Virus genome (UHGV): UHGV-0132790
Direction: 5' to 3' (one strand)
Length of the DNA stretch: 21,724 bases
Origin: a virus
Shown: piece by piece, positions 1 to 21,724 of the stretch
Position numbering within the stretch: the first letter of the stretch is position 1
Layout of the letters: each line of letters begins with the position of its first letter
The notes under the pieces: model-generated
What the model was told of the DNA's origin: nothing
What the model saw: the letters and a program-made list of their open reading frames with translations, nothing else
Databases searched by the model: none
Program-made: the position numbers and the translations under genes

Positions 1-85
1 GCCGTAATTTGTGCCACGCATCATCCCCCTGTTCGACAGCTCTCACGTCGATCCCTGTACGTTGCAGGATAATGTCCGGTGTCAT
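1..85 (-). CDS. exo: Lambda-type exonuclease (Red-alpha), 5' end only; gene continues beyond the left edge of the window
   Basis: Reverse complement of 1-85 translates [28 protein letters not shown], which I recognise as the lambda Exo N-terminus. Its ATG (85..83) overlaps the bet stop (84..82) in an ATGA arrangement. Confidence 0.85.
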
Positions 86-867
86 GCTGCTACCTTCTGC
101 TCTGTGACTTTCTGTTTCAGGAATCCAAGAACCTTCACAGCTTCAGCCTGTGTTAGTTCTGAAGATGTGTAAATGTTGCGGCGAAAAATCTGGGAACAGA
201 GCGGCAACAGGTCGTCATCCCACGTTTTTTCCATGGAAGTAAGAAGGGCGTTAATTTCCGACATGGTTTCTTCGTTAACCGGGGTGATGTCGCGTTCCGG
301 CTGACGTTCTGTAGTATATGCAGTATTTTCGACAATACGCTCGGCTTCATCCTTGTCATAGATGCCAGCAAATCCGAAGGCCAGGCGAGCACACTGAATC
401 ATGGCTTTGTGCCGTAACATCCGTTTGGGATGCGACTGCCACGGTCCGGTGATTTCTCTGCCTTCGCGGGTTTTGAATGGTGCGCGGCGACATTCATCCA
501 TCCACTCGGTAACGCAGATCGGGTGATTGCGATCTTTGCGGTAAATCCGGCATGTACAGGACTCATTGTCCTGCTCAAAGTCCATGCCATCAAACTGCTG
601 GTTTTCATTGATAATGCGGGACCAGCCATCAACGCCAACCACCGGAACGATGCCGTTCTGCTTGTCAGGGAAGGCGTAAATTTCTTTCGTCCAGGGATTA
701 AGGCCGTACTGGTTGGCGACGATCAACAATGCGATAAATTGCGCATCGCTGGCATCACCTTTAAATGCCGTCTGGCGAAGAGTGGTGATTAGTTCCTGTG
801 GGTCGACAGAATCCATGCCGACACGTTCAGCCAGCTTCCCTGCCAGCGTTGCGAGTGCTGTACTCAT
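82..867 (-). CDS. bet: Lambda Bet (Red-beta) single-strand annealing recombinase
   Basis: 261-aa translation [66 protein letters not shown]... matches lambda Bet from memory over essentially full length. ATG at 867. Confidence 0.95.
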
Positions 868-872
868 CCGTT

Positions 873-1169
873 TTATACCTCTGAATCAATATTAATTTGG
901 TGACGGGCGATGGTTTCAGCCATGTAGCGGATGTGTTCTGCCATGCGTTCCTGAAAATCGACATCGTCATCAAATGCACGGGAAATAGCTTTTTTGCTGG
1001 CCCCGTGACGTTGCAGATTATCGATGCATAGCGATTCAAACAGGTGTTGGGGCAGACCTTTTTCCAGGTCGTCTGCCAGCTCAGCTTCAGTTTCTTCACG
1101 GGCAATTTGCTGGTAGTGTCGTGCCCATGACTGCTCTTCAATGCGATCGGGGATAAGCCAGGCATTCAT
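873..1169 (-). CDS. gam: Gam, RecBCD inhibitor (98-aa short form)
   Basis: Translation ...[86 protein letters not shown] is close to lambda Gam. GGAGGT lies 8 nt upstream of the ATG, and the ATG overlaps the stop of the upstream 690-aa ORF. Confidence 0.9.
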
Positions 1170-3238
1170 GATTTATCACCTCCGAAATTTTCAAGCCTGT
1201 TGGCAATCATGATGGCGATATCAGGGATTGCTGGCGCTGTGGCTATACATGCGGGGTTGGCGCACAAACCATAGACGGCGGCAATCACGAGCTGTCTTTT
1301 CCAGTCGAGAGTTACTGGCTCAGAATTGGCGTCATCGCCGGACGTATCACTGCCTGGCTCGTTCTGAACAACGGTTTCGCCCTCCTGAGCGGTATCAACA
1401 GAGTTTTCCTGAATGATCTTCTCCTCAGTTTGTGCTGAGTCTTCTCCATCAGCGGCGTCATTTTCTCCAAAAGTTTCTGTGTAAGTGCTATCGCCCATTA
1501 CCGCACTACAGTCAGGGCAGTTACCCCCGCCAGTCTGACCACAGACGCGGCAGTTTTTTTCCAGCTCCGGTTGCGCTACTGGGGCTGGCTGTTGCTCTTC
1601 TGGCCCGTTTTGTTGCGTATCCGGGCTGTTTTGTCCCGCTTCTGGGGCAATTTGTTCCACTTTGGACTGATTCTGGTCCTCAGTGTCGCGAGCCTGGATC
1701 CCCTTAATCCACTTCGGGTCGGTTGGGGCGCTGATGCCTTCAACGAACTCCCCACGAGAGGCAGCCAGCAATTTGTCTGCATCGACAGGATTTTTGGGCG
1801 AAATGTTTTTCCTGGCTTCATGGAGTTCTGCTCTCAGTTCCTGGTATTTCGTTTCTACAGATGAGACATTTTCCAGTGATTGCGTGTCCGCATTATGTTT
1901 AACTGGAATTTCTTCCACTGATTCAGGCGCTGCCTGTTCATTAGACATTGCGTCCGATGTTTGCTGCTTTTCTTCATCGTCATGTATCTCTTCTGCTGTT
2001 CCGCGCTGCGGCATTGGGGCTGATGAGCGACCGCAGGCGATTTCCACGATTTCCGGATCCGGGTTAGAGTGATCGGTTTCGGTCAACACTTTGTTGAGAT
2101 ATTCAGTCACGCGCGCCGGGATAGCCTCAATGCCGATTGGTGCTTCTTTCACTGAAGCCACCACAATGGCGCGGGAATAATCCAGCCCACCGGGCATGGC
2201 GATGAATTTGTCACGGAAAACAGAAAAGGGCGGCTTATTCTCTGACACGATTTCTTCAACGCGTTTTGCGTGTGCTGGGTGCAGGTTATAAATATCCACA
2301 TCCATTGAACGGGCCAGAACGCCAGTGGCAATGTCTCGCGCCAGTGATGCCTGATTGTGGGTAAAGCCTTCGCCACGATCGGTAAGATTTCCGCCGCCAG
2401 CGTTAGCACCGGAAGGCGTACGAGTGATGCCTGTAACATAATTTCCTTTCTGCCATTCTTTTGCCAGCAATCCCTGATCCACATAGTCTGTTTTCATCCA
2501 GGTGGAGATGAACTTGTCGAATTCAGCCGGGCTGATGCGATGATTTGCAGAGTGGGGGAATGCTTTCCCTACAGATTCAGCCAGGCGACTAAGGTGATAG
2601 TTCGTCAGTTTATCCAGTTCATGATGCGCGGCGCGCACAGCAGTAAGCAGGCTCTGAAGGTAACTGTCCTCTGTGTCCATCTCCATACGGATCACGTTAT
2701 TGCGTTGTTCTGGTGTGGCATGATGCCGGTATTTTCCATCTTCATCTTTGCTGAATAAGAAGAGGTGAAGGAAGCGATGAGTAAGGCTCAGAGTGGCGAC
2801 GGGAATTTCACACTCAGAACAGTCATCGTCGCTGTCCGGGGATTCGCTTTTCTCCACATCATCCGGAATAGTTCCGTCCAGGTTATCGTTGTCATCGCCA
2901 GCAGTTGTGGCATCTTCACCGTTGATGTTGTCATCGAAGGGGATAGCCATCATGGTGATGCCATCGTTACCGCCTTTTTCATAGCGGTTGCAGAATTCAG
3001 TATCAAACACGCCTTCCGGTGGAAGGTCATTCACGACGGGGAAATTTACGCGAACGGGTTTTTTGAAATCATCCTCGTCGTAGCCTGCATCGTCCATGGC
3101 TGCAATGCAGCGGGAAACTGCGACAGAAAGTTTTCTGGCCTCGGTCCAGAAAAAACCGCCTTTGATGCCAAGGCGTTTTCTGACTTTATCGTTTTTTGCT
3201 TCGCAGTGTAGTGCAAAAGTCTGTTTATCAGCGCTCAT
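1166..3238 (-). CDS. Large (690 aa) acidic hypothetical protein with Cys-rich cluster; function unknown, candidate host-takeover or anti-defence factor
   Basis: Long uninterrupted ORF with ATG at 3238 and AGAGGT upstream. The stop overlaps the gam start. Contains D/E-rich tracts ([25 protein letters not shown]) and a [16 protein letters not shown] motif. No family recognised from memory. Confidence 0.6.
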
Positions 3239-3345
3239 TGTATTTAAACCTCTGGCTGGATTAGAATTAGCGGCCCTTTGTCTGATTTCTCCGAATACGG
3301 TGACGCAGGGAGAAATCCGGTAGCCTGCGCTGCCGGATTTTTATT

Positions 3346-3732
3346 TCAGTGGAAGGTTGCCTGGTTTGCTGTTTTGTGAGTTGTTTTTCCCTTTTCGTGC
3401 TGGCATTCAGGGCAGTCGCACTCAGAATTTTCTCTTGCAAACTCAAGAGCCTGTGCAAGTGTATGGATTTGTTGTGCTCCAATGTTGCTTCTGACGACTT
3501 CACATGCAGCATGAATATATGGGCTTGGTGTTTTGCCATTTAACCCACATAAAACAAAACGACTGTCCTTATATTCGTTATTTCCAACTTCTGTAAGCAC
3601 TGAAAAAGAAAATACAAAGTCGATTTTGTATTCTTTGCATATTTTACTGATGCGTTCTGCAATTTCTTCGAGTTCATTTATTGCATCAGGACTGGTTTCG
3701 GAAAATATTTCATTTTGCGCAAGTTCTTTCAT
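3346..3732 (-). CDS. Hypothetical protein (128 aa) with C-terminal CDCPEC motif
   Basis: ORF in the early-left operon orientation, AT-rich, weak SD. No recognisable family. Confidence 0.4.
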   Translation of the reverse strand: MKELAQNEIFSETSPDAINELEEIAERISKICKEYKIDFVFSFSVLTEVGNNEYKDSRFVLCGLNGKTPSPYIHAACEVVRSNIGAQQIHTLAQALEFARENSECDCPECQHEKGKTTHKTANQATFH

Positions 3733-3815
3733 TTTGATTTTTCCGTGATTGATAATTAATGCGGTTTTATTTCGGCTTGTCTGTTACAGATATGGAAGGT
3801 GTATTTTATTACTCG

Positions 3816-4034
3816 TCACAACGACGCTGCTTTTACGGGTAAGCCATCGCGCCCGATGAAAACTTTAATCATGCAGTCGGTAATGCATGTTTTTGTTGTG
3901 AAGTTACGAATATAGAGTTTTCTCTTTTCAATATTGTTTGCTGAAGCGATATATGTCCGACCTTCATGAAGAACATAATCGCCAGGCGTCACGCACTGAC
4001 GTGGTATTTCATCAGTTCCGAAGTGATGAGCAAT
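3816..4034 (-). CDS. Hypothetical small protein (about 73 aa)
   Basis: ORF in operon orientation. I chose the ATG at 4034 (MIAHHFG...) because GGAGA lies about 6 nt upstream; the ORF track starts at a GTG at 4055. Confidence 0.35.
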
Positions 4035-4210
4035 CATAATTATCTCCATTTTCACAAATGAACTTTGTTGATGCGGTGCCTGGTGCCTCCAGGTGACGTT
4101 AACCAGTTAACAACTAACGCCGGGTCAGGGGACGATGACTTTCCGTGACATCCTGTCGGTTTAACTGTTCCGCGTGCGCATAGCCGCATTCACCGCATCA
4201 CAAAATTCAC

Positions 4211-4254
4211 TTTAAAAAGGGCGGACATCAGCAATCGGCAAACCGATGTCCGCC
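4211..4254 (-). terminator. Intrinsic terminator inside the early-left operon (tL-like)
   Basis: Perfect 10-bp stem GGCGGACATC / GATGTCCGCC (4219-4228 / 4245-4254) with a 16-nt loop. On the minus strand it is followed by CTTTTTAAAG. Confidence 0.5.
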
Positions 4255-4493
4255 AAGGGCTACACACAGCAATGTTGTTATTCACAACCGGAAGCGCACG
4301 GTCGAAGAAATCTAACGACAAGCCTTCAATGGGAAAGAGTCTTCGCCGTGCACTTTCGTGTTGTACCCTGGCTTTCAGGGTAATGTCTGTTCAGTAAACT
4401 GAGAGTGCCGGAACTTACCCGTGTCCGGCGCACGATCTCCACCTCACCCGTGGAGAACTCCTCAACTACAAACCCCGTAAGGAGAGTGAATTT

Positions 4494-4703
4494 ATGACAC
4501 AAGAAGAAAAAGTGATGTTTCTGATGCGGCTGGCTGTCGATACCTACAACACACAATTCAGGGAGAAAGATATACCTCAAAAGGCAGTTCCTGCTGCGGT
4601 AGATAAGGGCGGTGCTATTGCCGTATTTTACGATGCATTTGAATCATTTTTTAATGAAAAACTCGACGCTGTTAGCGGCTTCGGAACATCGAGTAATAAA
4701 TAA
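4494..4703 (+). CDS. Small hypothetical protein (69 aa) encoded antisense to the early-left operon
   Basis: ATG at 4494 preceded by AAGGAG with 8-nt spacing. A plus-strand hairpin plus T-run follows at 4722-4756. Confidence 0.45.
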   Translation: MTQEEKVMFLMRLAVDTYNTQFREKDIPQKAVPAAVDKGGAIAVFYDAFESFFNEKLDAVSGFGTSSNK

Positions 4704-5031
4704 CGTTCATTACGGTTCTTAAACAACAATCAGTGGGCTTGATGTTGTTCTTTTCAAGCTCACTTGCCATCACTTCCATTATTCTTGCACTTACACGAAT
4801 TATTTGGTGGCTGTAAGCGATGCAACTGTCGCTGATATTGCTGTTTATTTCTATTACTTCATTTTCACCATTAGCATCAACTTCGGATGCGCTGTTTTCA
4901 TTATCCTGTTTCAGTGCTTTTTCTGCCATCTGGATGCGTGTCAGCGTTGCGGAATTTGGGCTAAGTCGATAAACCTGTCTGGCATCTTCCAGAAGCAGGG
5001 CGATAATGTGCTTCAGTTCTGTTTCGTTCAT
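4672..5031 (-). CDS. Hypothetical protein (about 119 aa)
   Basis: ATG at 5031 (MNETELKHIIALL...) with GGAG 7 nt upstream; the track's start at 5052 is a TTG. The 3' end overlaps the convergent 4494-4703 gene and its terminator, so the C-terminal extent is uncertain. Confidence 0.4.
   Translation of the reverse strand: MNETELKHIIALLLEDARQVYRLSPNSATLTRIQMAEKALKQDNENSASEVDANGENEVIEINSNISDSCIAYSHQIIRVSARIMEVMASELEKNNIKPTDCCLRTVMNVIYYSMFRSR
4722..4756 (+). terminator. Putative intrinsic terminator for the 4494-4703 gene
   Basis: AACAACA...TGTTGTT stem with an inner TCA/TGA pairing, followed by CTTTTC. Confidence 0.4.
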
Positions 5032-5062
5032 AGTTAACTCCGGTAGTTGCAATTTATTAATA

Positions 5063-5776
5063 TCAGGCGGTCAGCTCTTTAAGCTTCTGAACTGCTTTAT
5101 TCATTTCATCCATACAGTCGATGAATTCGTCCAGTTTAAGCTGCATTTTTCCGGCGGCCTGAAGAATTTCAAGTTTTAAGGGCGCAAGTTTTTTGTTGAA
5201 TGCATCATCTTCCTGGCGTTTTTTCTCCGCAATTTCGGCGGCTTTCAGCAATTCTTCAGCCTGTTTTCTGAGTATTTCTGGTGAAGGTGAAACTGCTTTG
5301 AGGTTATTCATTTCAGGTTCCTGTTGTTGCAGAATTAATTTGTTGCATTCTCTGCGTGAGCGTTTCATTGCAGATTCGCACTTCTTGCAATAAATGGCTC
5401 TCCCGTCACGCTTGCTGGCATCTGAATAAAAATCATTGACTGATTTTGTCTGCCCGCATCTGGTACATAATTTTGATTGAAGGTCCTTAATGATTGTGAC
5501 GTTTCCTTCCCGTTTGGGATATCCATATTTTTTGTGGCGGAAAAAGGTTACTCCGTTACCAGAACCTTCTTTTCTGACCTTAAATACAATGATGCTTTCC
5601 CGTTTATCGATAAAATCTATGAGCTGGTTTCTCTCCTTTCCTGACAGTTCGGCAAATGTCTTAACTTTTTTAGTAACTTCCGTAAGGCGAACTCCATCAG
5701 GCATTTTTTCAACGAAGTTTTTAATCTCTGCAAGCGGACGCCATAACTTTTGCGGCAAAACTGAAGGCGTGGTCAT
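5063..5776 (-). CDS. Hypothetical protein (about 237 aa) with zinc-ribbon (CTRCG...CKKCE) and a K/E-rich probable coiled-coil C-terminus
   Basis: ORF immediately downstream of N. ATG at 5776 lies just after the N stop (TGATTGATG), suggesting coupled translation. Confidence 0.6.
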   Translation of the reverse strand: MTTPSVLPQKLWRPLAEIKNFVEKMPDGVRLTEVTKKVKTFAELSGKERNQLIDFIDKRESIIVFKVRKEGSGNGVTFFRHKKYGYPKREGNVTIIKDLQSKLCTRCGQTKSVNDFYSDASKRDGRAIYCKKCESAMKRSRRECNKLILQQQEPEMNNLKAVSPSPEILRKQAEELLKAAEIAEKKRQEDDAFNKKLAPLKLEILQAAGKMQLKLDEFIDCMDEMNKAVQKLKELTA

Positions 5777-5779
5777 CAA

Positions 5780-6163
5780 TCACCTCGCCGTCAGTTGTTT
5801 TGATTTCCGGTAGCCTGCCGCGTAAATGGCTACGTTTGGAAGACATACACCAGTTTCTGGTTGCTTATGTCCAAACTCATTCGCGTACACAATGGCTGCT
5901 CGCTCCAGATTGCGTCTGTATTCTTTCTGTTGCCAGATCACGTCCTGTGCCATGAACTTAATTGGCTTAGCGTCTTCTATGCGCTCAGGCGTTTCGTGAG
6001 TACCTTTAGCCTGAATCTGCGCTCTGCTTAGAGTAGGGCGGTGTAATACTTCTGAACTTATTGCTTCTTCGCGGGCCAGTACGCAGTTAGCTAATGCCTT
6101 TGCCTTTAAACGCTCACGACGACGAGAACGTGAATTGCCTTTGAACTGAGTTCTGCGTGTCAT
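5780..6163 (-). CDS. N: N-type transcription antiterminator (non-lambda allele; resembles the N of Stx/H-19B-type phages)
   Basis: 127-aa product MTRRTQFKGNSRSRRRERLKAKALAN... has an N-terminal arginine-rich motif like lambda N (QTRRRERRAEKQ). It is the first gene downstream of pL. AGGAGG lies 6 nt upstream of the ATG at 6163. Confidence 0.8.
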   Translation of the reverse strand: MTRRTQFKGNSRSRRRERLKAKALANCVLAREEAISSEVLHRPTLSRAQIQAKGTHETPERIEDAKPIKFMAQDVIWQQKEYRRNLERAAIVYANEFGHKQPETGVCLPNVAIYAAGYRKSKQLTAR

Positions 6164-6330
6164 ATGGAACCTCCTGATGAACTTTGGTGGTGTGGTAGGT
6201 GGGAGACCCATTTCGACCTGTTTCGGCCTACTTCAATTCGGCAATAGTCCCGCAGGCCTCGCCGCTTTACGTGCGACATATTCCCGTCCATGAACCCTTC
6301 ACCACACCCCAAAGTTCACTTTGGTTATTG

Positions 6331-6349
6331 CGCTTTGTCAGCGCCGTAG
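6331..6349 (-). promoter_or_regulatory. Candidate nutL element
   Basis: The pL transcript reads CTACGGCGCTGACAAAGCG here. The same 19-mer, with one mismatch, recurs in the pR transcript at 9061-9079, in the expected nutL and nutR positions. Confidence 0.4.
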
Positions 6350-6412
6350 ATTCATATTTGAATCGTTGTATATTCACCGCCCTGGTGAGTAGTGCGTCCT
6401 GCTGATGTGTTT

Positions 6413-6475
6413 AGTATCACCGCCAGTGGTATTTATGTCAACACCGCCAGAGATAATTTATCACCGCAGATGGTT
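6413..6475 (-). promoter_or_regulatory. pL promoter with operators oL1, oL2, oL3 (lambda immunity type)
   Basis: TATCACCGCCAGTGGTA (6415-6431), CAACACCGCCAGAGATA (6439-6455) and TATCACCGCAGATGGTT (6459-6475) match the lambda oL operators. On the minus strand the -35 TTGACA (6441..6436) and -10 GATACT (6418..6413) are 17 bp apart. Confidence 0.85.
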
Positions 6476-6632
6476 ATCTGTATGTTTTTTATATGGATTT
6501 ATTTTTTGCAGGGTTGAGTGGCTTGGGAGGTGATCGAGAGATCTGAATTGCGATGTTTAGTGAGTTGTATCTATTTATTTTTCAATAAATACATTTGGTT
6601 ATGTGTCTTTAGGTGGGGGGGGTGAGGCAAAG

Positions 6633-6659
6633 AAAACCCGGCGCTGAGGCCGGGTTTTT
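6633..6659. terminator. Bidirectional intrinsic terminator ending the cI-cargo operon (timm-like)
   Basis: AAAACCCGGC-GCTGAG-GCCGGGTTTTT: a 6-bp GC stem flanked by an A-run and a T-run, directly after the stop of the 6660-7436 gene. Confidence 0.65.
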
Positions 6660-7436
6660 CTAGGCTACCAGAGACTCAATCCAAGAGTCTCTGGTATGGA
6701 ATGGCAACACTCGTGCGGTATCATTAAATAGTAGTGATAGTTGCTGTAGCTCAGGTGTTAACCCATCGCTGTCAACTATTACAAATCTATTGTTTATGTC
6801 AGGAACGACCTGACTTAAGTCAACAATCTTCCCAACTGTTGAGTGGGCAGTATTCCATCCCTTACTGCTGGCAAGGCTTACCGTAAACCCGCGTTTTGGT
6901 GGTATTAGTCGAGACTCATTCCTTAGCGTTAACGGAACAGTAATGTTATGCCCACTAATACCTTTCACTTTTTCCTTTAAGGCTAGTCGCTTCCCAAGCC
7001 CTGCTGATTTTAAGTAACTGATTACACATTTTTCGAACTTATCGTCTTTGACCTCAGCATACCAATCAGCAGTTTGGGCGGATGCAAGAATCCCACCACG
7101 AATAACATTTGCAGTTACCTGTCCAACGGACGACTCATCTGCCCACGCAGATATCTCTCCAGAGTCATTTAATGAAATTCCTTGCGAAGCGAGTGATGAC
7201 CTGATCAGATCAATTTTCTTTTTAGTCAGGTGGATGCCGCGTGATTCAATATTCATCAATGTATCGCAGTAGTCTGTAACCCTATACTGACCACTCATCT
7301 CTTGAACGAATACACTTATCTGCTCACAATCATCGTAGTATGTGAATGGACTAATAACGCGCAGCAACGTGTCGCTCATTGGGTGGCATTCAAACCCGAG
7401 CTTAGATATGACTGTTGAACACGTTACATTTCCCAT
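6660..7436 (-). CDS. Hypothetical protein B (258 aa) of the two-gene cassette in the rexAB slot
   Basis: ORF between pL/oL and cI, same strand as cI. Its ATG at 7436 overlaps the end of the upstream gene by 13 nt. AT-rich relative to cI. No similarity to RexB or any family I recognise. Confidence 0.6.
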   Translation of the reverse strand: MGNVTCSTVISKLGFECHPMSDTLLRVISPFTYYDDCEQISVFVQEMSGQYRVTDYCDTLMNIESRGIHLTKKKIDLIRSSLASQGISLNDSGEISAWADESSVGQVTANVIRGGILASAQTADWYAEVKDDKFEKCVISYLKSAGLGKRLALKEKVKGISGHNITVPLTLRNESRLIPPKRGFTVSLASSKGWNTAHSTVGKIVDLSQVVPDINNRFVIVDSDGLTPELQQLSLLFNDTARVLPFHTRDSWIESLVA

Positions 7437-7966
7437 GATAACTGACCTGATTTATCTTGATTAGGTAAAGGTGGGCTGCCTTCATATATGATATTAAGCG
7501 CCTCGCAAAAATAATTCCAGTAGCCAAAAAAATCATCTGGCTTGATGTTCGTTTCAAGCTTAAGTGCAATTTCTTCCCCAGCTGATTCGAAGTACATGTG
7601 ATAGTGAGGACCTCGAGCCACCTCAACAAAATCTGGATGGTTCACTATAGATTTATTACGGTGTGGCTTGTTATCCGCAGGGTACGGATCAAGCGCGTAA
7701 ATGCGCCTGTCATGAAGAAACATCACAAATGAAATCTTCACTATATCCACCCCTTCAACGATAGGAGGACGCCAGTGAAGCATAAATCTTATGCCTGTGA
7801 TTGGGTTGCCAATTTCATCAAAAGCTTTGAGATCCAATTTAAACCAGATTGGGGTTCGTCCCTCACTTCCGGTCCATGTAACTCCGCTAAAAGTTACTTT
7901 TTTCAAGCGAGTAATAGCTTGGTCAACCTCTTTCTGGGTAGGCTTAAAGTCGCCTTTTTTAGCCAC
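7424..7966 (-). CDS. Hypothetical protein A (180 aa) of the two-gene cassette in the rexAB slot
   Basis: ORF starting 46 nt downstream of the cI stop, on the same strand. Only a GTG start is available at 7966, with GGTGA about 9 nt upstream. No similarity to RexA recognised. Confidence 0.55.
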   Translation of the reverse strand: MAKKGDFKPTQKEVDQAITRLKKVTFSGVTWTGSEGRTPIWFKLDLKAFDEIGNPITGIRFMLHWRPPIVEGVDIVKISFVMFLHDRRIYALDPYPADNKPHRNKSIVNHPDFVEVARGPHYHMYFESAGEEIALKLETNIKPDDFFGYWNYFCEALNIIYEGSPPLPNQDKSGQLSWEM

Positions 7967-8012
7967 TGATTCGTATCACCATGAAAGTTATTGTTAATAC
8001 CTGTGCTTCTTG

Positions 8013-8729
<717 letters not shown>

Positions 8730-8736
8730 TTAAATC

Positions 8737-8802
8737 TATCACCGCAAGGGATAAATATCTAACACCGTGCGTGTTGACTATTATACCTCTAGCGGTGATA
8801 AT
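8737..8802. promoter_or_regulatory. oR3-oR2-oR1 operators with divergent pRM and pR promoters
   Basis: TATCACCGCAAGGGATA (8737-8753), TAACACCGTGCGTGTTG (8760-8776) and TACCTCTAGCGGTGATA (8784-8800). pR -35 TTGACT (8774-8779) and -10 GATAAT (8797-8802). The cro SD AAGGAGG follows. Confidence 0.9.
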
Positions 8803-8826
8803 GATTGCCTGTACTAAGGAGGTTGT

Positions 8827-9027
8827 ATGGAACAACGCATAACCCTGAAAGATTATGCAATACGCTTTGGGCAAACCAAGACGGCTAAAGATCTCGGCGT
8901 ATATCAAAGCGCGATTAACAAGGCCATTCATGCAGGCCGAAAGATTTTTTTAACTATAAACGCTGATGGAAGCGTTTATGCGGAAGAAATAAAGCCCTTC
9001 CCAAGTAACAAAAAAACAACTGCATAA
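8827..9027 (+). CDS. cro: Cro repressor (lambda type)
   Basis: 66-aa [66 protein letters not shown] matches lambda Cro apart from a couple of residues. Confidence 0.95.
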
Positions 9028-9060
9028 GTAACACCGCTATTTTCACAATGGACATTCGTC

Positions 9061-9079
9061 CTACGTCGCTGACAAAGCG
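9061..9079 (+). promoter_or_regulatory. Candidate nutR element
   Basis: CTACGTCGCTGACAAAGCG between cro and the cII-like gene; 18 of 19 positions match the candidate nutL. Confidence 0.4.
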
Positions 9080-9165
9080 AGCCCCAAGATATCTGACCAA
9101 CTAAGGCCATATGCGTTTCCACGCATACCTTTCAACTAGCTATTCACTATTGGAAATCTTAAGAA

Positions 9166-9462
9166 ATGGAACAAACAAGTTACAGCAAACTGTCACAGCG
9201 CGATATCGATCGCGCTGAAACGGATTTACTTATCAACCTGTCAGCTCTGACGCAAAGGGGACTGGCGAAGATGATTGGCTGTCATGAATCGAAGGTCAGT
9301 CGTACCGACTGGCGATACATCGCGGCGATTTTATGCGCGTTTCAGATGGCATCTGATATCAGTCCGATCAGCCGGGCTTTCCAGCATGCCATTAACGTTC
9401 ATGCAAATAAAAAACGTCCGGTTGGGGCCGGACGTTCTGAGCAAATCCTGATGAATATCTGA
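9166..9462 (+). CDS. cII: CII-like transcriptional activator (diverged from lambda cII)
   Basis: 98-aa protein in the cII position. C-terminal NKKRPVGAGRSEQILMNI resembles lambda cII NKKRPAATERSEQIQMEF; the N-terminal part is different. Confidence 0.65.
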   Translation: MEQTSYSKLSQRDIDRAETDLLINLSALTQRGLAKMIGCHESKVSRTDWRYIAAILCAFQMASDISPISRAFQHAINVHANKKRPVGAGRSEQILMNI

Positions 9463-9526
9463 TATTCAGGCAGGGCATGGAGCAATACACGGGAATAATT
9501 CTGCCACATCTGGAAGAATTTCGCCA

Positions 9527-9685
9527 GCAACAACACCAACCGCAGCAGCCTGAAGCCGATTGGGTTAACCCGGAGATACCGGGACCGTCTGTGAAGATGT
9601 GCAGTCACACCAATGTGCAGTCACACCAACCGCAGCAGCCTGAAGCCGATTGGGTTAACCCGGGAGATACCGGGACCGTCTGCGG
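9527..9685. repeat. Two direct copies of a roughly 60-bp element plus a tandem 16-bp duplication; candidate iterons or origin of replication
   Basis: CAACCGCAGCAGCCTGAAGCCGATTGGGTTAACCCGG(G)AGATACCGGGACCGTCTG occurs at about 9529-9591 and 9620-9682, with TGTGCAGTCACACCAA twice in tandem at about 9596-9627. Each copy contains the 10-bp palindrome GGGTTAACCC. A third, interrupted copy lies inside the initiator gene at 10381-10474. Confidence 0.5.
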
Positions 9686-9715
9686 TATGGAGTAAATCTT
9701 GTATGCGAGGGGACT

Positions 9716-10804
9716 ATGCGTAATTACGCAACAATTTCACCTCAGTTCTGGTTAGGCGAAACAGGGAGAAAACTAAGGAAGTCTGGTCCGGAATGTATGG
9801 TAGTGGCGTTGTATATGATGACCTCGCCTCATTCCAATATGCTGGGCCTTTATTACCTGCCTGTTTTGTACATTGCTCACGAAACCGGACTTGATCCTGA
9901 AGGGGCTTCTAAGGGGCTTCAAATGGCTTGCGAGGCTGGTTTTTGCAGCTATGACCATGATTCTGAGGTTGTATGGGTGCATGAAATGGCAGCATGGCAG
10001 GTTGGTGAATCGCTGAAACCTGGCGATAACCGTTGTGCTGGGGTAAGAAATGAATATTCCGTGTTGCTGGAAAATCCTTTTTTATCATCCTTTTATGATA
10101 GATATAAGGATGATTTCCACCTGGATGTCAGACGTGAATCATGTCGGAAAATTGAAGCCCCTTCAGAGCCTCTTTCAAGCCAAGAACAGGAACAGGAACA
10201 GGAACAAGAACAGGAAAGGGATAAAACCCTTCTGGTCCATGGCGAAAAAATCGCCACGGACCCGCAGGGGGATTTTTGTCCTGTTCTGACTGAACGTCCA
10301 GGACCAGCTGGCACGACACCGGAAGCAGATTCCGGGCGTTGTGTGCAGCAGGTGCTGATCGTCGAACCGGAGCAACAACGCCAACCGCAGCAGCCTGAAG
10401 CCGATTCCGCGATGAGCGGGAAGCCGATTGGGTTAACCCGGGCGATGCCGGGACCGTCTGCGGGACGAGTTGATTATCCTGACGTGTTCGAACGGGTCTG
10501 GCGTGAATATCCGCATCGGGCAGGGTCAAACCCGAAGAAATCCGCGTTCAATGCCTGGAGGGCCAGATTACGCGAAGGGGTGTCACCGGATGTCGTGCTG
10601 GATGGCGTGAGGCGTTACGCAAGATACCTGGAGGCTACCGGGAAAGCGGGAACTGAATTTGTTCAGCAGGCATCGACGTTTTTTGGCCCGAACAGGAATT
10701 TCGAAAATCCGTGGTCGCTGCCGAAGGCTGGCGCAGTCAGCCTGCGTTGCGTGAATCACATTTCTGAACCGGACACCGAAATTCCGCCGGGTTTCAGGGG
10801 GTAA
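9716..10804 (+). CDS. Phage replication initiation protein (O-equivalent, paired with a DnaC-type loader)
   Basis: 362-aa ORF directly upstream of the DnaC-like gene, occupying the lambda O position, with an internal copy of the upstream repeat. Contains an EQEQEQEQEQE tract. Family assignment is by position and general resemblance only. Confidence 0.7.
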   Translation: MRNYATISPQFWLGETGRKLRKSGPECMVVALYMMTSPHSNMLGLYYLPVLYIAHETGLDPEGASKGLQMACEAGFCSYDHDSEVVWVHEMAAWQVGESLKPGDNRCAGVRNEYSVLLENPFLSSFYDRYKDDFHLDVRRESCRKIEAPSEPLSSQEQEQEQEQEQERDKTLLVHGEKIATDPQGDFCPVLTERPGPAGTTPEADSGRCVQQVLIVEPEQQRQPQQPEADSAMSGKPIGLTRAMPGPSAGRVDYPDVFERVWREYPHRAGSNPKKSAFNAWRARLREGVSPDVVLDGVRRYARYLEATGKAGTEFVQQASTFFGPNRNFENPWSLPKAGAVSLRCVNHISEPDTEIPPGFRG

Positions 10805-10810
10805 TCAGCC

Positions 10811-11551
10811 ATGAAAAACATTTCGACAGGAGGGATTCTTGAACGGGTGCGCCGTCTGGCACCACCGCACGTGGCAGCACCGTTCCGGACGACCGACGAA
10901 TGGCGGGAATGGCAACTGGCTGAGGGCCGTAAGCGCAGCGAGGAAATTAACCGCCTGAATCATCAGGTGCGGGTTGAAAAAATCCTGAACCGTGCGGGCA
11001 TCCAGCCGCTTCACAGGAAGTGCTCATTCGGGAACTACCGGGTGCAGAACGACGGTCAGCGCCATGCTCTGAGCCAGGCGAAATCCATTGCCGATGAATT
11101 GATGACCGGGTGTACAAACTTCGTGTTCAGCGGGAATCCGGGAACCGGAAAAAATCATCTGGCGGCGGCTGTGGGTAATCGTCTGCTGAAGGCCGGTAAA
11201 TCCGTGATAGTGGTCACCGTGGCGGATGTGATGAGCGCGTTACATGCCAGCTATGACGACGGACTGTCAGGGGAAAAATTTTTGCGTGAACTGTGCGAAG
11301 TGGACCTCCTGGTTCTTGACGAAATTGGCATCCAGCGTGAGACGAAAAACGAGCAGGTGGTACTGCACCAGATTGTTGACCGCCGGACGGCATCACTGCG
11401 CAGTGTCGGGATGCTGACAAACCTGAATCATGCCGCAATGAGCACGCTTCTTGGTGAGAGGATTATGGACCGGATGACCATGAACGGTGGTCGTTGGGTG
11501 AATTTTAACTGGGAGAGCTGGCGGTCAAACGTTGGACGTCAGGGTATGTGA
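10811..11551 (+). CDS. DnaC-like helicase loader (AAA+ ATPase)
   Basis: 246-aa protein with Walker A GNPGTGKNHLAAA and Walker B LLVLDEIG. Strong full-length resemblance to E. coli DnaC (FSGKPGTGKNHLAAAI..., TGMLTNSN...LGERVMDRM...FNWDSYRS). Confidence 0.9.
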   Translation: MKNISTGGILERVRRLAPPHVAAPFRTTDEWREWQLAEGRKRSEEINRLNHQVRVEKILNRAGIQPLHRKCSFGNYRVQNDGQRHALSQAKSIADELMTGCTNFVFSGNPGTGKNHLAAAVGNRLLKAGKSVIVVTVADVMSALHASYDDGLSGEKFLRELCEVDLLVLDEIGIQRETKNEQVVLHQIVDRRTASLRSVGMLTNLNHAAMSTLLGERIMDRMTMNGGRWVNFNWESWRSNVGRQGM

Positions 11552-11576
11552 GAATTTTTGACGAGGTAAATTTTCG

Positions 11577-12347
11577 ATGGAAACCGTATTGCATGCACTG
11601 AAAGCGATGGGAAAAGCCAATTCTGTTGAACTGGCGGCGCGGCTTGATATCAGCCGTGAAGAAGTTCTCAACGAACTGTGGGAACTCAAAAAAAATGGCG
11701 TTGTTGATAAAACGGGTCACACCTGGTTTCTGGCTGTCGAAGGTGAAGCCGGGGTAACCGAAGGGCAGGCACTACAACCTGAAGCGCTGGATGTGGTAAC
11801 CGAAGAGGTTGCTCCAAAAGTTACCGCAGACATGATGATTGAGTTTATCGGTCAGGATGGTGCTAAAACGTGTGAGGAACTGGCGGGTAAGTTCGGTGTC
11901 AGTACTCGCAAGGTTGCTTCCACGCTGGCGGTGGTAACCGCAACGGGGCGGCTGGCACGCGTTAATCAGAACGGTAAATTTCGTTACTGCATGCCGGGGG
12001 GTAATTTACCAGCAGATCCGAAAACCGCGCCGGTAACGGAAAATGATGGTAAGGCCTTTCCTCAGCCAGCAGGTGCTGCGTTACCAGTCCGGGAAGCCGC
12101 AACACAGGAAGAAATTAAAACAGAAACTGTGGCGGACATTGTGCAGTCGTTGCCATCGTTTACCGAAACGCAAGCAGATGAGCTGATTTTTCCGTCCCTG
12201 CGCAGGGCAAACCTGGCGCTGCGCAGGGCGAAAAGTGATGTTCAGAAGTGGGAGCGAGTCTGCGCCGCGCTGCGGGAGCTGAATAAACACCGGGATATTT
12301 TCAGTTCGATTGCTGATATTCCGGTTCATTCACCGACAACAAAGTGA
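11577..12347 (+). CDS. Hypothetical phage protein (256 aa) with probable N-terminal winged-helix region
   Basis: ORF with ATG at 11577 and GAGGT upstream, in operon orientation after the replication genes. Confidence 0.55.
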   Translation: METVLHALKAMGKANSVELAARLDISREEVLNELWELKKNGVVDKTGHTWFLAVEGEAGVTEGQALQPEALDVVTEEVAPKVTADMMIEFIGQDGAKTCEELAGKFGVSTRKVASTLAVVTATGRLARVNQNGKFRYCMPGGNLPADPKTAPVTENDGKAFPQPAGAALPVREAATQEEIKTETVADIVQSLPSFTETQADELIFPSLRRANLALRRAKSDVQKWERVCAALRELNKHRDIFSSIADIPVHSPTTK

Positions 12348-12362
12348 TCTCCGGAGGTGCTT

Positions 12363-12794
12363 ATGACAAGAGCATTTACACCAGAAGAGCGGGAAAAAAT
12401 TAAGGGGCTGATCGTGGAATTCGTACGCCTTAACGGACGAGGCACGATTCGGCAGTTATCGGATGAAATTGGTGTCAGTCATGCGTCTGTCGGTCGTTTA
12501 TGCATGGAGCTGGCCGCCAGTGGTGATGTTTACAATTCCGGTTACGGAGTATTCCCGTCTGAACAGGCTCGTAAGGACTGGCAAAATGCCCGCAAAAAAC
12601 TCTCAAGGGCAAAGTCGAAGAAACCGGTTGTCGTTGATCCAGACCTTATCCGGGCATTACCAGATGGGGAAATACGGCGCTACGACAGACGCTACAACAC
12701 AATTTGTCGCGAGTGCCGTAACAGCGAAACGATGCAGCGTGTGCTGGCATTCTGGCGAGGGAGTGCAGAGGGATTGATGTTCTCCCCGTCGTGA
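12363..12794 (+). CDS. Hypothetical protein (144 aa)
   Basis: ATG at 12363 with GGAGG 5 nt upstream (the track's start is a GTG at 12357), immediately after the stop of the previous gene. Confidence 0.5.
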   Translation: MTRAFTPEEREKIKGLIVEFVRLNGRGTIRQLSDEIGVSHASVGRLCMELAASGDVYNSGYGVFPSEQARKDWQNARKKLSRAKSKKPVVVDPDLIRALPDGEIRRYDRRYNTICRECRNSETMQRVLAFWRGSAEGLMFSPS

Positions 12795-12826
12795 ATGACG
12801 GGGGCTTACGTGTTCAGAAAAGTGAT

Positions 12827-13501
12827 TCATATAGAGGCTGAATCTGATCTTTTTTGTTCACGTCTGGCTTCCACCATTGCAGGCAGAGTGAAGGCGTAGA
12901 CTAAAAACATTTCGGTAAAACTCAGGATCTGGCTTGCCTCAATTGGTGTGAAAACTTCATCTGTATGAACTGCTTTATTGGCATCAATTCGTACAATATG
13001 AGCCCATTCCTTCATCTGTTCAGTGATCAGGCCTTTTTTGTAAATCATCTGAATACGTTGCGACAGCGATTCTTTTCCTGCTTCATCGCCGAGCAGTTTT
13101 TTCGTGGAGATATCGAGGACTCTGCGACAAAGAATAACCACTGTGTCGTACCGCCTCCTCTGTAAATCCTCTTTTGCCTCAACAAAAGTACGGTCTGCAA
13201 CCGGGGGCGTATATTCTGGTGCGGTAATTTTTTTGACCACAGGATAGATCTTGCGGAAACGGTACTGGCTATTTCCTGAAATCAGAATATCGAGGTCTTT
13301 TTTCTGGCTTTCCGCCATGGGACCGTGATAGTGGTCTGATGGGATTTCAACAATAGCAACACCTCCTCGATGACAACTTCTGCATACAAAAGCGACGTTA
13401 AAAAAAGGTGTTTTTTCAATTTGTTTTTCGGCAAATGCCTCAATAACAGCTCGCTCTTTTAAACAGTGCGGGCATGTGATATCAAAGGAGACTAAACCCA
13501 T
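12827..13501 (-). CDS. Hypothetical protein (about 224 aa): N-terminal zinc ribbon (CPHC...CRSC) and a C-terminal region resembling DUF4145; candidate abortive-infection or defence protein
   Basis: Minus-strand ORF inside a plus-strand operon. ATG at 13501 (MGLVSFDITCPHC...) with GAGGAA upstream. The C-terminus KESLSQRIQMIYKKGLITEQMKEWAHIVRIDANKAVHTDEVFTPIEASQIL recalls the DUF4145 pattern from memory. Confidence 0.55.
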   Translation of the reverse strand: MGLVSFDITCPHCLKERAVIEAFAEKQIEKTPFFNVAFVCRSCHRGGVAIVEIPSDHYHGPMAESQKKDLDILISGNSQYRFRKIYPVVKKITAPEYTPPVADRTFVEAKEDLQRRRYDTVVILCRRVLDISTKKLLGDEAGKESLSQRIQMIYKKGLITEQMKEWAHIVRIDANKAVHTDEVFTPIEASQILSFTEMFLVYAFTLPAMVEARREQKRSDSASI

Positions 13502-13745
13502 GGATATTCCTCGCGAAATTAAAGAAATTAACGAAATCATTGAGGTTACTGATCGCCCCGAGTTTACCCTCATGCGTCGTTATGAAACAGGAACCGACGA
13601 ACAAAAATACATCATGGTTACAGCATTGGCTGTGATGGCGATAGAAAGGGAGCGAAGGGAAAAGGACGTAATGGTTATTCCTGAGAGAAATGATTCACCG
13701 GATTTGAGATGGCAGGAGCCGGAGTGGGATGTGGTAATCCGGTGA
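13500..13745 (+). CDS. Small hypothetical protein (81 aa)
   Basis: ATG at 13500 with AAGGAG 9 nt upstream. Its start codon shares the CATG at 13499-13502 with the divergent 12827-13501 gene. Confidence 0.35.
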   Translation: MDIPREIKEINEIIEVTDRPEFTLMRRYETGTDEQKYIMVTALAVMAIERERREKDVMVIPERNDSPDLRWQEPEWDVVIR

Positions 13746-13792
13746 TTGATATTTCTCTGGGGTAAAGCGCCGCCAGAATGACGGCGCGGTGG

Positions 13793-14098
13793 TTAAGCAT
13801 GAGGCGAAATTTCTGCCGGGCGGTATTTTGTTGAGAGATGAGATACGTCAACTTCTCTTTCCGCTTTTTCGAGGCTCCATGCCGTCTGGAGACGAATCCA
13901 TGAAGACGGAGTTCCACCCAGGACAGCAGCGAGACGAACAGCCATTTCAGGAGATATTGTCGCATTACCTGAAACCAGTCGCTGAACAGTGGAAGGCGCG
14001 ACATCAAGCGCTCTTGCCAGTTCCCTGATTCCAATATTCTGATCTTCCAGAATATCAGCAATAATTTCTCCGGGATGAGGGGGGTTAAACATCGCCAT
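13793..14098 (-). CDS. higA: HigA-type antitoxin (XRE-family HTH)
   Basis: 101-aa MAMFNPPHPGEIIADILEDQNIGIRELARALDVAPSTVQRLVSGNATISPEMAVRLAAVLGGTPSSWIRLQTAW... is typical of HigA/VapI antidote proteins. Lies downstream of the toxin with a 1-nt TAATG overlap. Confidence 0.8.
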   Translation of the reverse strand: MAMFNPPHPGEIIADILEDQNIGIRELARALDVAPSTVQRLVSGNATISPEMAVRLAAVLGGTPSSWIRLQTAWSLEKAEREVDVSHLSTKYRPAEISPHA

Positions 14099-14376
14099 TA
14101 GTGGTAATCCTCGTAGTTAAGAATATAAGCATCGCCGTTCCGAAACTCGAATGTGATTCTCCAGTTACCGGAGACGGTGACAGACCATGTATCGGATCTG
14201 TCCCCCTGCAACTGGTGCAGCCTGTACCCGGCAAGGTTAATATCATCAATGATTTCAGCTTGATCTATTACCTGAAGGCGCGTTCTCAGGCGTTTAACGT
14301 GATTGGGATTTATGCCTGATGCATTTCCTGTTTCAAAGAAACGTTGAAGTCCTTTGTGTTTCCAGCTTTTTATCAT
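14098..14376 (-). CDS. higB: HigB-type toxin (RelE/ParE superfamily)
   Basis: 92-aa MIKSWKHKGLQRFFETGNASGINPNHVKRLRTRLQVIDQAEIIDDINLAGYRLHQLQGDRSDTWSVTVSGNWRITFEFRNGDAYILNYEDYH. ATG at 14376 with AGGAAA upstream. Toxin-first gene order is characteristic of higBA. Confidence 0.8.
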   Translation of the reverse strand: MIKSWKHKGLQRFFETGNASGINPNHVKRLRTRLQVIDQAEIIDDINLAGYRLHQLQGDRSDTWSVTVSGNWRITFEFRNGDAYILNYEDYH

Positions 14377-14713
14377 GCTTGTTTCCTGTTGCGTTACGCG
14401 AATCATTATAGCGACTGTTGTGTAATGCGCAACGGTTGTTTGACAAAAATAGGTATCCGGGATTATATTCACCGCACGCCAGCAAAATCTGGCGTCGGGA
14501 TTGGCGTCCTGGATAGAGACCGCGACAGATACACGCCGCGAGCGTGTTTTTTATTGTCGTATGCACGCGCACATCTGAATTATGGTGGGCTGTGTGGGGG
14601 CGGAGAGATCCGCGCCGGTCGGTTTCCCGGTTACGCCAACCCTGCACAGTTCACCACCAGACGATTGGCGTCGTCGGTGGTGAGTTATTAAGAAACCACT
14701 CGAGGGCGTCATT

Positions 14714-15406
14714 ATGACAACTCAAATCTCTGTTGAAACTCTCTCCCCGATCACCCATAACCAGATTCCTGTTATTACCACCGAACTTTTGGCGCAGTTG
14801 TACGGTGCTGAAGTTAAGAACATTCAAAATAACTACGCCAGAAATGCTGAGCGCTTTATTGAAGGAAAGCATTTTTTCAAAGTGGCTGGCGATGCCCTGA
14901 AAAATTTGCGGGTAGCTTTAAACTACTCACAAAATTTGCAACCATCTTTAAGAGGGTTACAAATTTCCCCGAAAGCCCGCTCCCTCATCCTCTGGACAGA
15001 ACGAGGCGCAGCCCGTCACGCCAAAATGCTAGAAACCGATCAGGCGTGGGAAGTGTTCGAAAAACTGGAAGACTGCTATTTCAGCCAGGGAAAAACAGCA
15101 CCAACCGAACAGCAGCCGCAGATTCAGCCACAATTCACAGCCGAGGAAATCATCCTCCTTTGCTACATGCAACTCTGGATGGAAAAAGCCCAGGACCTTA
15201 GCAAGCAGCTGTACCCCATAATGAAAGAGCTGAACTCCTCATACACGAACAAGCTGTATGACATTGCGTTTGAGACTATCTACATGGTGACGAAGAACAG
15301 AGACGCGCTACTAAGGGAGGTAACACGTCTCGACATGTCAAGTTCCGTTATCCAGCGGGCCATGCCAATGCTGAAAAGCCTGCGGGCAAGACAATTTGAA
15401 TTCTGA
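14714..15406 (+). CDS. ORF6N-domain phage protein (Roi or antirepressor-like DNA-binding protein)
   Basis: N-terminal VITTELLAQLYGAEVKNIQNNYARNAERFIEGKHFFKV resembles the ORF6N domain consensus. 230 aa. Confidence 0.6.
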   Translation: MTTQISVETLSPITHNQIPVITTELLAQLYGAEVKNIQNNYARNAERFIEGKHFFKVAGDALKNLRVALNYSQNLQPSLRGLQISPKARSLILWTERGAARHAKMLETDQAWEVFEKLEDCYFSQGKTAPTEQQPQIQPQFTAEEIILLCYMQLWMEKAQDLSKQLYPIMKELNSSYTNKLYDIAFETIYMVTKNRDALLREVTRLDMSSSVIQRAMPMLKSLRARQFEF

Positions 15407-15410
15407 AACT

Positions 15411-15435
15411 AAAGGAGCTTCGGCTCCTTTTTTGT
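15411..15435 (+). terminator. Intrinsic terminator
   Basis: AGGAGC-TTCG-GCTCCT hairpin with a UUCG tetraloop, followed by TTTTTTG. Confidence 0.6.
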
Positions 15436-15460
15436 TGGGAAAATCCAGTGAGAGGGAATA

Positions 15461-15871
15461 ATGAACCAGACTATCTTCCTCCGAAGTAAGCAGCAGCAAC
15501 AATTCGCCATTAACGCCATCCTTGCAACAACTCTCGATAAAGACAAACCCGTTACGATCCGTATCACCGATTACAAGCGTAATCTCGCTCAAAATGCAAA
15601 ATTTCACGCGATGGTCGCTGATATATCCCGCCAGGTTAAGTGGTGCGGCAGGTGGCTAAAACCAGAACAGTGGAAAGTTTTGTTAATCAGCGGTCATGCC
15701 GTGGCGACAAAACAGGAAGCTGATGTTTTGCCAGGTCTTGAAGGTGAATACGTCAATATCCGCGAAAGCAGTGCGCAGATGAGCGTGAAGCGTATGGCAA
15801 GCCTGATTGAGTACACAACTTCCTGGGCTGTGGATCAGGGTGTCAGATTTACCGACAGGAGGTATGAATGA
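15461..15871 (+). CDS. ninB: NinB (Orf family recombination mediator)
   Basis: 136-aa protein with clear resemblance to lambda NinB (QQNAI...RNL.QN.K..A...D.SRQV.W.GRWL..E.WK). GGGAGGG SD. Confidence 0.85.
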
Positions 15872-16059
15872 GACGACAGCGACGAAGCATCACCGATATC
15901 GTCTGTGAAAACTGCAATTACCTTCCAACCAAACGCTCCCGAAATAAACCCAGGCCAGTCCCCAAAGAATCTGATGTTAAAACCTTCAACTATACGGCTC
16001 ACCTGTGGGATATCCGGTGGCTAAGGCGTCGAGCAAGATTTAATTGTCACTCCGGATAG
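15868..16059 (+). CDS. ninE: NinE-like small protein
   Basis: [57 protein letters not shown]... matches lambda/DLP12 NinE from memory. ATGA overlap with the ninB stop. Confidence 0.7.
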
Positions 16060-16079
16060 CCTACTGCATGAGGAATAAG

Positions 16080-16373
16080 ATGATGACAAACCTACGCAAA
16101 GAAGCGCGCGGCAGAGAATGCCAGGTACGGATTTATGGCGTATGCAATGGCAACCCTGAAACTACAGTTCTGGCGCATTACCGAATGGCTGGAATTTGCG
16201 GAACGGGAACAAAGCCAGATGATCTGTTGGCTGCATGGGCCTGTAGTGACTGCCATAATGAAATCGATCGCCGTACTCGCATTCTCGACAACAACGACGC
16301 CAGACTTTACCACCTGGAAGGCGTGATCAGGACGCTGGCGATATTGCTGAAGGAGGGGAAGATTAAGTCATGA
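16080..16373 (+). CDS. YbcO-like protein (DUF1364, putative nuclease)
   Basis: MMTNLRKEARGRECQVRIYGVCNGNPETTVLAHYRMAGICGTGTKPDDLLAAWACSDCHNEIDRR... resembles DLP12 YbcO. GAGGA lies 5 nt upstream of the ATG at 16080. Confidence 0.7.
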   Translation: MMTNLRKEARGRECQVRIYGVCNGNPETTVLAHYRMAGICGTGTKPDDLLAAWACSDCHNEIDRRTRILDNNDARLYHLEGVIRTLAILLKEGKIKS

Positions 16374-16732
16374 ATGAATATGAGTTTGTGCTTCCCTGGC
16401 CGCCGACGGTGAATACCTACTGGCGAAGACGGGGAAGCCAGTACTACATCAGCGATAAAGGCCAGAAATACCGAAAAGACGTACAGCAAATCATCCGGCA
16501 ACTCAGATTAGACATTTTCACTAAATCACGACTTCGCATCACAATTATTGCTGAACCACCAGATTCCCGCCGTCGCGACCTCGATAACATCCTGAAAGGT
16601 TTACTCGACTCTCTTATCCACGCCGGATTTGCGGAAGACGACGTGCAATTCGATGACATTCGCGTAATTCGCGGCGTGAAAGTGCCTGGCGGTAGAGTGG
16701 GGATAAAAATCACCGAACTGGAGAACATATGA
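16370..16732 (+). CDS. rusA: RusA Holliday-junction resolvase
   Basis: 120-aa protein with LPWPP...RRRDLDN...G...DD core matching RusA. ATGA overlap with the upstream gene. Confidence 0.9.
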   Translation: MNEYEFVLPWPPTVNTYWRRRGSQYYISDKGQKYRKDVQQIIRQLRLDIFTKSRLRITIIAEPPDSRRRDLDNILKGLLDSLIHAGFAEDDVQFDDIRVIRGVKVPGGRVGIKITELENI

Positions 16733-16929
16733 ACGCCACAATTCAAACAATACCGGAATTGCTTATCCAGGCACGAGGCAATATGACTGAAGTTTCACGA
16801 AAACTGAACTGTAATCGTGCTACGGTCAGAAAATATGTCGGTGATAAAGAAGGCAAACGGCACGCCGTCGTCAACGGTGTCCTTATGGTTCACCGTGGAT
16901 GGGATAAGGGGAAAGCTACTGATGCGTGA
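16729..16929 (+). CDS. ninH: NinH-like small DNA-binding protein
   Basis: 66-aa ...TIPELLIQARGNMTEVSRKLNCNRATVRKYVGDKEGKRHAVVNGVLMVHRGW matches lambda NinH (TIPDMLVEAYGNQTEVARRLKCSRGTVRKYVDDKDGKMHAIVNDVLMVHRGW). Confidence 0.8.
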   Translation: MNATIQTIPELLIQARGNMTEVSRKLNCNRATVRKYVGDKEGKRHAVVNGVLMVHRGWDKGKATDA

Positions 16930-17164
16930 TATTCAGCAGGTGCCTGAACGCATGGCTTTATTCAGGTCGTCTGGAAAAGCGCATGAGCAGCGTAATAGCG
17001 GAGTTCATGGCGAAGAGTATATGAACAGATTATTTGAATGCTATATGAGACTGAAGCACGGAGATCGCTATGACCTGACACGTGATGCTGACGGTTTCTA
17101 CTGCCGTGAAGTTGTGAAACGAATGTTTGAAGTGTGGTGTCATTGTAAAGGATGGGGGCTGTGA
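16922..17164 (+). CDS. Hypothetical protein (80 aa)
   Basis: ATG at 16922 overlaps the ninH stop. Its stop overlaps the start of the next gene (TGATG). Confidence 0.4.
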   Translation: MRDIQQVPERMALFRSSGKAHEQRNSGVHGEEYMNRLFECYMRLKHGDRYDLTRDADGFYCREVVKRMFEVWCHCKGWGL

Positions 17165-17778
17165 TGCGGCTAACCCCAGTATTCGGCATGGTTAACTTTA
17201 TTAATGATGCTCATTTCCGCCGCATATGGAGGCATCCGAAGAAAATCATTAACTCTCGTCAGAAAGCATGGGTTCACTACATGCTACAGGTATGGGGAAA
17301 TGTTAACGCTGGTGATGATTCTCCTTGTGGTGCAATTAACGTTATTGGGCGACTGATGATTCGCAGTCAGTGGAGCGATGACAAAGCTAAGCAGATTGAG
17401 TCTGTTGTCATGCGTCTGTATGAAGAAGACGGACTACGTGGAGATGAACTCCATCAGAAAGCCCGAGAACTGGTCATCCCTCAGTCATCGGCAGGTAATA
17501 TCATTGCTCTCGCCAAAGAATCCGATGATGCTGCTTTCGTTGAACGTGTGATGGTTGAGACCTTTCATCGTGAAAGCCCTGTCCGTGATGTAGCTATTAG
17601 GCGATATTGCAATCGCGACAGCACGCAAGATATCGCCAGGATGATTTCTCAGATAACAGGAGTTGATATTCAGTATTGCCGGAGGCGGGTCGTGTGGTGC
17701 GAGAGGGTCCTTGATTCAGAAATGTTTTATGCAATGAAGCGAGAATTGGAGAAAGAACTTCTAGTGATTGCTGGATGA
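17164..17778 (+). CDS. Putative late antiterminator (Q-like), assigned by position only
   Basis: 204-aa ORF, last gene of the nin cluster, followed by a promoter/terminator unit. The order ninB-ninE-ybcO-rusA-small ORF-Q mirrors DLP12 (ybcN-ninE-ybcO-rusA-ylcG-quuD). Contains CRRRVVWC. Not lambda-Q-like in sequence. Confidence 0.45.
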   Translation: MRLTPVFGMVNFINDAHFRRIWRHPKKIINSRQKAWVHYMLQVWGNVNAGDDSPCGAINVIGRLMIRSQWSDDKAKQIESVVMRLYEEDGLRGDELHQKARELVIPQSSAGNIIALAKESDDAAFVERVMVETFHRESPVRDVAIRRYCNRDSTQDIARMISQITGVDIQYCRRRVVWCERVLDSEMFYAMKRELEKELLVIAG

Positions 17779-17802
17779 TGCAAAATATTTTTTGTAAATG
17801 CG

Positions 17803-17970
17803 TTGCTTTCGAGAAATGAAAGTAGTATGTTTTGTGTATGCTCGGAGCAAAAGCGCACTGAGAAGCGAAAGAGAAATCCTGATTTACCTCGGTCGTCGAT
17901 AATATTTAGGATCGGCATACTGGCTAGATTAGGTAAAGGCCTCGGCAGAAATGTCGGGGCTTTTTGTTTG
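17803..17970 (+). promoter_or_regulatory. Candidate pR'/tR'-like unit: promoter plus intrinsic terminator, giving a short leader RNA of about 130 nt
   Basis: TTGCTT (17803-17808), 17-nt spacer, TATGTT (17826-17831). Terminator stem GCCTCGGCA-GAAA-TGTCGGGGC (17939-17960) followed by TTTTTGTTTG. Confidence 0.4.
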
Positions 17971-18042
17971 CACAACAGGTAAGAGCATTGAACCCGCAGA
18001 CCTCGTGGAATTGGTGAAAGGTGTGCGCAGTGCTCTTATCGT

Positions 18043-18169
18043 TGTGGTGAAGCTCAATGGCGAGCTAGCAGACAGGCGACTGTGAAAATACTAGTCATGT
18101 AGCGGATCGCCGCGCGTATTGTAATCGGCAGCGCACCGATGGGAGCTGGTTCGATTCCGGCCGCCACAA
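18043..18169 (+). other. tRNA-like remnant (T-arm and acceptor-like pairing, no canonical cloverleaf found)
   Basis: GCTGG-TTCGATT-CCGGC T-arm motif at 18145-18161. CGCCACA (18162-18168) can pair with TGTGGTG (18043-18049), but the 126-nt span is too long and I could not fold a D arm or anticodon arm. No encoded CCA. Confidence 0.25.
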
Positions 18170-18311
18170 TCCAAACTGAGCCGTAGCCTCTGGGTGTCCT
18201 GAATTCATCAGTGATAGTTACGCTGCGGCCTTCTACATACGATTTTTGTGAAAAGCGGGTGGCAAGAGGCTGCGAAATTTTTAAATACCTCACAATTCCA
18301 CAGCTTGATGA

Positions 18312-18510
18312 TTGTCTGGCTGCCGGAGAATTTGTTAAAAATTACATCGCGTGGTGAATCCCCCTCAGCGGCGGGGCATCTGGCAAAGTGTATGATCCAG
18401 CGAACATGCAAATTCAGTAGCCAGGCTGAATTTACCGGGAGGCACCTGGCACCATGCGACAGACAGAAATTAGGCTATACTTCAGCCCCTCTCCGGAGGG
18501 GCTTTTCTGT
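18312..18510 (+). ncRNA. Candidate small RNA or late-leader unit A (promoter to terminator)
   Basis: TTGTCT (18312-18317), 17 nt, TGtTAAAAA extended -10 (18333-18341). Perfect terminator AGCCCCTC-TCCG-GAGGGGCT (18484-18503) followed by TTTCTGT. No convincing ORF. Confidence 0.4.
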
Positions 18511-18687
18511 GCAGGATGTGTCACAGTTTCCTGAATTCTGAGTACTGTCCTGTTACTCAGGGTGCTATATTTTCTGACGTGATGAAAGTCTGCCGGAAGG
18601 CGGAACGTATCGGAAATGACCCAGTAGAGAAAACGTTGACTCAGATACCGATGCTGAGTTACCGGGAAACCGGCATCACATGACCGC

Positions 18688-18720
18688 TATCCTTCCAGGC
18701 TCGCTCCGGCGGGCCTTTTT
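18688..18720 (+). terminator. Possible intrinsic terminator (imperfect stem)
   Basis: AGGCTCGCTCCGGCGGGCC followed by TTTTT. Confidence 0.3.
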
Positions 18721-18780
18721 ACTGCAGAAAACAGTTTTCCCGTAAAATGCCACGTTACTCACAATTCAGGCTGGCGATTA

Positions 18781-18993
18781 TTGTCTGGCCAGCGGGAAGT
18801 TTGTTAAAAAAATATGGCATGGTGAATCCCCTGTGCGGAGGGGCATATCAGCGACAGGTGTTTGGTCACACCCCTTATCCTTTCTGGTGCGGGTTCAGGT
18901 GCTGATACTGAACTCACCGGGAGGCACCCGGCACCATGCATGAACGGTACATAGCGCTACTCTCCAGCCCCTCTCCGGAGGGGCTTTCTTGTT
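18781..18993 (+). ncRNA. Candidate small RNA or late-leader unit B (diverged paralogue of unit A)
   Basis: Same architecture as unit A: TTGTCT (18781-18786), TGtTAAAAA (18802-18810), identical terminator hairpin AGCCCCTCTCCGGAGGGGCT (18966-18985) followed by TTCTTGTT. Shared internal blocks GGTGAATCCCC and CACCGGGAGGCACC.GGCACCATGC. Confidence 0.4.
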
Positions 18994-19227
18994 GGATAAA
19001 AAAAAGCCCGCGCCGGGAAGCGCGGGTGGCAAGGAATAAACAACAAAACGTGAAGTGATCAATTTTCAGCTGGCGAATAATACCCGACAGTAATCACTCT
19101 GTGCAACTGTATGGTCTTTTTCGTATTGCGGGCTGTAGTCATCCTCCTGTTTCTGAACCCTTGTCCATGACTGACGTCAGCCCGCACCTTATCTTGATTG
19201 CATACACTATCCCTGCCGGGAGGAATA

Positions 19228-21201
19228 ATGGCATTTAAACACTATGACGTGGTCAGGGCATCATCGCCGTCAGACCTCGCAGGAAAACTGGCGCAAAAAC
19301 TGAAGGAAGGCTGGCAACCCTATGGTAGTCCGATTATCTCAAGCGCGGGTTATGGTGCTGAATTTATCCAGGCTATAGTCGCTGAAGGGGATATGACCTC
19401 TCCGGTAGTTTCACCGGGGGGAGATGGTACCCGGACTGTTGTTGTTGAACCAGAATATTACTTTGTCATTGCGCTGGCCGGACAGTCAAACGGCATGGCG
19501 TATGGTGAAGGCCTGCCGCTGCCGGAGACATATGACCGTCCGGACCCGCGTATTAAACAGCTGGCGCGTCGCAGTACGGTGACACCGGGTGGTGCGGCCT
19601 GTGCATATAACGACATCATTCCGGCGGACCACTGCCTGCATGATGTGCAGGATTTGAGCCGTTTTTCTCATCCGAAAGCCAGCGCAGAGCAGTATGGGTG
19701 TGTCGGACAGGGATTGCATATTGCCAAAAAGCTGTTGCCCTTTATGCCGGAAAATGCGGGTATTTTGTTAGTGCCGTGCTGTCGTGGTGGCTCTGCGTTT
19801 ACAGCCGGTGCTGACGGAACGTTCAGTGAAAGTTCAGGAGCGTCGGATAAATCTGAACGATGGGGCGTTGATAAGCCGTTGTATAAAGACCTGCTGACAC
19901 GCACTCAGGCCGCGCTGAAGGCAAACCCCAAAAACATACTGCTTTGTGTTGTCTGGATGCAGGGCGAGTTTGATTTAAAACAGGGAGCGTACGCCAGTCA
20001 GCCCGCCATGTTTGATGCCATGGTGGAAAAATACCGTTCTGACCTGGCGGGAGTATCCGGTCAGTGCGCTGGTGCTTCTCCTTCTCTGGTGCCCTGGATT
20101 TGTGGTGACACGACGTACTACTGGAAGGAGACGTATTCAGCGCAATACGATGCCGTCTATGGCGCATACAAAACCAAAGCCGGTAAAAATATCTTCTTTG
20201 TGCCGTTTATGATGGATGACAATGGTCAGAAAGTCGGGACCAATGAACCGTCAGAAGACCCGGATATTCCGGCTATCGGGTATTATGGTTCCGGTGGACG
20301 AACGGATGCGAAGAGCTGGACAACATCCGATCGTAAAACCCACTTTGGTTCATGGGCGCGTCGCGGAATTATTTCCGACCGTCTGGCAACAGCCATTCTT
20401 CTGCATGTGGGCAGAGTGGCAGATTTTGTTTCCGGGAAAGTGACAAAAGCCGCGGTTTCTTCAGGCGGAGGCGTATCGCAACCAGTACAGGAGAGTGGCG
20501 ATACTCAGCCTGAAGCCGTTGTCCCGACAAAGATACAGTCAGTGCTGGCTTATGATGTGAATGCGGAAAATGCCGCTCTGGCTTCGCAGGGCTGGACGCT
20601 GACAGATGTCAAAAACACGCTGGTCAGTGACAGTGGTTCAGGTAAAAAAGCCCTTCGTCTTGAAAAACCAGAAAATGGTCTTGCACAGAAAAAGACCTGG
20701 AAAGTATCGCACGCAATTGATGCCGGTAAGGGGAAGGAGCTGTTCGATAACGGCGGTGAAATCACGCTGCGCTTTAAAATCCCCGATGATGTATCTCTCA
20801 ATGCTTCTGCAAATCAATATTCTGCGGGTATTTACTGGCGCGGTAGTGGATGGCCGGGAGCGGAATCAGAGGAGGGTTATATTGCGGCCTTCTATCTGCA
20901 GACTGATAAAACAAACATCAATGTGATGTATCATGCAAACACCACATCACAGCGGCTTGGTAGTTATGGTCCGTTCGATCACGACTGGCACACGCTGACT
21001 TTCCGCTTCCCGGGTGGTGGCTCGCTGAACGTCACGCCGGTGCTTGATAATGCAGCAGGAAAACCGTTTACGCTGACCAGATGGACGAATGCAGCCTTTG
21101 AGGCCAACGCGCTGGCAATTACGGATATTACCGGAAATGCGGCAACTTACCCTGTGCTGATTGAAAGTCTTACTGTTGGTGTGAATGCCGTAGCAGCATA
21201 A
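19228..21201 (+). CDS. nanS-p: NanS-p-like sialate O-acetylesterase (SGNH/SASA hydrolase domain plus C-terminal domain), as found downstream of stx in Stx phages
   Basis: 658-aa protein from the ATG at 19228 (MAFKHYDVV...) with GGGAGG upstream. The GQSN SGNH-hydrolase motif in FVIALAGQSNGMAYGEG and the overall size and architecture fit the prophage NanS-p family. Confidence 0.8.
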   Translation: MAFKHYDVVRASSPSDLAGKLAQKLKEGWQPYGSPIISSAGYGAEFIQAIVAEGDMTSPVVSPGGDGTRTVVVEPEYYFVIALAGQSNGMAYGEGLPLPETYDRPDPRIKQLARRSTVTPGGAACAYNDIIPADHCLHDVQDLSRFSHPKASAEQYGCVGQGLHIAKKLLPFMPENAGILLVPCCRGGSAFTAGADGTFSESSGASDKSERWGVDKPLYKDLLTRTQAALKANPKNILLCVVWMQGEFDLKQGAYASQPAMFDAMVEKYRSDLAGVSGQCAGASPSLVPWICGDTTYYWKETYSAQYDAVYGAYKTKAGKNIFFVPFMMDDNGQKVGTNEPSEDPDIPAIGYYGSGGRTDAKSWTTSDRKTHFGSWARRGIISDRLATAILLHVGRVADFVSGKVTKAAVSSGGGVSQPVQESGDTQPEAVVPTKIQSVLAYDVNAENAALASQGWTLTDVKNTLVSDSGSGKKALRLEKPENGLAQKKTWKVSHAIDAGKGKELFDNGGEITLRFKIPDDVSLNASANQYSAGIYWRGSGWPGAESEEGYIAAFYLQTDKTNINVMYHANTTSQRLGSYGPFDHDWHTLTFRFPGGGSLNVTPVLDNAAGKPFTLTRWTNAAFEANALAITDITGNAATYPVLIESLTVGVNAVAA

Positions 21202-21342
21202 CAGACGAAAAAAAACCGCCAGCAACAGGAATGGAGACTGGCGGAGGTAATCCCAATGGAGAATCTAACGAAAGGATGCTTTCGACATCAATCATTTCTA
21301 AATGAAAACAATTCTCATTGTCAACAGTAACGGTAATAAACC

Positions 21343-21537
21343 ATGACATTCATCAACCAGTTAATGCTGTACTTCTGTACGGTGGTCTGTGTGTTGTATC
21401 TGCTTTCAGGTGGATACAGGGCAGTACGCGACTTCTGGCGCAGACAGATTGACAAAAGGGCCGCTGAGAAAATCAGCGCCACTCAGTCAGCCGGAGCAAA
21501 AACAGAAGTCCCACTCATTCCGGAACAACCTTCTTAA
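21343..21537 (+). CDS. Small hypothetical protein (64 aa) with hydrophobic N-terminal segment
   Basis: ORF with a predicted TM-like stretch LMLYFCTVVCVLYLLSGG. Weak SD. Confidence 0.3.
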   Translation: MTFINQLMLYFCTVVCVLYLLSGGYRAVRDFWRRQIDKRAAEKISATQSAGAKTEVPLIPEQPS

Positions 21538-21562
21538 TAACCCCTTTCAACGAGAAAATCTC

Positions 21563-21724
21563 ATGACAGATATAAAACAACTGGTCACTGCTGAGGCAGT
21601 GAAGGAAGTCATTCGCTCTGAAGAAGTCAGAAGCGTCCTGAAACAAAAACTCCGCCAGAATCTGGAAGAGCGTCTTGATGCAGAAGTGGATTCAATTCTG
21701 GATGAATTGCTTGGTGCACAGCCG
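21563..21724 (+). CDS. Hypothetical protein, 5' part only (runs off the right edge)
   Basis: ATG at 21563 with GAGAAAA upstream. Open frame MTDIKQLVTAEAVKEVIRSEEVRSVLKQKLRQNLEERLDAEVDSILDELLGAQP continues to the window end. Confidence 0.35.
   Translation, partial: MTDIKQLVTAEAVKEVIRSEEVRSVLKQKLRQNLEERLDAEVDSILDELLGAQP

Follow-up and report, generated by a model that had tools for sequence, protein, structure and literature searches.

The gene upstream of gam

What is the role of a large, strongly acidic open reading frame that ends on the start codon of gam, and does it serve early host takeover or anti-defence, as the original prediction suggested? The question arose in the window analysed here, a 21,724-nucleotide stretch of UHGV virus genome UHGV-0132790. 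The open reading frame list gave an intact frame at 1166..3238 on the minus strand, starting with ATG and encoding 690 aa; at approximately 50% GC the chance of 690 stop-free codons is about (61/64)^690, or roughly 4e-15. The product has a pI of 4.58 and contains 123 Asp and Glu residues against 66 Lys and Arg residues, giving a net charge of -57, and so corresponds to the large acidic protein first described. Its TGA (1168..1166) overlaps the gam ATG (1169..1167) in the sequence ATGA at 1166..1169 on the minus strand, an overlap that had also been pointed out, and the Shine-Dalgarno sequence of gam, GGAGG at 1183..1179, falls within the 690-aa frame. The gam gene (873..1169, minus strand; 98 aa, Pfam Gam E=5e-65) is the downstream member of a conserved two-gene cassette, and beyond it lies bet (82..867, minus strand), encoding a 261-aa protein of the lambda Red-beta type (Pfam RecT family). 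The exo gene lies past the window edge and is intact in phage phiSTEC1589-Stx1c (99.7% identical). With gam and bet downstream, and a KilR homologue (3816..4055) and N (5780..6211) upstream, the frame belongs to the early-left operon, where it had originally been placed.

Many genomes carry uninterrupted orthologues, 663-700 aa long and 77-99% identical, which rules out that the frame is a fusion artefact of several genes, a possibility raised at the outset. At least 80% of the gene was found in 83 of 5,426 complete E. coli genomes, and the gene is carried by Stx phages whose records are complete phage genomes.

Homology to the N-terminal region of RecE

The family, which the original prediction did not recognise, is that of the RecE N-terminal region (PF06630, PRK09709 and PHROG 607). 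Pfam Exonuc_VIII (PF06630) matched aa 55-197 with E=2e-12 and 47.8 bits (cut-off 25 bits), and PHROG 607 matched with E=3e-257. The NCBIfam model PRK09709 scored 738.5 bits over model positions 1-598 of 877, under its equivalog cut-off of 1269 bits because the C-terminus is absent. Identity was 52% to residues 50-555 of K-12 RecE, 60% to residues 43-579 of Rac-SA53 RecE and 83% to a 1048-aa RecE over residues 1-611 of the query, with BLASTP alignments to RecE stopping at query residues 601-611. No match to the DUF3799/PD-(D/E)XK domain was found in the 690-aa protein, whereas full-length RecEs match it. A search of PDB sequences with the 690-aa protein returned no match; a whole-family profile reached the RecE nuclease 3H4R only via columns absent from the 690-aa protein, and profiles of the whole family and of the C-terminal tail alone gave otherwise only insignificant matches.

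By homology, residues 1 to approximately 610 form a natural stand-alone version of the non-nuclease N-terminus of RecE/exonuclease VIII. On the open reading frame list, the family matches and the orthologues, the whole gene (1166..3238, minus strand) encodes a RecE-family protein composed of this N-module plus a tail, and the protein almost certainly belongs to the RecE (exonuclease VIII)/YdfE family found in enterobacterial lambdoid prophages, as a member without the nuclease. Since the PD-(D/E)XK nuclease is swapped for a two-helix tail, the protein is predicted to be incapable of acting as an exonuclease, and, judged by domain content, databases that label it 'exodeoxyribonuclease VIII' or 'RecE family exodeoxyribonuclease' give it a functionally wrong name.

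The closest known system is RecE of the Rac prophage (866 aa in K-12; 1048-aa forms, e.g. in Rac-SA53), in which the N-terminal ~550-600 residues are homologous at 52% (K-12) or 60-83% (1048-aa forms) identity. The N-terminal domain, core, short motif, putative Cys4 knuckle and acidic linkers are common to both proteins, and both genes lie at the distal end of an early-left operon downstream of kilR. RecE differs in having a C-terminal PD-(D/E)XK domain (3H4R; DUF3799) where the 690-aa protein has a 45-aa two-helix tail, and in having recT next to its gene, whereas gam-bet-exo is next to the 690-aa gene. The original prediction had named homology to a characterised protein of unrelated function as evidence against it; homology to RecE was indeed found, but the part matched belongs to the N-terminal two-thirds, whose role has been called unknown or unclear (PMC11611040, PMC11610958) and without which the nuclease and recombination activities of RecE persist (PMC11611040). 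In the literature on what the N-terminal part of RecE does, on YdfE or on a role in anti-defence we found no functional data.

Across the family the N-module is joined to a PD-(D/E)XK domain, a DEDDh Rv2179c-like domain, the tail or other C-termini. The DEDDh class is represented by the E. coli O157-type prophage 'exonuclease' (~814-823 aa), in which the N-module is followed by an Rv2179c-like 3'-5' exonuclease; its N-module is 58% identical over query residues 1-628 in the 814-aa form and 38% identical over residues 313-638 in the EDL933 form. These proteins share the motif, the putative Cys4 knuckle and an operon position next to xis/int; unlike the 690-aa protein, they carry the nuclease PF16473, lack the tail and have neither gam nor an annealase gene nearby. 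To this class also belongs the K-12 Qin pseudogene ydfE, a remnant cut short by IS2. In prophages of other Enterobacteriaceae, tail-class proteins (PHROG 26058; newer Pfam YdfE_N/YdfE_C) are 473-736 aa long and are encoded by the last or second-last gene of the operon before xis-int. They have the N-terminal domain, core, linkers and a QQLxxAAxxGLCANP...P.MA..LA tail, without a nuclease, and differ from the query in being only 22-30% identical, in most cases having an extra helical domain at the site of its Cys4 cluster, and in having no gam or recombinase gene downstream.

Predicted domains, charge and selection

An AlphaFold2 model was built from a 95-sequence alignment; an 18-sequence alignment of close orthologues gave a pLDDT of 31. 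The model predicts two confident folded domains with disordered linkers between the folded parts. Structure prediction by domain, one of the checks originally recommended, thus gave two confident domains, for neither of which were structural relatives found in the libraries searched. All features below are on the minus strand. The N-terminal alpha/beta domain (aa 1-100; 2939..3238) forms part of Pfam Exonuc_VIII and has a pLDDT of 93-98 over aa 11-100 and a dN/dS of 0.19. It is followed by an acidic disordered linker (aa 101-144; 2807..2938; net charge -17, pLDDT 45-56, dN/dS 0.56), the length and sequence of which vary in the family alignment, and by an all-alpha core (aa 145-415; 1994..2806; pLDDT 86-98, dN/dS 0.15-0.20). 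This core is the best-conserved folded part of the RecE N-module and is found in the PD-(D/E)XK, DEDDh and tail architectures. A second acidic disordered linker (aa 416-458; 1865..1993; net charge -11, pLDDT 43-63, dN/dS 0.76) leads to a helix at aa 459-477 that precedes a short family-wide motif (aa 495-510; 1709..1756; pLDDT 76-80). A third disordered linker, rich in Gln, Pro and Glu (aa 512-560; 1559..1705; charge -7, pLDDT 36-43), comes before a putative zinc knuckle, CxxC-x7-CxxC (aa 563-577; 1508..1552; pLDDT 54-69), whose residues Cys563, Cys566, Cys574 and Cys577 make up the CxxC cluster seen in the original prediction. Homology to full-length RecE ends at approximately aa 605-611 by BLASTP end points, inside a fourth acidic disordered linker (aa 581-643; 1310..1498; net charge -17, pLDDT 30-42, dN/dS 0.57), and the protein closes with the two-helix tail (aa 644-690; 1169..1309; helices 646-660 and 662-683, dN/dS 0.24).

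The short motif, RGE[FY]V.GISDP.DPKW, is nearly identical in proteins that are 25-40% identical overall and occurs at variable positions in all architecture classes. It was seen only inside RecE-family genes (47 phage records), and it may be a docking peptide. Conservation of the four Cys residues reaches at least 90% in class-c orthologues, and E. coli-type RecE and the DEDDh relatives have them too; the cluster has been lost by an in-frame deletion in one protein (P0117) and is absent from distant tail-class proteins.

Pairwise dN/dS, in comparisons that are not phylogenetically independent and reach a dS of 0.65, was 0.15-0.24 in the folded parts and tail, 0.46-0.76 in the linkers and 0.32 over the whole gene. 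The folded parts and the tail are under purifying selection. These data bear on whether the gene is a decaying recE remnant, a functionless, pseudogene-like read-through created by recombination between a Rac-like early region and a lambda red region. The gene order does have such a look: KilR and then a gene placed like racC recall Rac on the upstream side, gam-bet-exo is the lambda order on the downstream side, and lambda homology starts exactly at the gam ATG. However, the frame has stayed intact at 663-700 aa across lineages of the divergence just given, other genera conserve the tail as a domain, and the gene resides in Stx phages deposited as complete genomes; the selection and conservation data contradict a remnant, which we regard as extremely improbable.

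The four predicted-disordered linkers, the fastest-evolving parts of the protein, account for -52 of the net charge of -57, and the folded domains carry only -1, -4 and 0. This distribution weakens the proposal that the protein is a polyanionic DNA mimic with an anti-defence or anti-restriction function, in which, early in infection, the Asp/Glu tracts would sit where host nucleases or restriction enzymes bind DNA. Like lambda Gam, T7 Ocr and ArdA, the protein is highly negatively charged and expressed early, and it lies beside gam; strong acidity is a family-wide trait (pI 4.4-5.5 and net charge -15 to -75 in all classes), the early-left operon position adjoins a DNA mimic in Gam itself, and a restriction-alleviation ral or Lar-like gene shares the operon in some related loci. 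Yet known mimics such as Ocr, ArdA and Gam display rigid acidic surfaces, whereas the acidity here is predicted to lie largely in disordered, poorly conserved linkers between near-neutral folded domains, which argues against a structured DNA mimic. We found no sequence or fold likeness to any solved mimic, Ocr, ArdA and Gam included, and fusion of the N-module to exonucleases in relatives fits DNA processing better than nuclease inhibition. PADLOC models matched neither the query nor relatives from three other classes, nor any of three upstream open reading frames. We consider DNA mimicry unlikely. A host-takeover or anti-defence role in the broader sense may still apply, the only positive evidence found for it being the early-left position beside gam.

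The core raises a different possibility, namely that it has an activity of its own as an enzyme or ligand-binding domain of unrecognised type, to which the C-terminal modules would be accessory. It spans 270 highly conserved residues with motifs such as ETDH.NPDPEIV.IACGR, its dN/dS falls to 0.15, and its confidently predicted fold is without relatives. Against this, a Gly-rich TDR loop is absent from several distant members (P0216, P0218, P0223 and P0240), and the few invariant or near-invariant residues of the distant alignment are almost all non-polar, lie largely in the tail and include none that is obviously catalytic. The N-terminal region is also dispensable for nuclease and recombination activity in RecE (PMC11611040), and we judge an enzymatic core to be very unlikely.

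The tail in place of the nuclease

The tail has the consensus LTYxQQLTIAALQGLCANPA...DDIPxMAxxLA, in which A653, A654, G657, N661 and P662 are invariant in 22-24 sequences from several genera. In other genera it persists at approximately 30-48% identity, and it is conserved in Buttiauxella, Citrobacter, Lelliottia, Cedecea, Kluyvera and Cronobacter; phmmer with the tail as query detected about 24 clusters. The query tail matched PHROG 26058 weakly at positions 586-620 of 633 (E=0.009), and distant tails matched positions 582-628 with E-values of 5e-14 and 6e-13.

Several origins and functions were considered for this segment. Derivation from lambda sequence upstream of gam, either kil or a long Gam N-terminus read in another frame, was rejected, as DNA similarity begins only at the gam ATG. 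A transmembrane anchor was likewise discarded: the Kyte-Doolittle maximum over 19 residues is 1.75 in the query, yet distant homologues are polar (QQLTIAALQGLCANPAYRGDFDDLP). The sequence 'DFDDLP', which resembles the SSB C-terminal tip, occurs only in some homologues, the query having APAIPDIA, and a tail that imitates this tip was not retained. The idea that the tail docks lambda Exo or Bet is weakened by distant tail-class genes that have no recombinase and by E. coli-clade loci in which a Sak4-like ATPase replaces bet-exo.

Linkage to gam

Overlap with gam was seen for 51 tail-class genes of the E. coli clade; it measures 4 nt in 37 loci and 23 nt in 14. Among IMG/VR loci with a complete tail frame and downstream DNA, tail-class genes with identities of 49% or more have gam directly downstream. 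The pair persists where an AAA_24/Sak4-like ATPase replaces bet-exo or where recombinase genes have been lost, and the divergence of the tail-class gene co-varies with that of gam (r=0.74, for values that are not phylogenetically independent) while bet and exo stay 91-99% identical. Distant tail-class genes, in contrast, are followed immediately by xis-int and lack gam, bet, exo and recT, so neither a neighbouring recombinase nor Gam can be required for the core function of the protein.

The overlaps, the persistence of the pair through replacement of bet-exo and even total loss of recombinases, and the co-varying divergence would be expected of a Gam-linked function peculiar to the E. coli clade. 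The protein might act as a co-factor or stabiliser of Gam, or counter host sensing of RecBCD inhibition, and its translation might in addition be coupled to that of gam and so set gam expression. Such a function is difficult to reconcile with the absence of gam beside the distant tail-class genes, with the strong GGAGG Shine-Dalgarno sequence that gam has of its own, and with the use of gam by lambda and many other phages that lack such a protein. Linkage alone could also explain the adjacency, because overlapping genes offer no viable recombination joint. A Gam-linked function seems to us improbable on this evidence.

Proposed function

The explanation that we favour, and consider on balance probably correct, is that the gene encodes a nuclease-less RecE-family protein acting as a non-catalytic adaptor in the phage DNA-end module. 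The mechanism in its particulars is more tentative and may well prove wrong. The protein would be an adaptor or scaffold whose folded N-module, motif and tail would bind conserved host or phage partners, with the polyanionic linkers serving as flexible spacers. The module that it would serve is the early-left DNA-end module, comprising Gam and whichever recombinase comes next. Linear-linear recombination for direct cloning is driven by full-length RecE and not by the nuclease domain alone, and the role envisaged would be the one that the N-module has in cis in full-length RecE, where the nuclease does without it and linear-linear recombination is boosted by it. Several points weigh against the adaptor. 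Distant tail-class genes occur without gam, bet, exo or recT, linkage alone could account for the place beside gam, and the conserved 270-aa core, with no detectable fold relatives, leaves room for an unrecognised enzyme activity.

A more speculative extension of the adaptor, to which we give a low probability, would take the N-terminal domain, all-alpha core and docking motif as a conserved unit joined by acidic disordered joints to swappable effectors, be they PD-(D/E)XK, DEDDh or the bare helical tail. The effector-less E. coli-clade form would then work as an obligate Gam partner, perhaps by helping it or by shielding the phage from sensors of RecBCD inhibition, and not as a recombination accessory.

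Implications

The gene amounts to a natural separation-of-function allele, in which a selected N-module is maintained without the nuclease. It offers a direct route to the study of the RecE N-module, which could be expressed, deleted or supplied in trans free of confounding nuclease activity, and the conserved C-terminal tail and near-invariant peptide motif provide handles for finding its partners. Its recognition corrects a widespread misannotation, the name 'exodeoxyribonuclease VIII' having been attached to a protein predicted to have no nuclease domain, and reveals in Shiga-toxin phages a tight two-gene cassette of this gene with gam.

A RecE-family gene upstream of gam

The ORF directly upstream of gam (window 1166..3238, minus strand) comprises 690 codons from an ATG start, a stop-free run with a chance probability of ~4e-15 in DNA of ~50% GC. 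Its product has a pI of 4.58, 123 Asp and Glu against 66 Lys and Arg residues, and twelve Cys, four of which form a CxxC-x7-CxxC element at residues 563-577. The stop codon (TGA) and the ATG start of gam overlap (ATGA, 1166-1169), and a GGAGG Shine-Dalgarno sequence for gam is present at 1183-1179. These features confirm the original prediction of a large, acidic early-left ORF with a Cys cluster and a gam overlap. The gene is followed by those for a 98-aa Gam (Pfam, E=5e-65) and a lambda-type Bet, and upstream of it are a 128-aa ORF, a KilR homologue (90% identity to K-12 KilR), two further ORFs without assigned function, and N.

The original prediction recognised no family, but the protein is not an orphan: Pfam (Exonuc_VIII, PF06630; E=2e-12), NCBIfam and PHROG all place it in the RecE family. 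Residues 1-637 correspond to positions 1-598 of 877 in the NCBIfam exodeoxyribonuclease VIII equivalog, with a score of 738 bits that falls below the cut-off of 1269 bits because the protein lacks any equivalent of the model's last third, and residues 1-688 align to positions 1-618 of 883 in PHROG 607. By BLASTP, residues 1-611 were 83% identical to RecE 1-584 of E. coli 7_11_88A (1048 aa), residues 51-601 were 60% identical to RecE 43-579 of Rac-SA53 (1048 aa), and residues 58-601 were 52% identical to RecE 50-555 of K-12 (866 aa). The PD-(D/E)XK nuclease domain (Pfam DUF3799; PDB 3H4R) was detected in full-length RecEs and was not detected by Pfam in the 690-aa protein, which also had no match among PDB sequences; the family profile matches 3H4R solely via columns missing from it. 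On these alignments, the placement by three libraries and the lack of a nuclease domain indicate that the protein is the non-catalytic N-terminal region of RecE (hereafter the N-module) minus the enzyme. Both the gene and the family are already known, and public records name such proteins 'exodeoxyribonuclease VIII' or 'RecE family exodeoxyribonuclease', an enzyme name that is misleading for this gene.

Conserved C-terminal tail and selection

Homology to RecE ends at approximately residue 605-611, and the last ~47 residues form a distinct tail. Derivation of the tail from lambda was ruled out, as DNA similarity to lambda starts precisely at the gam ATG. When 1.84 billion representative proteins were scanned with HMMER, only 206 related clusters emerged; of the clusters 450 aa or longer, some 22-24 finish with this tail (the tail class), which has the consensus LTYxQQLTIAALQGLCANPA-x5-DDIPxMAxxLA and invariant residues A653, A654, G657, N661 and P662. 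By itself the tail constitutes a conserved domain. Proteins bearing it were found in Buttiauxella, Kluyvera, Cronobacter, Citrobacter, Lelliottia, Cedecea and Escherichia, and correspond to PHROG 26058 (no assigned function) and, by precomputed annotation, to YdfE_N/YdfE_C of a newer Pfam release; the tail profile also matches a short Serratia protein. We also noted a distant 824-aa tail-class ORF on an IMG/VR contig (L106, 5001..7037) with a weak PAPS-reductase match (PF01507, E=5e-6) at residues 332-388 of the translated stretch, which may be another module inserted in this family.

Orthologues of 663-700 aa span 77-99% identity and all carry PF06630 only. Among 5,426 complete E. coli genomes, 83 hold at least 80% of the gene, which was also found in Stx phages whose complete genomes have been deposited, namely phiSTEC1589-Stx1c (99.7% nucleotide identity), PhiR5_2, POCJ13 and 75/02 Stx. 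The overall dN/dS was 0.32 (Nei-Gojobori, seven orthologues), with values of 0.19 for the N-terminal domain, 0.15-0.20 for the core, 0.20 for the motif region, 0.24 for the tail, 0.46 for the Q/P-rich linker 3 and 0.56-0.76 for the three acidic linkers; the pairs compared are phylogenetically non-independent, but the contrast between segments is still clear. A decaying recE remnant was rejected given the intact orthologues, their presence in Stx phages and the overall dN/dS. The data show that this RecE-family protein is under selection, lacks the nuclease and in its place ends in a conserved C-terminus.

Predicted structure, charge and a near-invariant motif

An AlphaFold2 model built with a 95-sequence alignment contained two confident domains, an alpha/beta domain (residues 11-100, pLDDT 93-98) and an all-alpha domain (residues ~145-410, pLDDT 86-98). 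These are followed by a helix and motif (459-510, pLDDT 63-83), the Cys4 element (561-580, pLDDT 54-69) and the two-helix tail (646-683, pLDDT 62-75), with four linkers at 101-144, 416-458, 512-560 and 581-643 (pLDDT 30-63). The linkers hold -52 of the net charge of -57, and the folded parts are near neutral. The earlier suggestion that the acidic product is a DNA mimic or anti-defence protein may still hold but lacks support, and this distribution weakens it. At least one lineage can do without the Cys cluster: a 663-aa orthologue (P0117; L014, 3001..4992) has lost the entire CxxC-x7-CxxC element to an in-frame deletion but is otherwise complete and still overlaps gam.

Within the family, the most strongly conserved element lies at residues 495-510. 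Its pattern, RGE[FY]V.GISDP.DPKW, is nearly identical among proteins with just 25-40% overall identity and occurs in all architecture classes, at a variable position relative to the core. Within the phage collection it was found inside RecE-family genes only (47 records, including Gifsy-1/2 and Klebsiella phages). Its position in disordered sequence suggests a docking peptide that would bind a conserved partner.

A modular family with alternative C-termini

The N-module occurs in combination with several different C-terminal modules. In class (a) this is the PD-(D/E)XK nuclease, giving RecE, and recT follows (L002, L004). Class (b) proteins (814-823 aa) carry a DEDDh 3'-5' exonuclease of the Rv2179c-like type (PF16473) and come from prophages of the bovine E. 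coli strain 113 and O157:H7 EDL933, where the genes adjoin xis/int and no annealase was found nearby (L005, L006). Class (c) is the tail class, and class (d) comprises other C-termini with no Pfam matches. The K-12 Qin pseudogene ydfE (L028, 7079..7999) is an IS2-truncated N-terminal remnant of a class (b) protein, its parent type resembling the 823-aa 'exonuclease' of EDL933 (N-module plus DEDDh), and is distant kin of the present family (23% identity with the related protein P0180, E=3e-12). Every class is strongly acidic (pI 4.4-5.5), and all matches with source names are from Enterobacteriaceae. In one further protein of the representative library (P0124, 703 aa) the N-module runs straight into a RecT domain (Pfam RecT, residues 528-678), apparently through a deletion that took out the nuclease domain and joined recE to recT.

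Genomic context

The order KilR ... RecE-N gene - gam - bet - exo - ... int was found in six E. coli-type loci retrieved on the basis of protein identity and at the locus of P0121. An IMG/VR scan yielded 80 tail-class loci. For members at least 49% identical to the 690-aa protein, gam was directly next in every case where the scan recovered an entire tail ORF with DNA beyond it, and among the loci scored the overlap was 4 nt in 37 and 23 nt in 14. One subclade (L071, L076, L082, L093) has gam followed by an AAA_24 (Sak4-like) ATPase instead of bet-exo, so that the RecE-N-gam pair is unchanged and the recombinase module after it has been exchanged; in L071 the ATPase is 365 aa (5167..6264). At L073 and L083 no bet or exo follows gam, and only integrase-like ORFs score downstream. 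The gene and gam thus stay paired while the recombinase changes. Their nucleotide divergence co-varies (r=0.74), and bet and exo remain 91-99% identical. Within the E. coli clade, gam and this gene form a tight cassette.

Distant tail-class genes (28-42% identity; L016-L023, L094-L096, L098, L101-L109) stand directly before xis-int, and none of gam, bet, exo or recT was found at these loci. Occasionally an Rrf2-like winged-helix gene (114-121 aa) intervenes, as in Buttiauxella and Cedecea prophages (L016, 7449..7814, with a 4-nt overlap with the tail-class gene; L023, 6139..6483).

Several neighbouring genes were also noted. The 128-aa ORF (PHROG 2016; 3346..3732, minus strand), at the racC position immediately upstream of the RecE-N gene, had no Pfam match, carries CDCPEC at its C-terminus and is kept as 128-130 aa in most class (c) loci, being missing from L014. 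A ydaE-like gene (Rtr1/RPAP2, zinc-binding) between kil and this ORF in phiSTEC1589-Stx1c (L001, 5253..5426) and L008 is absent from several other class (c) loci and from the window, which at ~3733..3815 is ~167 nt shorter than L001. Directly downstream of N, a 238-aa ORF (5063..5779, minus strand; PHROG 2539), kept in place at 237-239 aa in related loci, is Cys-rich at residues ~100-190, with weak matches (E 1e-9 to 1e-6) to Lar-like restriction-alleviation protein, endonuclease VII and HNH families. The N ORF itself (5780..6211, minus strand) is 143 aa from the first ATG, but its real start may be internal, since N homologues of 90-127 aa are what has been called in related loci, and Pfam N_peptide aligns to residues 17-143.

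Possible role of the N-module

RecE does not need the N-module for its nuclease activity, but linear-linear recombination is enhanced by it (PMC11611040, PMC11610958). This, together with an architecture in which polyanionic spacers connect the folded modules and a docking-type peptide, suggests that the protein would act non-catalytically, as an adaptor. As distant relatives lack gam and a recombinase, its basic activity needs no neighbouring recombinase, so its partner is probably either DNA ends or a component of the host.

In the literature searched we found no description of the N-module as an autonomous gene, of a conserved tail domain on it, of its shuffling among alternative effector domains, or of an effector-less form locked to gam, and these four points appear to be new. 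While no new mechanism is revealed, the old question of what the N-terminal region of RecE does becomes directly testable.

Follow-up and report, generated by a model that had tools for sequence, protein, structure and literature searches.

The closest described relatives of the locus analysed here lie in the Rac and Qin prophages of Escherichia coli K-12. In Rac, the annotated order is leftward kilR, leftward kilS (ncRNA b4833, 98 nt), rightward sieB and leftward ydaF. KilS, predicted from RIL-seq and confirmed on northern blots, associates with Hfq and may be driven by a separate promoter (Bar et al. 2021, PMC8175672). Expression of Rac kilR is gated by NusG-dependent termination (PMC5793797). 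The small RNA DicF of the Qin dicBF operon lies in a long untranslated region and is known in two forms, a 53-nt form with a Rho-independent 3' end and a 72-nt form whose 3' end is generated by RNase III 19 nt beyond the first; processing of the region by both RNase E and RNase III has been reported (PMC5069750). Two other RNAs that are relevant below, STnc100 and PasD, are encoded in the late region near esterase genes (Zhu, Shabalina & Storz 2026 preprint).

The DNA analysed here, hereafter the window, is a stretch of 21,724 nt from UHGV virus genome UHGV-0132790. It represents a lambdoid prophage with the early-left (pL) operon on the minus strand, comprising the gene for an N-family antiterminator (5780-6211) at its upstream end, a 238-aa gene, a 119-aa gene (4672-5031), kil (3816-4037), a 128-aa gene and recE. 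The layout around kil is the same as in Rac: an untranslated region that contains a small RNA (sRNA) precedes the inhibitor gene, and another gene, here called orf69, lies on the opposite strand. The features of the interval are as follows:

3816-4037, minus strand: kil, 73 aa, KilR-family FtsZ inhibitor
4038-4213, minus strand: kil leader ('module B'), a structured RNA of ~175 nt with a four-way junction
4061-4078 paired with 4191-4208, minus strand: long closing helix of the kil leader
4079-4093, minus strand: hairpin CCUGG-AGGCA-CCAGG of the kil leader
4214-4302, minus strand: KilS-type sRNA, a relative of DicF, ~89 nt, 5' end placed by homology
4309-4314, minus strand: putative -10 element TAGATT of the sRNA's own promoter
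4282-4493, either strand: module A, a conserved untranslated block of ~190 nt
4372-4400, plus strand: candidate sigma-70 promoter (CTTTCA at 4372-4377, 17-nt spacer, TAAACT at 4395-4400)
4458-4462, plus strand: CUCCU, complementary to AGGAG (4480-4484) of the Shine-Dalgarno sequence (SD)
4494-4703, plus strand: orf69, a 69-aa ORF with an ATG start, family phrog_2605, predicted two-helix protein
4672-5031, minus strand: convergent pL-operon gene, 119 aa, phrog_2982
4732-4764, plus strand: 11-bp hairpin, -15.6 kcal/mol (z -3.7), ~30 nt past the orf69 stop codon

The original prediction had described this interval as either an inserted, independently transcribed moron or a regulatory RNA region, and our analysis partly supports both alternatives, each for a different part of the interval. 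It is likely that the long untranslated region known from the Rac and Qin kil/dicB operons has its lambdoid counterpart in this interval, combined with an accessory gene on the opposite strand. This reading is carried by the anatomy of the locus, its homologies, selection on the ORF, the strand to which the kil leader belongs and the swapping of ORFs behind the conserved leader. Most of the region has been described before under other names (KilS and the dicBF long untranslated region) and nothing that we found contradicts current knowledge; what is new is modest, namely the exchange of ORFs behind a conserved leader and the way in which the RNAs are related as families. Escherichia phage PhiR5_2 and a prophage of UPEC-245U share 99% identity with the window over the interval, and three of the four close records inspected leave the region blank. 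Their annotation could be extended by the KilS-type sRNA, the kil leader with its structure and the 69-aa ORF as a real gene.

A KilS-type small RNA on the minus strand

Local alignment matched positions 4299-4214 of the minus strand to nucleotides 7-98 of K-12 Rac KilS (b4833), with three mismatches in the first 43 aligned positions and complete identity over the last 19 nt. The RNA consists of a 5' hairpin, the single-stranded stretch AAUAACAACAUUGCUGUGUGUAGCCCUU, a terminator stem (4220-4232 paired with 4242-4254) and a U-tract (4214-4218), and its homology with KilS covers both the single-stranded region and the terminator. As in Rac, the single-stranded region is of the near-identical form AAUAAC-ACAUUGCUGUGUGUAG and the terminator of the GGCGG..CCGCCCUUUUU type, but the window copy has a different 5' hairpin and a shorter terminator loop. 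The location agrees as well: the sRNA lies between kil and the opposite-strand gene, directly 5' of the conserved kil leader, and ends at a Rho-independent terminator (4214-4254), with kil beginning 176 nt downstream. A perfect 10-bp stem that would terminate leftward transcription had been predicted in the gap, and it is present as the inverted repeat 4220-4229/4245-4254, which on the minus strand grows to 13 pairs with CUUUUU after them. For this terminator, the folding energy is -23.9 kcal/mol (z -4.96).

By homology with K-12 KilS, the copy in the window would be expressed as a discrete Hfq-associated RNA, with a 5' end near 4302 as placed from the Rac promoter. The putative -10 element is homologous to the extended -10 of Rac, TGTTAAATT, which ends 6 nt before the annotated 5' end of KilS, and the corresponding GTTAnATTT columns are invariant in our alignment A3; where the Rac promoter has the TG of an extended -10, the window has CG.

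The order of elements is also that of Qin dicBF: module A, an sRNA with an intrinsic terminator, a conserved leader of ~170 nt and a gene for a cell-division inhibitor. The terminator hairpin is homologous to that of DicF, but the seed differs (that of DicF is UUUCUGGUGACGUUU), the ~115-nt insert of the DicF precursor is missing from the window and the downstream gene is kil, not dicB. When searched with the Rfam DicF model (RF00039), only the terminator half aligned, scoring 29.5 bits where the gathering score is 48, and by both score and seed the window sRNA falls outside DicF proper. Across 136 occurrences in phage contigs, at least six seed types, including those of DicF and KilS, are found at the sRNA position on one common terminator.

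Pas sRNAs were also considered as the identity of the minus-strand RNA and rejected on the grounds that they are located in the late region and that the Pas paper covers neither DicF nor kil. Separately, RprA and the KilS-type sRNA share a 16-nt identity, which is real but lies outside the RprA seed defined for hdeD; for that reason we draw no functional conclusion from it.

kil and its structured leader

The gene served by the leftward non-coding region is kil. It matched phrog_294 (Kil) with an E value of 8e-36 and NCBIfam NF008465 over its full length (154.9 bits, cut-off 92), and is annotated as kil in a near-identical UPEC prophage. As kil starts at position 4037, the non-coding gap spans 4038-4493; the ~440-bp gap described earlier is correct in containing no convincing ORF and needs a new left bound. 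No frame besides orf69 stays open across related loci, and the other ORFs in the gap were rejected because their open frames vary from one related locus to another. The strong hairpins ascribed to the gap were borne out by folding, with z scores of -5.7 and -6.3 on the two strands and none of 100 shuffled sequences folding as well.

Within the gap, the kil leader is made up of two nearly invariant blocks around a hypervariable arm. Of 5,426 complete E. coli genomes, 4,616 contain a match to it (80-86% identity), and among the 136 phage-contig occurrences it precedes kil, dicB or other genes. In 67 unique leader sequences, the closing stem shows ~33 one-sided changes, all of which remain G.U pairs on the minus strand, and an inner stem shows nine compensatory double changes. 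These strand-specific G.U pairs and compensatory changes indicate that the structure belongs to the pL-sense RNA. By our placement, the published RNase III end of the 72-nt DicF would fall inside the closing helix, which points to 4191-4208/4061-4078 as most likely an RNase III site.

The leader also resembles STnc100 and PasD in its closing stem, a GGUGAAU motif and a UCACCNGGAGGCACCNGGCACC hairpin. Its score against Rfam STnc100 (RF02076) was 31 bits (E = 1.5e-4 in a search of 1.5 kb), short of the gathering score of 47. The window carries two STnc100 copies; the leader shares the core motif with them and nothing beyond the core, and the changes between them are compensatory. Unlike STnc100 and PasD, it lies in the early-left operon, serves as a 5' leader and lacks a terminator. 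The suggestion of a regulatory RNA region therefore holds in that RNAs are present, namely the KilS-type sRNA and the kil/dicB leader; these are encoded on the minus strand and were largely known already.

The conserved block upstream of orf69

Module A, with hairpins at 4289-4358, 4364-4382, 4408-4428 and 4436-4456, has matches of ~78% identity in 3,562 of the 5,426 E. coli genomes; in K-12 Qin it is the DNA between ydfC and dicF. As plus-strand RNA, the block is a leader running into the SD of orf69; as minus-strand RNA, it belongs to the pL operon's long untranslated region. The long helix contains one invariant G.U pair and the second hairpin a C-G / U.G / U-A series, which mildly favors the plus strand; the RNAalifold energy is lower for the minus strand (-40.6 versus -33.3 for the plus strand). 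Because some prophages keep the block although no plus-strand gene follows it, its conservation may be due to the minus-strand RNA.

In 36 of 37 unique variants of module A, (T/C)TTTCA-N17-TAAACT recurs with its spacer fixed at 17 nt; the hexamers are conserved, whereas the sequence of the spacer varies. In the window the hexamers match at 3/6 and 4/6 positions, and in a promoter scan no plus-strand site reached the threshold for orf69, this candidate included. If used, it would be a weak promoter with a start near 4407 and a 5' untranslated region of ~87 nt.

The near-consensus SD claimed for the plus-strand ORF is TAAGGAG at 4478-4484, 9 nt before the ATG. It pairs with the upstream CUCCU in both the minimum-energy and the centroid fold of 4430-4500 on the plus strand, and in each of the 16 leader variants with an SD the five pairs are of the Watson-Crick type. 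According to these folds, CUCCU could occlude the ribosome binding site of orf69.

Exchange of genes at the antisense position

In related prophages, module A is followed by at least seven unrelated families of small ORFs or by none. At least five of the unrelated families follow an identical leader/SD junction in related contigs, in which the leader reads ...GTGGAGAACTCCTTAATTACCAACCCTCAGGAGGGTGAA and is joined directly to the ATG. The ORFs behind the leader include the orf69 family, a 77-aa ORF (phrog_10348), a 92-aa ORF (phrog_18692), a 73-aa ORF (phrog_7249) and a 91-aa family, and a wider survey found more N-termini at the antisense position, SieB among them. Where no ORF follows, the leader ends short of the SD and adjoins ydfC.

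For orf69 itself, comparison of collinear relatives revealed both presence and absence with mosaic joints, one exactly at the SD and the other inside the convergent gene, whose C-terminal domain travels with orf69. Qin of K-12 and O157 Wll001 are without orf69, the former having no gene in the position, and only the 3' half is left in the viable Shigella Stx phage 75/02. In Rac the same position is taken by sieB, behind a diverged leader. Like sieB, orf69 is on the opposite strand at the KilS side of the untranslated region, where it converges on and overlaps the next pL-sense gene. However, the two genes share no sequence relationship: SieB, a superinfection exclusion protein in the PHROG category 'moron', has 162 aa and belongs to Pfam PF14163 and phrog_6399, whereas the 69-aa product of orf69 matches neither of these families. 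We found no usable literature on a sieB promoter or on an antisense transcript near ydfC/dicF.

Judged from these sequence comparisons, the locus carries the comparative signature of a moron position. The inserted moron of the original prediction is thus supported by presence and absence, by ORF swapping and by selection; its promoter candidate is conserved but weak and below the threshold of the scan, and it has no canonical terminator.

The same pattern could be explained if the plus-strand transcript were itself functional, as a cis-antisense RNA transcribed from module A into the 3' end of the pL operon that damps leaky expression of kil and the upstream pL genes through collision and RNase III cleavage of duplexes, with the ORFs as secondary passengers. 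The leader is far more conserved than what follows it and persists without an ORF in Qin of K-12 and in O157 Wll001; moreover, every ORF at the position converges on and overlaps a pL-sense gene, and kil and dicB are toxic and tightly controlled. Against this, the ORFs have good SDs whose spacing from the leader is constant, protein-level selection on orf69 is clear (see below) and the homologue in Buttiauxella has no convergent partner at all. We therefore regard a purely antisense role as unlikely, and favor an accessory protein-coding gene opposite the kil untranslated region.

The convergent gene and the 3' end of orf69

The 3' end of orf69 overlaps the last 32 nt of the convergent gene. 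In the window, in two related lineages (L005 and L010) and in Edwardsiella phage EPP-1, all of which have orf69 or a homologue, the convergent gene ends in a C-terminal domain of ~45 aa (LLEVMxSELEKNNIKPT..LRxVMxII..), and its N-terminal part differs among the four. In O157 strain 9234, which has a different plus-strand ORF, this domain is missing from the convergent gene.

Such co-occurrence could mean that orf69 and the convergent gene form a two-gene module, in which the orf69 protein would act on the conserved C-terminal domain, or on Kil, as partner, antidote or regulator. Yet the two reading frames overlap physically, so their co-inheritance requires no functional link; Shigella phage 75/02 retains a 118-aa gene although orf69 is truncated, the Buttiauxella homologue has no such neighbor and orf69 is found beside either kil or dicB. 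This makes a dedicated module improbable in our estimation.

No canonical intrinsic terminator for orf69 was found on the plus strand by terminator scan or folding, and the gene thus lacks the terminator of its own that a moron would have. The terminator formerly assigned to 4722-4756 is a 7-bp A/T-rich stem with four U that the terminator scan did not flag, and we rejected it because it competes with the minimum-energy 11-bp hairpin (4732-4742 paired with 4754-4764). Nor does this hairpin mark the 3' end of the convergent ORF, as had been thought: it sits inside the convergent gene, in the conserved codons for SELEKNNIKPT, and no U-tract follows it. It is kept in L005 and L010, where the non-Watson-Crick pairs are G.U on the plus strand alone, and is missing from EPP-1. 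The hairpin may serve as a 3' stabilizer or a weak stop.

The orf69 protein family

The plus-strand ORF predicted at 4494-4703 is present, and PGAP annotates its product as a hypothetical protein (WP_000189937.1). Its sole PHROG match is phrog_2605 (E = 2.8e-44), with residues 1-69 aligned to profile positions 1-69 of 69. Conservation in related prophages had been proposed as a check on this ORF, and frame and length are indeed kept down to ~30% identity. Homologues with 57% and 47% identity occupy the same antisense site beside kil or dicB in other E. coli prophages, and another (49%) lies antisense in the early-left region of phage EPP-1. Those at 30-45% identity also keep frame and length, including in other genera and contexts. 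The Buttiauxella homologue has 59 aa; a degenerate DNA pattern for the family matched a single species-representative genome, that of Buttiauxella. A profile search of 1.8 billion representatives (50% clustering level) yielded 15 members of the family. When the 11 full-length members were aligned, lengths ranged from 58 to 94 aa (most 58-69) and two common motifs were apparent, MTxEEKVMFLMRLAVDTHNA and IExIYxKYExFLDKKL.

Pairwise dN/dS for orf69 was 0.39-0.49 at dS of 0.75-1.0. Over codons 4-15 in five lineages, all eight variable nucleotide sites are synonymous (8/8). On this evidence from sequence divergence, orf69 is a genuine gene under protein-level selection. It is very improbable that orf69 is non-functional, its open frame being maintained by constraints on the untranslated minus-strand RNA and its annotation owed to pipelines alone: three deposited phage records have it unannotated or truncated, the scan recognized neither promoter nor terminator and the family has few members and a narrow range (15 representatives in 1.8 billion proteins), but the synonymous changes in the conserved N-terminal codons, a dN/dS below 0.5 at such divergence, the frame and length preserved in distant homologues and the lack of conservation of antisense frames over the same DNA all argue otherwise.

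AlphaFold predicted two helices (residues 3-24 and 38-61) joined by a poorly modeled linker, with a pLDDT of 67; across the AlphaFold models, pLDDT was just 64-67. No match was found in Pfam, NCBIfam or PADLOC, nothing significant among PDB sequences (best E = 0.17) and no Foldseek hit below E = 5 in PDB or BFVD. From its position alone, we would guess at a function in exclusion, defense or host modulation.

A proposed scheme for expression of the locus

The promoter, 3' end, expression and function of orf69, as well as the role of RNase III in this phage, are proposed here; the timing of expression and the function of the protein are suggested by the layout and by the position of sieB. On the minus strand, pL transcripts would leave the 119-aa gene and cross ~630 untranslated nucleotides. 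The leftward RNA would contain the KilS-type Hfq sRNA of ~89 nt, or the sRNA may start separately from its small promoter, and in either case would end at the strong intrinsic terminator (4214-4254). Only read-through transcripts would then reach the four-way-junction leader and kil. N antitermination could allow such read-through, as could a lifting of Rho/NusG termination like that shown for Rac kilR, and cleavage by RNase III in the closing helix of the leader would separate the sRNA from the kil mRNA. In this way the sRNA terminator and the long untranslated stretch would together gate kil.

On the plus strand, module A would provide the weak candidate promoter, two hairpins and an SD that can be occluded by the upstream CUCCU, and so drive the two-helix protein of phrog_2605. 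We infer from the layout that orf69 is probably expressed in the lysogen while pL is repressed, and that convergent pL transcription and sense-antisense pairing would silence it after induction; antisense regulation through convergent transcription, as proposed originally, is accordingly a plausible component. The protein might then benefit the lysogen by exclusion, defense or host modulation, like SieB encoded at the same position in Rac.

A broader interpretation, which we put forward only tentatively, is that module A is a dedicated two-way expression platform carried by most E. coli genomes, with back-to-back promoters that serve an sRNA with swapped seeds on one side and swapped small proteins on the other. 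It would include a structured, SD-occluding leader with a precise joint and expression that is inverse to pL and tied to the control of kil and dicB. If true, the locus would be an undescribed diversity hot spot for exclusion or defense genes expressed in lysogens.

Independently of that interpretation, this early-left stretch of lambdoid prophages is modular, having an sRNA position with interchangeable seeds and an antisense position with exchangeable small ORFs. Both positions adjoin genes for toxic cell-division inhibitors, which E. coli uses in stress responses. Should the antisense genes prove to be exclusion or defense factors expressed in lysogens, the conserved leader would offer a simple handle for finding many more of them.

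Seed variety at the sRNA position

At the sRNA position, 5' of AAAGTGAAT, viral contigs L018–L137 carry at least six differing seed sequences on one GGCGG..CCGCCCUUUUU terminator scaffold, with seed types including DicF, KilS, CAUGUUGAUUACCUUUU, CCAUGUGUAGUAUUU and AUCAAUAUCCUCUUU. Across the same contigs the terminator stem covaries, GGCGG/CCGCC being replaced by GGUGG/CCACC.

A separate observation concerns RprA, a core sRNA, which contains 16 nt (AUUGCUGUGUGUAGUC) identical to a single-stranded region of KilS, the Hfq-associated sRNA of the K-12 Rac prophage, and of its copy in the window:

4257–4272, minus strand: AUUGCUGUGUGUAGUC identity, with L013 3906–4003 and L139 123–228

The stretch has the same placement in RprA as in KilS and the window copy, directly 5' of the terminator; the seed that RprA uses on hdeD does not include it. 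In some phage-contig variants, the identity reaches 20 nt. Among the papers searched, none mentions both KilS and RprA.

A counterpart in Edwardsiella phage EPP-1

The layout around orf69, the 69-aa plus-strand gene of the window, recurs in another genus, in Edwardsiella phage EPP-1 (L017 2926–4522). There, the early-left region carries a 62-aa orf69 homologue in antisense orientation, and this homologue overlaps a convergent gene whose C-terminal domain is that of the convergent gene in the window. A GGCGGC..GCCGCCCUUUUU terminator is found on the opposite strand, ~165 nt from the start of the homologue, and ~870 more nt without annotation precede rdgC.

Other RNAs and early-left genes of the window

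Further features of the window are as follows:

5063–5779, minus strand: 238-aa pL-operon gene (phrog_2539)
6660–7966, minus strand: pair of genes (258 aa and 180 aa) flanked by N on one side and the S24-type repressor on the other
8013–8726: S24-type repressor
14463–14661, plus strand: c4-a1b1, isrK and C4 antisense RNA (Rfam)
18319–18512, plus strand: STnc100, copy 1, late region, full score
18788–18996, plus strand: STnc100, copy 2, late region, full score

The three adjacent Rfam matches all exceed the gathering score, and the cluster suggests a control module of the P1/P7 type, for antisense immunity or for an antirepressor. The STnc100 copies score 140 and 130 bits, and a 667-aa ORF lies downstream of both. 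Together with the kil leader, the structured RNA 5' of kil, they give three copies of the core GGUGAAU...UCACCNGGAGGCACCNGGCACC in this one window.

The 258-aa/180-aa gene pair occupies the position of rexAB in lambda; in a related locus, a DUF1828 protein is encoded at this place. The middle part of the phrog_2539 protein has weak profile matches to Lar-like restriction alleviation proteins and also to endonuclease VII/HNH-type zinc-binding families.

What the first reader, a model, noticed from the sequence alone, without database searches (positions are those of the whole stretch)
6633..8012. Two uncharacterised genes occupy the rexA/rexB slot, co-oriented with lambda-type cI and ending at a timm-like terminator
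In lambda the genes immediately downstream of cI, transcribed with it from pRM in the lysogen, are rexA and rexB, the classic prophage exclusion system. Here cI is essentially lambda cI and oL/oR are lambda-type, but the slot holds two different overlapping ORFs (180 aa from a GTG at 7966; 258 aa from the ATG at 7436) that resemble neither RexA nor RexB nor any family I recognise. They are AT-richer than cI, have a 13-nt overlap suggesting coupled translation, and end at a strong bidirectional terminator (6633-6659) just before pL. Lysogen-expressed cargo at this position is the textbook place for a phage-exclusion or defence module, so this is the strongest candidate for an undescribed two-component system.
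Basis: partly seen in the sequence, partly recalled or inferred. Interest (0 to 1): 0.85.

Follow-up and report, generated by a model that had tools for sequence, protein, structure and literature searches.

The report
Candidate defence pair replacing lambda rexAB
In a lambda-immunity prophage of E. coli (the one carried by O104:H4 outbreak strains), the classic rexA/rexB exclusion genes behind the repressor gene are replaced by a conserved, translationally coupled pair of uncharacterised proteins; two computational screens already flag the pair as a likely anti-phage system, but I found no experimental test of it.

Summary
Two overlapping ORFs on the minus strand lie between a cI that is 99% identical to lambda cI and a timm-like terminator just upstream of pL. 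They are A (7424-7966, 180 aa, GTG start) and B (6660-7436, 258 aa). Homology to lambda breaks at the cI stop codon and at B's stop codon, so the pair replaces rexA-rexB precisely. Both genes are real: dN/dS is about 0.05-0.08. A always sits directly upstream of B, and the pair lies behind many different prophage repressors in gamma-, beta- and epsilon-proteobacterial phages.

The proteins are not family-less. B has an N-terminal DUF1828 domain (secretion-chaperone-like fold) and a C-terminal DUF1829-like domain with a PD-(D/E)xK nuclease fold. A is a weak DUF6978 relative with an invariant Arg/Asp/Asn/His-x-His cluster. The pair is a divergent branch of PADLOC's untested candidate PDC-M24. 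DefensePredictor (Science 2026) lists the sister E. coli pair as "predicted novel defense gene", but did not clone it.

The best reading is a cytoplasmic, lysogen-expressed two-protein anti-phage module with a nuclease-fold component. Its mechanism is unlike RexAB's membrane channel. No phenotype data exist. I rate it a new variant of a known kind, of moderate interest.

The parts
8013..8726 (-). cI repressor, lambda immunity type (HTH_3 + Peptidase_S24). First gene of the presumed pRM operon.
   Evidence: Pfam S24 E 6.8e-29 and HTH_3 E 2.6e-11. It is 99.2% identical to lambda cI over 237 aa.
7424..7966 (-). Gene A: a 180-aa cytoplasmic protein with a GTG start. It is DUF6978-like / PDC-M24A-like. 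Invariant residues are W31, R88, D93, N104, H121 and H123 (plus K22, H102 and G119), and it has a conserved C-terminal G-Q-x-x-L tail.
   Evidence: ORF. Pfam DUF6978 E 7e-5, below the gathering score. PADLOC PDC-M24A E 3.8e-4. phrog_2017 E 7e-74. Conservation. dN/dS 0.05-0.08. No TM segment. The AF2 model is poor at pLDDT 56.
6660..7436 (-). Gene B: a 258-aa cytoplasmic protein. The N-terminal domain (about 1-125) is DUF1828 with a secretion-chaperone-like fold. The C-terminal domain (about 130-258) is DUF1829-like with a PD-(D/E)xK restriction-endonuclease fold. Invariant residues are D36, D55, G93, I95, G159, S161, H163 and D206 (plus D222).
7424..7436 (-). 13-nt overlap ATGGGAAATGTAA: the start of B lies inside the last codons of A, suggesting translational coupling.
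   Evidence: Sequence. Relatives keep a 4-nt or 1-nt overlap.
6633..6659 (-). timm-like intrinsic terminator directly after B's stop codon. It has an A-run/T-run-flanked GC hairpin, so it is bidirectional in shape.
   Evidence: Fold -22.5 kcal/mol, z -4.0. The surrounding stretch 6374-6661 is 89% identical to lambda 35550-35831.
6374..6480 (-). oL1-oL3 operators and the pL promoter (lambda type): the left boundary of the swapped segment.
   Evidence: pL TTGACA-17-GATACT at 6441-6413. Operator sequences are readable. Homology to lambda.
8727..8826 (.). oR1-oR3 with pR (+ strand) and pRM (- strand). pRM is the presumed promoter of the cI-A-B transcript in the lysogen.
   Evidence: pR at 8774-8802. 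Operator sequences. 96% DNA identity to lambda 37227-38255. Use of pRM is inferred by analogy with lambda cI-rexA-rexB.

Best explanation
A and B form a prophage-encoded two-protein anti-phage (superinfection-exclusion or abortive-infection) module. It is expressed in the lysogen as the distal part of the cI transcript from pRM, and from pRE during establishment, and it stops at the timm-like terminator.

B's start lies inside A's last codons, so the two proteins are made together and most likely act as a cytoplasmic complex. A's conserved C-terminal G-Q-x-x-L tail is a candidate docking peptide for B's chaperone-like DUF1828 domain.

The output is probably nucleic-acid cleavage. It could come from B's C-terminal PD-(D/E)xK-fold (DUF1829-like) domain, whose conserved residues (S161-G-H163, D206, D222) are non-canonical. 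It could also come from A's invariant Arg/Asp/His/Asn/His-x-His centre. The other protein would then act as sensor or inhibitor, and the trigger would be a cue from a heterologous infecting phage.

Shown here: gene anatomy, precise replacement of rexAB, obligate A-B pairing, conserved position behind repressors, purifying selection, B's domain folds, and absence of membrane segments.

Inferred: co-transcription from pRM, complex formation, nuclease activity, and the defence phenotype.
For: 1. Slot. Homology to lambda breaks at the cI stop (8013) and at B's stop (6661), so rexB-rexA is replaced exactly. No terminator-like site was found on the minus strand between cI and A, and there is a strong terminator after B.

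2. The cI-N interval is a known mosaic hotspot holding the abortive-infection systems rexAB and bstA, driven by the highly active repressor promoter (PMC8585504). [quoted passage not shown] Behind the same lambda-type cI I found rexAB, this pair, its 50%-identical variant, an unrelated 145+123-aa pair, and a hypothetical+NYN cassette.

3. Obligate pairing and mobility. An A homologue sits directly upstream of B in the same orientation in all 82 loci examined (one of them disrupted), behind S24 repressors ranging from 100% to about 31% identity to lambda cI, or undetectable. The same holds in 7/7 species genomes and in Pseudomonas, Burkholderia and Helicobacter phages. It also holds in metagenomic contigs where A is only 21-28% identical: in the 7 of 8 contigs that extend past A's end, a gene of about 220-255 aa follows, with a weak Pfam DUF1828 hit in five. 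A and B identities fall together across loci: 99/100, 88/91, 78/83, 65/74, 40/51.

4. Purifying selection: dN/dS 0.05-0.08 for A. For B, dN is 0.05 with dS saturated.

5. Predictors. All 12 B-family members hit PADLOC PDC-M24B (best E 1.9e-13) and some A members hit PDC-M24A. PDC-M24 is a guilt-by-embedding candidate. DefensePredictor gives the sister pair log-odds of 5.6/4.9 and 6.3/5.4 against a cutoff of 4. Its table pairs the 185-aa protein with WP_001074607.1, which is the accession of this window's protein A.

Against: No phenotype, expression or biochemical data exist for this pair or any relative that I could find. PDC-M24 is a candidate only. The sister pair is absent from DefensePredictor's list of 118 cloned units, and only 45% of the 94 high-scoring units they tested protected against phage.

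B lacks the canonical D...(D/E)xK catalytic motif. No conserved acidic-x-Lys is seen in the third strand, and K181 is conserved only among close relatives. The nuclease fold may therefore be inactive or only DNA-binding, as proposed for the DUF1829 protein DS-6B of HipAD.

The A match to PDC-M24A/DUF6978 is weak and partial.

I could not read Brenes & Laub 2025, whose phages PhiR57_1 and PhiR63_2 carry the variant pair.
Confidence: 0.55

Rival explanations
1. Same defence module, but with reversed roles. A, through its His-x-His/Asp/Arg centre, is the enzymatic toxin or effector. B is a catalytically dead nuclease-fold sensor or antitoxin that holds A in check through its chaperone-like DUF1828 domain and releases it on infection. 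This would be a toxin-antitoxin-like logic, as proposed for HipAD.
For: A's invariant residues are enzyme-like: R88, D93, H102, N104, H121 and H123 are kept down to 21% identity. B lacks the canonical PD-(D/E)xK motif. In the validated system DS-6/HipAD, the DUF1829-containing protein is predicted to bind the kinase toxin and DNA rather than to be the effector. B's N-domain resembles type III secretion chaperones, which hold partner polypeptides.
Against: A's fold is unknown and no catalytic family could be assigned. B keeps an invariant S-G-H...D...D set in its nuclease-fold domain, which would be unexpected for a purely structural remnant.
Confidence: 0.25
2. A toxin-antitoxin or addiction module whose main role is to stabilise the prophage (post-segregational killing or retention), with no direct anti-phage effect.
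For: It is a compact overlapping two-gene operon on a mobile element. The same prophage carries hokD, Doc and RelE/ParE modules. A TacA/TacT module is inserted in the same slot in one relative.
Against: Integrated prophages gain little from plasmid-type addiction. The slot's characterised occupants (rexAB, bstA) are abortive-infection systems. Neither protein matched NCBIfam, and the Pfam and PADLOC searches returned only DUF and PDC-M24 models. Both proteins are large for a type II pair, and neither has a DNA-binding antitoxin domain.
Confidence: 0.12
3. A lysogen-expressed accessory function unrelated to phage conflict, for example a DNA-processing or repair nuclease, or a modulator of induction or host physiology.
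For: The function is untested. Nuclease folds serve many roles. Other genes in this slot, such as bstA, were first linked to virulence phenotypes.
Against: The distribution is sporadic and accessory: 61 + 239 of 5426 E. coli genomes and 7 species representatives. The cassette swaps between immunity types. Two defence predictors flag it. The position behind repressors is strictly conserved across phyla of phages. All of this fits conflict cargo better.
Confidence: 0.1
4. The ORFs are chance reading frames or decayed remnants.
For: None, beyond the unusual GTG start of A.
Against: dN/dS is 0.05-0.08 with saturated synonymous divergence. Intact homologues extend down to 21% identity. PHROG families match at E 1e-74 and 1e-119. 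B has a confident two-domain model.
Confidence: 0.01

Closest known systems
Lambda RexA/RexB (cI-rexA-rexB-timm operon)
   Same: Identical genomic slot and orientation, with lambda homology on both flanks and the same cI, oL/oR and terminator region. It is a two-gene cassette of nearly the same length (1351 vs 1395 bp) and is presumably lysogen-expressed from pRM.
   Different: There is no sequence similarity (E > 1). RexB is a membrane protein, reported to be an ion channel, whereas A and B have no hydrophobic segment (maximum Kyte-Doolittle score 1.22 and 0.79). B carries a nuclease fold instead.
PADLOC PDC-M24 (phage defence candidate, Payne et al. 2024 bioRxiv 10.1101/2024.01.29.577857)
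   Same: The two-gene order A>>B and similar protein sizes (HMMs of 146 and 255 positions). All 12 B-family members match PDC-M24B, and some A members match PDC-M24A.
   Different: The matches are weak for this window's proteins (E 4e-4 and 5e-7), and the A match covers only its C-terminal third. PDC-M24 was defined from cassettes embedded in known defence systems, not from prophage immunity regions. It is unvalidated.
DefensePredictor predicted pair WP_001062368.1 / WP_000968518.1 (Science 2026, PMC13092281, Tables S5/S10)
   Same: This is the 40%/51%-identical variant of A/B found in the same slot of phages PhiR57_1, ev207 and ev017 and in 239 E. coli genomes. The table pairs the 185-aa protein with WP_001074607.1, which is this window's protein A.
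   Different: It is a prediction only (log-odds 4.9-6.3). It is not among the 118 cloned units and no mechanism is proposed.
BstA (prophage BTP1) and DS-34 (cI + downstream gene)
   Same: Defence cargo placed directly downstream of the prophage repressor and sharing its promoter.
   Different: These are single proteins from unrelated families. BstA has a DNA-encoded self-immunity element (aba), and nothing comparable was looked for or seen here.
HipAD / DS-6B (DUF3037 + DUF1829)
   Same: It contains the DUF1829 (PDDEXK-clan) domain as the partner protein of a validated two-gene prophage defence system.
   Different: The partner is a HipA kinase rather than a DUF6978-like protein. The N-terminal domain is DUF3037 rather than DUF1828.
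PD-(D/E)xK nucleases of defence systems (Can2/Card1, NucC, NgoMIV/Cfr10I-type restriction enzymes)
   Different: Sequence identity is only 5-15%. No CARF or cyclic-oligonucleotide-sensing domain was detected, no methyltransferase is present, and the canonical catalytic motif is not conserved.

Membership tests
RexAB | Sequence homology to RexA and RexB | tested here: not met
   blastp of A and B against lambda RexA/RexB gives only chance matches (E 1.5-8).
RexAB | RexB-type multi-pass membrane protein | tested here: not met
   The maximum 19-residue Kyte-Doolittle hydropathy is 1.22 (A) and 0.79 (B), so there is no TM segment.
RexAB | Location downstream of cI, co-oriented, ending at timm before pL | tested here: met
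   Lambda homology flanks the pair exactly at the cI stop and at the terminator.
PADLOC PDC-M24 (candidate system) | Protein matching the PDC-M24B models | tested here: met
   B matches at E 5.4e-7 over residues 5-169. 12 of 12 B-family members match, best E 1.9e-13.
PADLOC PDC-M24 (candidate system) | Protein matching the PDC-M24A models | tested here: inconclusive
   A matches at E 3.8e-4, covering only residues 98-160 (model positions 78-135 of 146). Only a few of the 19 A-family members match (2, 2 and 1 per model), best E 4.1e-6.
PADLOC PDC-M24 (candidate system) | Adjacent co-oriented genes in the order A>>B | tested here: met
   (cassette FAM_00129>>FAM_00065).
Pfam DUF1828 | Score above the gathering threshold (22 bits) | tested here: met
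   40.9 bits, E 2.5e-10, residues 30-112 of B.
Pfam DUF1829 / PD-(D/E)xK clan | Sequence match of the C-terminal domain to DUF1829 | tested here: inconclusive
   B itself gives no hit at E <= 1. Full-length homologues do: phi644-2 gp47 at E 8e-5 and the Helicobacter prophage protein at E 1.4e-6. HHblits gives 98.8% for the E. coli variant in DefensePredictor Table S5.
Pfam DUF1829 / PD-(D/E)xK clan | Restriction-endonuclease-like alpha/beta fold | tested here: met
Pfam DUF1829 / PD-(D/E)xK clan | Catalytic motif D ... (D/E)-x-K | tested here: not met
   Invariant residues over distant homologues are G159, S161, H163 and D206 (plus D222). There is no conserved acidic-x-Lys strand motif. The spatial arrangement could not be inspected.
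Pfam DUF6978 | Score above the gathering threshold (29.6 bits) | tested here: not met
   23.6 bits, E 7e-5, C-terminal part only. A few close homologues carry a precomputed PF22398 hit.
Anti-phage defence system (functional definition) | Reduces plating or spread of at least one phage when expressed | not testable with these tools
   No experimental report was found. The pair is not in DefensePredictor's tested set.
Type II toxin-antitoxin | One product toxic, neutralised by direct binding of the other | not testable with these tools
   Only the compact overlapping architecture is seen. The NCBIfam search returned nothing, and the Pfam and PADLOC searches returned only DUF and PDC-M24 models.

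The most novel reading that the evidence does not exclude
The pair is the enterobacterial representative of a widespread, mechanistically new cytoplasmic abortive-infection system of temperate phages. In this reading, a secretion-chaperone-like DUF1828 domain recognises a phage protein or peptide. It then releases either a non-canonical (Ser-Gly-His/Asp/Asp) PD-(D/E)xK-fold nuclease or a previously unrecognised His-x-His enzyme (the DUF6978-like protein A). The system would be naturally interchangeable with rexAB behind lambda cI.
Probability: 0.3. Interest if true: 0.7.

Novelty: new variant of a known kind. Interest (0 to 1): 0.5.

Why it matters
If the pair protects against phage, it would give a function to three domains of unknown function (DUF1828, DUF1829 and DUF6978). 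It would also provide a first validated member for the PADLOC candidate PDC-M24.

It would be a clean natural experiment: the same lambda immunity region carries interchangeable exclusion cassettes, namely rexAB, this pair, its variant, and at least two other cargoes. Together the two variants of the pair are more common than rexAB itself in complete E. coli genomes (61 + 239 against 99 of 5426). They are present in strains of medical and biotechnological interest, including the O104:H4 outbreak lineage, Nissle 1917 and the type strain ATCC 11775. They could therefore affect phage-therapy host range.

The lambda genetic toolbox (pRM fusions, imm-lambda hybrids) makes the system directly testable.

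Tried and rejected
- Sequence search of A and B against PDB chains, as single sequences and as a profile, gave only chance hits: TCP-1 delta, His-tags and a designed Kelch repeat.
- NCBIfam gave no hit for either protein.
- The exhaustive representative search with the A profile found only 22 clusters, all stand-alone proteins of about 160-185 aa or fragments (plus one weak repetitive hit). The third word-index search likewise found no informative names or domains.
- I considered cupin (HxHxxxE), HIT (HxHxH) and HNH readings of A's motif. The E at +4 and the third His are not conserved in distant members and no fold supports any of them, so I assign none.
- I tested the idea that B's three cysteines (C6, C17, C57) form a metal site. 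C57 is not conserved in distant homologues, so I dropped it.
- Megablast of the cassette against INPHARED phages found only the 60-nt terminator region. Protein-level search was needed to find phage relatives.
- The afdb50 fold library was unavailable.
- Literature searches for DUF1828, DUF6978, PDC-M24, the RefSeq accessions, PhiR57 and a lambdoid 'defense hotspot' returned nothing on this pair.
- Brenes & Laub 2025 is not held.
Full report
**Observation**

The minus strand of the window carries four elements in order:
- cI at 8013-8726 (237 aa)
- ORF A at 7424-7966 (180 aa, GTG start)
- ORF B at 6660-7436 (258 aa, ATG start), overlapping A by 13 nt
- a GC-rich hairpin at 6633-6659, flanked by an A-run and a T-run and starting right after B's stop codon

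The hairpin folds at -22.5 kcal/mol, and none of 200 shuffles fold as well. pL (TTGACA-17-GATACT) lies at 6441-6413, and the lambda oL and oR operator sequences can be read directly.

cI is 99.2% identical to lambda cI and Cro is 97% identical. At the DNA level, window 8013-9041 matches lambda 37227-38255 (96%) and window 6374-6661 matches lambda 35550-35831 (89%). Homology therefore stops exactly at the cI stop codon and at B's stop codon. The 1.35 kb in between replaces lambda's 1.40 kb rexB-rexA segment.

A and B show no similarity to RexA or RexB. The claimed AT-richness is real but small (GC 0.42-0.44 against 0.45 for cI) and equals that of lambda's own rex genes.

The window is the immunity region of a lambdoid prophage integrated next to ynfH/dmsB in E. 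coli O104:H4 and other strains. RefSeq calls the genes 'hypothetical protein' (WP_001074607.1) and 'DUF1828 domain-containing protein' (WP_000528776.1).

**Are they real genes?**

Yes. Orthologues at 88-91% amino-acid identity have saturated synonymous divergence. dN/dS is 0.05-0.08 for A. For B, dN is 0.05 with dS too saturated to compute. Both proteins belong to PHROG families (phrog_2017 at E 7e-74; phrog_1960 at E 2.8e-119).

**What are the proteins?**

- PD-(D/E)xK nucleases, presumably matching the C-terminal one: Can2 10.4, NgoMIV 9.4, BstEII 9.4, PspGI 9.2, Cfr10I 7.9, NucC 7.3.

The BFVD search returns a phage DUF1828 protein, endonuclease I-like proteins and PD-(D/E)XK proteins. More distant full-length homologues hit Pfam DUF1829 in their C-terminal half. 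DefensePredictor's HHblits table gives DUF1829 (clan PDDEXK) at 98.8% for the E. coli variant.

The canonical D...(D/E)xK motif is not conserved. Over homologues down to 20% identity, the invariant residues are D36, D55, G93 and I95 in the N-domain and G159, S161, H163 and D206 (plus D222) in the C-domain.

*Protein A.* A is a small stand-alone protein. It gives a sub-threshold DUF6978 hit that covers only its C-terminal third. It has no solved relative and only a poor model. An exhaustive profile search of 1.84 billion representatives found just 22 clusters. All relatives are unfused and unnamed.

Its signature is an invariant W31, R88, D93, N104, H121-x-H123 (plus K22, H102, G119). It also has a C-terminal G-Q-x-x-L tail that persists even where A and B do not overlap. 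The tail is therefore constrained at the protein level.

Neither protein has a membrane segment.

**Comparative context**

An A homologue lies directly upstream of a B homologue in every context examined:
- all 80 IMG/VR loci plus the two reference loci, with one locus disrupted
- 7 of 7 species-representative genomes, all Enterobacterales
- Pseudomonas phage phPA-G, where the A gene is unannotated
- Burkholderia phage phi644-2 (gp48/gp47)
- a Helicobacter prophage
- metagenomic contigs in which A is only 21-28% identical (in the 7 of 8 contigs that extend past A's end, a gene of about 220-255 aa follows, with a weak Pfam DUF1828 hit in five)

A and B identities fall in step across these loci.

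The pair nearly always follows an S24 or HTH repressor, on the strand opposite to the cro/antirepressor/replication genes. The repressors differ widely: about 98-100%, 71%, 62%, 48%, 41% and 31-35% identity to lambda cI, or undetectable. Both the 100% type and the 51% type of the pair occur behind lambda cI.

Counts among 5426 complete E. coli genomes:

| Element | Genomes |
|---|---|
| This pair | 61 |
| The variant pair (includes Nissle 1917 and ATCC 11775) | 239 |
| rexAB | 99 |
| Full-length lambda-type cI | 618 |

Behind the same cI, other strains carry an unrelated 145+123-aa pair or a hypothetical+NYN cassette. This matches the published description of the cI-N interval as a mosaic hotspot that holds the abortive-infection systems rexAB and bstA (PMC8585504).

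**What is already known**

PADLOC-DB's only hits for the two proteins are PDC-M24A (E 3.8e-4) and PDC-M24B (E 5.4e-7). All 12 B-family members, but only a few of the 19 A-family members, match these models. PDC-M24 is a two-gene 'phage defence candidate' derived by guilt-by-embedding (153 occurrences). It is not one of the seven systems validated in that preprint.

DefensePredictor (PMC13092281) lists the variant pair as 'Predicted novel defense gene':
- WP_000968518.1 (log-odds 5.64) and WP_001062368.1 (4.90) in Table S5
- WP_000968517.1 (6.26) and WP_001062368.1 (5.42) in Table S10

The cutoff is 4. A column in those tables pairs the 185-aa protein with WP_001074607.1, the accession of this window's protein A.

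The pair is absent from Table S6, which lists all 118 cloned units, and from Tables S7 and S8. Only 45% of the 94 tested high-scoring units protected against phage. DUF1829 was 'newly implicated in defense' there through a different protein, DS-6B of HipAD. That protein is proposed to bind the HipA-like kinase and DNA.

I found no paper dealing with this pair itself. Brenes & Laub 2025, whose phages PhiR57_1 and PhiR63_2 carry the variant, is not held.

**Most likely mechanism**

The pair is most likely cargo of the repressor operon. It would be transcribed from pRM in the lysogen, translated in a coupled manner, and act as a soluble A-B complex that interferes with superinfecting phages.

The only recognisable effector-type fold is B's PD-(D/E)xK-like domain, so nucleic-acid cleavage is the most economical output. 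The chaperone-like DUF1828 domain and A's conserved tail are candidates for the sensing or regulatory interface.

B lacks the canonical catalytic motif and A has an enzyme-like invariant cluster. The reversed assignment, with A as effector and B as sensor or antitoxin, is therefore a serious alternative.

The anatomy, conservation, folds and context are shown. Co-transcription, complex formation, catalysis and the phenotype are inferred. I put the defence reading at about 0.55. The main rivals are an addiction module and a non-conflict accessory function.

**Verdict**

Two parts of the interpretation need correcting. The proteins do belong to recognisable, though uncharacterised, families. The family has also already been flagged computationally by two groups.

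It is a new variant of a known kind: repressor-linked prophage defence cargo with a nuclease-fold component. It is experimentally untested, and the lambda toolbox makes it unusually easy to test. Interest 0.5.

Noticed in passing
window 5780-6211 (-): An intact N antiterminator gene (Pfam N_peptide E 2e-15, arginine-rich motif MTRRTQFKGNSRSRRRERLKAK). The RefSeq O104:H4 record annotates only a 69-nt pseudogene 'regulator' fragment here.
   Followed up: partly
window 5063-5779 (-): A 238-aa ORF with a TTG start abuts the N stop codon and has a Cys4 zinc-ribbon-like motif (CTRCG...CKKCE). It has no Pfam hit. It matches phrog_2539 (unknown function), with weaker matches of the zinc-ribbon part to endonuclease VII, HNH and Lar-like families. 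It could be another pL-operon moron.
   Followed up: partly
window 9526-9594, 9616-9685, 10371-10463: Three copies of a 70-90-nt direct repeat (89-97% and 63-92% identity for its two parts). Two lie just upstream of, and one inside, the 362-aa DnaD-like replication initiator gene (9716-10804). They look like iterons or an origin. A (CAGGAA)n tract at 10181-10222 encodes QEQEQE.
   Followed up: partly
L002 19259-20987 (window about 13860-15590): The nin region of the same prophage carries hokD, a Doc (death-on-curing) toxin gene with no annotated Phd partner, and a RelE/ParE toxin with an HTH antitoxin. That makes several toxin modules in one prophage.
   Followed up: no
L002 4807-8640 (window up to about 3240): The prophage encodes both a lambda Exo/Bet/Gam set and a 690-aa RecE-family exonuclease immediately adjacent to it.
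   Followed up: no
L083 about 2986-3504 (Pseudomonas phage VB_PaD_phPA-G, PP083311): The A-like gene is not annotated in the GenBank record (hmmsearch E 2e-29 with the A profile; it overlaps the B start by 4 nt). An extra 216-aa gene lies between the CI-like repressor and the pair.
   Followed up: yes
L092 1409-2178: In a metagenomic relative, a TacA/TacT-type (acetyltransferase) toxin-antitoxin pair is inserted just upstream of the A-B pair. This shows stacking of conflict modules in the slot.
   Followed up: no
L104 2694-3489 (EPEC E2348/69) and L105 1317-3373 (strain FY10): Behind the same lambda-type cI, these strains carry other uncharacterised cargo: an overlapping 145+123-aa pair, and a hypothetical gene plus a NYN-domain gene separated by an IS5-family insertion. 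These are further untested candidates in the rex slot.
   Followed up: no
L046 2588-3893: One IMG/VR contig has the pair disrupted across the A/B junction. A residues 1-114 and B residues 38-258 are detectable, but about 300 nt between them are not alignable.
   Followed up: no
L102 (Actinomadura rugatobispora, 518-bp contig): A 57%-identical fragment of B sits on a tiny contig of an actinomycete assembly. Contamination is more likely than genuine presence.
   Followed up: no

Follow-up and report, generated by a model that had tools for sequence, protein, structure and literature searches.

The initiator module and its left flank

The window (the whole 21,724-nt stretch of the viral genome UHGV-0132790 that was analysed) carries, beyond a cII-like gene, a gene for a 362-aa replication initiator of an 'Eru4'-type module (positions 9716-10804, plus strand), followed by a gene for a DnaC/IstB-like helicase loader (10811-11551, plus strand). 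The window shares 97.8% identity with Shigella phage 75/02 Stx over cII, the repeat array described below, the initiator gene and the first part of the DnaC-like gene; that phage represents the Eru4 type of Stx-phage replication region (Fagerlund et al. 2022, PMC8951638). In that scheme the region is classified by its proteins, the first of which is given as being of 'unknown function', and the text searched of that paper mentions neither repeats nor iterons. Carriers of the Eru4-type module are Stx1 phages of Shigella and E. coli and one prophage of E. coli O104:H4, and a scan of genome contigs returned a single locus.

The N-terminal domain of the initiator is type-specific, and the linker and C-terminal half are common to other initiator types. 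The linker is hypervariable and also occurs where the N-terminal domain of the initiator is unrelated. By sequence comparison, three initiator types have one linker and C-terminal half in common, each N-terminal domain being accompanied by its own two-cluster set of candidate iterons. The label 'Rac YdaU homologue' was considered for the third type and was discarded, as K-12 YdaU shares only the C-terminal tail with the initiator. No Pfam match was obtained for the window's initiator even at E = 10, and a single-sequence AlphaFold model of its N-terminal domain was unusable (mean pLDDT of 39).

The left part of the cII-initiator gap, which is free of repeats and lies outside the array, corresponds to a putative antisense RNA (9405-9490, minus strand) that overlaps the 3' end of cII and terminates at an intrinsic terminator (9438-9411), its 5' end at around 9490 being estimated by eye. 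It is oop-like in its location, in its terminator and in its fold (z = -4.05); what it shares with the lambda oop RNA and the AgvB anti-sRNA is good folding, antisense overlap with the 3' end of cII and an intrinsic terminator. In Rfam, the AgvB match scores 20.7 bits, well short of the gathering threshold of 56.

Repeat copies upstream of and within the initiator gene

A repeat search combined with blastn of the individual units identified two copies upstream of the initiator gene (A and B) and one inside it (C). Copy A (9526-9596, plus strand; blastn match 9526-9594) is a segment of initiator-linker DNA containing GAAGCCGATT, the perfect 10-bp palindrome GGGTTAACCC at 9562-9571 and a CCCGG-N6-CCGGG dyad, and it has neither the extra G nor the 23-nt segment found in other copies. 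Copy B (9616-9688, plus strand) is the last unit, the 3' part of which (CCCGGG, GTCTGCGG) matches the internal copy, with homology stopping at 9685/9686. Copies A and B are 98.3% identical over 60 nt and differ by one 1-nt indel (CCCGG-AG versus CCCGGGAG), in agreement with an earlier sequence-only reading of this DNA, in which two near-identical copies of about 60 bp, each with a perfect palindrome, had been placed in the cII-initiator gap. A tandem 16-bp duplication noted there was likewise recovered: ATGTGCAGTCACACCA is present twice at 9597-9628 on the plus strand (2.1 copies over 9597-9629, 100% identical), where it forms the unit-unit junction, and it is missing from one-copy variants. 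All elements described in that reading were found at the positions it gave.

Copy C (10371-10466, plus strand) lies in the disordered linker of the initiator, carries GGGTTAACCC at 10430-10439, and is 97-100% identical to copies A and B on both sides of a 23-nt segment, CCGCGATGAGCGGGAAGCCGATT (10407-10429, plus strand), which is missing from A and B of the window. This segment had been described as an insertion interrupting the third copy; the extra DNA is indeed present, but it is not specific to copy C, being polymorphic among relatives at upstream copies and at the internal copy alike. It occurs in all three upstream copies of the relative L007 and, as an in-frame stretch of 24 nt, in the initiators of L010, L011 and Tritos, and is absent from L008. 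The 10-bp direct repeat GAAGCCGATT lies on both sides of the segment, so that slippage could easily remove it.

Three perfect GGGTTAACCC sites (9562, 9652 and 10430) are present, and none was found elsewhere in the window; allowing at most one mismatch, four sites were observed (three of them perfect) against 0.38 expected, a number reached in none of 100 shuffles. The left half of the unit, encoding QPQQPEAD, is in one common frame in A, B and C, which bears out in part the proposal that the third copy lies in the same reading frame as the upstream ones; beyond the palindrome, on its right, the copies differ in frame. In copy C the palindrome and the CCCGG-N6-CCGGG dyad coincide with a lineage-specific -1/+1 double frameshift. 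Read in the frame of the upstream open reading frame (ORF), copy A encodes QQPEADWVNPEIPGPSV, and the same place in other initiators reads QQPEADRVVPENTGQSV or READWVVPENTGQPV; copy A thereby retains the ancestral reading frame. In the alignment of all copies the homology junctions are sharp, at 9525/9526 and 9685/9686, identity to copy C is 92-100% on the two sides of the 23-nt segment, and indels are shared. Copy C is, by this comparison, evidently the parental copy, and the upstream units descend from sequence coding for the linker.

Copy number, recombination and lineage distribution

The array grows and shrinks by whole units, with one, two or three upstream copies among relatives. Two copies represent the majority state in the window-type lineage; one copy was found in ten of the examined relatives (L005, L017, L030, L038, L078, L135, L137, L140, L141 and L145) and in at least seven complete genomes, and three copies in L009 and L007, the usual unit being 90 nt versus 113 nt in L007. 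At least two distinct crossover points were distinguished among the one-copy variants (L005 versus L141). Recombination between upstream and internal copies occasionally deletes the N-terminal domain of the initiator: in L006 and SW07163 a deletion joins an upstream copy to copy C, leaving an initiator pseudogene whose N-terminus is lost. The copies also undergo concerted evolution, L007 having GAT for GAA together with the 23-nt segment in all four copies, as opposed to GAA throughout in the window. The upstream units and copy C trade sequence, either by gene conversion or by unequal crossing-over.

Upstream copies and the GGGTTAACCC palindrome are restricted to the window-type lineage (81 of 5426 E. 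coli genomes, approximately 37 IMG/VR contigs and 13 metagenome contigs). Neither was detected in the sister lineage (469 genomes, approximately 70% amino-acid identity), whose initiator has a homologous N-terminal domain, or in replisome-organiser-type initiators. The possibility of a mobile or widespread element was dismissed, as the unit pattern GCCGATTGGGTTAACCCGG matches only contigs of the window-type lineage in IMG/VR. An RNA structure at the array was rejected as well, the fold of 9463-9730 being no better than that of shuffles (z = -0.54), and no Rfam match was obtained over the array.

Candidate iterons within the initiator gene

The sequence-only reading had interpreted the array as origin-like and its units as possible iterons, an interpretation which is not supported by sequence comparison. 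The units are 60-113 bp in length, with start-to-start distances of 90/91 and 778 bp, in place of the short clustered repeats of an iteron origin, and they are not in helical phase. The array and copy C have a GC content of 55-65%, the AT minimum of the region being located elsewhere. Neither do the units co-vary with the N-terminal domain: the internal copy also occurs in L008 and Tritos, whose initiators have an unrelated domain at the N-terminus and GTCACG iterons of their own, and upstream copies are missing from the sister lineage despite its homologous N-terminal domain.

A different repeat, the 10-mer AAGGGGCTTC, unlisted in the earlier reading, shows the features that the units lack. 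Two copies starting at 9900 and 9911, that is 11 bp apart, form a first candidate iteron pair (9900-9920, plus strand), presumed to be initiator-binding sites, and a second, inverted pair (10154-10174, minus strand) consists of a perfect copy at 10154-10163 and a degenerate one at 10165-10174, the latter matching at 8 of 10 positions in L007 and L009. Perfect copies number three in the window versus 0.02 expected (none of 100 shuffles reaches three), and in the fetched loci with a window-type N-terminal domain they are confined to these positions. Between the two pairs lies the AT-richest stretch (10060-10125; 31.7% GC at 10060-10119), a candidate unwinding region containing a small inverted repeat, and directly after the second pair follows an A-rich (GAACAG)n tandem repeat (10181-10222, plus strand), which varies in copy number among relatives and whose counterpart in replisome-organiser-type initiators is (ACAGATAAAGAT)n; the AT-skew is 0.5-0.69 over 10150-10270.

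AAGGGGCTTC is present in both lineages that have the window-type N-terminal domain, and its place is taken by GTCACG, in two clusters at equivalent positions, in initiators of the other N-terminal type. Among relatives (L042, L075 and L079) the copy number of AAGGGGCTTC changes in 11-bp steps. In the first cluster, all four of the four-fold-degenerate sites are identical between the two lineages, versus approximately 50% elsewhere in the domain, and the single spacer site varies. In the second cluster the orientation of the motif is opposite between the two lineages and the encoded peptides differ (EAPSEPL versus EGAFKGL). AAGGGGCTTC thus combines phased repeats above chance, an AT-/A-rich neighbour, and co-variation with DNA-level constraint, the three comparative hallmarks of an iteron origin, and the origin of the Eru4-type module is most likely formed by the AAGGGGCTTC repeats inside the initiator gene. 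The proposal that an origin lies within 9527-10474 would therefore stand as to its location, with the likely iterons being AAGGGGCTTC. A kinship of GAAGCCGATT with the inverted iteron GAAGCCCCTT (8 of 10 positions) was considered and rejected, the GAAGCCGATT motif being also present in initiators with GTCACG iterons. In the literature searched, no paper describing the origin of an Eru4-type module was found; oriJ of Rac is named there as an active origin, and its mapping was not found in it.

Explanations of the array

Taken together, the array is probably a tandem-amplified partial duplicate of initiator-linker DNA that has no required role, the origin most likely being the AAGGGGCTTC set. 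A linker-coding segment would have been partially duplicated, its duplicate being placed between the oop-like RNA region and the ribosome-binding site of the initiator and then amplified in tandem. The AAGGGGCTTC repeats would be bound by the initiator N-terminal domain, as at ori-lambda within gene O, while the C-terminal half would recruit the DnaC-like loader. A duplication scar derived from the initiator gene had been the other option in the sequence-only reading, and the sharp junctions, the presence of one, two or three copies, the concerted evolution, the natural deletion and the sister lineage without copies all speak for it. We infer that the array is dispensable for replication initiation and behaves as a neutral, unstable scar.

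The principal alternative is that the units represent a functional cis-acting element, either auxiliary origin sites or sites of a phage or host regulator bound by one protein, which could tune the firing of the origin or the expression of the initiator, for instance by looping out the cassette of N-terminal domain and iterons. Each copy contains a perfect palindrome that is restricted to the window-type lineage, GGGTTAACCC and the CCCGG-N6-CCGGG dyad resemble sites of dimeric DNA-binding proteins, and the specificity cassette, 9716-10370, lies exactly between the direct repeats. Furthermore, no window-type member without any upstream copy was found among the 81 E. coli genomes, IMG/VR and the 13 informative metagenome contigs (approximately 135 sequences), and this retention of at least one copy throughout the lineage counts against a scar; in so young a lineage (at least 95-98% identical), little weight can be placed on it. 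Diversity in the array is low, with 2 variable sites in 165 nt versus 7 in approximately 95 synonymous sites of the adjacent N-terminal domain, although singleton densities are alike and the flanks, unlike the array, have divergent homologues from which variation may be imported. Both variable sites, however, fall within the palindromic elements, one at 9568 in GGGTTAACCC and the other at 9662 in CCCGGG, copy number drifts from one to three and unit length between 90 and 113 nt, the palindromic motif has no further site in the window, the units are neither AT-rich nor helically phased, and the sister lineage, with its homologous initiator, has neither copies nor palindrome. A cis-acting role is on this evidence unlikely. 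Slightly less likely again is its more specific form, in which the palindromic units constitute a lineage-specific pair of sites bracketing the N-terminal domain and the candidate iterons and bridged by a phage or host protein or by the initiator itself; if true, the bridged pair would control origin firing or initiator expression, with unit copy number as a tunable dial.

Two further alternatives concern the 72-aa ORF at 9477-9695 (plus strand; phrog_2751, 'hypothetical protein'), which is annotated in all deposited relatives examined and which, as had been noted, is largely built from the repeats, its translation containing QPQQPEAD twice. The ORF begins 15 nt past the cII stop codon and ends 20 nt ahead of the initiator ATG, forms a PHROG family, and is open in one-, two- and three-unit variants, so that it could be a real small gene, either with a functional product or with its translation shielding the initiator from Rho-dependent polarity across the 254-nt gap. 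Its persistence is nevertheless explained by descent from coding sequence and by the 90-nt unit being a multiple of three. Neither its reading frame nor its protein is conserved: in L007 a TAG breaks the ORF after 41 codons, in L141 its 3' end is in another frame, and over the first 28 codons L007 differs from the window at five places, each of them non-synonymous. Its Shine-Dalgarno sequence is weak (AGG), there is no Pfam or NCBIfam match, and the peptide pattern matches nothing beyond the window-type lineage. The ORF is thus probably not a conserved protein-coding gene, a functional one being the most improbable of the options weighed here, and it would represent a by-product of the duplication scar. 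It is also highly improbable, if marginally less so, that the upstream copy is a recombination joint left by fusion of the initiator module to a lambda-type cII/oop module, with the first 16 codons of the ORF as a remnant of a displaced earlier initiator gene. In other phages that have the window's cII, homology runs no further than the stop codon of cII, the sister lineage is associated with YdaT-type regulators instead of cII, and the middle units hold states of the other lineages (no extra G, TCTGTG and TCACACCAAC), all of which speak for such a joint. The origin of the ORF start from an older initiator was nonetheless rejected: the back-translated IILPHLEEF pattern is found in IMG/VR in the window-type lineage only, no initiator or other gene starting like the ORF, and neither blastn of 9440-9530 among phages nor tblastn of the ORF returned a homologue outside it. 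The joint is moreover compatible with the duplication explanation and does not exclude it.

Comparison with known systems and implications

In ori-lambda within gene O, and in six-iteron origins of the lambda-type Stx phages (PMC7466680), the origin is located at the boundary of a DNA-binding N-terminal domain and a loader-recruiting C-terminal domain. Lambda-type origins consist of short phased repeats next to an AT-/A-rich tract that move with the N-terminal domain in module exchange (PMC7466680), a logic which AAGGGGCTTC fits and the 60-90-bp units do not. The likeness is a comparative one, and there are differences: the window initiator has no Pfam match linking it to lambda O, its partner is DnaC-like whereas that in lambda is lambda P, and the AAGGGGCTTC 10-mer forms two clusters approximately 245 bp apart, the second being inverted, versus four 19-bp dyads in one cluster in lambda. 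As a by-product of this analysis, the repeats at 9900-9920 and 10154-10174 predict, in a form open to testing, where the Eru4-type module has its origin.

The array itself, in our preferred explanation an ordinary, unstable duplication scar, resembles tandem or segmental, VNTR-like partial-gene duplications: it descends from a parental coding segment, its copy number is polymorphic by whole units, its copies are homogenised, and deletions occur between copies lying apart. It differs from them in that the duplicated segment comes from the linker of an essential replication gene of the phage and that the specificity domain of this gene lies between the copies, so that recombination between the copies inactivates replication, as in L006. 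Recombination of an upstream copy with copy C would accordingly be a natural source of replication-defective prophages. For annotation, caution is advised with phrog_2751, as the 'hypothetical protein' in deposited relatives probably corresponds to no gene. Finally, the number of upstream units varies among close relatives and is a potential typing marker.

Repeat units and their setting

The region studied is the early-right part of a lambdoid prophage or phage, with cI (8013-8726, minus strand), cro (8827-9027), cII (9166-9462), a 72-aa ORF (9477-9695), a 362-aa initiator gene (9716-10804), a DnaC/IstB-like loader gene (10811-11551) and a DUF1627 gene. Over 9100-10900, sequence identity is 97.5-98.5% with Shigella phages 75/02 Stx and POCJ13 and with Escherichia phages PhiR5_2 and phiSTEC1589-Stx1c, while a prophage of E. 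coli O104:H4 matches 9463-9900 at 100%; since the O104:H4 Stx2a phage is of type Eru1 (PMC8044961), the latter match belongs to another prophage. Under the scheme of Fagerlund et al. 2022 (PMC8951638), the replication region corresponds to ‘Eru4’, the first protein of which is entered as having unknown function, and term searches of that text turned up neither repeats nor iterons.

Two near-identical units of about 60 bp, copy A (9526-9594) and copy B (9616-9688), are located upstream of the initiator gene, while a related segment within that gene, copy C (10371-10466), contains 23 additional nt (10407-10429). Copies A and B are 98.3% identical over 60 nt, differing by one G (CCCGGAG versus CCCGGGAG), with a perfect 16-bp tandem duplication between them (9597-9629), and the palindrome GGGTTAACCC has three perfect occurrences and none elsewhere in the 21.7 kb (expectation with one mismatch allowed, 0.38). 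The repeat feature is thus real, and each of these elements had been accurately described in the sequence-only reading.

To the left of the array, the first 60-odd nt past cII are part of an oop/AgvB-like antisense RNA (9405-9490, minus strand) which overlaps the 3’ end of cII. This RNA has an intrinsic terminator (9438-9411) and two hairpins (folding z = -4.05), and matches Rfam AgvB weakly (20.7 bits, the gathering score being 56). Its putative promoter, placed by eye at approximately 9498-9526, would abut the left end of copy A.

Descent of the array from the initiator linker

Three initiator types have the sequence from residue ~170 to the C-terminus in common: the window type; a sister type, carried by 469 genomes of E. 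coli (chiefly O157:H7), with ~70% protein identity to the window type and linked to YdaT rather than cII; and a replisome-organiser type, whose N-terminal domain is unrelated (loci L008, L015, L086-L095 and phage Tritos). In Tritos (2280-2742) the shared C-terminal half is present, yet the annotated downstream gene encodes a 140-aa hypothetical protein and not a DnaC-like loader.

The linkers of these types differ by indels built around a repeated GAAGCCGATT (peptide EAD); an in-frame 24-nt segment (SAIQREAD) is found in the linkers of locus L011 and Tritos, and is missing from that of L008. The window-type linker carries 23 nt followed by an additional G, so that its frame shifts by -1 and then by +1 (SAMSGKPIGLTRAMPGPSA versus SAIQREADWVVPENTGQPV), which suggests that the linker tolerates nearly any sequence; within 10397-10457, ~30 nt are consequently in a different frame from the other types. 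Copy A, read in the frame of the 72-aa ORF (QQPEADWVNPEIPGPSV), retains the frame of the other initiator types (QQPEADRVVPENTGQSV), which indicates that the upstream units derive from linker coding DNA. Judging from sequence comparison, the initiator linker is the hypervariable parent sequence of the array. The extra 23 nt of copy C, previously read as an insertion, do exist, but represent a polymorphic segment between 10-bp direct repeats.

The array is carried by 81-82 of 5426 complete E. coli genomes, most commonly as two units. A single unit occurs in at least seven (e.g. G1/2, locus L005), and three units occur in TOE17 and in 23CRST047 (L007), those of the latter being 113 nt each and all including the 23-nt segment. 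IMG/VR and metagenome contigs display the same one-or-two-unit range; short-read assemblies may collapse repeats, though the one-unit state is also found in complete genomes. One-unit variants do not contain the 32-nt junction, and their crossover points differ between L005 and L141; they are thus independent deletions from a multi-unit ancestor. In SW071619 and SW07163 an upstream unit has recombined with copy C, with loss of the initiator N-terminal domain, leaving an annotated pseudogene. All four copies in L007 carry GAT for GAA and the extra segment, whereas all window copies carry GAA: array copies and copy C evolve in concert.

The 72-aa ORF (translation MEQYTGIILPHLEEFRQQQHQPQQPEADWVNPEIPGPSVKMCSHTNVQSHQPQQPEADWVNPGDTGTVCGME) is probably not a gene, and its translation is very improbable. 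It is open in one-, two- and three-unit variants because of the 90-nt unit length and its coding ancestry; in L007 it stops after 41 codons, and each of the five differences from the window within its first 28 codons alters the amino acid, and in L141 its 3’ end is in another frame. Its product matched no Pfam or NCBIfam family, and its peptide pattern was not found outside the window-type lineage. The ORF start (9474-9487, GCATGGAGCAATAC) and end (9683-9696, GTATGGAGTAAATC) are identical at 10 of 14 positions. Had the whole array been inserted, this could be a target-duplication-like trace of the event; by rough estimate, though, chance could yield such a match given how many alignments are possible.

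Role of the array

The repeats had been proposed to be either origin iterons or scars of initiator-gene duplication. The latter alternative is supported by the linker-coding descent, the one-, two- and three-unit variants and the concerted copies. The array is an ordinary kind of feature. The iteron proposal found no support: the units are long, 55-65% GC and out of helical phase, and do not track the DNA-binding domain. Copy C falls within the gene segment common to initiators with unrelated N-terminal domains and therefore does not follow DNA-binding specificity, while the upstream copies and GGGTTAACCC are restricted to the window-type lineage, being absent from the sister lineage despite its homologous N-terminal domain. 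Moreover, the two sites that vary in the array among 31 distinct two-unit sequences are both within palindromic elements. From these sequence properties, the units are unlikely to be iterons.

A cis-acting role is doubtful, even though every member of the lineage retains at least one unit, the units bear a perfect palindrome and a dyad, and variable sites are fewer in the array than at synonymous sites of the neighbouring domain. These observations carry limited weight because the lineage is young, singleton densities are alike, and diverged homologues can supply variation to the flanks but not to the array.

Candidate iterons inside the initiator gene

A separate 10-mer, AAGGGGCTTC, appears to be the better origin candidate within 9527-10474. 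Two perfect copies in direct orientation, spaced by 11 bp, are located at 9900 and 9911, and a third is on the opposite strand at 10154, with a degenerate copy 11 bp beyond; 0.02 perfect copies are expected in the window, and three were reached in 0 of 100 shuffles. Perfect copies are restricted to these positions in all fetched loci with this N-terminal domain. In the sister lineage there are 2 + 3 copies, every one of them direct, and copies are gained or lost among relatives in 11-bp steps (L042, L075, L079). The second cluster is oppositely oriented in the two lineages and encodes a different peptide in each (EAPSEPL versus EGAFKGL), which argues for conservation of the DNA motif and not of the protein. 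In the first cluster, all four four-fold-degenerate sites within the motif are identical between lineages (~50% across the domain), and the only spacer site varies.

The replisome-organiser type carries GTCACG repeats with 10-11-bp spacing in two clusters at positions equivalent to those of AAGGGGCTTC. These lie ~255 bp apart (L008, 1493-1530 and 1750-1800; Tritos gene positions 127-168 and 386-438), a layout mirroring that of the window. The tract 3’ of the candidate iterons is (ACAGATAAAGAT)n in this type (2-4 copies; L008 1790-1850, L086, L088), as against (GAACAG)n in the same position, in 6-nt steps, in the window (10181-10222) and sister types. The most AT-rich part of the region (10060-10119, 31.7% GC) lies between the two AAGGGGCTTC clusters, and an A-rich tract comes after the second. 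As with ori-lambda, the candidate origin would be within the initiator gene at a domain boundary, travelling with the N-terminal domain. This testable candidate-origin prediction for the Eru4-type module is a useful by-product of the array analysis.

Initiator C-terminal tail

Two proteins have C-terminal tails that match the initiator tail (10730-10801, residues ~338-362, …CVNHISEPDTEIPPGFRG): E. coli DnaT (E = 0.008-0.03; NCBIfam NF002770 positions 156-179; PDB 2ru8, 6aep, 9zbt) and YdaU from the K-12 Rac prophage (…VSLPDSAIPPGFRG). A DnaC-family ATPase gene is located directly 3’ of both the window initiator gene (10811-11551) and ydaU (YdaV), and DnaT is likewise encoded directly upstream of such an ATPase in the dnaT-dnaC operon. 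Taken with the tail matches, this gene order suggests that the tail may be a peptide which docks the loader.

Follow-up and report, generated by a model that had tools for sequence, protein, structure and literature searches.

A RAZR-like zinc-ribbon and DUF4145 (HEPN) gene, a candidate defence gene, lying antisense within a lambdoid prophage of Escherichia coli

The gene, its divergent partner and its neighbours

The window analysed here, that is, the whole stretch of 21,724 nucleotides of the virus genome UHGV-0132790, is a lambdoid E. coli prophage without stx that carries RecE/Bet, cI/cro/cII and a NanS-p-type esterase. On its minus strand, at 12827–13501, lies the gene for a RAZR-like zinc-ribbon–DUF4145 (HEPN) protein of 224 residues, a description that draws on the open reading frame, Pfam, PHROG, RefSeq and an AF2 model. 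The product corresponds to the RefSeq entry WP_032144013.1, named "DUF4145 domain-containing protein", and matches phrog_1305 (E=1e-63), for which the PHROG label is "DNA binding protein"; no NCBIfam model matches it. The longest minus-strand reading of the frame starts at 13573 and ends at 12827, but the ATG at 13501 is the preferred start, because it is preceded at a distance of 7 bases by a GAGG Shine-Dalgarno sequence (13509–13512, minus strand), fits the uniform MG(L/I)xS N-termini of 27 homologues and agrees with the RefSeq entry. The surrounding genes are all read from the plus strand and encode cII, O, a DnaC-like loader, DUF1627 and DUF977/Ren-like proteins and then Ant, NinB, RusA and NinH. 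The gene thus runs against the rightward early operon, as had been pointed out in an initial annotation made from the sequence.

The same annotation had proposed an N-terminal CxxC…CxxC zinc ribbon and a C-terminal region resembling DUF4145, and both parts hold. Codons 1–55 (13337–13501, minus strand) encode a Cys4 zinc ribbon of four beta strands with the pattern C10-x2-C13…C40-x2-C43, as seen in the translation, the alignment and the model. Its CPHC (residues 10–13) and CRSC (residues 40–43) are encoded at 13370–13474, and the four cysteines are invariant across the family alignment. Profile searches identify this N-terminal domain through weak matches to ribbons of the RPB9/TFIIS type, including 1qyp, the comparator ribbon used in the RAZR paper (PMC13017515). 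Codons 100–212 (12866–13204, minus strand) encode the helical DUF4145/HEPN domain, the presumed RNase effector, and the Pfam search that had been proposed returned DUF4145 (PF13643) over residues 118–197 with E=3.9e-9 and 36.9 bits, above the cut-off of 23.1. Within this domain the translation and the alignment to RAZR place an Rx7H motif, RIDANKAVH, with R171, N175 and H179 as its key positions (12965–12991, minus strand). Close relatives show no variation at these three residues, and conservation is still at least 90% among 101 diverse representatives that are 23–51% identical to the window protein. An AF2 model built with 28 family members (pLDDT 88.6) shows a four-stranded zinc ribbon at residues 4–52, a linker of helix and strand, and a helical domain from residue 100; the putative active-site loop, residues 172–179, is modelled at pLDDT below 50. 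The helical fold and the conserved Arg…His motif are those of the HEPN superfamily (DUF4145-like, Pfam clan KNTase_C), to which DUF4145 had been assigned, with zinc-ribbon fusions among its architectures (Anantharaman et al., 2013; PMC3710099). DUF4145 is a divergent HEPN RNase domain, and the zinc ribbon together with the linker is the presumed, hypervariable sensor half of the protein.

A conserved plus-strand ORF that the initial annotation missed lies between the DUF4145 gene and HigA. It encodes 81 residues (13500–13745; phrog_8371, E=2e-55), is supported by PHROG, homologues and an AF2 model, and has the same orientation as the early operon. The palindrome CATG (13499–13502) contains both of the divergent start codons, which overlap in it, and each Shine-Dalgarno sequence is placed inside the first codons of the opposite gene: the AAGGAG of the partner ORF (13485–13490, plus strand) within the DUF4145 gene, and the GAGG of the DUF4145 gene within the partner. 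The partner protein is modelled by AF2 as a three-helix bundle (residues 5–56, pLDDT about 90) with a disordered tail, and no relatives of it were found in Pfam, the PDB or PADLOC. Within the literature searched there was no earlier description of a conserved partner ORF with overlapping start, and by that measure the feature is new.

Beyond the partner ORF, on the minus strand, is the toxin–antitoxin pair that had been noticed initially. It is composed of a HigA antitoxin of 101 residues (13793–14098; TIGR02607, E=2e-25; HTH_3) and a HigB-like toxin of the RelE family with 92 residues (14098–14376; PF05015, E=4e-22 over its full length; phrog_3066). As in type II HigBA systems, higB is upstream of higA and adjacent to it, the two overlapping at 14098. 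The initial annotation had joined these genes with the DUF4145 gene into one defence or addiction island (12827–14376). This single-unit reading has been rejected, because the DUF4145 pair and HigBA occur independently in other phages; each is a separable module. HigA without the DUF4145 gene is found in dozens of Stx phages, the homology block of the DUF4145 gene and its small ORF covers 12806–13797, and the DUF4145-block and HigBA-block homologies meet at 13768–13797. The replication–nin junction is better described as a cargo hotspot than as one unit. At the junction of the modules, between the stop codons of the small ORF and of higA, a GC-rich hairpin of 9 bp (13767–13787, minus strand) appears in the centroid structure and is a weak terminator candidate: the 71-nt minus-strand stretch containing it folds with a centroid energy of −16.5 kcal/mol (z=−2.4), and only UUUA follows.

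How the DUF4145 gene is transcribed bears on another initial proposal, namely that it is an independently expressed moron. The genomic context fits this proposal (see the orientation of the family below), but its promoter side found no support, as upstream scans at 9/12 or 8/12 matches revealed no sigma-70-like promoter. Transcription may begin within the small ORF, at a weak promoter, or may reach the gene by read-through from higBA past the hairpin with its poor U-tract.

Two further regions of the window contain candidate regulatory RNAs. Upstream of ant (14714–15406), the plus strand at 14440–14700 holds a P1/P7-type antisense control cassette recognised by Rfam, with a c4 a1/b1 target (14463–14515), isrK (14476–14552) and the C4 antisense RNA (14578–14661), and a near-consensus promoter, TTGACA-18-TATATT, is located at 14440–14469. 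Because of this C4-type cassette and promoter, the anti-repressor module looks like a separate, RNA-regulated transcription unit. Two copies of the STnc100 sRNA family (18319–18512 and 18788–18996, plus strand; 140 and 130 bits) are found upstream of the gene for a 667-residue esterase of the SASA/NanS-p type (19198–21201).

Distribution and variability of the family

Copies of the DUF4145 gene with 95–100% identity are present in 37 of 5426 complete E. coli genomes, all of them chromosomal, and the gene has also been found in the Shigella phages 75/02 Stx and POCJ13 and in the Escherichia phages PhiR5_2 and PhiR12_3. The family is considerably larger. An exhaustive profile search returned at least 213 clusters (at 50% identity) with E≤1e-30 and 1428 with E≤1e-10, and the alignment was nearly full-length for most of the 150 matches listed. 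All the relatives examined are within prophages or viral contigs. The genomic context was sampled at 115 loci encoding relatives, in which phage marker genes were placed by tblastn; every one of the 300 marker matches flanking the gene was on the opposite strand, so that antisense placement is a rule of the family. Two slots are favoured, one at the replication–ninB junction, as in the window, and one where the lysis cassette meets the terminase, and a few members are beside int/xis or in the early-left arm. An example of the latter is phage PhiR12_3, with the DUF4145 gene and its small ORF at 5022–6680. In this phage the pair adjoins an anti-repressor and a RelE-type toxin–antitoxin pair different from that of the window; the association with toxin–antitoxin and Ant genes recurs there even though the toxin–antitoxin genes are unrelated at the DNA level. 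In E. coli G1/2, the O-like replication gene (4885–5978 of the locus) is annotated as frameshifted, in a prophage that is otherwise 98% identical and has an intact DUF4145 gene. This prophage copy may be defective, given the frameshift.

The partner ORF is a frequent but not a constant companion. An HMM of the partner detects it in 75 of the 115 loci, always at the same position and nowhere else in them, and the remaining 40 are single genes. Among the 113 loci with upstream DNA, 72 combine the CATG overlap with a divergent ORF that is 40 or more residues long. Loci with the partner are mostly at the replication–nin junction (54 early and 6 mixed vs 2 late), and those lacking it are mostly at the lysis–terminase junction (27 late vs 3 next to integrase). 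The 39 distinct partner sequences range from Enterobacterales to Burkholderiales around the core RPEF-L-QRYE…QK..V.ALIGKLIE, and homologues overlapping at CATG have been detected in Yersinia (52% identity, E about 1e-14), Paraburkholderia and many other hosts. The two genes are not inseparable: phiSTEC1589-Stx1c retains the partner ORF, and other DNA replaces the DUF4145 gene from a breakpoint that coincides precisely with the shared start. The slot in that phage (2686–3488 of the locus) contains unrelated DNA, with one ORF of 166 residues on the plus strand and, on the minus strand, overlapping ORFs of 96 and 104 residues. After it comes a different gene pair, likewise on the minus strand (3797–4445).

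The DUF4145 gene evolves under purifying selection (dN/dS 0.16–0.30), and its two halves differ widely in variability. Mean pairwise identity in the family is 0.42 for the zinc ribbon, 0.29 for the linker and 0.65 for the HEPN domain. In many pairs of cassettes the zinc ribbons are 35–57% identical, as against 82–96% for the HEPN domain and 91–98% for the small ORF. In one such pair the nucleotide identity falls from 96–100% to 16–50% over codons 5–105 and then returns to 78–92%. The flanks are conserved, and between them the zinc-ribbon half is a hypervariable cassette that has been swapped. An allele swap has likewise been observed in E. coli, where one allele is only 71% identical within flanks that are 94–98% identical and beside a nearly identical small ORF. 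The identity of the partner ORF correlates with that of the HEPN domain (r=0.78) more than with that of the zinc ribbon (0.59). Rarity, purifying selection and allele swapping give the gene a defence-like population genetics, and the swapping of the sensor domain points to an arms race with foreign proteins.

Relationship to RAZR and to other HEPN proteins

PD-T7-4 is an E. coli defence gene that was obtained by functional selection (Vassallo et al., 2022; PMC9519451) and later renamed RAZR, for ring-activated zinc-finger RNase, after work on the protein of E. coli UMB1727 (PDB 9y9c; Zhang et al., Nature 2026; PMC13017515). In RAZR, a Cys4 zinc ribbon at the N-terminus precedes a DUF4145 domain at the C-terminus, which works as a HEPN RNase, and either of the substitutions R146A and H154A abolishes defence. 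The protein is harmless alone, with no toxicity on overproduction. During infection, 24 copies assemble round the Erf-like Gp77 ring of SECphi27 or round the portals of T7, T3 and SECphi18, rings about 170 angstroms across, and the assembled enzyme cuts single-stranded RNA nonspecifically, leading to abortive infection. The zinc-finger domain is the most variable part of RAZR, and exchanging it exchanges phage specificity (all PMC13017515). The initial annotation had suspected a domain associated with defence in the window protein, and a zinc ribbon followed by DUF4145 is indeed the layout of this validated defence protein, to which the window protein is remotely homologous. The variability of the sensor half in the family is also what the RAZR work would predict for a domain that determines specificity.

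For the comparison, the RAZR-Ec sequence was rebuilt from two protein-search fragments and checked against P0204 (97% identical, 219 residues) and the numbering of the paper (AGN 68–70, R146 and H154). BLASTP aligned the window protein with RAZR at 24% identity over 141 residues (E=3e-5), placing RIDANKAVH opposite RIVGNQAVH. With narrow profiles hhalign gave a probability of 70%, and with broad profiles (101 and 51 sequences) of 98.2% with E=5e-14, the 123 aligned columns running from the end of the linker through the entire HEPN domain. When the window-family profile was compared with all PDB sequences, the best match was RAZR in 9y9c (24 chains, E=2.5e-6), in which a zinc-finger piece and a HEPN piece are collinear and the zinc ribbons align weakly (7.4 bits). 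In the BLASTP, hhalign and PDB profile searches alike, R171 and H179 align with the catalytic R146 and H154 of RAZR. On the other hand, a phmmer search of PDB sequences with the single 224-residue sequence gave no match, so that profiles were required, and the PADLOC model of PD-T7-4 (PDLC04109) scored the window protein at 15.5 bits (E=0.0022, 45% of the model), short of a family-level match, vs 339 bits over the full length for true RAZR; it took a profile–profile comparison to recover the homology. Against the 101 diverse family members, the PD-T7-4 HMM matched 49 at E≤1e-3, the best at 4e-11.

The two proteins have in common a length of about 220 residues, a collinear order of Cys4 zinc ribbon, linker and C-terminal DUF4145/HEPN domain, and the catalytic motif R-x3-N-x-A-V-H. 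In both RAZR and the window family, variation is much greater in the N-terminal sensor half than in the HEPN half, and both are carried on mobile elements. Nevertheless, the identity is only 24% and is confined to the linker and the HEPN domain, the zinc ribbons can hardly be aligned and the window protein has a linker about 30 residues longer. The gene for RAZR follows or overlaps an integrase gene that has the same orientation (PMC9519451), whereas the window family is antisense within prophage operons. Moreover, RAZR is a single-gene system, unlike the window family with its frequent divergent partner, and no partner ORF is present at the three RAZR loci examined. The window protein is a remote homologue of RAZR, which is its closest solved structure. 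From the distant homology and the many clusters in the profile search, its family is a sizeable sister family of RAZR and not RAZR itself.

Other HEPN systems are less similar. The HEPN toxins 5yep and 7ae2 are among the structural neighbours of the window protein. These HEPN-MNT toxins (SO_3166, PDB 5yep; Aphanizomenon, PDB 7ae2/7ae6) have an MNT nucleotidyltransferase as a partner, which the window gene lacks, and a canonical Rx4-6H motif instead of Rx7H; an N-terminal fusion to a zinc-ribbon sensor is, in turn, a difference of the window protein from them. DS-38 (DefensePredictor, WP_001313577.1; PMC13092281) is a validated E. coli anti-phage protein in which HEPN and zinc-binding parts are combined as in the window protein. 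Its sequence led to the rejection of an identification with DS-38, which is larger (366 residues) and has the reverse domain order, with HEPN at the N-terminus and several zinc fingers at the C-terminus. HepS of the Gifsy-1 prophage (PDB 9oik) is, like the window protein, a HEPN effector encoded by a prophage, and its PDB entry presents it bound to the lambda J tail tip.

Proposed function and alternative explanations

By analogy with RAZR, the gene probably encodes a prophage-borne abortive-infection protein of the RAZR type; its role in defence, its RNase activity and its trigger are all inferred from that relative. In the lysogen, the protein would be made constitutively and remain inactive. 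Upon infection by another phage, the zinc-ribbon half would bind a phage protein, perhaps a large ring of the kind formed by portals or single-strand-annealing recombinases. On binding, the oligomers would rearrange and bring HEPN domains together in pairs to build active sites; by cutting single-stranded RNA, these would halt translation and make the infection abortive. The small divergent ORF, whose expression follows the direction of lytic transcription, is probably a modulator of this system. Several observations count against a RAZR-type reading, namely the low sequence similarity with the poor score of the PD-T7-4 HMM, the weakly alignable zinc ribbons, the longer linker, the low confidence of loop 172–179, the lack of a detected sigma-70-like promoter, and the partner ORF, which is mostly present whereas RAZR works as a single gene.

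With portal and Bet rings of its own, a prophage would also risk triggering such a sensor itself. In the window, a RecE-family exonuclease and Bet are encoded at 1166–3238 (minus strand) and in neighbouring left-arm genes. Bet is a ring-forming single-strand-annealing protein. The question of self-triggering arises because rings of this same class trigger RAZR in SECphi27 (PMC13017515). A doubtful but conceivable answer is that the two genes make a cassette safe for its own phage. The lysogen would make only the sensor-RNase; on induction, antisense transcription and, in the early-operon version, the small protein would neutralise the RNase, so that the phage's own portal or recombinase rings, or any other trigger, spare the lytic cycle, with the CATG overlap making the expression of the two genes mutually exclusive.

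The partner ORF could be read in another manner, with the HEPN RNase as a constitutively toxic protein and the small three-helix protein as its antitoxin, in an addiction pair that stabilises the prophage and senses no phage. HEPN domains are common type II toxins, as the structural neighbours 5yep and 7ae2 illustrate, the small partner keeps a fixed position in the 75 loci and follows the HEPN domain in identity more than the zinc ribbon, and a HigBA pair lies next door. This explanation is nonetheless unlikely. The 40 loci without a partner have an apparently intact HEPN motif in those aligned (for example, in a subgroup of 212 residues), phiSTEC1589-Stx1c has the small ORF without the HEPN gene, and divergent genes with overlapping starts do not form a toxin–antitoxin operon, and the partner would be made only when lytic transcription crosses it. 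In addition, overproduced RAZR is not toxic (PMC13017515), and a hypervariable zinc ribbon is unexpected in an addiction toxin. It appears similarly improbable that the protein is no lysogen sensor and serves the phage in its own lytic growth or in superinfection, through RNA processing, host shut-off or the exclusion of related phages. The restriction of the family to prophages and viral contigs at fixed junctions (replication–nin and lysis–terminase) agrees with such a role, as do the failure to find an independent promoter and the possible read-through of the higBA transcript past the weak hairpin. However, at every locus examined the gene runs against the lytic operons, an orientation that disfavours expression in lytic growth; the swapping of the sensor domain suggests an arms race with foreign proteins, and among characterised proteins the nearest relative is an Abi protein that protects the host (PMC13017515).

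Finally, the label "DNA binding protein", carried by phrog_1305 and by phage annotation in RefSeq, would make the product a zinc-ribbon regulator in which the helical DUF4145 part is non-catalytic. Zinc ribbons of the RPB9/TFIIS type do occur in nucleic-acid-binding proteins, but R171, N175 and H179 are conserved and align with the catalytic residues of RAZR, a Pfam search of the protein matched no helix-turn-helix or other DNA-binding family, and the label appears to be an automatic name unsupported beyond the zinc ribbon. A regulator of this kind is very unlikely.

The RAZR-type reading, which is the preferred one, extends the interest of a bacterial immune protein able to sense the geometry of phage rings to a large, unannotated sister family that is barely registered by current defence-finder models. 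For Stx-type phages, the labels "DNA binding protein" and "DUF4145 domain-containing protein" could be replaced by "RAZR-like HEPN RNase, candidate defence". The partner ORF with its start overlap is a compact arrangement that could, speculatively, be a built-in off-switch. If the family is RAZR-like, it raises the questions of how a ring-building phage can safely carry such a sensor, and of what the swapped zinc-ribbon cassettes recognise.

Follow-up and report, generated by a model that had tools for sequence, protein, structure and literature searches.

The window analysed here, a stretch of 21,724 nt from the virus genome UHGV-0132790, carries at positions 13793-14376 two small minus-strand genes, higB and higA, which encode a toxin and an antitoxin of the HigB/HigA type. 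Over this region its DNA is 100% identical to the chromosome of E. coli JNEC-KY204, and the genes found around the pair are those of a lambdoid prophage: int, exo/bet/gam, recE, kil and N, together with genes for an S24 repressor, a cro-like protein and cII. These are followed by replication genes, by genes of the DUF1627 and DUF977 families and by an opposite-strand block made up of a DUF4145 gene, a small plus-strand ORF, higA and higB. Beyond higB lie ant (ORF6N/P22AR), ninB, ninE, rusA and ninH, and then the lysis, terminase and portal genes. The pair is thus located between replication-region genes (DUF1627, DUF977) and ant/ninB, and the nin-region placement given in the original prediction is a fair description.

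The higB gene (14376..14098, minus strand; 92 aa) runs from an ATG at 14376 to a TAA at 14100-14098, and higA (14098..13793, minus strand; 101 aa) begins with an ATG at 14098. At the TAATG junction the stop codon of higB and the start codon of higA share a single nucleotide, the A at 14098. The coordinates, the lengths, the strand and the 1-nt overlap proposed for the two genes all proved exact when the sequence was read again. An AGGA motif is present 8 nt 5' of the higB ATG, and a GAGGA is embedded in the last higB codons, 9 nt 5' of the higA ATG, a position that fits a coupling of higA translation to that of higB. The two products are labelled by PGAP as a RelE/ParE family toxin (WP_021565208.1, HigB) and a HigA family addiction module antitoxin (WP_001240641.1, HigA). 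The HigB protein begins and ends as MIKSWKHKGLQRFFETG...NYEDYH. A longer, 124-aa version of higB, starting from a GTG at 14472, appeared in a mechanical list of open reading frames; it was ruled out because 72/72 full-length homologues are 92 aa long and PGAP chooses the same ATG at 14376. Moreover, the extension would cross the promoter and the operators described below, and the 92-aa reading was therefore kept. All 72 full-length homologues share the N-terminus MIKS(F/W)KHKGL.

The DUF4145-like gene that had been pointed out as a neighbour of the pair is indeed present at 12827-13501 (minus strand; 224 aa by the PGAP start; Pfam 4.9e-09), and its product has an N-terminal CxxC...CxxC. It is separated from higA by the small plus-strand ORF at 13500-13745 (81 aa), which is hypothetical according to PGAP, matches PHROG 8371, of unknown function, with 1.4e-55, and whose start overlaps the region of the DUF4145 start codon. 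The DUF4145 protein matches PHROG 1305, "DNA binding protein" (1.3e-63), with a faint PADLOC match to PD-T7-4 (E 0.0022), and its gene lies in a stretch of lower GC content (0.41-0.46 vs ~0.52 in the flanks). The DUF4145 gene and higBA are neighbours, and nothing was found in this analysis that would connect them functionally. Further along the plus strand, two tandem full-length STnc100 sRNAs (Rfam RF02076) were identified at 18319-18512 and 18788-18996 (139.9 and 129.8 bits), approximately 470 bp apart, between a 208-aa ORF (17152-17778) and a SASA-family esterase gene (19198-21201).

The HigB toxin and the HigA antitoxin

The toxin matches the Pfam family PF05015 (HigB-like_toxin) along the whole profile (1-91/91; 4.2e-22, 78.9 bits, cut-off 27), while with the RelE_StbE subfamily model it reaches 17.5 bits, below the cut-off of that model; it is therefore of the HigB type and not a RelE proper. 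The protein also matches PHROG 3066, "toxin of TA system" (1.8e-37), a family placed in the moron category. From a structural perspective, the best reference is the HigB of Rts1 from Proteus vulgaris, whose solved structures are 4MCT, 4MCX and 4PX8. Residues 1-92 of the window HigB align without gaps to chain 4MCT_B (~60% identity, E 4.6e-32), and an equally gapless alignment of all 92 residues, again at ~60% identity, is obtained with the crystal chain 4PX8_A. A RelE-like microbial RNase fold is thus predicted for the window protein.

In P. vulgaris HigB, residues H54, D90, Y91 and H92 are critical in vivo, and in vitro cleavage is most affected by the substitutions H54A and Y91A (PMC5027501). 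All four residues are found at the P. vulgaris positions in the window HigB, which also retains N71 and R73. Conservation was evaluated on a set of 80 homologous loci taken from contigs with one genome per species, the columns being scored on the 72 full-length proteins; in this set H54, D90, Y91 and H92 are 97-100% conserved. Furthermore, wherever a column is at least 90% conserved, the window HigB agrees with the consensus; the columns concerned include H7, K8, G9, L10, L34, L53, H54, L56, G58, W64, N71, W72, R73, F76, D90, Y91 and H92. By analogy with its characterised relative, the window HigB is predicted to be a ribosome-dependent mRNA endonuclease.

The antitoxin is an XRE-HTH protein (Pfam HTH_3, 4.9e-10, 39.7 bits, cut-off 23) and matches the NCBIfam equivalog TIGR02607, antidote_HigA (2e-25, 88.4 bits, cut-off 47.7). 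It belongs to PHROG 1381, "plasmid antitoxin with HTH domain", again in the moron category. The closest antitoxin of solved structure is the HigA of E. coli CFT073 (2ICP/2ICT), with residues 1-89 aligned to 2ICP, "antitoxin higa", at E 7.9e-28; the two proteins share the HTH core and the length class, although the CFT073 gene belongs to another E. coli locus. The match to P. vulgaris HigA (4MCX_A) is of 1e-19.

The homologous loci also support the arrangement of the genes. In 73/80 of them, higB is immediately followed by a higA homologue on its own strand, so that the toxin-first order is a conserved trait of the family, and about half of the loci share the 1-nt overlap; the higBA arrangement recognised from the window sequence holds, therefore, both here and across the family. 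Comparison with the 90%-identical allele of E. coli FDAARGOS_944 gave a dN/dS of 0.028/0.349 = 0.08 for higB and of 0.041/0.370 = 0.11 for higA, low values (~0.1 each) that point to strong purifying selection on both genes. From the conserved adjacency and this selection it can be argued that HigA would neutralise its cognate HigB. The original prediction had allowed that the toxin might turn out to be inactivated, or the pair to fall outside the HigB/HigA families. The toxin is in fact full length, has all the conserved and catalytic residues and is under purifying selection, and the pair is assigned to these families by the PF05015 and TIGR02607 matches and by solved relatives that are themselves named HigB and HigA; the matches are far above chance, with E-values of 1e-22 to 1e-32.

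With the Rts1 system (PDB 4MCT, 4MCX, 4PX8, 9CHL) the window pair shares a 92-aa toxin with H54/D90/Y91/H92 in place, the toxin-first order, the TAATG overlap and an XRE-HTH antitoxin of ~100 aa. The antitoxins, in contrast, are only ~40% identical and differ in the C-terminal tail, and the carrier is a plasmid in the case of Rts1 and a lambdoid prophage here.

The predicted hig promoter and operators

A search for a palindromic operator in 14377-14480, which had been suggested together with the original prediction, revealed two 15-nt direct repeats 29 bp apart. When these were compared with the sequences upstream of higB in homologous loci, each proved to lie within an imperfect palindrome of 17 bp, GTTRC-N7-GYAAC, and two operators (GTTGC-N7-RCAAC) bracketing a TATAAT are accordingly predicted in the window. 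O1 (14433..14417, minus strand) reads GTTGCGCATTACACAAC, with the form GTTGC-N7-ACAAC, and overlaps a -35-like element. This element, TTGCGC (14432..14427, minus strand), lies inside O1, is weak (3/6 consensus match) and is separated by a 16-nt spacer from a perfect -10, TATAAT (14410..14405, minus strand), which was read from the sequence between the two operators. O2 (14404..14388, minus strand; GATTCGCGTAACGCAAC) begins right after the -10 and is composed of a degenerate left half (3/5) and a GCAAC right half. A generic sigma-70 scan of 13400-14800 called no minus-strand promoter; the hig promoter was missed by the scan because its -35 matches the consensus at only 3/6 positions, and homologous loci were used instead to position it.

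If the window is considered by itself, the operator pattern is about as frequent as chance would give (3 matches vs 3.6 expected at one mismatch), and the support for the operators hence comes from conservation across loci. At least one operator site is present in the 100 nt upstream of higB in 64/80 loci, against a mean of 7.8 in mononucleotide shuffles, and a pair of sites 24-34 bp apart occurs in the same interval in 26/80 loci, against a mean of 0.06 and a maximum of 2 in the shuffles. The paired sites are almost always located at -57 to -62 and -28 to -33 from the higB start codon, and a TATAAT, TATAGT or TATACT is found at the equivalent place in the homologous loci. Among E. coli alleles, the half-sites of O1 are unchanged in the three compared, with a variable 7-nt spacer (GCATTAC, GAATGAC, GTACATC), and O2 is identical in all four compared.

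Experiments on the Rts1 system have established two operators, O1 and O2, overlapping the -35 and the -10, to which both HigA and HigB-HigA bind; each of them consists of a pair of inverted repeats and is bound by one HigA dimer, and the Rts1 complex is reported not to bind a hig operator from E. coli (PMC12266136). The homologous locus L076, which encodes exactly the HigB and HigA proteins of Rts1 (100% identity), served as a proxy for the Rts1 operators. Its upstream region contains ATTGCACATCGTGTAAT, followed by 13 nt with a TATAGT and then by ATTACACACCATGTAAT, so that the position and the geometry of O1 and O2 are as in the window. In both systems two 17-bp palindromes, those of the window being predicted, bracket the -10, with O1 over the -35. 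From this conserved position and the Rts1 geometry, autorepression by HigA through palindromic operators that overlap its promoter is predicted. The half-sites differ, however, being GTTGC/GCAAC in the window and ATTRC/GTAAT in Rts1. This difference, along with the failure of the Rts1 complex to bind an E. coli hig operator, makes it plausible that the operator specificity is not the same, and the two systems probably differ in this respect.

Limits, neighbours and distribution of the cassette

Just past the higA stop codon, a terminator-like hairpin is found at 13787..13767 (minus strand), with a 9-bp G+C-rich stem followed by UUU (-16.5 kcal/mol, z -3.05). It may act as a terminator, although its U tract is short; owing to the short T run a generic terminator scan did not call a hairpin after higA, and it was RNA folding that showed it. 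Position 13768 is where homology to phage GER2, to Stx2a phages of the PA2 type and to several E. coli genomes starts; the left recombination boundary of the cassette coincides with this hairpin. At the opposite end, the PA2-type phages become homologous again from 14440, which is the -35 of a strong plus-strand promoter. The higBA cassette is thus ~670 bp long (~13768-14439).

The plus-strand promoter (TTGACA-18-TATATT, 14440-14469; -35 at 14440-14445) starts only 6 bp from the hig operator O1 and leads into a series of RNA elements, all on the plus strand and recognised by Rfam: an a1/b1 target element (14463-14515), isrK (14476-14552, 74.7 bits), which ends at a terminator at 14531-14557, and a C4 antisense RNA (14578-14661, 66.7 bits). 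The antirepressor gene ant follows at 14714-15406 (plus strand), with ORF6N and P22AR C-terminal domains. The isrK RNA, the a1/b1 element and the C4 RNA constitute a known module that controls the downstream antirepressor. The cassette and the isrK/C4 module therefore stand back-to-back, and the 337-bp stretch that appears intergenic is fully accounted for by the hig promoter with O1 and O2 and by the RNAs that control ant.

The association with this module is a fixed one. The cassette adjoins the same ant leader in all three contexts inspected (GER2, FDAARGOS_944 and 2014C-3338), and the genes on its other side differ. The FDAARGOS_944 allele (L084, 3696-5302), a 90%-identical higBA with its ant leader, belongs to another lambdoid prophage, where it is flanked by ninE and ant, with ninB and a methyltransferase gene preceding. 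This different placement indicates that the stretch from higA to the end of the 5' half of ant, ~1.3 kb in all, is mobile as a single block.

A search of 5,426 complete E. coli genomes found higB together with its promoter in 22-23 of them, always on the chromosome, and higA, used alone as a query, in 68. A larger figure, of ~890 E. coli genomes with higA, proved wrong, as those matches fall in the isrK/C4 leader, which is common. Of the 68 genomes that contain this higA, about 46, approximately two thirds, have lost higB, which shows that the toxin is dispensable for the phage. In a comparison with 50,697 phage records, the HigB protein found relatives only in GER2 and in five records of lambda-like Mannheimia phages; among plasmid records, 550 contain relatives, all below 80% identity. 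GER2 is an E. coli Stx phage that has higBA among its early genes; its toxin shares 98.9% identity with the window HigB and bears the annotation "plasmid maintenance system killer HigB". The Mannheimia haemolytica phages 535AP2, 1152AP2 and 3927AP1 likewise have an early-region higBA, with toxins 57.6% identical, but in a different genomic neighbourhood; a prophage-stabilising role has been proposed for these genes (PMC4553209).

The Stx2a phages of O157:H7 (PA2, phi346, phi349 and related) represent a different case. Their HigA is identical to that of the window at 100/101 residues, the one change in PA2 or phi346 being N5T, and its gene occupies the same slot next to isrK/C4-ant, with the same downstream boundary at 13768. 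In these phages, however, higB, the hig promoter and the operators are replaced by a gene for a ParD-like antitoxin and one for a 93-aa lipoprotein (phi346/PA2 type, L002 2501-3560), and no operator-like site takes the place of O1 and O2 in the orphan-higA phage locus. What has survived of higB is its final 22 nt (window 14099-14120), with the ribosome-binding site of higA, and this stump indicates that the orphan HigA descends from a complete cassette. The window HigB is thus likely to be its lost partner. The presence of orphan ParD and HigA in Stx2a phages was noted in a 2025 paper, in which their relevance was called unclear (PMC12502783).

A proposed mechanism and its alternatives

The locus, with the gene structure, family membership, catalytic residues, purifying selection, operator architecture and cassette boundaries described above, is very probably an intact, autoregulated type II HigB/HigA toxin-antitoxin cassette, a moron that an E. 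coli lambdoid prophage carries in reverse orientation where its nin region begins. Its toxicity, neutralisation, RNA cleavage, DNA binding and repression, as well as its biological role, are predicted by analogy with characterised relatives. One promoter (TTGCGC-16-TATAAT) would transcribe higB and then higA, the translation of HigA being coupled to that of HigB via the TAATG overlap. HigB, as a ribosome-dependent endonuclease of the RelE fold, would cut mRNA in the A site and arrest translation, as expected from its homology to Rts1. A HigA dimer would combine with HigB into a HigB2-HigA2 complex in which the toxin is neutralised, and through its XRE helix-turn-helix HigA would bind O1, over the -35, and O2, just after the -10, repressing its own promoter. 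When the synthesis of HigA is stopped or HigA is degraded, free HigB would bring growth to a halt, an outcome that would penalise the loss of the cassette or of the prophage, or could abort a superinfection.

Two other readings of the locus appear highly improbable. According to one of them, the cassette is a decaying, non-toxic remnant, with intact ORFs but an inactive toxin, in which only HigA matters. Loss of the toxin is certainly common and tolerated, as indicated by the higA-bearing E. coli genomes without higB (~46/68) and by the 22-nt stump to which the gene is reduced in the O157 Stx2a phages; the window, however, has a full-length higB with all the catalytic and invariant residues and a dN/dS of 0.08, and it keeps the promoter, the predicted operators and the ribosome-binding site. 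The other reading, to which we attach just as little credence, regards HigA mainly as a phage regulator that, from O1, controls the divergent isrK/C4-ant promoter and hence the antirepressor and induction, with HigB as an accessory co-factor. The distance of 6 bp between O1 and the plus-strand -35 (14440-14445), and the fact that higBA and the isrK/C4-ant leader travel together in the window, GER2 and FDAARGOS_944, are in agreement with such a role. Yet this co-mobility is explained by the shared ancestry of the 1.3-kb block, and many unrelated loci outside phages have the operator pair equally far from higB, which is what plain autoregulation would lead one to expect. Moreover, the orphan-higA phages retain the isrK/ant promoter from 14440 onward without O1, O2, the hig promoter or a replacement site, so that control of ant needs no HigA operators; control of the divergent ant promoter as the main function of HigA was rejected on this ground.

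A third alternative accepts the same mechanism and concerns the role for which it has been selected, which would be anti-phage abortive infection or superinfection exclusion instead of addiction and stabilisation. This is possible, although we hold it to be the less probable role. The reverse orientation and the own promoter of the moron are a layout typical of accessory genes expressed in lysogens, the cassette adjoins the DUF4145 gene with its faint PD-T7-4 match, and validated defence systems such as PD-lambda-2 include HigB-like toxins (bioRxiv 10.1101/2022.05.12.491691). Against it, the PADLOC models, including that of PD-lambda-2, gave no match to HigB at E up to 0.01 (and for HigA only weak generic HTH matches), and the closest characterised relative, Rts1, is a plasmid-stabilisation system; the sequence itself is compatible with both exclusion and addiction and does not distinguish them. 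Prophage stabilisation or abortive infection, the two roles put forward in the original prediction, are a reasonable speculation for the intact toxin-antitoxin cassette.

The pair itself was already known, being annotated in RefSeq and in phage GER2 as HigA/RelE-ParE/HigB, and it is an ordinary member of a well-studied toxin-antitoxin family. As a close relative of one of the best-studied systems, its importance beyond a correct annotation is small. The prediction of O1, O2 and the -10 adds a set of half-sites unlike those of Rts1, usable for studies of HigA operator specificity, and the analysis also defines a mobile cassette of ~670 bp in fixed association with the isrK/C4-ant module. As for the orphan HigA of the Stx2a phages, it is conceivable, though rather unlikely, that it has been kept as an anti-addiction or anti-exclusion factor against HigB from competing lambdoid prophages with the full cassette. 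If this were true, Stx2a phages and their lysogens would resist HigB delivered or left behind by competing prophages, and a classical type II antitoxin would be serving in inter-prophage competition. The recognition of the orphan as a truncated derivative of the cassette gives it, in any case, a defined toxin to be tried against.

Follow-up and report, generated by a model that had tools for sequence, protein, structure and literature searches.

Predicted small-RNA genes and control elements between a Q-like gene and nanS-p in a toxin-free relative of Stx phages

Does a nanS-p esterase gene lying close to a Q-like gene mark a place that Shiga toxin genes once occupied? The question is raised by the virus genome UHGV-0132790 (the window is the whole stretch analysed, 21,724 nucleotides), in which the Q-like and NanS-p genes lie 1449 bp apart (17779-19227) and the order runs Q-like gene, spacer, esterase, DUF1378, DUF826, holin and lysozyme. 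A sequence-only reading of this DNA had reported no stxA or stxB between the two genes, and this is borne out: tblastn with Stx2A and Stx2B finds no stx anywhere in the window (best E 4.4), no ORF in 17779-19227 has similarity to stx, and no stx annotation is present in the closely related phage PhiR5_2. A Stx-converting phage is marked by stxA and stxB lying between its Q and lysis genes, and this trait is absent. The region is the late-control region of a known toxin-free relative of Stx phages, with a layout that is common and already described. As judged from its sequence, the spacer ahead of nanS-p consists of small-RNA genes and control elements where the toxin usually sits (Table 1).

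Table 1. Features of the Q-like gene to nanS-p interval (positions in the window)
Feature	Position	Strand	Basis or detail
Q-like late-gene antiterminator gene (candidate)	17164..17778	+	204 aa; last gene of nin region
Candidate late promoter pR'	17803..17842	+	Read from sequence
Candidate tR' intrinsic terminator	17939..17969	+	8-bp hairpin 17939-17946/17953-17960, then TTTTTGTTT
tRNA-like element (probable pseudogene)	18043..18169	+	Rfam tRNA, below cut-off
STnc100/PasD-family sRNA gene, copy 1	18319..18512	+	RF02076, 139.9 bits; own terminator 18484-18503
Degenerate STnc100-like copy	18548..18723	+	RF02076, 30 bits, E 9e-4; intact terminator 18697-18716
STnc100/PasD-family sRNA gene, copy 2	18788..18996	+	RF02076, 129.8 bits; terminator 18966-18985
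Convergent short sRNA unit (predicted)	18998..19105	-	Promoter and terminator scans
nanS-p, three-domain sialate O-acetylesterase	19228..21201	+	657 aa; Pfam, PDB, 933W identity

Among known elements, those closest to this phage are Escherichia phage PhiR5_2 (PV340546), which is free of stx, and prophages found in 17 of the 5426 complete genomes of E. coli (NZ_AP045180, for instance); the window matches them at 99.6-99.9% identity. Over 17152-21201 the identity has the same range, the gene order from NinB to lysis is the same, and there are essentially no differences. In PhiR5_2 the terminase-portal-head block shares 90-95% identity with 187 phage records, which are mostly of Stx-converting phages; this upholds the earlier suggestion of a stx-negative relative of Stx phages. 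This head and packaging module, of the 933W/Sp5 type, lies outside the window and is assigned to the present phage through the 99.6%-identical PhiR5_2. The records of PhiR5_2 and the matching prophages annotate none of the spacer RNAs.

The start of the Q-like gene is that called by RefSeq. Its protein matches no curated Q family in Pfam or NCBIfam (Q-lambda, PF03589; Q82, PF06530; and Q21 were considered), and in sequence it belongs to none of them. A profile comparison with the PDB entries of Q21 gives no better than E 0.76, and weak PF06530 matches occur in only 5 of 39 homologues (best E 0.032). The protein matches PHROG 753, "Q-like," at E 3e-68, and its fold is of the Q21 type, despite ~14% sequence identity to Q21 of phage 21 (PDB 6jnx, 6p18-6p1c) and a length of 204 aa vs. 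162 aa. Directly after the gene come a candidate late promoter with a pause element and a terminator, then the lysis genes, an order conserved in Serratia, Klebsiella and E. coli. The family is widespread in Enterobacterales prophages and still labelled "hypothetical protein," as is the gene itself in the records of PhiR5_2 and the E. coli prophages; it can now be named as a Q21-fold antiterminator candidate.

The candidate pR' has a -35 element TTGCTT (17803-17808) and a -10 element TATGTT (17826-17831) separated by 17 nt, within which GAAATGAAAGT is conserved. This conserved element presumably resembles the lambda QBE in its position between the -35 and -10. Beyond the -10 lies an invariant -10-like TATGCT (17837-17842), a candidate sigma-dependent pause element. 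The block is also conserved after the genes of Q-like homologues with 53-87% protein identity, with TATGCTCGG invariant, and by analogy with lambda pR' it would function as the late promoter. A consensus promoter scan does not list it because the -35 matches only three of the six consensus bases. The hairpin and T-run of tR' are retained at each of the five homologous loci that were aligned, and the stem shows compensatory changes; similarity to HK75 starts right at the annotated Tr' of that phage.

The tRNA-like remnant noted earlier is present. Its acceptor, D and T arms are intact, and 74 nt replace the anticodon arm; it scores 26.5 bits against the Rfam tRNA model (cut-off 29; E 0.0024 in a 542-nt search), and ARAGORN calls no tRNA at this element. 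It lies within a segment (17961-18274) that is 92.7% identical to HK75, at a position corresponding to the tRNA genes of 933W and vB_EcoS-640R1; relative to the Stx phages compared below, this probable pseudogene stands in place of ileZ-argN-argO.

The promoter and terminator units that had been proposed for the spacer are real and non-random, with 11 terminator-like sites vs. 1.6 expected, and they correspond to predicted sRNA genes. Copies 1 and 2 of the STnc100/PasD family cover positions 1-206 of RF02076, keep all helices and score about three times the gathering threshold of 47 bits, below which the degenerate copy falls. Copy 1 is 95% identical to the first copy of vB_EcoS-640R1, while copy 2 is 61% identical to copy 1, 85% to the second copy of vB_EcoS-640R1, and 77% to copy A of a Stx1c phage; the degenerate copy is ~50% identical to the full ones. 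The 1.4-kb "non-coding" spacer, for which neither RefSeq nor the phage record has any annotation, is dense with predicted sRNA genes and control elements and merits annotation.

On the minus strand, the convergent unit has a promoter of TGCACA, 17 nt and TATTAT (19105..19077) and a predicted transcript of ~70 nt, from ~19071 to a terminator with its stem at 19026-19007 and a T-run to 18998. Its fold z-score is -2.2, and it is conserved at 87-90% in 56 phage records. A short minus-strand sRNA with its own promoter and terminator would converge on a plus-strand sRNA in the stretch that separates the moron site from the esterase ORF. Convergent sRNA pairs are known from the lambdoid moron site, such as EcOnc27 with AsxR, and the AgvB class (Tree et al., 2014; PMC4104026), in which a structured plus-strand sRNA of ~200 nt likewise faces a short minus-strand sRNA between pR' and the esterase ORF. 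However, these pairs and the known pasD synteny have one STnc100 module, whereas 2.5 tandem modules are found here. The promoter of the unit aligns with, and is homologous to, that of AsxR in 933W, but the transcribed body differs. Membership of AsxR or AgvB is defined by an Rfam covariance match to a conserved 3' region of ~42 nt, and a 281-nt search with these models (RF02703 and RF02702) gave no match at E up to 10, where 933W scores 88.1 bits. The short sRNA is not a member of these families and matched no other Rfam family.

Downstream of this unit, the esterase ORF had been described as nanS-p with 667 aa. The homology stands, and the length is to be corrected: the likely start is the ATG at 19228, which is the RefSeq call, lies behind GGGAGGA (19218-19224) and has the DUF1737 match beginning at residue 3. 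The TTG at 19198, which would give the 667 aa, is the less likely start. The protein has the three-domain NanS-p architecture, with DUF1737 (3-53), the SASA/NanS catalytic domain (83-274) and a C-terminal lectin-like domain (DUF6645, 508-618), all above Pfam cut-offs. Structure matches are to NanS (3pt5, E 3e-118) and to the C-terminal domain of NanS-p (6yp6, E 3e-43), and full-length identity to the characterised NanS-p of 933W is 58%. The catalytic motifs are conserved, with AGQSNgMAYGEG over AGQSNaMAYGEG of 3pt5 and THF over SHF. The NanS structure paper reportedly places the catalytic dyad at Ser19 and His301, with the serine in GQSN and the histidine near the end of the esterase domain. 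The enzyme would remove 9-O-acetyl groups from sialic acids (Neu5,9Ac2). Its gene precedes the lysis cassette within the late region of a lambdoid prophage; RefSeq names the product "SASA family carbohydrate esterase." A homologue, gp84 of phi24B, decorates the capsid via DUF1737 (preprint, bioRxiv 10.64898/2026.04.10.717836), a role known only for that protein.

The proposal that nanS-p marks a stx locus proved wrong. Among the 5426 complete E. coli genomes, nanS-like sequence is found at 9795 places in 2507 genomes, a count that takes in the chromosomal nanS gene and fragments, and stx at 1103 places in 759 genomes. With nanS-like loci outnumbering stx loci by ~9:1, toxin ancestry is not needed for this layout, and nanS-p beside a Q gene should not be taken as a trace of Shiga toxin. 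In a large phage lineage whose prophage copies are mostly toxin-free, the esterase is part of the virion/late module. NanS-p in phages without stx has been reported already (PMC10462455; PMC8065619), and the order Q, pasD/STnc100, esterase, holin is known from stx-free prophages (Zhu, Shabalina and Storz, 2026; preprint, bioRxiv 10.64898/2026.05.13.724894). The current understanding of Stx phages is unchanged.

Comparison with Stx phages shows where the toxin would sit. The order in 933W (Stx2a) is Q, tRNAs, stxAB, STnc100, AsxR on the minus strand, and nanS-p, and in phiSTEC1589-Stx1c it is Q, stxAB, two tandem STnc100 copies, and nanS-p. These phages share with the window the order Q, pR'/tR', (tRNAs), STnc100, short minus-strand sRNA, nanS-p, and lysis genes, and their nanS-p leaders are 77-82% identical to that found here. 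In contrast, the window has no stxAB, its Q is unrelated in sequence, and this Q has its own pR'/tR'. Copy 2 corresponds in place to the 933W copy of STnc100 lying after stxB. The interval had also been proposed as an acceptor site for toxin cargo; the position is indeed that of stx in both phages, but it is the already published moron site downstream of pR' (PMC4104026).

Taken together, the region is best read as the late-control and moron region of a lambdoid phage that is functional, lacks stx and comes from a short-tailed, Stx-phage-like lineage of the PhiR5_2 type (probability roughly 0.85). In the proposed mechanism, a Q21-fold antiterminator made from the last nin-region gene would act at the adjacent pR', so that polymerase would pass tR' and three STnc100-type terminators and go on to transcribe nanS-p together with the genes for lysis and morphogenesis. 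The stxAB slot would lie empty at ~18275-18285, past the tRNA region and ahead of the first STnc100 module. Regulatory RNA would be the cargo instead: two divergent STnc100/PasD genes, a further copy that has decayed, and a convergent sRNA that by its position groups with AsxR and AgvB. NanS-p would travel with the head module rather than with the toxin, its DUF1737 serving in capsid decoration and its catalytic domain in deacetylation. The analysis establishes which genes these are, that they are co-linear with Stx phages, that stx is missing and that the promoter and terminator blocks are conserved; antitermination by this Q, sRNA expression and function, and the activity of the esterase are inferred. 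Weighing against the reading are the missing match to a curated Q family, the poor -35 of the candidate pR', the STnc100 copy that scores under threshold, the convergent sRNA's lack of an Rfam match, and a capsid-decoration role seen so far in phi24B gp84 alone.

A recent Stx-phage derivative that lost stxAB by deletion or recombination and kept the flanks would account for the co-linearity with 933W and the Stx1c phage and for the similarity of the head modules, and repeated loss of stx is one explanation offered by Zhu et al. (bioRxiv 10.64898/2026.05.13.724894) for stx-less esterase/sRNA loci. Such an origin is nevertheless improbable. No protein-level remnant of stx is found, the DNA upstream of stx in both 933W and the Stx1c phage is unrelated to the window, with another Q type, pR' and tR', and the 9:1 excess of nanS-like loci speaks against it. 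The sequence-only reading had named alignment of the interval to non-Stx phages as evidence against itself, and this is what is seen, end to end with PhiR5_2 (99.6%) and piecewise with HK75 (17961-18274) and vB_EcoS-640R1 (18274-18985), both non-Stx phages. It had also proposed looking for stx flanks; there is no scar, and only the last ~320-470 bp of the spacer (from ~18758-18910 to 19227) are shared with Stx phages, a stretch also carried by stx-free phages.

Alternatively, the 204-aa protein may be no antiterminator, with nanS-p and the lysis genes on other promoters and the conserved block an ordinary promoter/attenuator. Of the alternatives weighed here this is given the least credence. 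Somewhat less improbable, though still unlikely, is that the STnc100-like and antisense units are decaying, non-functional remnants, terminators at most, rather than expressed regulatory RNAs. One copy is clearly degenerate, and published work leaves the role of STnc100 unclear (PMC12370729). However, two full copies retain every helix at high scores, and orthologues between phages are 85-95% identical vs. 61% between the copies of the window, which fits long-term maintenance of two variants. In addition, the antisense-unit promoter is conserved across divergent phages, and members of the family have been found bound to Hfq, or seen as RNA, in EHEC and STEC (PMC4104026; PMC12370729).

Within the preferred reading of a functional stx-free phage, it is tentatively suggested that the moron slot carries a regulatory-RNA payload, in which two long-diverged STnc100/PasD paralogues and the convergent sRNA could together be lysogenic-conversion cargo. 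If so, this payload would rewire Hfq-dependent networks of commensal and extraintestinal E. coli hosts, as AgvB and AsxR do in EHEC. The 5' region of the convergent sRNA is G/U-rich.

The occurrence of nanS-p downstream of a Q-like gene, with no stx between them, is real but ordinary, and a near-identical phage genome is already public. On sequence comparison, the 657-aa product of the esterase gene is a NanS-p homologue, as the sequence-only reading had proposed. DUF1737, SASA and DUF6645 each score above their Pfam cut-offs. The solved NanS/YjhS esterase 3pt5 matches residues 71-391 (E 3e-118), and in that alignment the two proteins line up at the serine of GQSN and the histidine of (S/T)HF. 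The solved NanS-p C-terminal domain 6yp6 also matches (E 3e-43), and identity to the characterised 933W NanS-p is 58% over the full length. The 667 aa first given for this protein is counted from an upstream TTG at 19198. The ATG at 19228 is the likelier start, being the RefSeq call and placing the Pfam DUF1737 match from residue 3; GGGAGGA (19218-19224), read from the sequence, stands four bases ahead of it.

The 1449 bp between the two genes (17779-19227) contain neither stxA nor stxB, in agreement with what had been read from the sequence. A tblastn search with the 933W Stx2A and Stx2B proteins gave no match below E 4.4 in any part of the window. The description of the interval as a run of promoter and terminator units was likewise borne out, with 11 terminator-like hairpins against 1.6 expected, which belong to recognisable units (Table).

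Table. Features of the Q-like gene, the interval and nanS-p
Feature	Position	Strand	Details
Q-like ORF	17164-17778	+	204 aa; start as RefSeq in the identical prophage
Promoter-like block	-35 17803-17808; -10 17826-17831	+	TTGCTT, 17-nt spacer with GAAATGAAAGT, TATGTT; conserved in five-locus alignment
TATGCTCGG	17837-17845	+	Invariant in five-locus alignment; second -10-like element at about +1
Hairpin and T-run	17939-17969	+	Pairing kept by compensatory changes in five-locus alignment
tRNA-like element	18043-18169	+	Rfam tRNA 26.5 bits, cut-off 29 (narrow, permissive search)
STnc100 copy 1	18319-18512	+	Rfam 139.9 bits, cut-off 47
Degenerate third STnc100 copy	18548-18723	+	Rfam 30 bits, cut-off 47; between copies 1 and 2
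STnc100 copy 2	18788-18996	+	Rfam 129.8 bits, cut-off 47
Convergent short sRNA candidate	18998-19105	-	About 70 nt; promoter TGCACA-17 nt-TATTAT 19105..19077; strong terminator 19026-19007 and T-run
nanS-p ORF	19228 (likely ATG)-21201	+	657 aa; start used by RefSeq

The interval, like the whole of 17152-21201, is 99.6-99.7% identical to Escherichia phage PhiR5_2 (PV340546), a 61.5-kb phage with E. coli K-12 MG1655 as its recorded host and no stx annotated in the record parts examined. It is also present at 99.4-99.9% identity in 17 of 5426 complete E. coli genomes. Piecewise alignment shows the interval to be a mosaic. Positions 17961-18274 resemble the non-Stx phage HK75 (92.7% identity), from just past its annotated Tr', and 18274-18985 resemble the vB_EcoS-640R1 group, also non-Stx (93.8%). 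Similarity to Stx phages (82-88%) is confined to the final 320-470 bp, a stretch present in stx-free phages too. The sequence-only reading had named alignment to non-Stx lambdoid phages along the full interval as grounds for refutation, and on that criterion its specific link to the toxin is refuted. The broader suggestion of a stx-negative relative holds: the terminase-portal-head block of PhiR5_2, taken as a proxy for sequence outside the window, matches 187 phage records at 90-95% identity, and the majority of these are Stx-converting phages. A literature search on the PhiR5/PhiR12 phages found no relevant paper.

The gene order in the Stx2a phage 933W is Q, pR'/tR', three tRNA genes, stxA2B2, STnc100 (207.7 bits, starting 75 nt beyond stxB), minus-strand AsxR, and nanS-p. 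In the Stx1c phage phiSTEC1589-Stx1c, Q is followed by stxA1B1, then a tandem pair of STnc100 copies, a hairpin unit on the minus strand that resembles the window's, and nanS-p. Apart from stxAB, the window is thus co-linear with both phages, and by this comparison the putative empty stx slot lies at about 18275-18285, with the tRNA-like segment on one side and the first STnc100 module on the other. Nothing in the window corresponds to the DNA that precedes stx in 933W or the Stx1c phage, and the window's Q-like protein and the Q of 933W are unrelated. A global MAFFT alignment of the window with the Stx1c phage can be interpreted only from STnc100 copy 2 on. The notion that STnc100 modules bracket stx as recombination arms was considered and is unsupported: Rfam gives a weak 18.9 bits (E 0.1) at the site upstream of stxA2 in 933W, and finds no STnc100 ahead of stx in the Stx1c phage. 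Over 26 bp, the degenerate copy's terminator (18695-18720) agrees at 88% with the 933W terminator that lies just before stxA2 (2383-2408 of the 933W locus, L005), a likeness that may be due to chance or convergence.

The two full copies of STnc100 (Rfam RF02076) share only 61% identity, while their counterparts in vB_EcoS-640R1 are 95% (copy 1) and 85% (copy 2) identical to them; the tandem pair is therefore old and not a fresh duplication. PasD has been described as related to STnc100 (Zhu, Shabalina and Storz, bioRxiv 10.64898/2026.05.13.724894). Directly after copy 2 lies the convergent sRNA candidate, the 5' part of which is G/U-rich (…CACGUUUUGUUGUUUAUUCC…). This unit is 87-90% conserved in 56 phage records, Stx2a phages and VT1-Sakai among them, and matches no Rfam family. 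Its promoter aligns with that of 933W AsxR, but the transcribed body differs. Membership in AsxR/AgvB was rejected, as there is no Rfam match even at E 10 and only position and promoter are common.

The sequence-only reading had also placed a tRNA-like remnant in the interval. A sub-threshold element does exist, with acceptor, D and T arms intact and a 74-nt insert in place of the anticodon arm. ARAGORN called no tRNA over the whole window, and by fold energy the element is no more stable than shuffled sequence (z -0.27). It may be a disrupted tRNA, or else a conserved tRNA-like RNA. HK75 carries the segment at about 92% conservation just after tR', as do, judged from match coordinates, several Salmonella phage records.

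The Q-like protein has no family match in Pfam or NCBIfam, and phmmer and profile searches against the PDB yielded nothing useful; matches to ERp29 (E ~1e-3) were judged spurious. It matches PHROG 753, 'anti-termination protein Q-like', at E 3e-68. A database search found 214 homologues at E <= 0.001, and the 120 listed are from Enterobacterales and nearly all named 'hypothetical protein'. An AlphaFold model built with 39 homologues as input (mean pLDDT 79) gave top Foldseek matches in the PDB that were all Q21 chains, with probability ~1.0 and target-normalised TM of 0.61-0.67. In the Serratia, Klebsiella and E. coli loci examined, the homologue always closes the nin region and is followed by some 500-680 bp free of genes and then the lysis cassette. 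Alignment of the DNA downstream of five Q-like genes revealed the conserved promoter-like, TATGCTCGG and hairpin block. From the PHROG 753 match, the Q21-like model, the synteny and this block, the name 'Q-like' is accepted as well supported, and antitermination is the predicted activity. Lambdoid late promoters such as lambda pR' carry a sigma-dependent pause signal at about +1, and GAAATGAAAGT and TATGCTCGG are candidates for the Q-binding element and the pause signal, respectively, of an uncharacterised Q type. Both motifs are kept 3' of all homologues examined (Serratia, Klebsiella, E. coli).

In the relatives with this Q type examined in Serratia, Klebsiella and other E. coli prophages (L009-L015), about 500-680 bp separate Q from a directly following holin gene. 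The STnc100 modules, nanS-p, DUF1378 and DUF826 are missing from these prophages; the block they form is thus a module in its own right, which the PhiR5_2 lineage combines with this Q type. In the window, an 80-aa ORF (16922-17164, +) follows ninH and overlaps the start of the Q-like gene. Its match is PHROG 17609 (E 1.6e-60), a family of unknown function, and it is without a Pfam or NCBIfam family.

The assumed placement of nanS-p directly after stxAB is no more than a special case. Among the 5426 complete E. coli genomes, nanS-like DNA (DUF1737 plus catalytic part) occurs at 9795 places in 2507 genomes, with up to 18 per genome, an upper bound in that the chromosomal nanS gene and fragments are counted in; for stxAB-like DNA the figures are 1103 places and 759 genomes. 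This imbalance is large. EDL933 has seven functional nanS-p alleles and O104:H4 five, in both Stx and non-Stx prophages (PMC8065619, PMC10462455). The phi24B homologue gp84 decorates the capsid, attaching via DUF1737 (2026 cryo-EM preprint, bioRxiv 10.64898/2026.04.10.717836), which accounts for nanS-p being associated with this type of head and not with the toxin.

In the best-supported mechanism, each step of which we infer, induction would lead the Q21-fold protein to load onto RNA polymerase at pR'. Having passed tR' and all three STnc100-type terminators, the modified polymerase would go on to transcribe nanS-p and the genes for lysis and morphogenesis. In stx2a strains, nanS-p is upregulated under inducing conditions as measured by qPCR (PMC10462455). 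A lysogen probably makes the STnc100-type RNAs and the short convergent RNA as individual sRNAs, as is the case for their EHEC counterparts (PMC4104026, PMC12370729). Published work already covers the architecture of the locus, the sRNA family, the moron site and NanS-p phages free of stx. Two small additions are made here: an unannotated Q family is placed on structural grounds in the Q21 fold, together with its conserved promoter/pause/terminator block, and the toxin slot is seen to be flanked by 2.5 STnc100 modules, in tandem and long diverged, and by an uncharacterised convergent sRNA.

Elsewhere in the prophage, 14463-14661 (+) scores at Rfam gathering level for c4-a1b1 (47.1 bits), isrK (74.7) and C4 antisense RNA (66.7), directly upstream of an ORF6N-domain antirepressor gene (14714-15406). 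The arrangement suggests an antirepressor module under RNA control, of the P1/P7 C4 type or in the style of Gifsy IsrK, in this lambdoid phage. A HigB/HigA-type (RelE/ParE family) toxin-antitoxin pair at about 13790-14375 (1015-1598 of locus L004, minus strand) has the replication region on one side and the antirepressor and nin genes on the other.

Follow-up and report, generated by a model that had tools for sequence, protein, structure and literature searches.

A probable late promoter module and tandem STnc100 small RNA genes behind a putative Q21-fold antiterminator gene in a lambdoid prophage

The late region of virus genome UHGV-0132790 raises the question of what lies between its putative Q gene and a downstream nanS-p type esterase gene, where repeated promoter-to-terminator units could be either duplicated pR'-qut-tR' late leaders or prophage-encoded small regulatory RNAs. 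A first-pass annotation of this 21,724-nucleotide stretch – referred to here as the window – described three such units and offered both interpretations for all of them. Phage PhiR5_2 (PV340546.1) is 99.7% identical to the window over positions 17100-19300, and roughly 12% of complete E. coli genomes contain the block, labelled 'hypothetical protein' or not at all. Here, we conclude that the region 3' of the antiterminator gene is probably a phage late promoter and terminator, followed by tandem STnc100 copies. The finding is real but mostly known, because STnc100 is a prophage small RNA that has already been catalogued; the unexpected part, which we advance tentatively, is that STnc100 RNAs and a much wider phage RNA family may have a tRNA-shaped scaffold in common, of which we found no description.

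The Q-like gene (17152-17778, plus strand; its homologues begin at ATG 17164) is annotated as hypothetical at NCBI, and phmmer and profile searches found no Q signature for its product in Pfam, NCBIfam, or PDB sequences, the only sequence-level match being PHROG 753. A fold search with a predicted model (pLDDT 74.9, a moderate confidence) matched Q21 as it appears in RNA polymerase complexes, at 13% identity, and with a model of this confidence the product can be called a Q21-fold antiterminator. The lambda, 21, and 82 Q families have no sequence similarity to it in Pfam or PDB, and only its fold matches Q21.

Unit 1 begins directly behind this gene with a predicted late promoter and candidate Q-loading (qut) site at 17803-17870 (plus strand), comprising a -35 hexamer TTGCTT (17803-17808) and a -10 hexamer TATGTT (17826-17831), the latter varying only as TAnnnT among 56 distinct relatives. 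The spacer between them carries GAAATGAAAGTAG. A -10-like element, TATGCT (17837-17842), lies 10 nt past the start of the -10 hexamer and around the predicted transcription start at about 17838, and is invariant in the relatives; TATGCTCGGAGCAAAAGCG in the initial block is nearly so. In 72 of 80 viral contigs the stop codon of the Q homologue is immediately followed by the same block, and in 67 of those 72 an intrinsic terminator occupies the equivalent place, with differing stem sequences and two classes of leader length. In the window this terminator, tR', spans 17935-17969 (plus strand; hairpin 17935-17964 with a U-tract to 17969), and although it was not listed by our terminator scan, it is supported by separate folding (-18.9 kcal/mol, z -4.85). 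Because unit 1 lies directly behind the Q-fold gene, and its promoter, initial block, and terminator are conserved with that gene as a module, we conclude from the comparative evidence that it is probably a late leader of the pR'-qut-tR' type, to which Q presumably binds. Of the two interpretations, the late-leader one is thus the one that fits unit 1.

In its organization unit 1 resembles lambda 6S RNA, phage 21 Q/pR', and StxS of the Stx2 phage Sp5, with a predicted sigma70 promoter directly behind the Q gene, a sequence like a -10 element where the transcript would begin, a terminator about 130 nt further on, and the late genes beyond. It differs from these lambdoid modules in that its conserved DNA block is specific to this Q family. 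Unit 1 would act as the constitutive sigma70 promoter of the phage late genes, and its -35/-10 spacer plus the ~30 bases at the head of the transcript would form the loading site for the Q21-fold antiterminator. Without Q, transcription would end at 17969 to give a leader RNA of about 130 nt; with Q, RNA polymerase would become terminator-resistant, passing tR' and three small RNA terminators to reach nanS-p and the lysis genes. It is established for StxS (PMC7547250) that a constitutive pR' gives rise to a short, terminated RNA in the lysogenic state, and a similar short transcript is a predicted by-product of unit 1.

Units 2 and 3 are of another kind. Unit 2 (18312-18512, plus strand) matches the STnc100 family (RF02076; gathering score 47 bits) with 139.9 bits and unit 3 (18781-18996, plus strand) with 129.8 bits, in both cases from model position 1 to 206. 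As proposed, they are paralogous (70% identity, z 16 relative to shuffled sequences) and have an identical terminator stem, AGCCCCTCTCCGGAGGGGCT, at 18484-18503 and 18966-18985 (plus strand), each with a T-run behind it; the similarity extends well past this hairpin, as all 206 positions of the STnc100 model are matched by both. Unit 2 has a -35 element TTGTCT (18312-18317), an A/T-rich -10 region (18335-18342), a predicted 5' end at G18349, a tRNA-shaped core (18350-18456), a single-stranded linker (18457-18483), and the terminator followed by a U-tract. The corresponding parts of unit 3 are TTGTCT at 18781-18786, an A/T-rich -10 region at 18804-18813, a predicted 5' end at G18817, a core at 18818-18938, a linker at 18939-18965, and the terminator with its U-tract. 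The mapped 5' end of the related RNA PasD2 aligns to G18349 and G18817, and the predicted fold of both units has a multibranch core closed by a stem, then a free linker and the terminator. By these matches units 2 and 3 are members of the STnc100 family and not duplicated late leaders, and a named family can be assigned to them after all.

The count of three promoter-to-terminator units is borne out by the terminators, hexamers, and paralogy, but a fourth unit at 18548-18723 (plus strand) had been overlooked, as had a tRNA-shaped element at 18043-18168 and the terminator of a convergent small RNA on the minus strand (19026-19007). The fourth unit, copy B, is a decayed STnc100 copy scoring 30 bits (E 2.8e-4), below the gathering score, and is 58% identical to unit 2 (z 6.4) and 55% identical to unit 3 (z 5.6). 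It has an extended -10 element TGcTATATT (18563-18571), a predicted start at about 18578, a core at 18578-18680, and a terminator at 18697-18716 with a U-tract, which was recovered in the scan and has a fold z of -3.95; the copy may be dead. Across 16500-20500 there are 17 terminator-like sites, relative to 3.7 ± 2.0 in shuffled sequences. The promoters are less clear-cut: sigma70-like hexamers are present at all three original sites and have comparative support, but a simple sigma70 consensus scan detected none of the plus-strand promoters, and the STnc100 units have atypical -10 regions.

The STnc100 units sit in a lambdoid late region, with the Q-like gene upstream and nanS-p downstream, a context also seen in Sakai Sp4 and an Stx2a phage. 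Unit 3 aligns lengthwise with the Sp4 locus, in which the Hfq-CRAC peak is EcOnc05; both the EcOnc05 and EcOnc27 peaks fall in STnc100 copies, of Sp4 and of the Stx2 phage Sp5 respectively, and northern bands have been seen. In enterohemorrhagic E. coli (EHEC) strain EDL933 there are 11 transcribed STnc100 copies, one of which (STnc100_4) was confirmed by northern blot, and the effects reported for STnc100 are those of overexpressing sRNA103/EcOnc27. The description of units 2 and 3 as prophage small regulatory RNAs is thus right, because they are STnc100 members whose EHEC homologues are Hfq-bound and visible on northern blots. The EHEC copies in Sp4 and the Stx2a phage occupy the same moron slot upstream of nanS-p and have the same terminator stem and promoter region as units 2 and 3, but the window has three tandem copies (two intact and one decayed) where those phages have a single copy, no toxin gene precedes them, and the single-stranded linker and central domain differ. 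The homologues are about 222 and 235/247 nt on northern blots, larger than the 160-175 nt predicted from a PasD-type start, so transcription may in fact start further upstream, or longer transcripts may be processed to give these RNAs; inspection by eye of the window and the homologue alignment revealed no conserved candidate for an upstream promoter that would account for the longer sizes.

PasD1 and PasD2 of EPEC E2348/69 (Pearl Mizrahi 2021; Zhu, Shabalina, Storz 2026 preprint) occupy the same slot, between Q and either an esterase or a holin gene, and have in common with units 2 and 3 the promoter, the 5' end GCAUGGUGAAUCC, the first hairpin, and the block CUGAACUYAxCGGGAGGC. PasD is Hfq-stabilised and has many RIL-seq partners. 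Its 3' module differs, with a seed CCUUGUGAG and a terminator GGCUGCGCA..GCGCAGCC that are absent from units 2 and 3, and it does not have the P4 hairpin. We also considered whether units 2 and 3 are themselves PasD, but only the 5' two thirds align and they contain neither the seed nor the terminator GGCUGCGCAuuGCGCAGCC that, together with BLAST-level identity to the E2348/69 genes, characterize it; conversely, the PasD loci have no Rfam STnc100 match at the gathering threshold. A common origin of PasD and STnc100 has already been proposed (Zhu, Shabalina, Storz 2026 preprint).

We therefore regard the stretch as the late-regulatory and 'moron' slot of a lambdoid prophage, probably housing two kinds of unit: a late promoter and leader (unit 1), and autonomous STnc100 small RNA genes (units 2, B, and 3) inserted into the late slot, each with its own promoter. 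Each promoter appears to be placed such that the RNA would start at the base of an 8-bp closing stem, giving a transcript with a tRNA-shaped four-way core, an unstructured linker of 25-30 nt that differs among the copies, and, at the 3' end, the combination of intrinsic terminator and U-tail to which Hfq usually binds. In a lysogen, these RNAs would be made independently of Q, and they most likely act in trans through Hfq-dependent base pairing of their variable single-stranded parts.

The minus strand carries the 3' part of a convergent small RNA of the EcOnc08/EcOnc21 type at 18999-19112, with its terminator at 19026-19007 and a U-tract to 18999, which aligns to Sakai Sp4 and to an Stx2a phage. 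The probe sequence for EcOnc08/21/42 corresponds to Sp4 and differs from positions 19078-19112 of the window at 5 of 35 positions. The Sakai homologue is about 271 nt on northern blots, from which a start near 19270 is predicted here, which would make the RNA antisense to the start codon of nanS-p at 19229. This arrangement resembles the convergent pairs described by Tree et al. 2014 (Sp3, 4, 5, 9, 10, 11, 15, and 17), in which small RNA genes are located in the moron slot downstream of pR' and the pairs lie between that slot and a conserved esterase open reading frame, as they do here, with the plus-strand STnc100-type RNA meeting the terminator of the minus-strand RNA within 20 nt. An identity with AsxR or AgvB was considered and rejected, as the published sequences are absent from the window and the terminator is different: their conserved 3' region of about 42 nt, GUAUCUCAUGC..GCCCGAACCCAYUCGGGC, is not found in the minus-strand RNA, which ends with CCCGCGCUUCCCGGCGCGGG, and neither has an Rfam match in the window even at E values up to 5. 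The esterase gene itself (19229-21201, plus strand; DUF1737, SASA, and DUF6645 domains) is the first late gene downstream, and is annotated in matching genomes as a SASA family carbohydrate esterase. A search for PasA at 21201-21724 revealed a minus-strand terminator in the PasA/PasC position, with only a weak alignment.

The tRNA-shaped core of the STnc100 units has counterparts elsewhere in the window. The element at 18043-18168 (plus strand) has canonical-looking D and T arms, with a 74-nt insert replacing the anticodon arm, and has flanks in common with the scaffold element of a related locus (L019). A genuine tRNA gene was considered and rejected here, as the cmscan tRNA score for 18043-18169 is 26.5 bits, below the gathering score of 29, and ARAGORN returned nothing credible with or without introns allowed. 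A scaffold model (R1) matches it over its full length (14.7 bits, E 0.018), and also matches unit 2 (18.8 bits, E 0.001) and unit 3 (22.0 bits, E 1e-4); the match to copy B is not significant (5.7 bits). The scaffold alignment A8 carries an anchor bias. The best R1 match in the window (28.1 bits, E 1.7e-6) is at 4072-4197 on the minus strand, in an intergenic gap of the early-left operon, with a 5' half like the wider family and a 3' half like STnc100. This element was found with a loose structure descriptor – too permissive by itself, with 14 matches relative to 2.3 in shuffled windows – and was then confirmed by R1.

It is possible, if still somewhat doubtful, that the cores of STnc100 and PasD together with the elements at 18043-18168 and 4072-4197 (minus strand) belong to one large undescribed phage RNA family with a tRNA-shaped scaffold, a natural counterpart of the engineered tRNA scaffold. 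Such a scaffold would consist of an acceptor-like stem of 7-8 bp, a 2-nt junction, and D-like and T-like hairpins, with an elbow made of either a 6-bp kissing pair (GCUGAU/AUCAGC) or canonical D and T loops, and with a hypervariable cargo (12-160 nt) where a tRNA has its anticodon arm. It would confer a tRNA-like, nuclease-resistant shape, with ends that RNase P may define, and would serve to present exchangeable cargo such as base-pairing seeds or decoys of host RNAs; STnc100 would then be this scaffold with its own promoter and an Hfq-type terminator. One class of cargo resembles a helix of small-subunit rRNA (a single cmscan match, E 2.8e-4), a likeness that is also based on comparison with the 16S sequence, and BLAST of this cargo against E. 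coli genomes gave 18 near-identical prophage copies and 524 weaker matches; another class resembles a tRNA. Engineered tRNA scaffolds for recombinant RNA, herpesvirus tRNA-miRNA chimeras, and bacterial YrlA are comparable tRNA-type systems. The scaffold elements resemble tRNAs and their mimics in the acceptor-like stem, junction, and D-like hairpin, in a T-like hairpin that abuts the acceptor 3' strand, in an elbow-like loop-loop contact, and in the replacement of the anticodon arm by cargo. They differ from tRNAs in scoring below the Rfam tRNA threshold and being negative by ARAGORN, in having no anticodon arm or CCA context, and in that the elbow of most members is a Watson-Crick kissing pair rather than a D-loop/T-loop contact. 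The scaffold matches no Rfam family, and our incomplete coverage of the literature on constant scaffold sequences and tRNA-like phage scaffolds yielded nothing relevant, which is weak evidence of novelty.

Several other explanations of these units deserve consideration. That all three are duplicated pR'-qut-tR' leaders, each a target of Q, is suggested by their layout, in which each promoter-like site precedes a strong terminator and all lie in the late region beyond Q, but is very improbable: the block conserved together with this Q gene is missing from units 2 and 3, which are only weakly and unconvincingly similar to unit 1 (~53% identity, z ~3), and in P22-like relatives a single module of the unit 1 type serves the lysis genes. 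Moreover, STnc100-type units are also located behind unrelated Q genes, 75 nt behind stx2B in Stx2 phages, and behind the tRNA genes ileZ-argN-argO in Sakai Sp4, and so are not tied to a Q allele. The STnc100 units could instead function mainly in cis, as stacked insulating terminators that keep leaky transcription in the lysogen from reaching nanS-p and the lysis genes, and/or as tRNA-like processing signals in the Q-antiterminated late transcript, the short RNAs being by-products. The presence of four plus-strand terminators in the 1.1 kb ahead of the late genes is consistent with this, as are the promoter-less scaffold elements embedded in operons – co-oriented with late transcription at Q-linked loci in 27 of 27 cases – and the real tRNA genes in the same slot of Stx phages. 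We nonetheless consider a mainly cis role unlikely, since each unit retains a promoter of its own that is in register with the closing stem, the homologues are abundant, discrete, Hfq-bound RNAs, the PasD relatives have numerous RIL-seq partners, and a plain terminator has no need of a conserved structured core of 110 nt.

The units and scaffold elements are also multicopy, occur in very different phage types, and have variable flanks, as would MITE-like mobile DNA with terminal inverted repeats (TGTGGTG...CACCACA) and only incidental RNA structure; UPF_BP1 has an apparently empty site behind the usual flank CAGTGCTCTTTCC, and the complementary loops would fit an inverted repeat just as well. 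This is highly doubtful, as compensatory double changes in the P2 and P4 hairpins and the loop-loop pairing (7 pairs relative to 1.2 ± 0.9 in shuffles) are not required by a terminal inverted repeat, the orientation bias is strong, no target-site duplication is evident in the listed flanks, and the STnc100 members are expressed. Nor does it seem credible that the units encode small proteins. Four open reading frames of 52-97 aa overlap them (17803-17982, 18248-18541, 18516-18683, and 18747-18905), some are annotated as hypothetical proteins in phage records, and some EDL933 STnc100 copies have ribosome footprints with coverage values above 1. However, none has a Pfam match, the unit 1 frame is interrupted by a stop codon in close relatives (in the L019 sequence), the frames extend across promoters and terminators, and conservation tracks RNA pairing rather than codons. 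A late leader followed by autonomous STnc100 genes remains our preferred explanation.

For annotation, the block labelled 'hypothetical protein' or left blank can be relabelled as a late promoter and terminator and a set of STnc100 small RNA genes. The Q21-fold gene and its defined candidate loading site constitute a putative fourth Q/qut pair for established antitermination assays. STnc100 is among the most multiplied prophage small RNAs of pathogenic E. coli, and in a machine-learning study SNPs in the Stx2-linked copy ranked with the best predictors of HUS. If the scaffold is indeed common to many phages of Klebsiella, Salmonella, Cronobacter, Yersinia, Erwinia, and Aeromonas, its variable parts would be the obvious place for function, and it could be tested for RNase P processing, stability, and binding partners.

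The stretch is a lambdoid prophage, and prophages in 18 complete E. coli genomes as well as Escherichia phage PhiR5_2 share 99.7-99.9% identity with positions 17100-19300. The three units proposed in the first-pass annotation to run from promoter to terminator – unit 1 (17803-17970), unit 2 (18312-18510), and unit 3 (18781-18993), all on the plus strand – are present, bordered upstream by a 208-aa ORF at the Q position (17152-17778, +) and downstream by a nanS-p type esterase gene (19229-21201, +) with DUF1737, SASA, and DUF6645 domains. Their terminators were confirmed by hairpin plus T-run or by folding; the region has 17 terminator-like sites versus 3.7 ± 2.0 in shuffled sequences, and a folding energy of -18.9 kcal/mol (z -4.85) was obtained for the unit 1 terminator (17935-17969). 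The terminator stem reported as identical in units 2 and 3 is AGCCCCTCTCCGGAGGGGCT in both hairpins (18484-18503 and 18966-18985), each followed by a T-run. Units 2 and 3 are indeed paralogous, with 70% identity over about 200 nt (z 16 versus shuffles), and unit 1 has no convincing similarity to them (about 53% identity, z about 3). As noted earlier, the units contain no convincing ORF, and the overlapping ORFs have no Pfam match. The sigma70-like promoters stand on comparison with relatives, from which their support must come because a consensus promoter scan returns none of the three plus-strand sites.

Units 2 and 3 had been regarded as not assignable to a named small RNA, and this does not hold: they are STnc100 genes, already known as such, matching the full RF02076 model at 18319-18512 (+, 139.9 bits) and 18788-18996 (+, 129.8 bits) relative to a gathering score of 47 bits. 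In Stx2 phages, STnc100 is found 75 nt past stx2B, with nanS-p further downstream; in the Sakai prophage Sp4, whose locus aligns throughout with unit 3 and the next 200 nt, it is located downstream of ileZ-argN-argO. Hfq-crosslinking peaks at Sp4 correspond to EcOnc05 (+) and EcOnc08/21 (-), whose northern bands measure about 222 and 271 nt; EcOnc27 of Sp5 was mapped at about 235/247 nt and is destabilised without Hfq, and 'convergent sRNA pairs' were reported in the moron slot, which lies downstream of pR' (Tree et al. 2014). The EcOnc27 and STnc100 annotations overlap, and EDL933 has 11 transcribed STnc100 copies, one with northern confirmation. According to a 2026 preprint, STnc100 is akin to the EPEC sRNAs PasD1 and PasD2, which are located between Q and the esterase. 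The PasD loci of E2348/69 share the promoter, 5′ end, first hairpin, and central block with units 2 and 3, but have their own 3′ seed and terminator. The PasD2 5′ end, taken from RNA-seq coverage, aligns to G18349 and G18817 and thus predicts RNAs of about 160 and 174 nt, although these 5′ ends are uncertain, given that the bands on EHEC northern blots exceed the predicted sizes by 40-70 nt. The predicted folds show an 8-bp closing stem with a multibranch core, then an unpaired linker of 25-30 nt whose sequence is different in the two units, and last the terminator. By analogy with their homologues, the STnc100 RNAs most likely regulate targets in trans in an Hfq-dependent manner. At ≥80% coverage, 639 of 5426 complete E. 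coli genomes contain the whole array (18300-19000), which follows a different Q gene in phages such as vB_EcoS-640R1.

Two further transcription units were missed in the first pass. For one (18548-18723, +), transcription is predicted to start at ~18578, behind an extended -10 (TGcTATATT), and the terminator is at 18697-18716; its core has the layout of the neighbouring units, to which it is 55-58% identical (units 2 and 3), and it matches the STnc100 model below threshold (30 bits, E 2.8e-4). We read it as a decayed third STnc100 copy (copy B, with units 2 and 3 as copies A and C). The other is a convergent sRNA of the EcOnc08/EcOnc21 type (18999-~19270, -), to which the terminator at 19026-19007 is assigned; AsxR/AgvB was rejected as its identity. 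With a length of ~271 nt, that of the Sakai RNA, it would be antisense to the ribosome-binding site and start codon (19229) of nanS-p. A minus-strand intrinsic terminator (CCGCCAGUCUCCAUUCCUGUUGCUGGCGG plus U8) is also found directly past nanS-p (21208-~21290, -), in the position and orientation of PasA/PasC (EcOnc51/52) in E2348/69; it aligns weakly with PasA, and an Esr41 match is weak (19 bits).

In lambdoid phages such as lambda, 21, and 82, pR′-qut-tR′ consists of a promoter, a sigma-dependent pause element at the transcript start, and a terminator. The proposal that the units are either late leaders or sRNAs is partly supported, and divides between them: sRNAs for units 2 and 3, and a late leader for unit 1. 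A late-leader reading of units 2 and 3 is rejected, as they lack the conserved block of unit 1 and occur behind unrelated Q, tRNA, and toxin genes. The DNA just past the Q-like stop codon is conserved along with that gene, and the unit 1 block lies ahead of holin and endolysin genes in the Salmonella P22-like phage UPF_BP1, Salmonella phage 29485, and Cronobacter phage ENT47670. Among 80 IMG/VR loci coding for a protein 82-100% identical to the Q-like protein, 72 contain the core GTGTATGCTCGGAGCAAAAGCG, with 56 distinct sequence versions among them; in these, TTGC is the -35, variation of the -10 stays within TAnnnT (TACATT, TATGTT, TATTTT, TAAATT), and a second, -10-like hexamer (TATGCT) 10 nt beyond it is invariant. 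By strict criteria, 67 of these 72 loci have an intrinsic terminator, with stems that differ in sequence and retain pairing. Leaders come in two lengths, the distance from the core to the terminator end being about 60-79 nt or about 130 nt, and that of the window is of the long type. Unit 1 is a newly recognised example of a pR′-qut-tR′ late promoter module, at which Q would be expected to bind and promote read-through. StxS provides a precedent for the short terminated transcript expected in lysogens (PMC7547250).

The product of 17152-17778 is predicted from fold similarity to be a Q antiterminator. The family is annotated as 'hypothetical protein' throughout NCBI records from Escherichia, Salmonella, Klebsiella, Enterobacter, Cronobacter, Serratia, Yersinia, and Pantoea, with DUF1133 as one UniRef name, and its invariant residues include R23, R24, W40, W48, R140, R145, R177, R179, and W182.

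The segment directly past tR′ (17970-18042, +; GCACAACAGGTAAGAGCATTGA...) recurs post-terminator in the otherwise different viral loci L058, L068, and L089. It is followed by a tRNA-like element missed in the first pass (18043-18168, +), with a sub-threshold cmscan tRNA match (26.5 bits), canonical-looking D (GCUCAAUGGCGAGC) and T (GCUGGUUCGAUUCCGGC) arms, an acceptor-like stem, and a 74-nt insert replacing the anticodon arm. ARAGORN rejects it as a tRNA; the same slot holds real tRNA genes (ileZ-argN-argO or tRNA-Met) in related prophages. Within matching flanks, Q-linked loci carry a different element with constant 5′ (UGUGGUG-AA-UGCGCAGGCUGAUGCGC) and 3′ (GCCGGAGAUCAGCACCGGC-CACCACA) parts and unrelated inserts between. 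The motif CAGTGCTCTTwyCGT precedes this scaffold element in many loci, and is present without it in UPF_BP1. Two exact-word scans of IMG/VR found the scaffold in at least 120 contigs each, and BLAST in 145 phage records, among them lambdoid phages (mEp460, HK620, Stx2c phages), P1-like phages, PY54, siphoviruses and 160-kb myoviruses of Klebsiella, and phages of Aeromonas and Erwinia. Insert length varies between 12 and 160 nt, and dozens of unrelated insert classes occur. The element matches no Rfam family, and a literature search found no paper containing its constant sequences. One cargo class (AGCUAGAUGGUGAGGUAAUGGCUCACCAUGGCGACGA; L038 3679-3719, and also L079, L151, L161, L172, L241, and L244) resembles a small-subunit rRNA helix (one cmscan SSU match, E 2.8e-4), and BLAST of it against E. 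coli genomes gave 18 near-identical prophage copies and 524 weaker matches; the L199 cargo appears to be a near-complete tRNA; support for the cargo acting as a decoy is thin. The related viral contig L056 has a Sib antitoxin RNA (2949-3102, +; RF00113, 100.8 bits) in the late region between a Q-type leader and a scaffold element, suggesting that a type I toxin-antitoxin module is another moron-slot occupant.

In the scaffold, a 7-bp closing stem is followed by 2 nt, a 4-bp hairpin, the insert, and then a 5-bp hairpin abutting the 3′ strand of the closing stem. This is tRNA geometry; the hairpin loops are complementary (GCUGAU/AUCAGC), and minimum free energy folds are cloverleaves. In 100 distinct elements, gathered by exact anchors at one or other end with closing-stem pairing as a selection criterion, 97.7% of cells are paired versus at most 54% with partners slid. 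Seven pairs have changes on both sides versus 1.2 ± 0.9 in shuffles (0/500); three of the first hairpin's four pairs are among them, as are two loop-loop positions, the latter in a single sequence, Cronobacter phage ENT47670 (GUCGAU/AUCGAC).

The Rfam consensus structure of STnc100 has this same layout. A covariance model built from kissing-loop type elements only, without STnc100 sequences, was used in an unfiltered search of the window and five reference loci, and its best eight matches, each full length, are exactly the predicted elements: 4072-4197 (-, 28.1 bits, E 1.7e-6), 18818-18938 (22.0 bits, E 1e-4), 18350-18456 (18.8 bits, E 1e-3), and 18043-18168 (14.7 bits, E 0.018) in the window, and the STnc100 cores of L008 copy C (3044-3149, 25.8 bits), Sakai Sp4 (24.9 bits), the Stx2a phage (18.9 bits), and L008 copy A (2577-2683, 17.8 bits). 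The cores of PasD reach 10.3 bits (E 0.36), while no significant match was obtained for copy B; all E-values of this model are rough. The element at 4072-4197 (-) occupies a gap between genes of the early-left operon; a terminator-like hairpin of the minus strand (~4215-4250) comes just ahead of it, and an ORF with its start at 4036 follows. The element is a hybrid with a 5′ half like the wider family and an STnc100-like 3′ half (CCUGGAGGCACCAGG-CACCGCA), and similar hybrids are found elsewhere. All 27 model matches in Q-linked loci share the strand of the late transcript and fall between Q and the lysis genes; in other loci a crude ORF-based test of orientation scored 70 as co-oriented, 15 as opposed, and 28 as ambiguous.

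Elsewhere in the window, 14463-14661 (+) has above-threshold Rfam matches to isrK (74.7 bits), C4 antisense RNA (66.7 bits), and the a1/b1 target (47.1 bits); next comes an ORF of 230 aa (14714-15406) annotated as an antirepressor in PhiR5_2. This arrangement is a P1/P7-type C4-controlled antirepressor cassette within a lambdoid prophage.

In a lysogen, the stretch would yield four short RNAs – the pR′ leader plus at most three from the STnc100 units, each stopped at its own terminator – with the minus-strand RNA converging on unit 3. Upon induction, Q would load at unit 1 and take RNA polymerase past the four terminators, so that nanS-p and the lysis genes would be transcribed. The short RNAs and the read-through are proposed because of established lambdoid biology and the anatomy described here. 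The variable linkers and central domains would carry STnc100 specificity, and the tRNA-shaped core may give stability or a binding surface. The units as first noted are of modest interest; the scaffold family merits a separate look.
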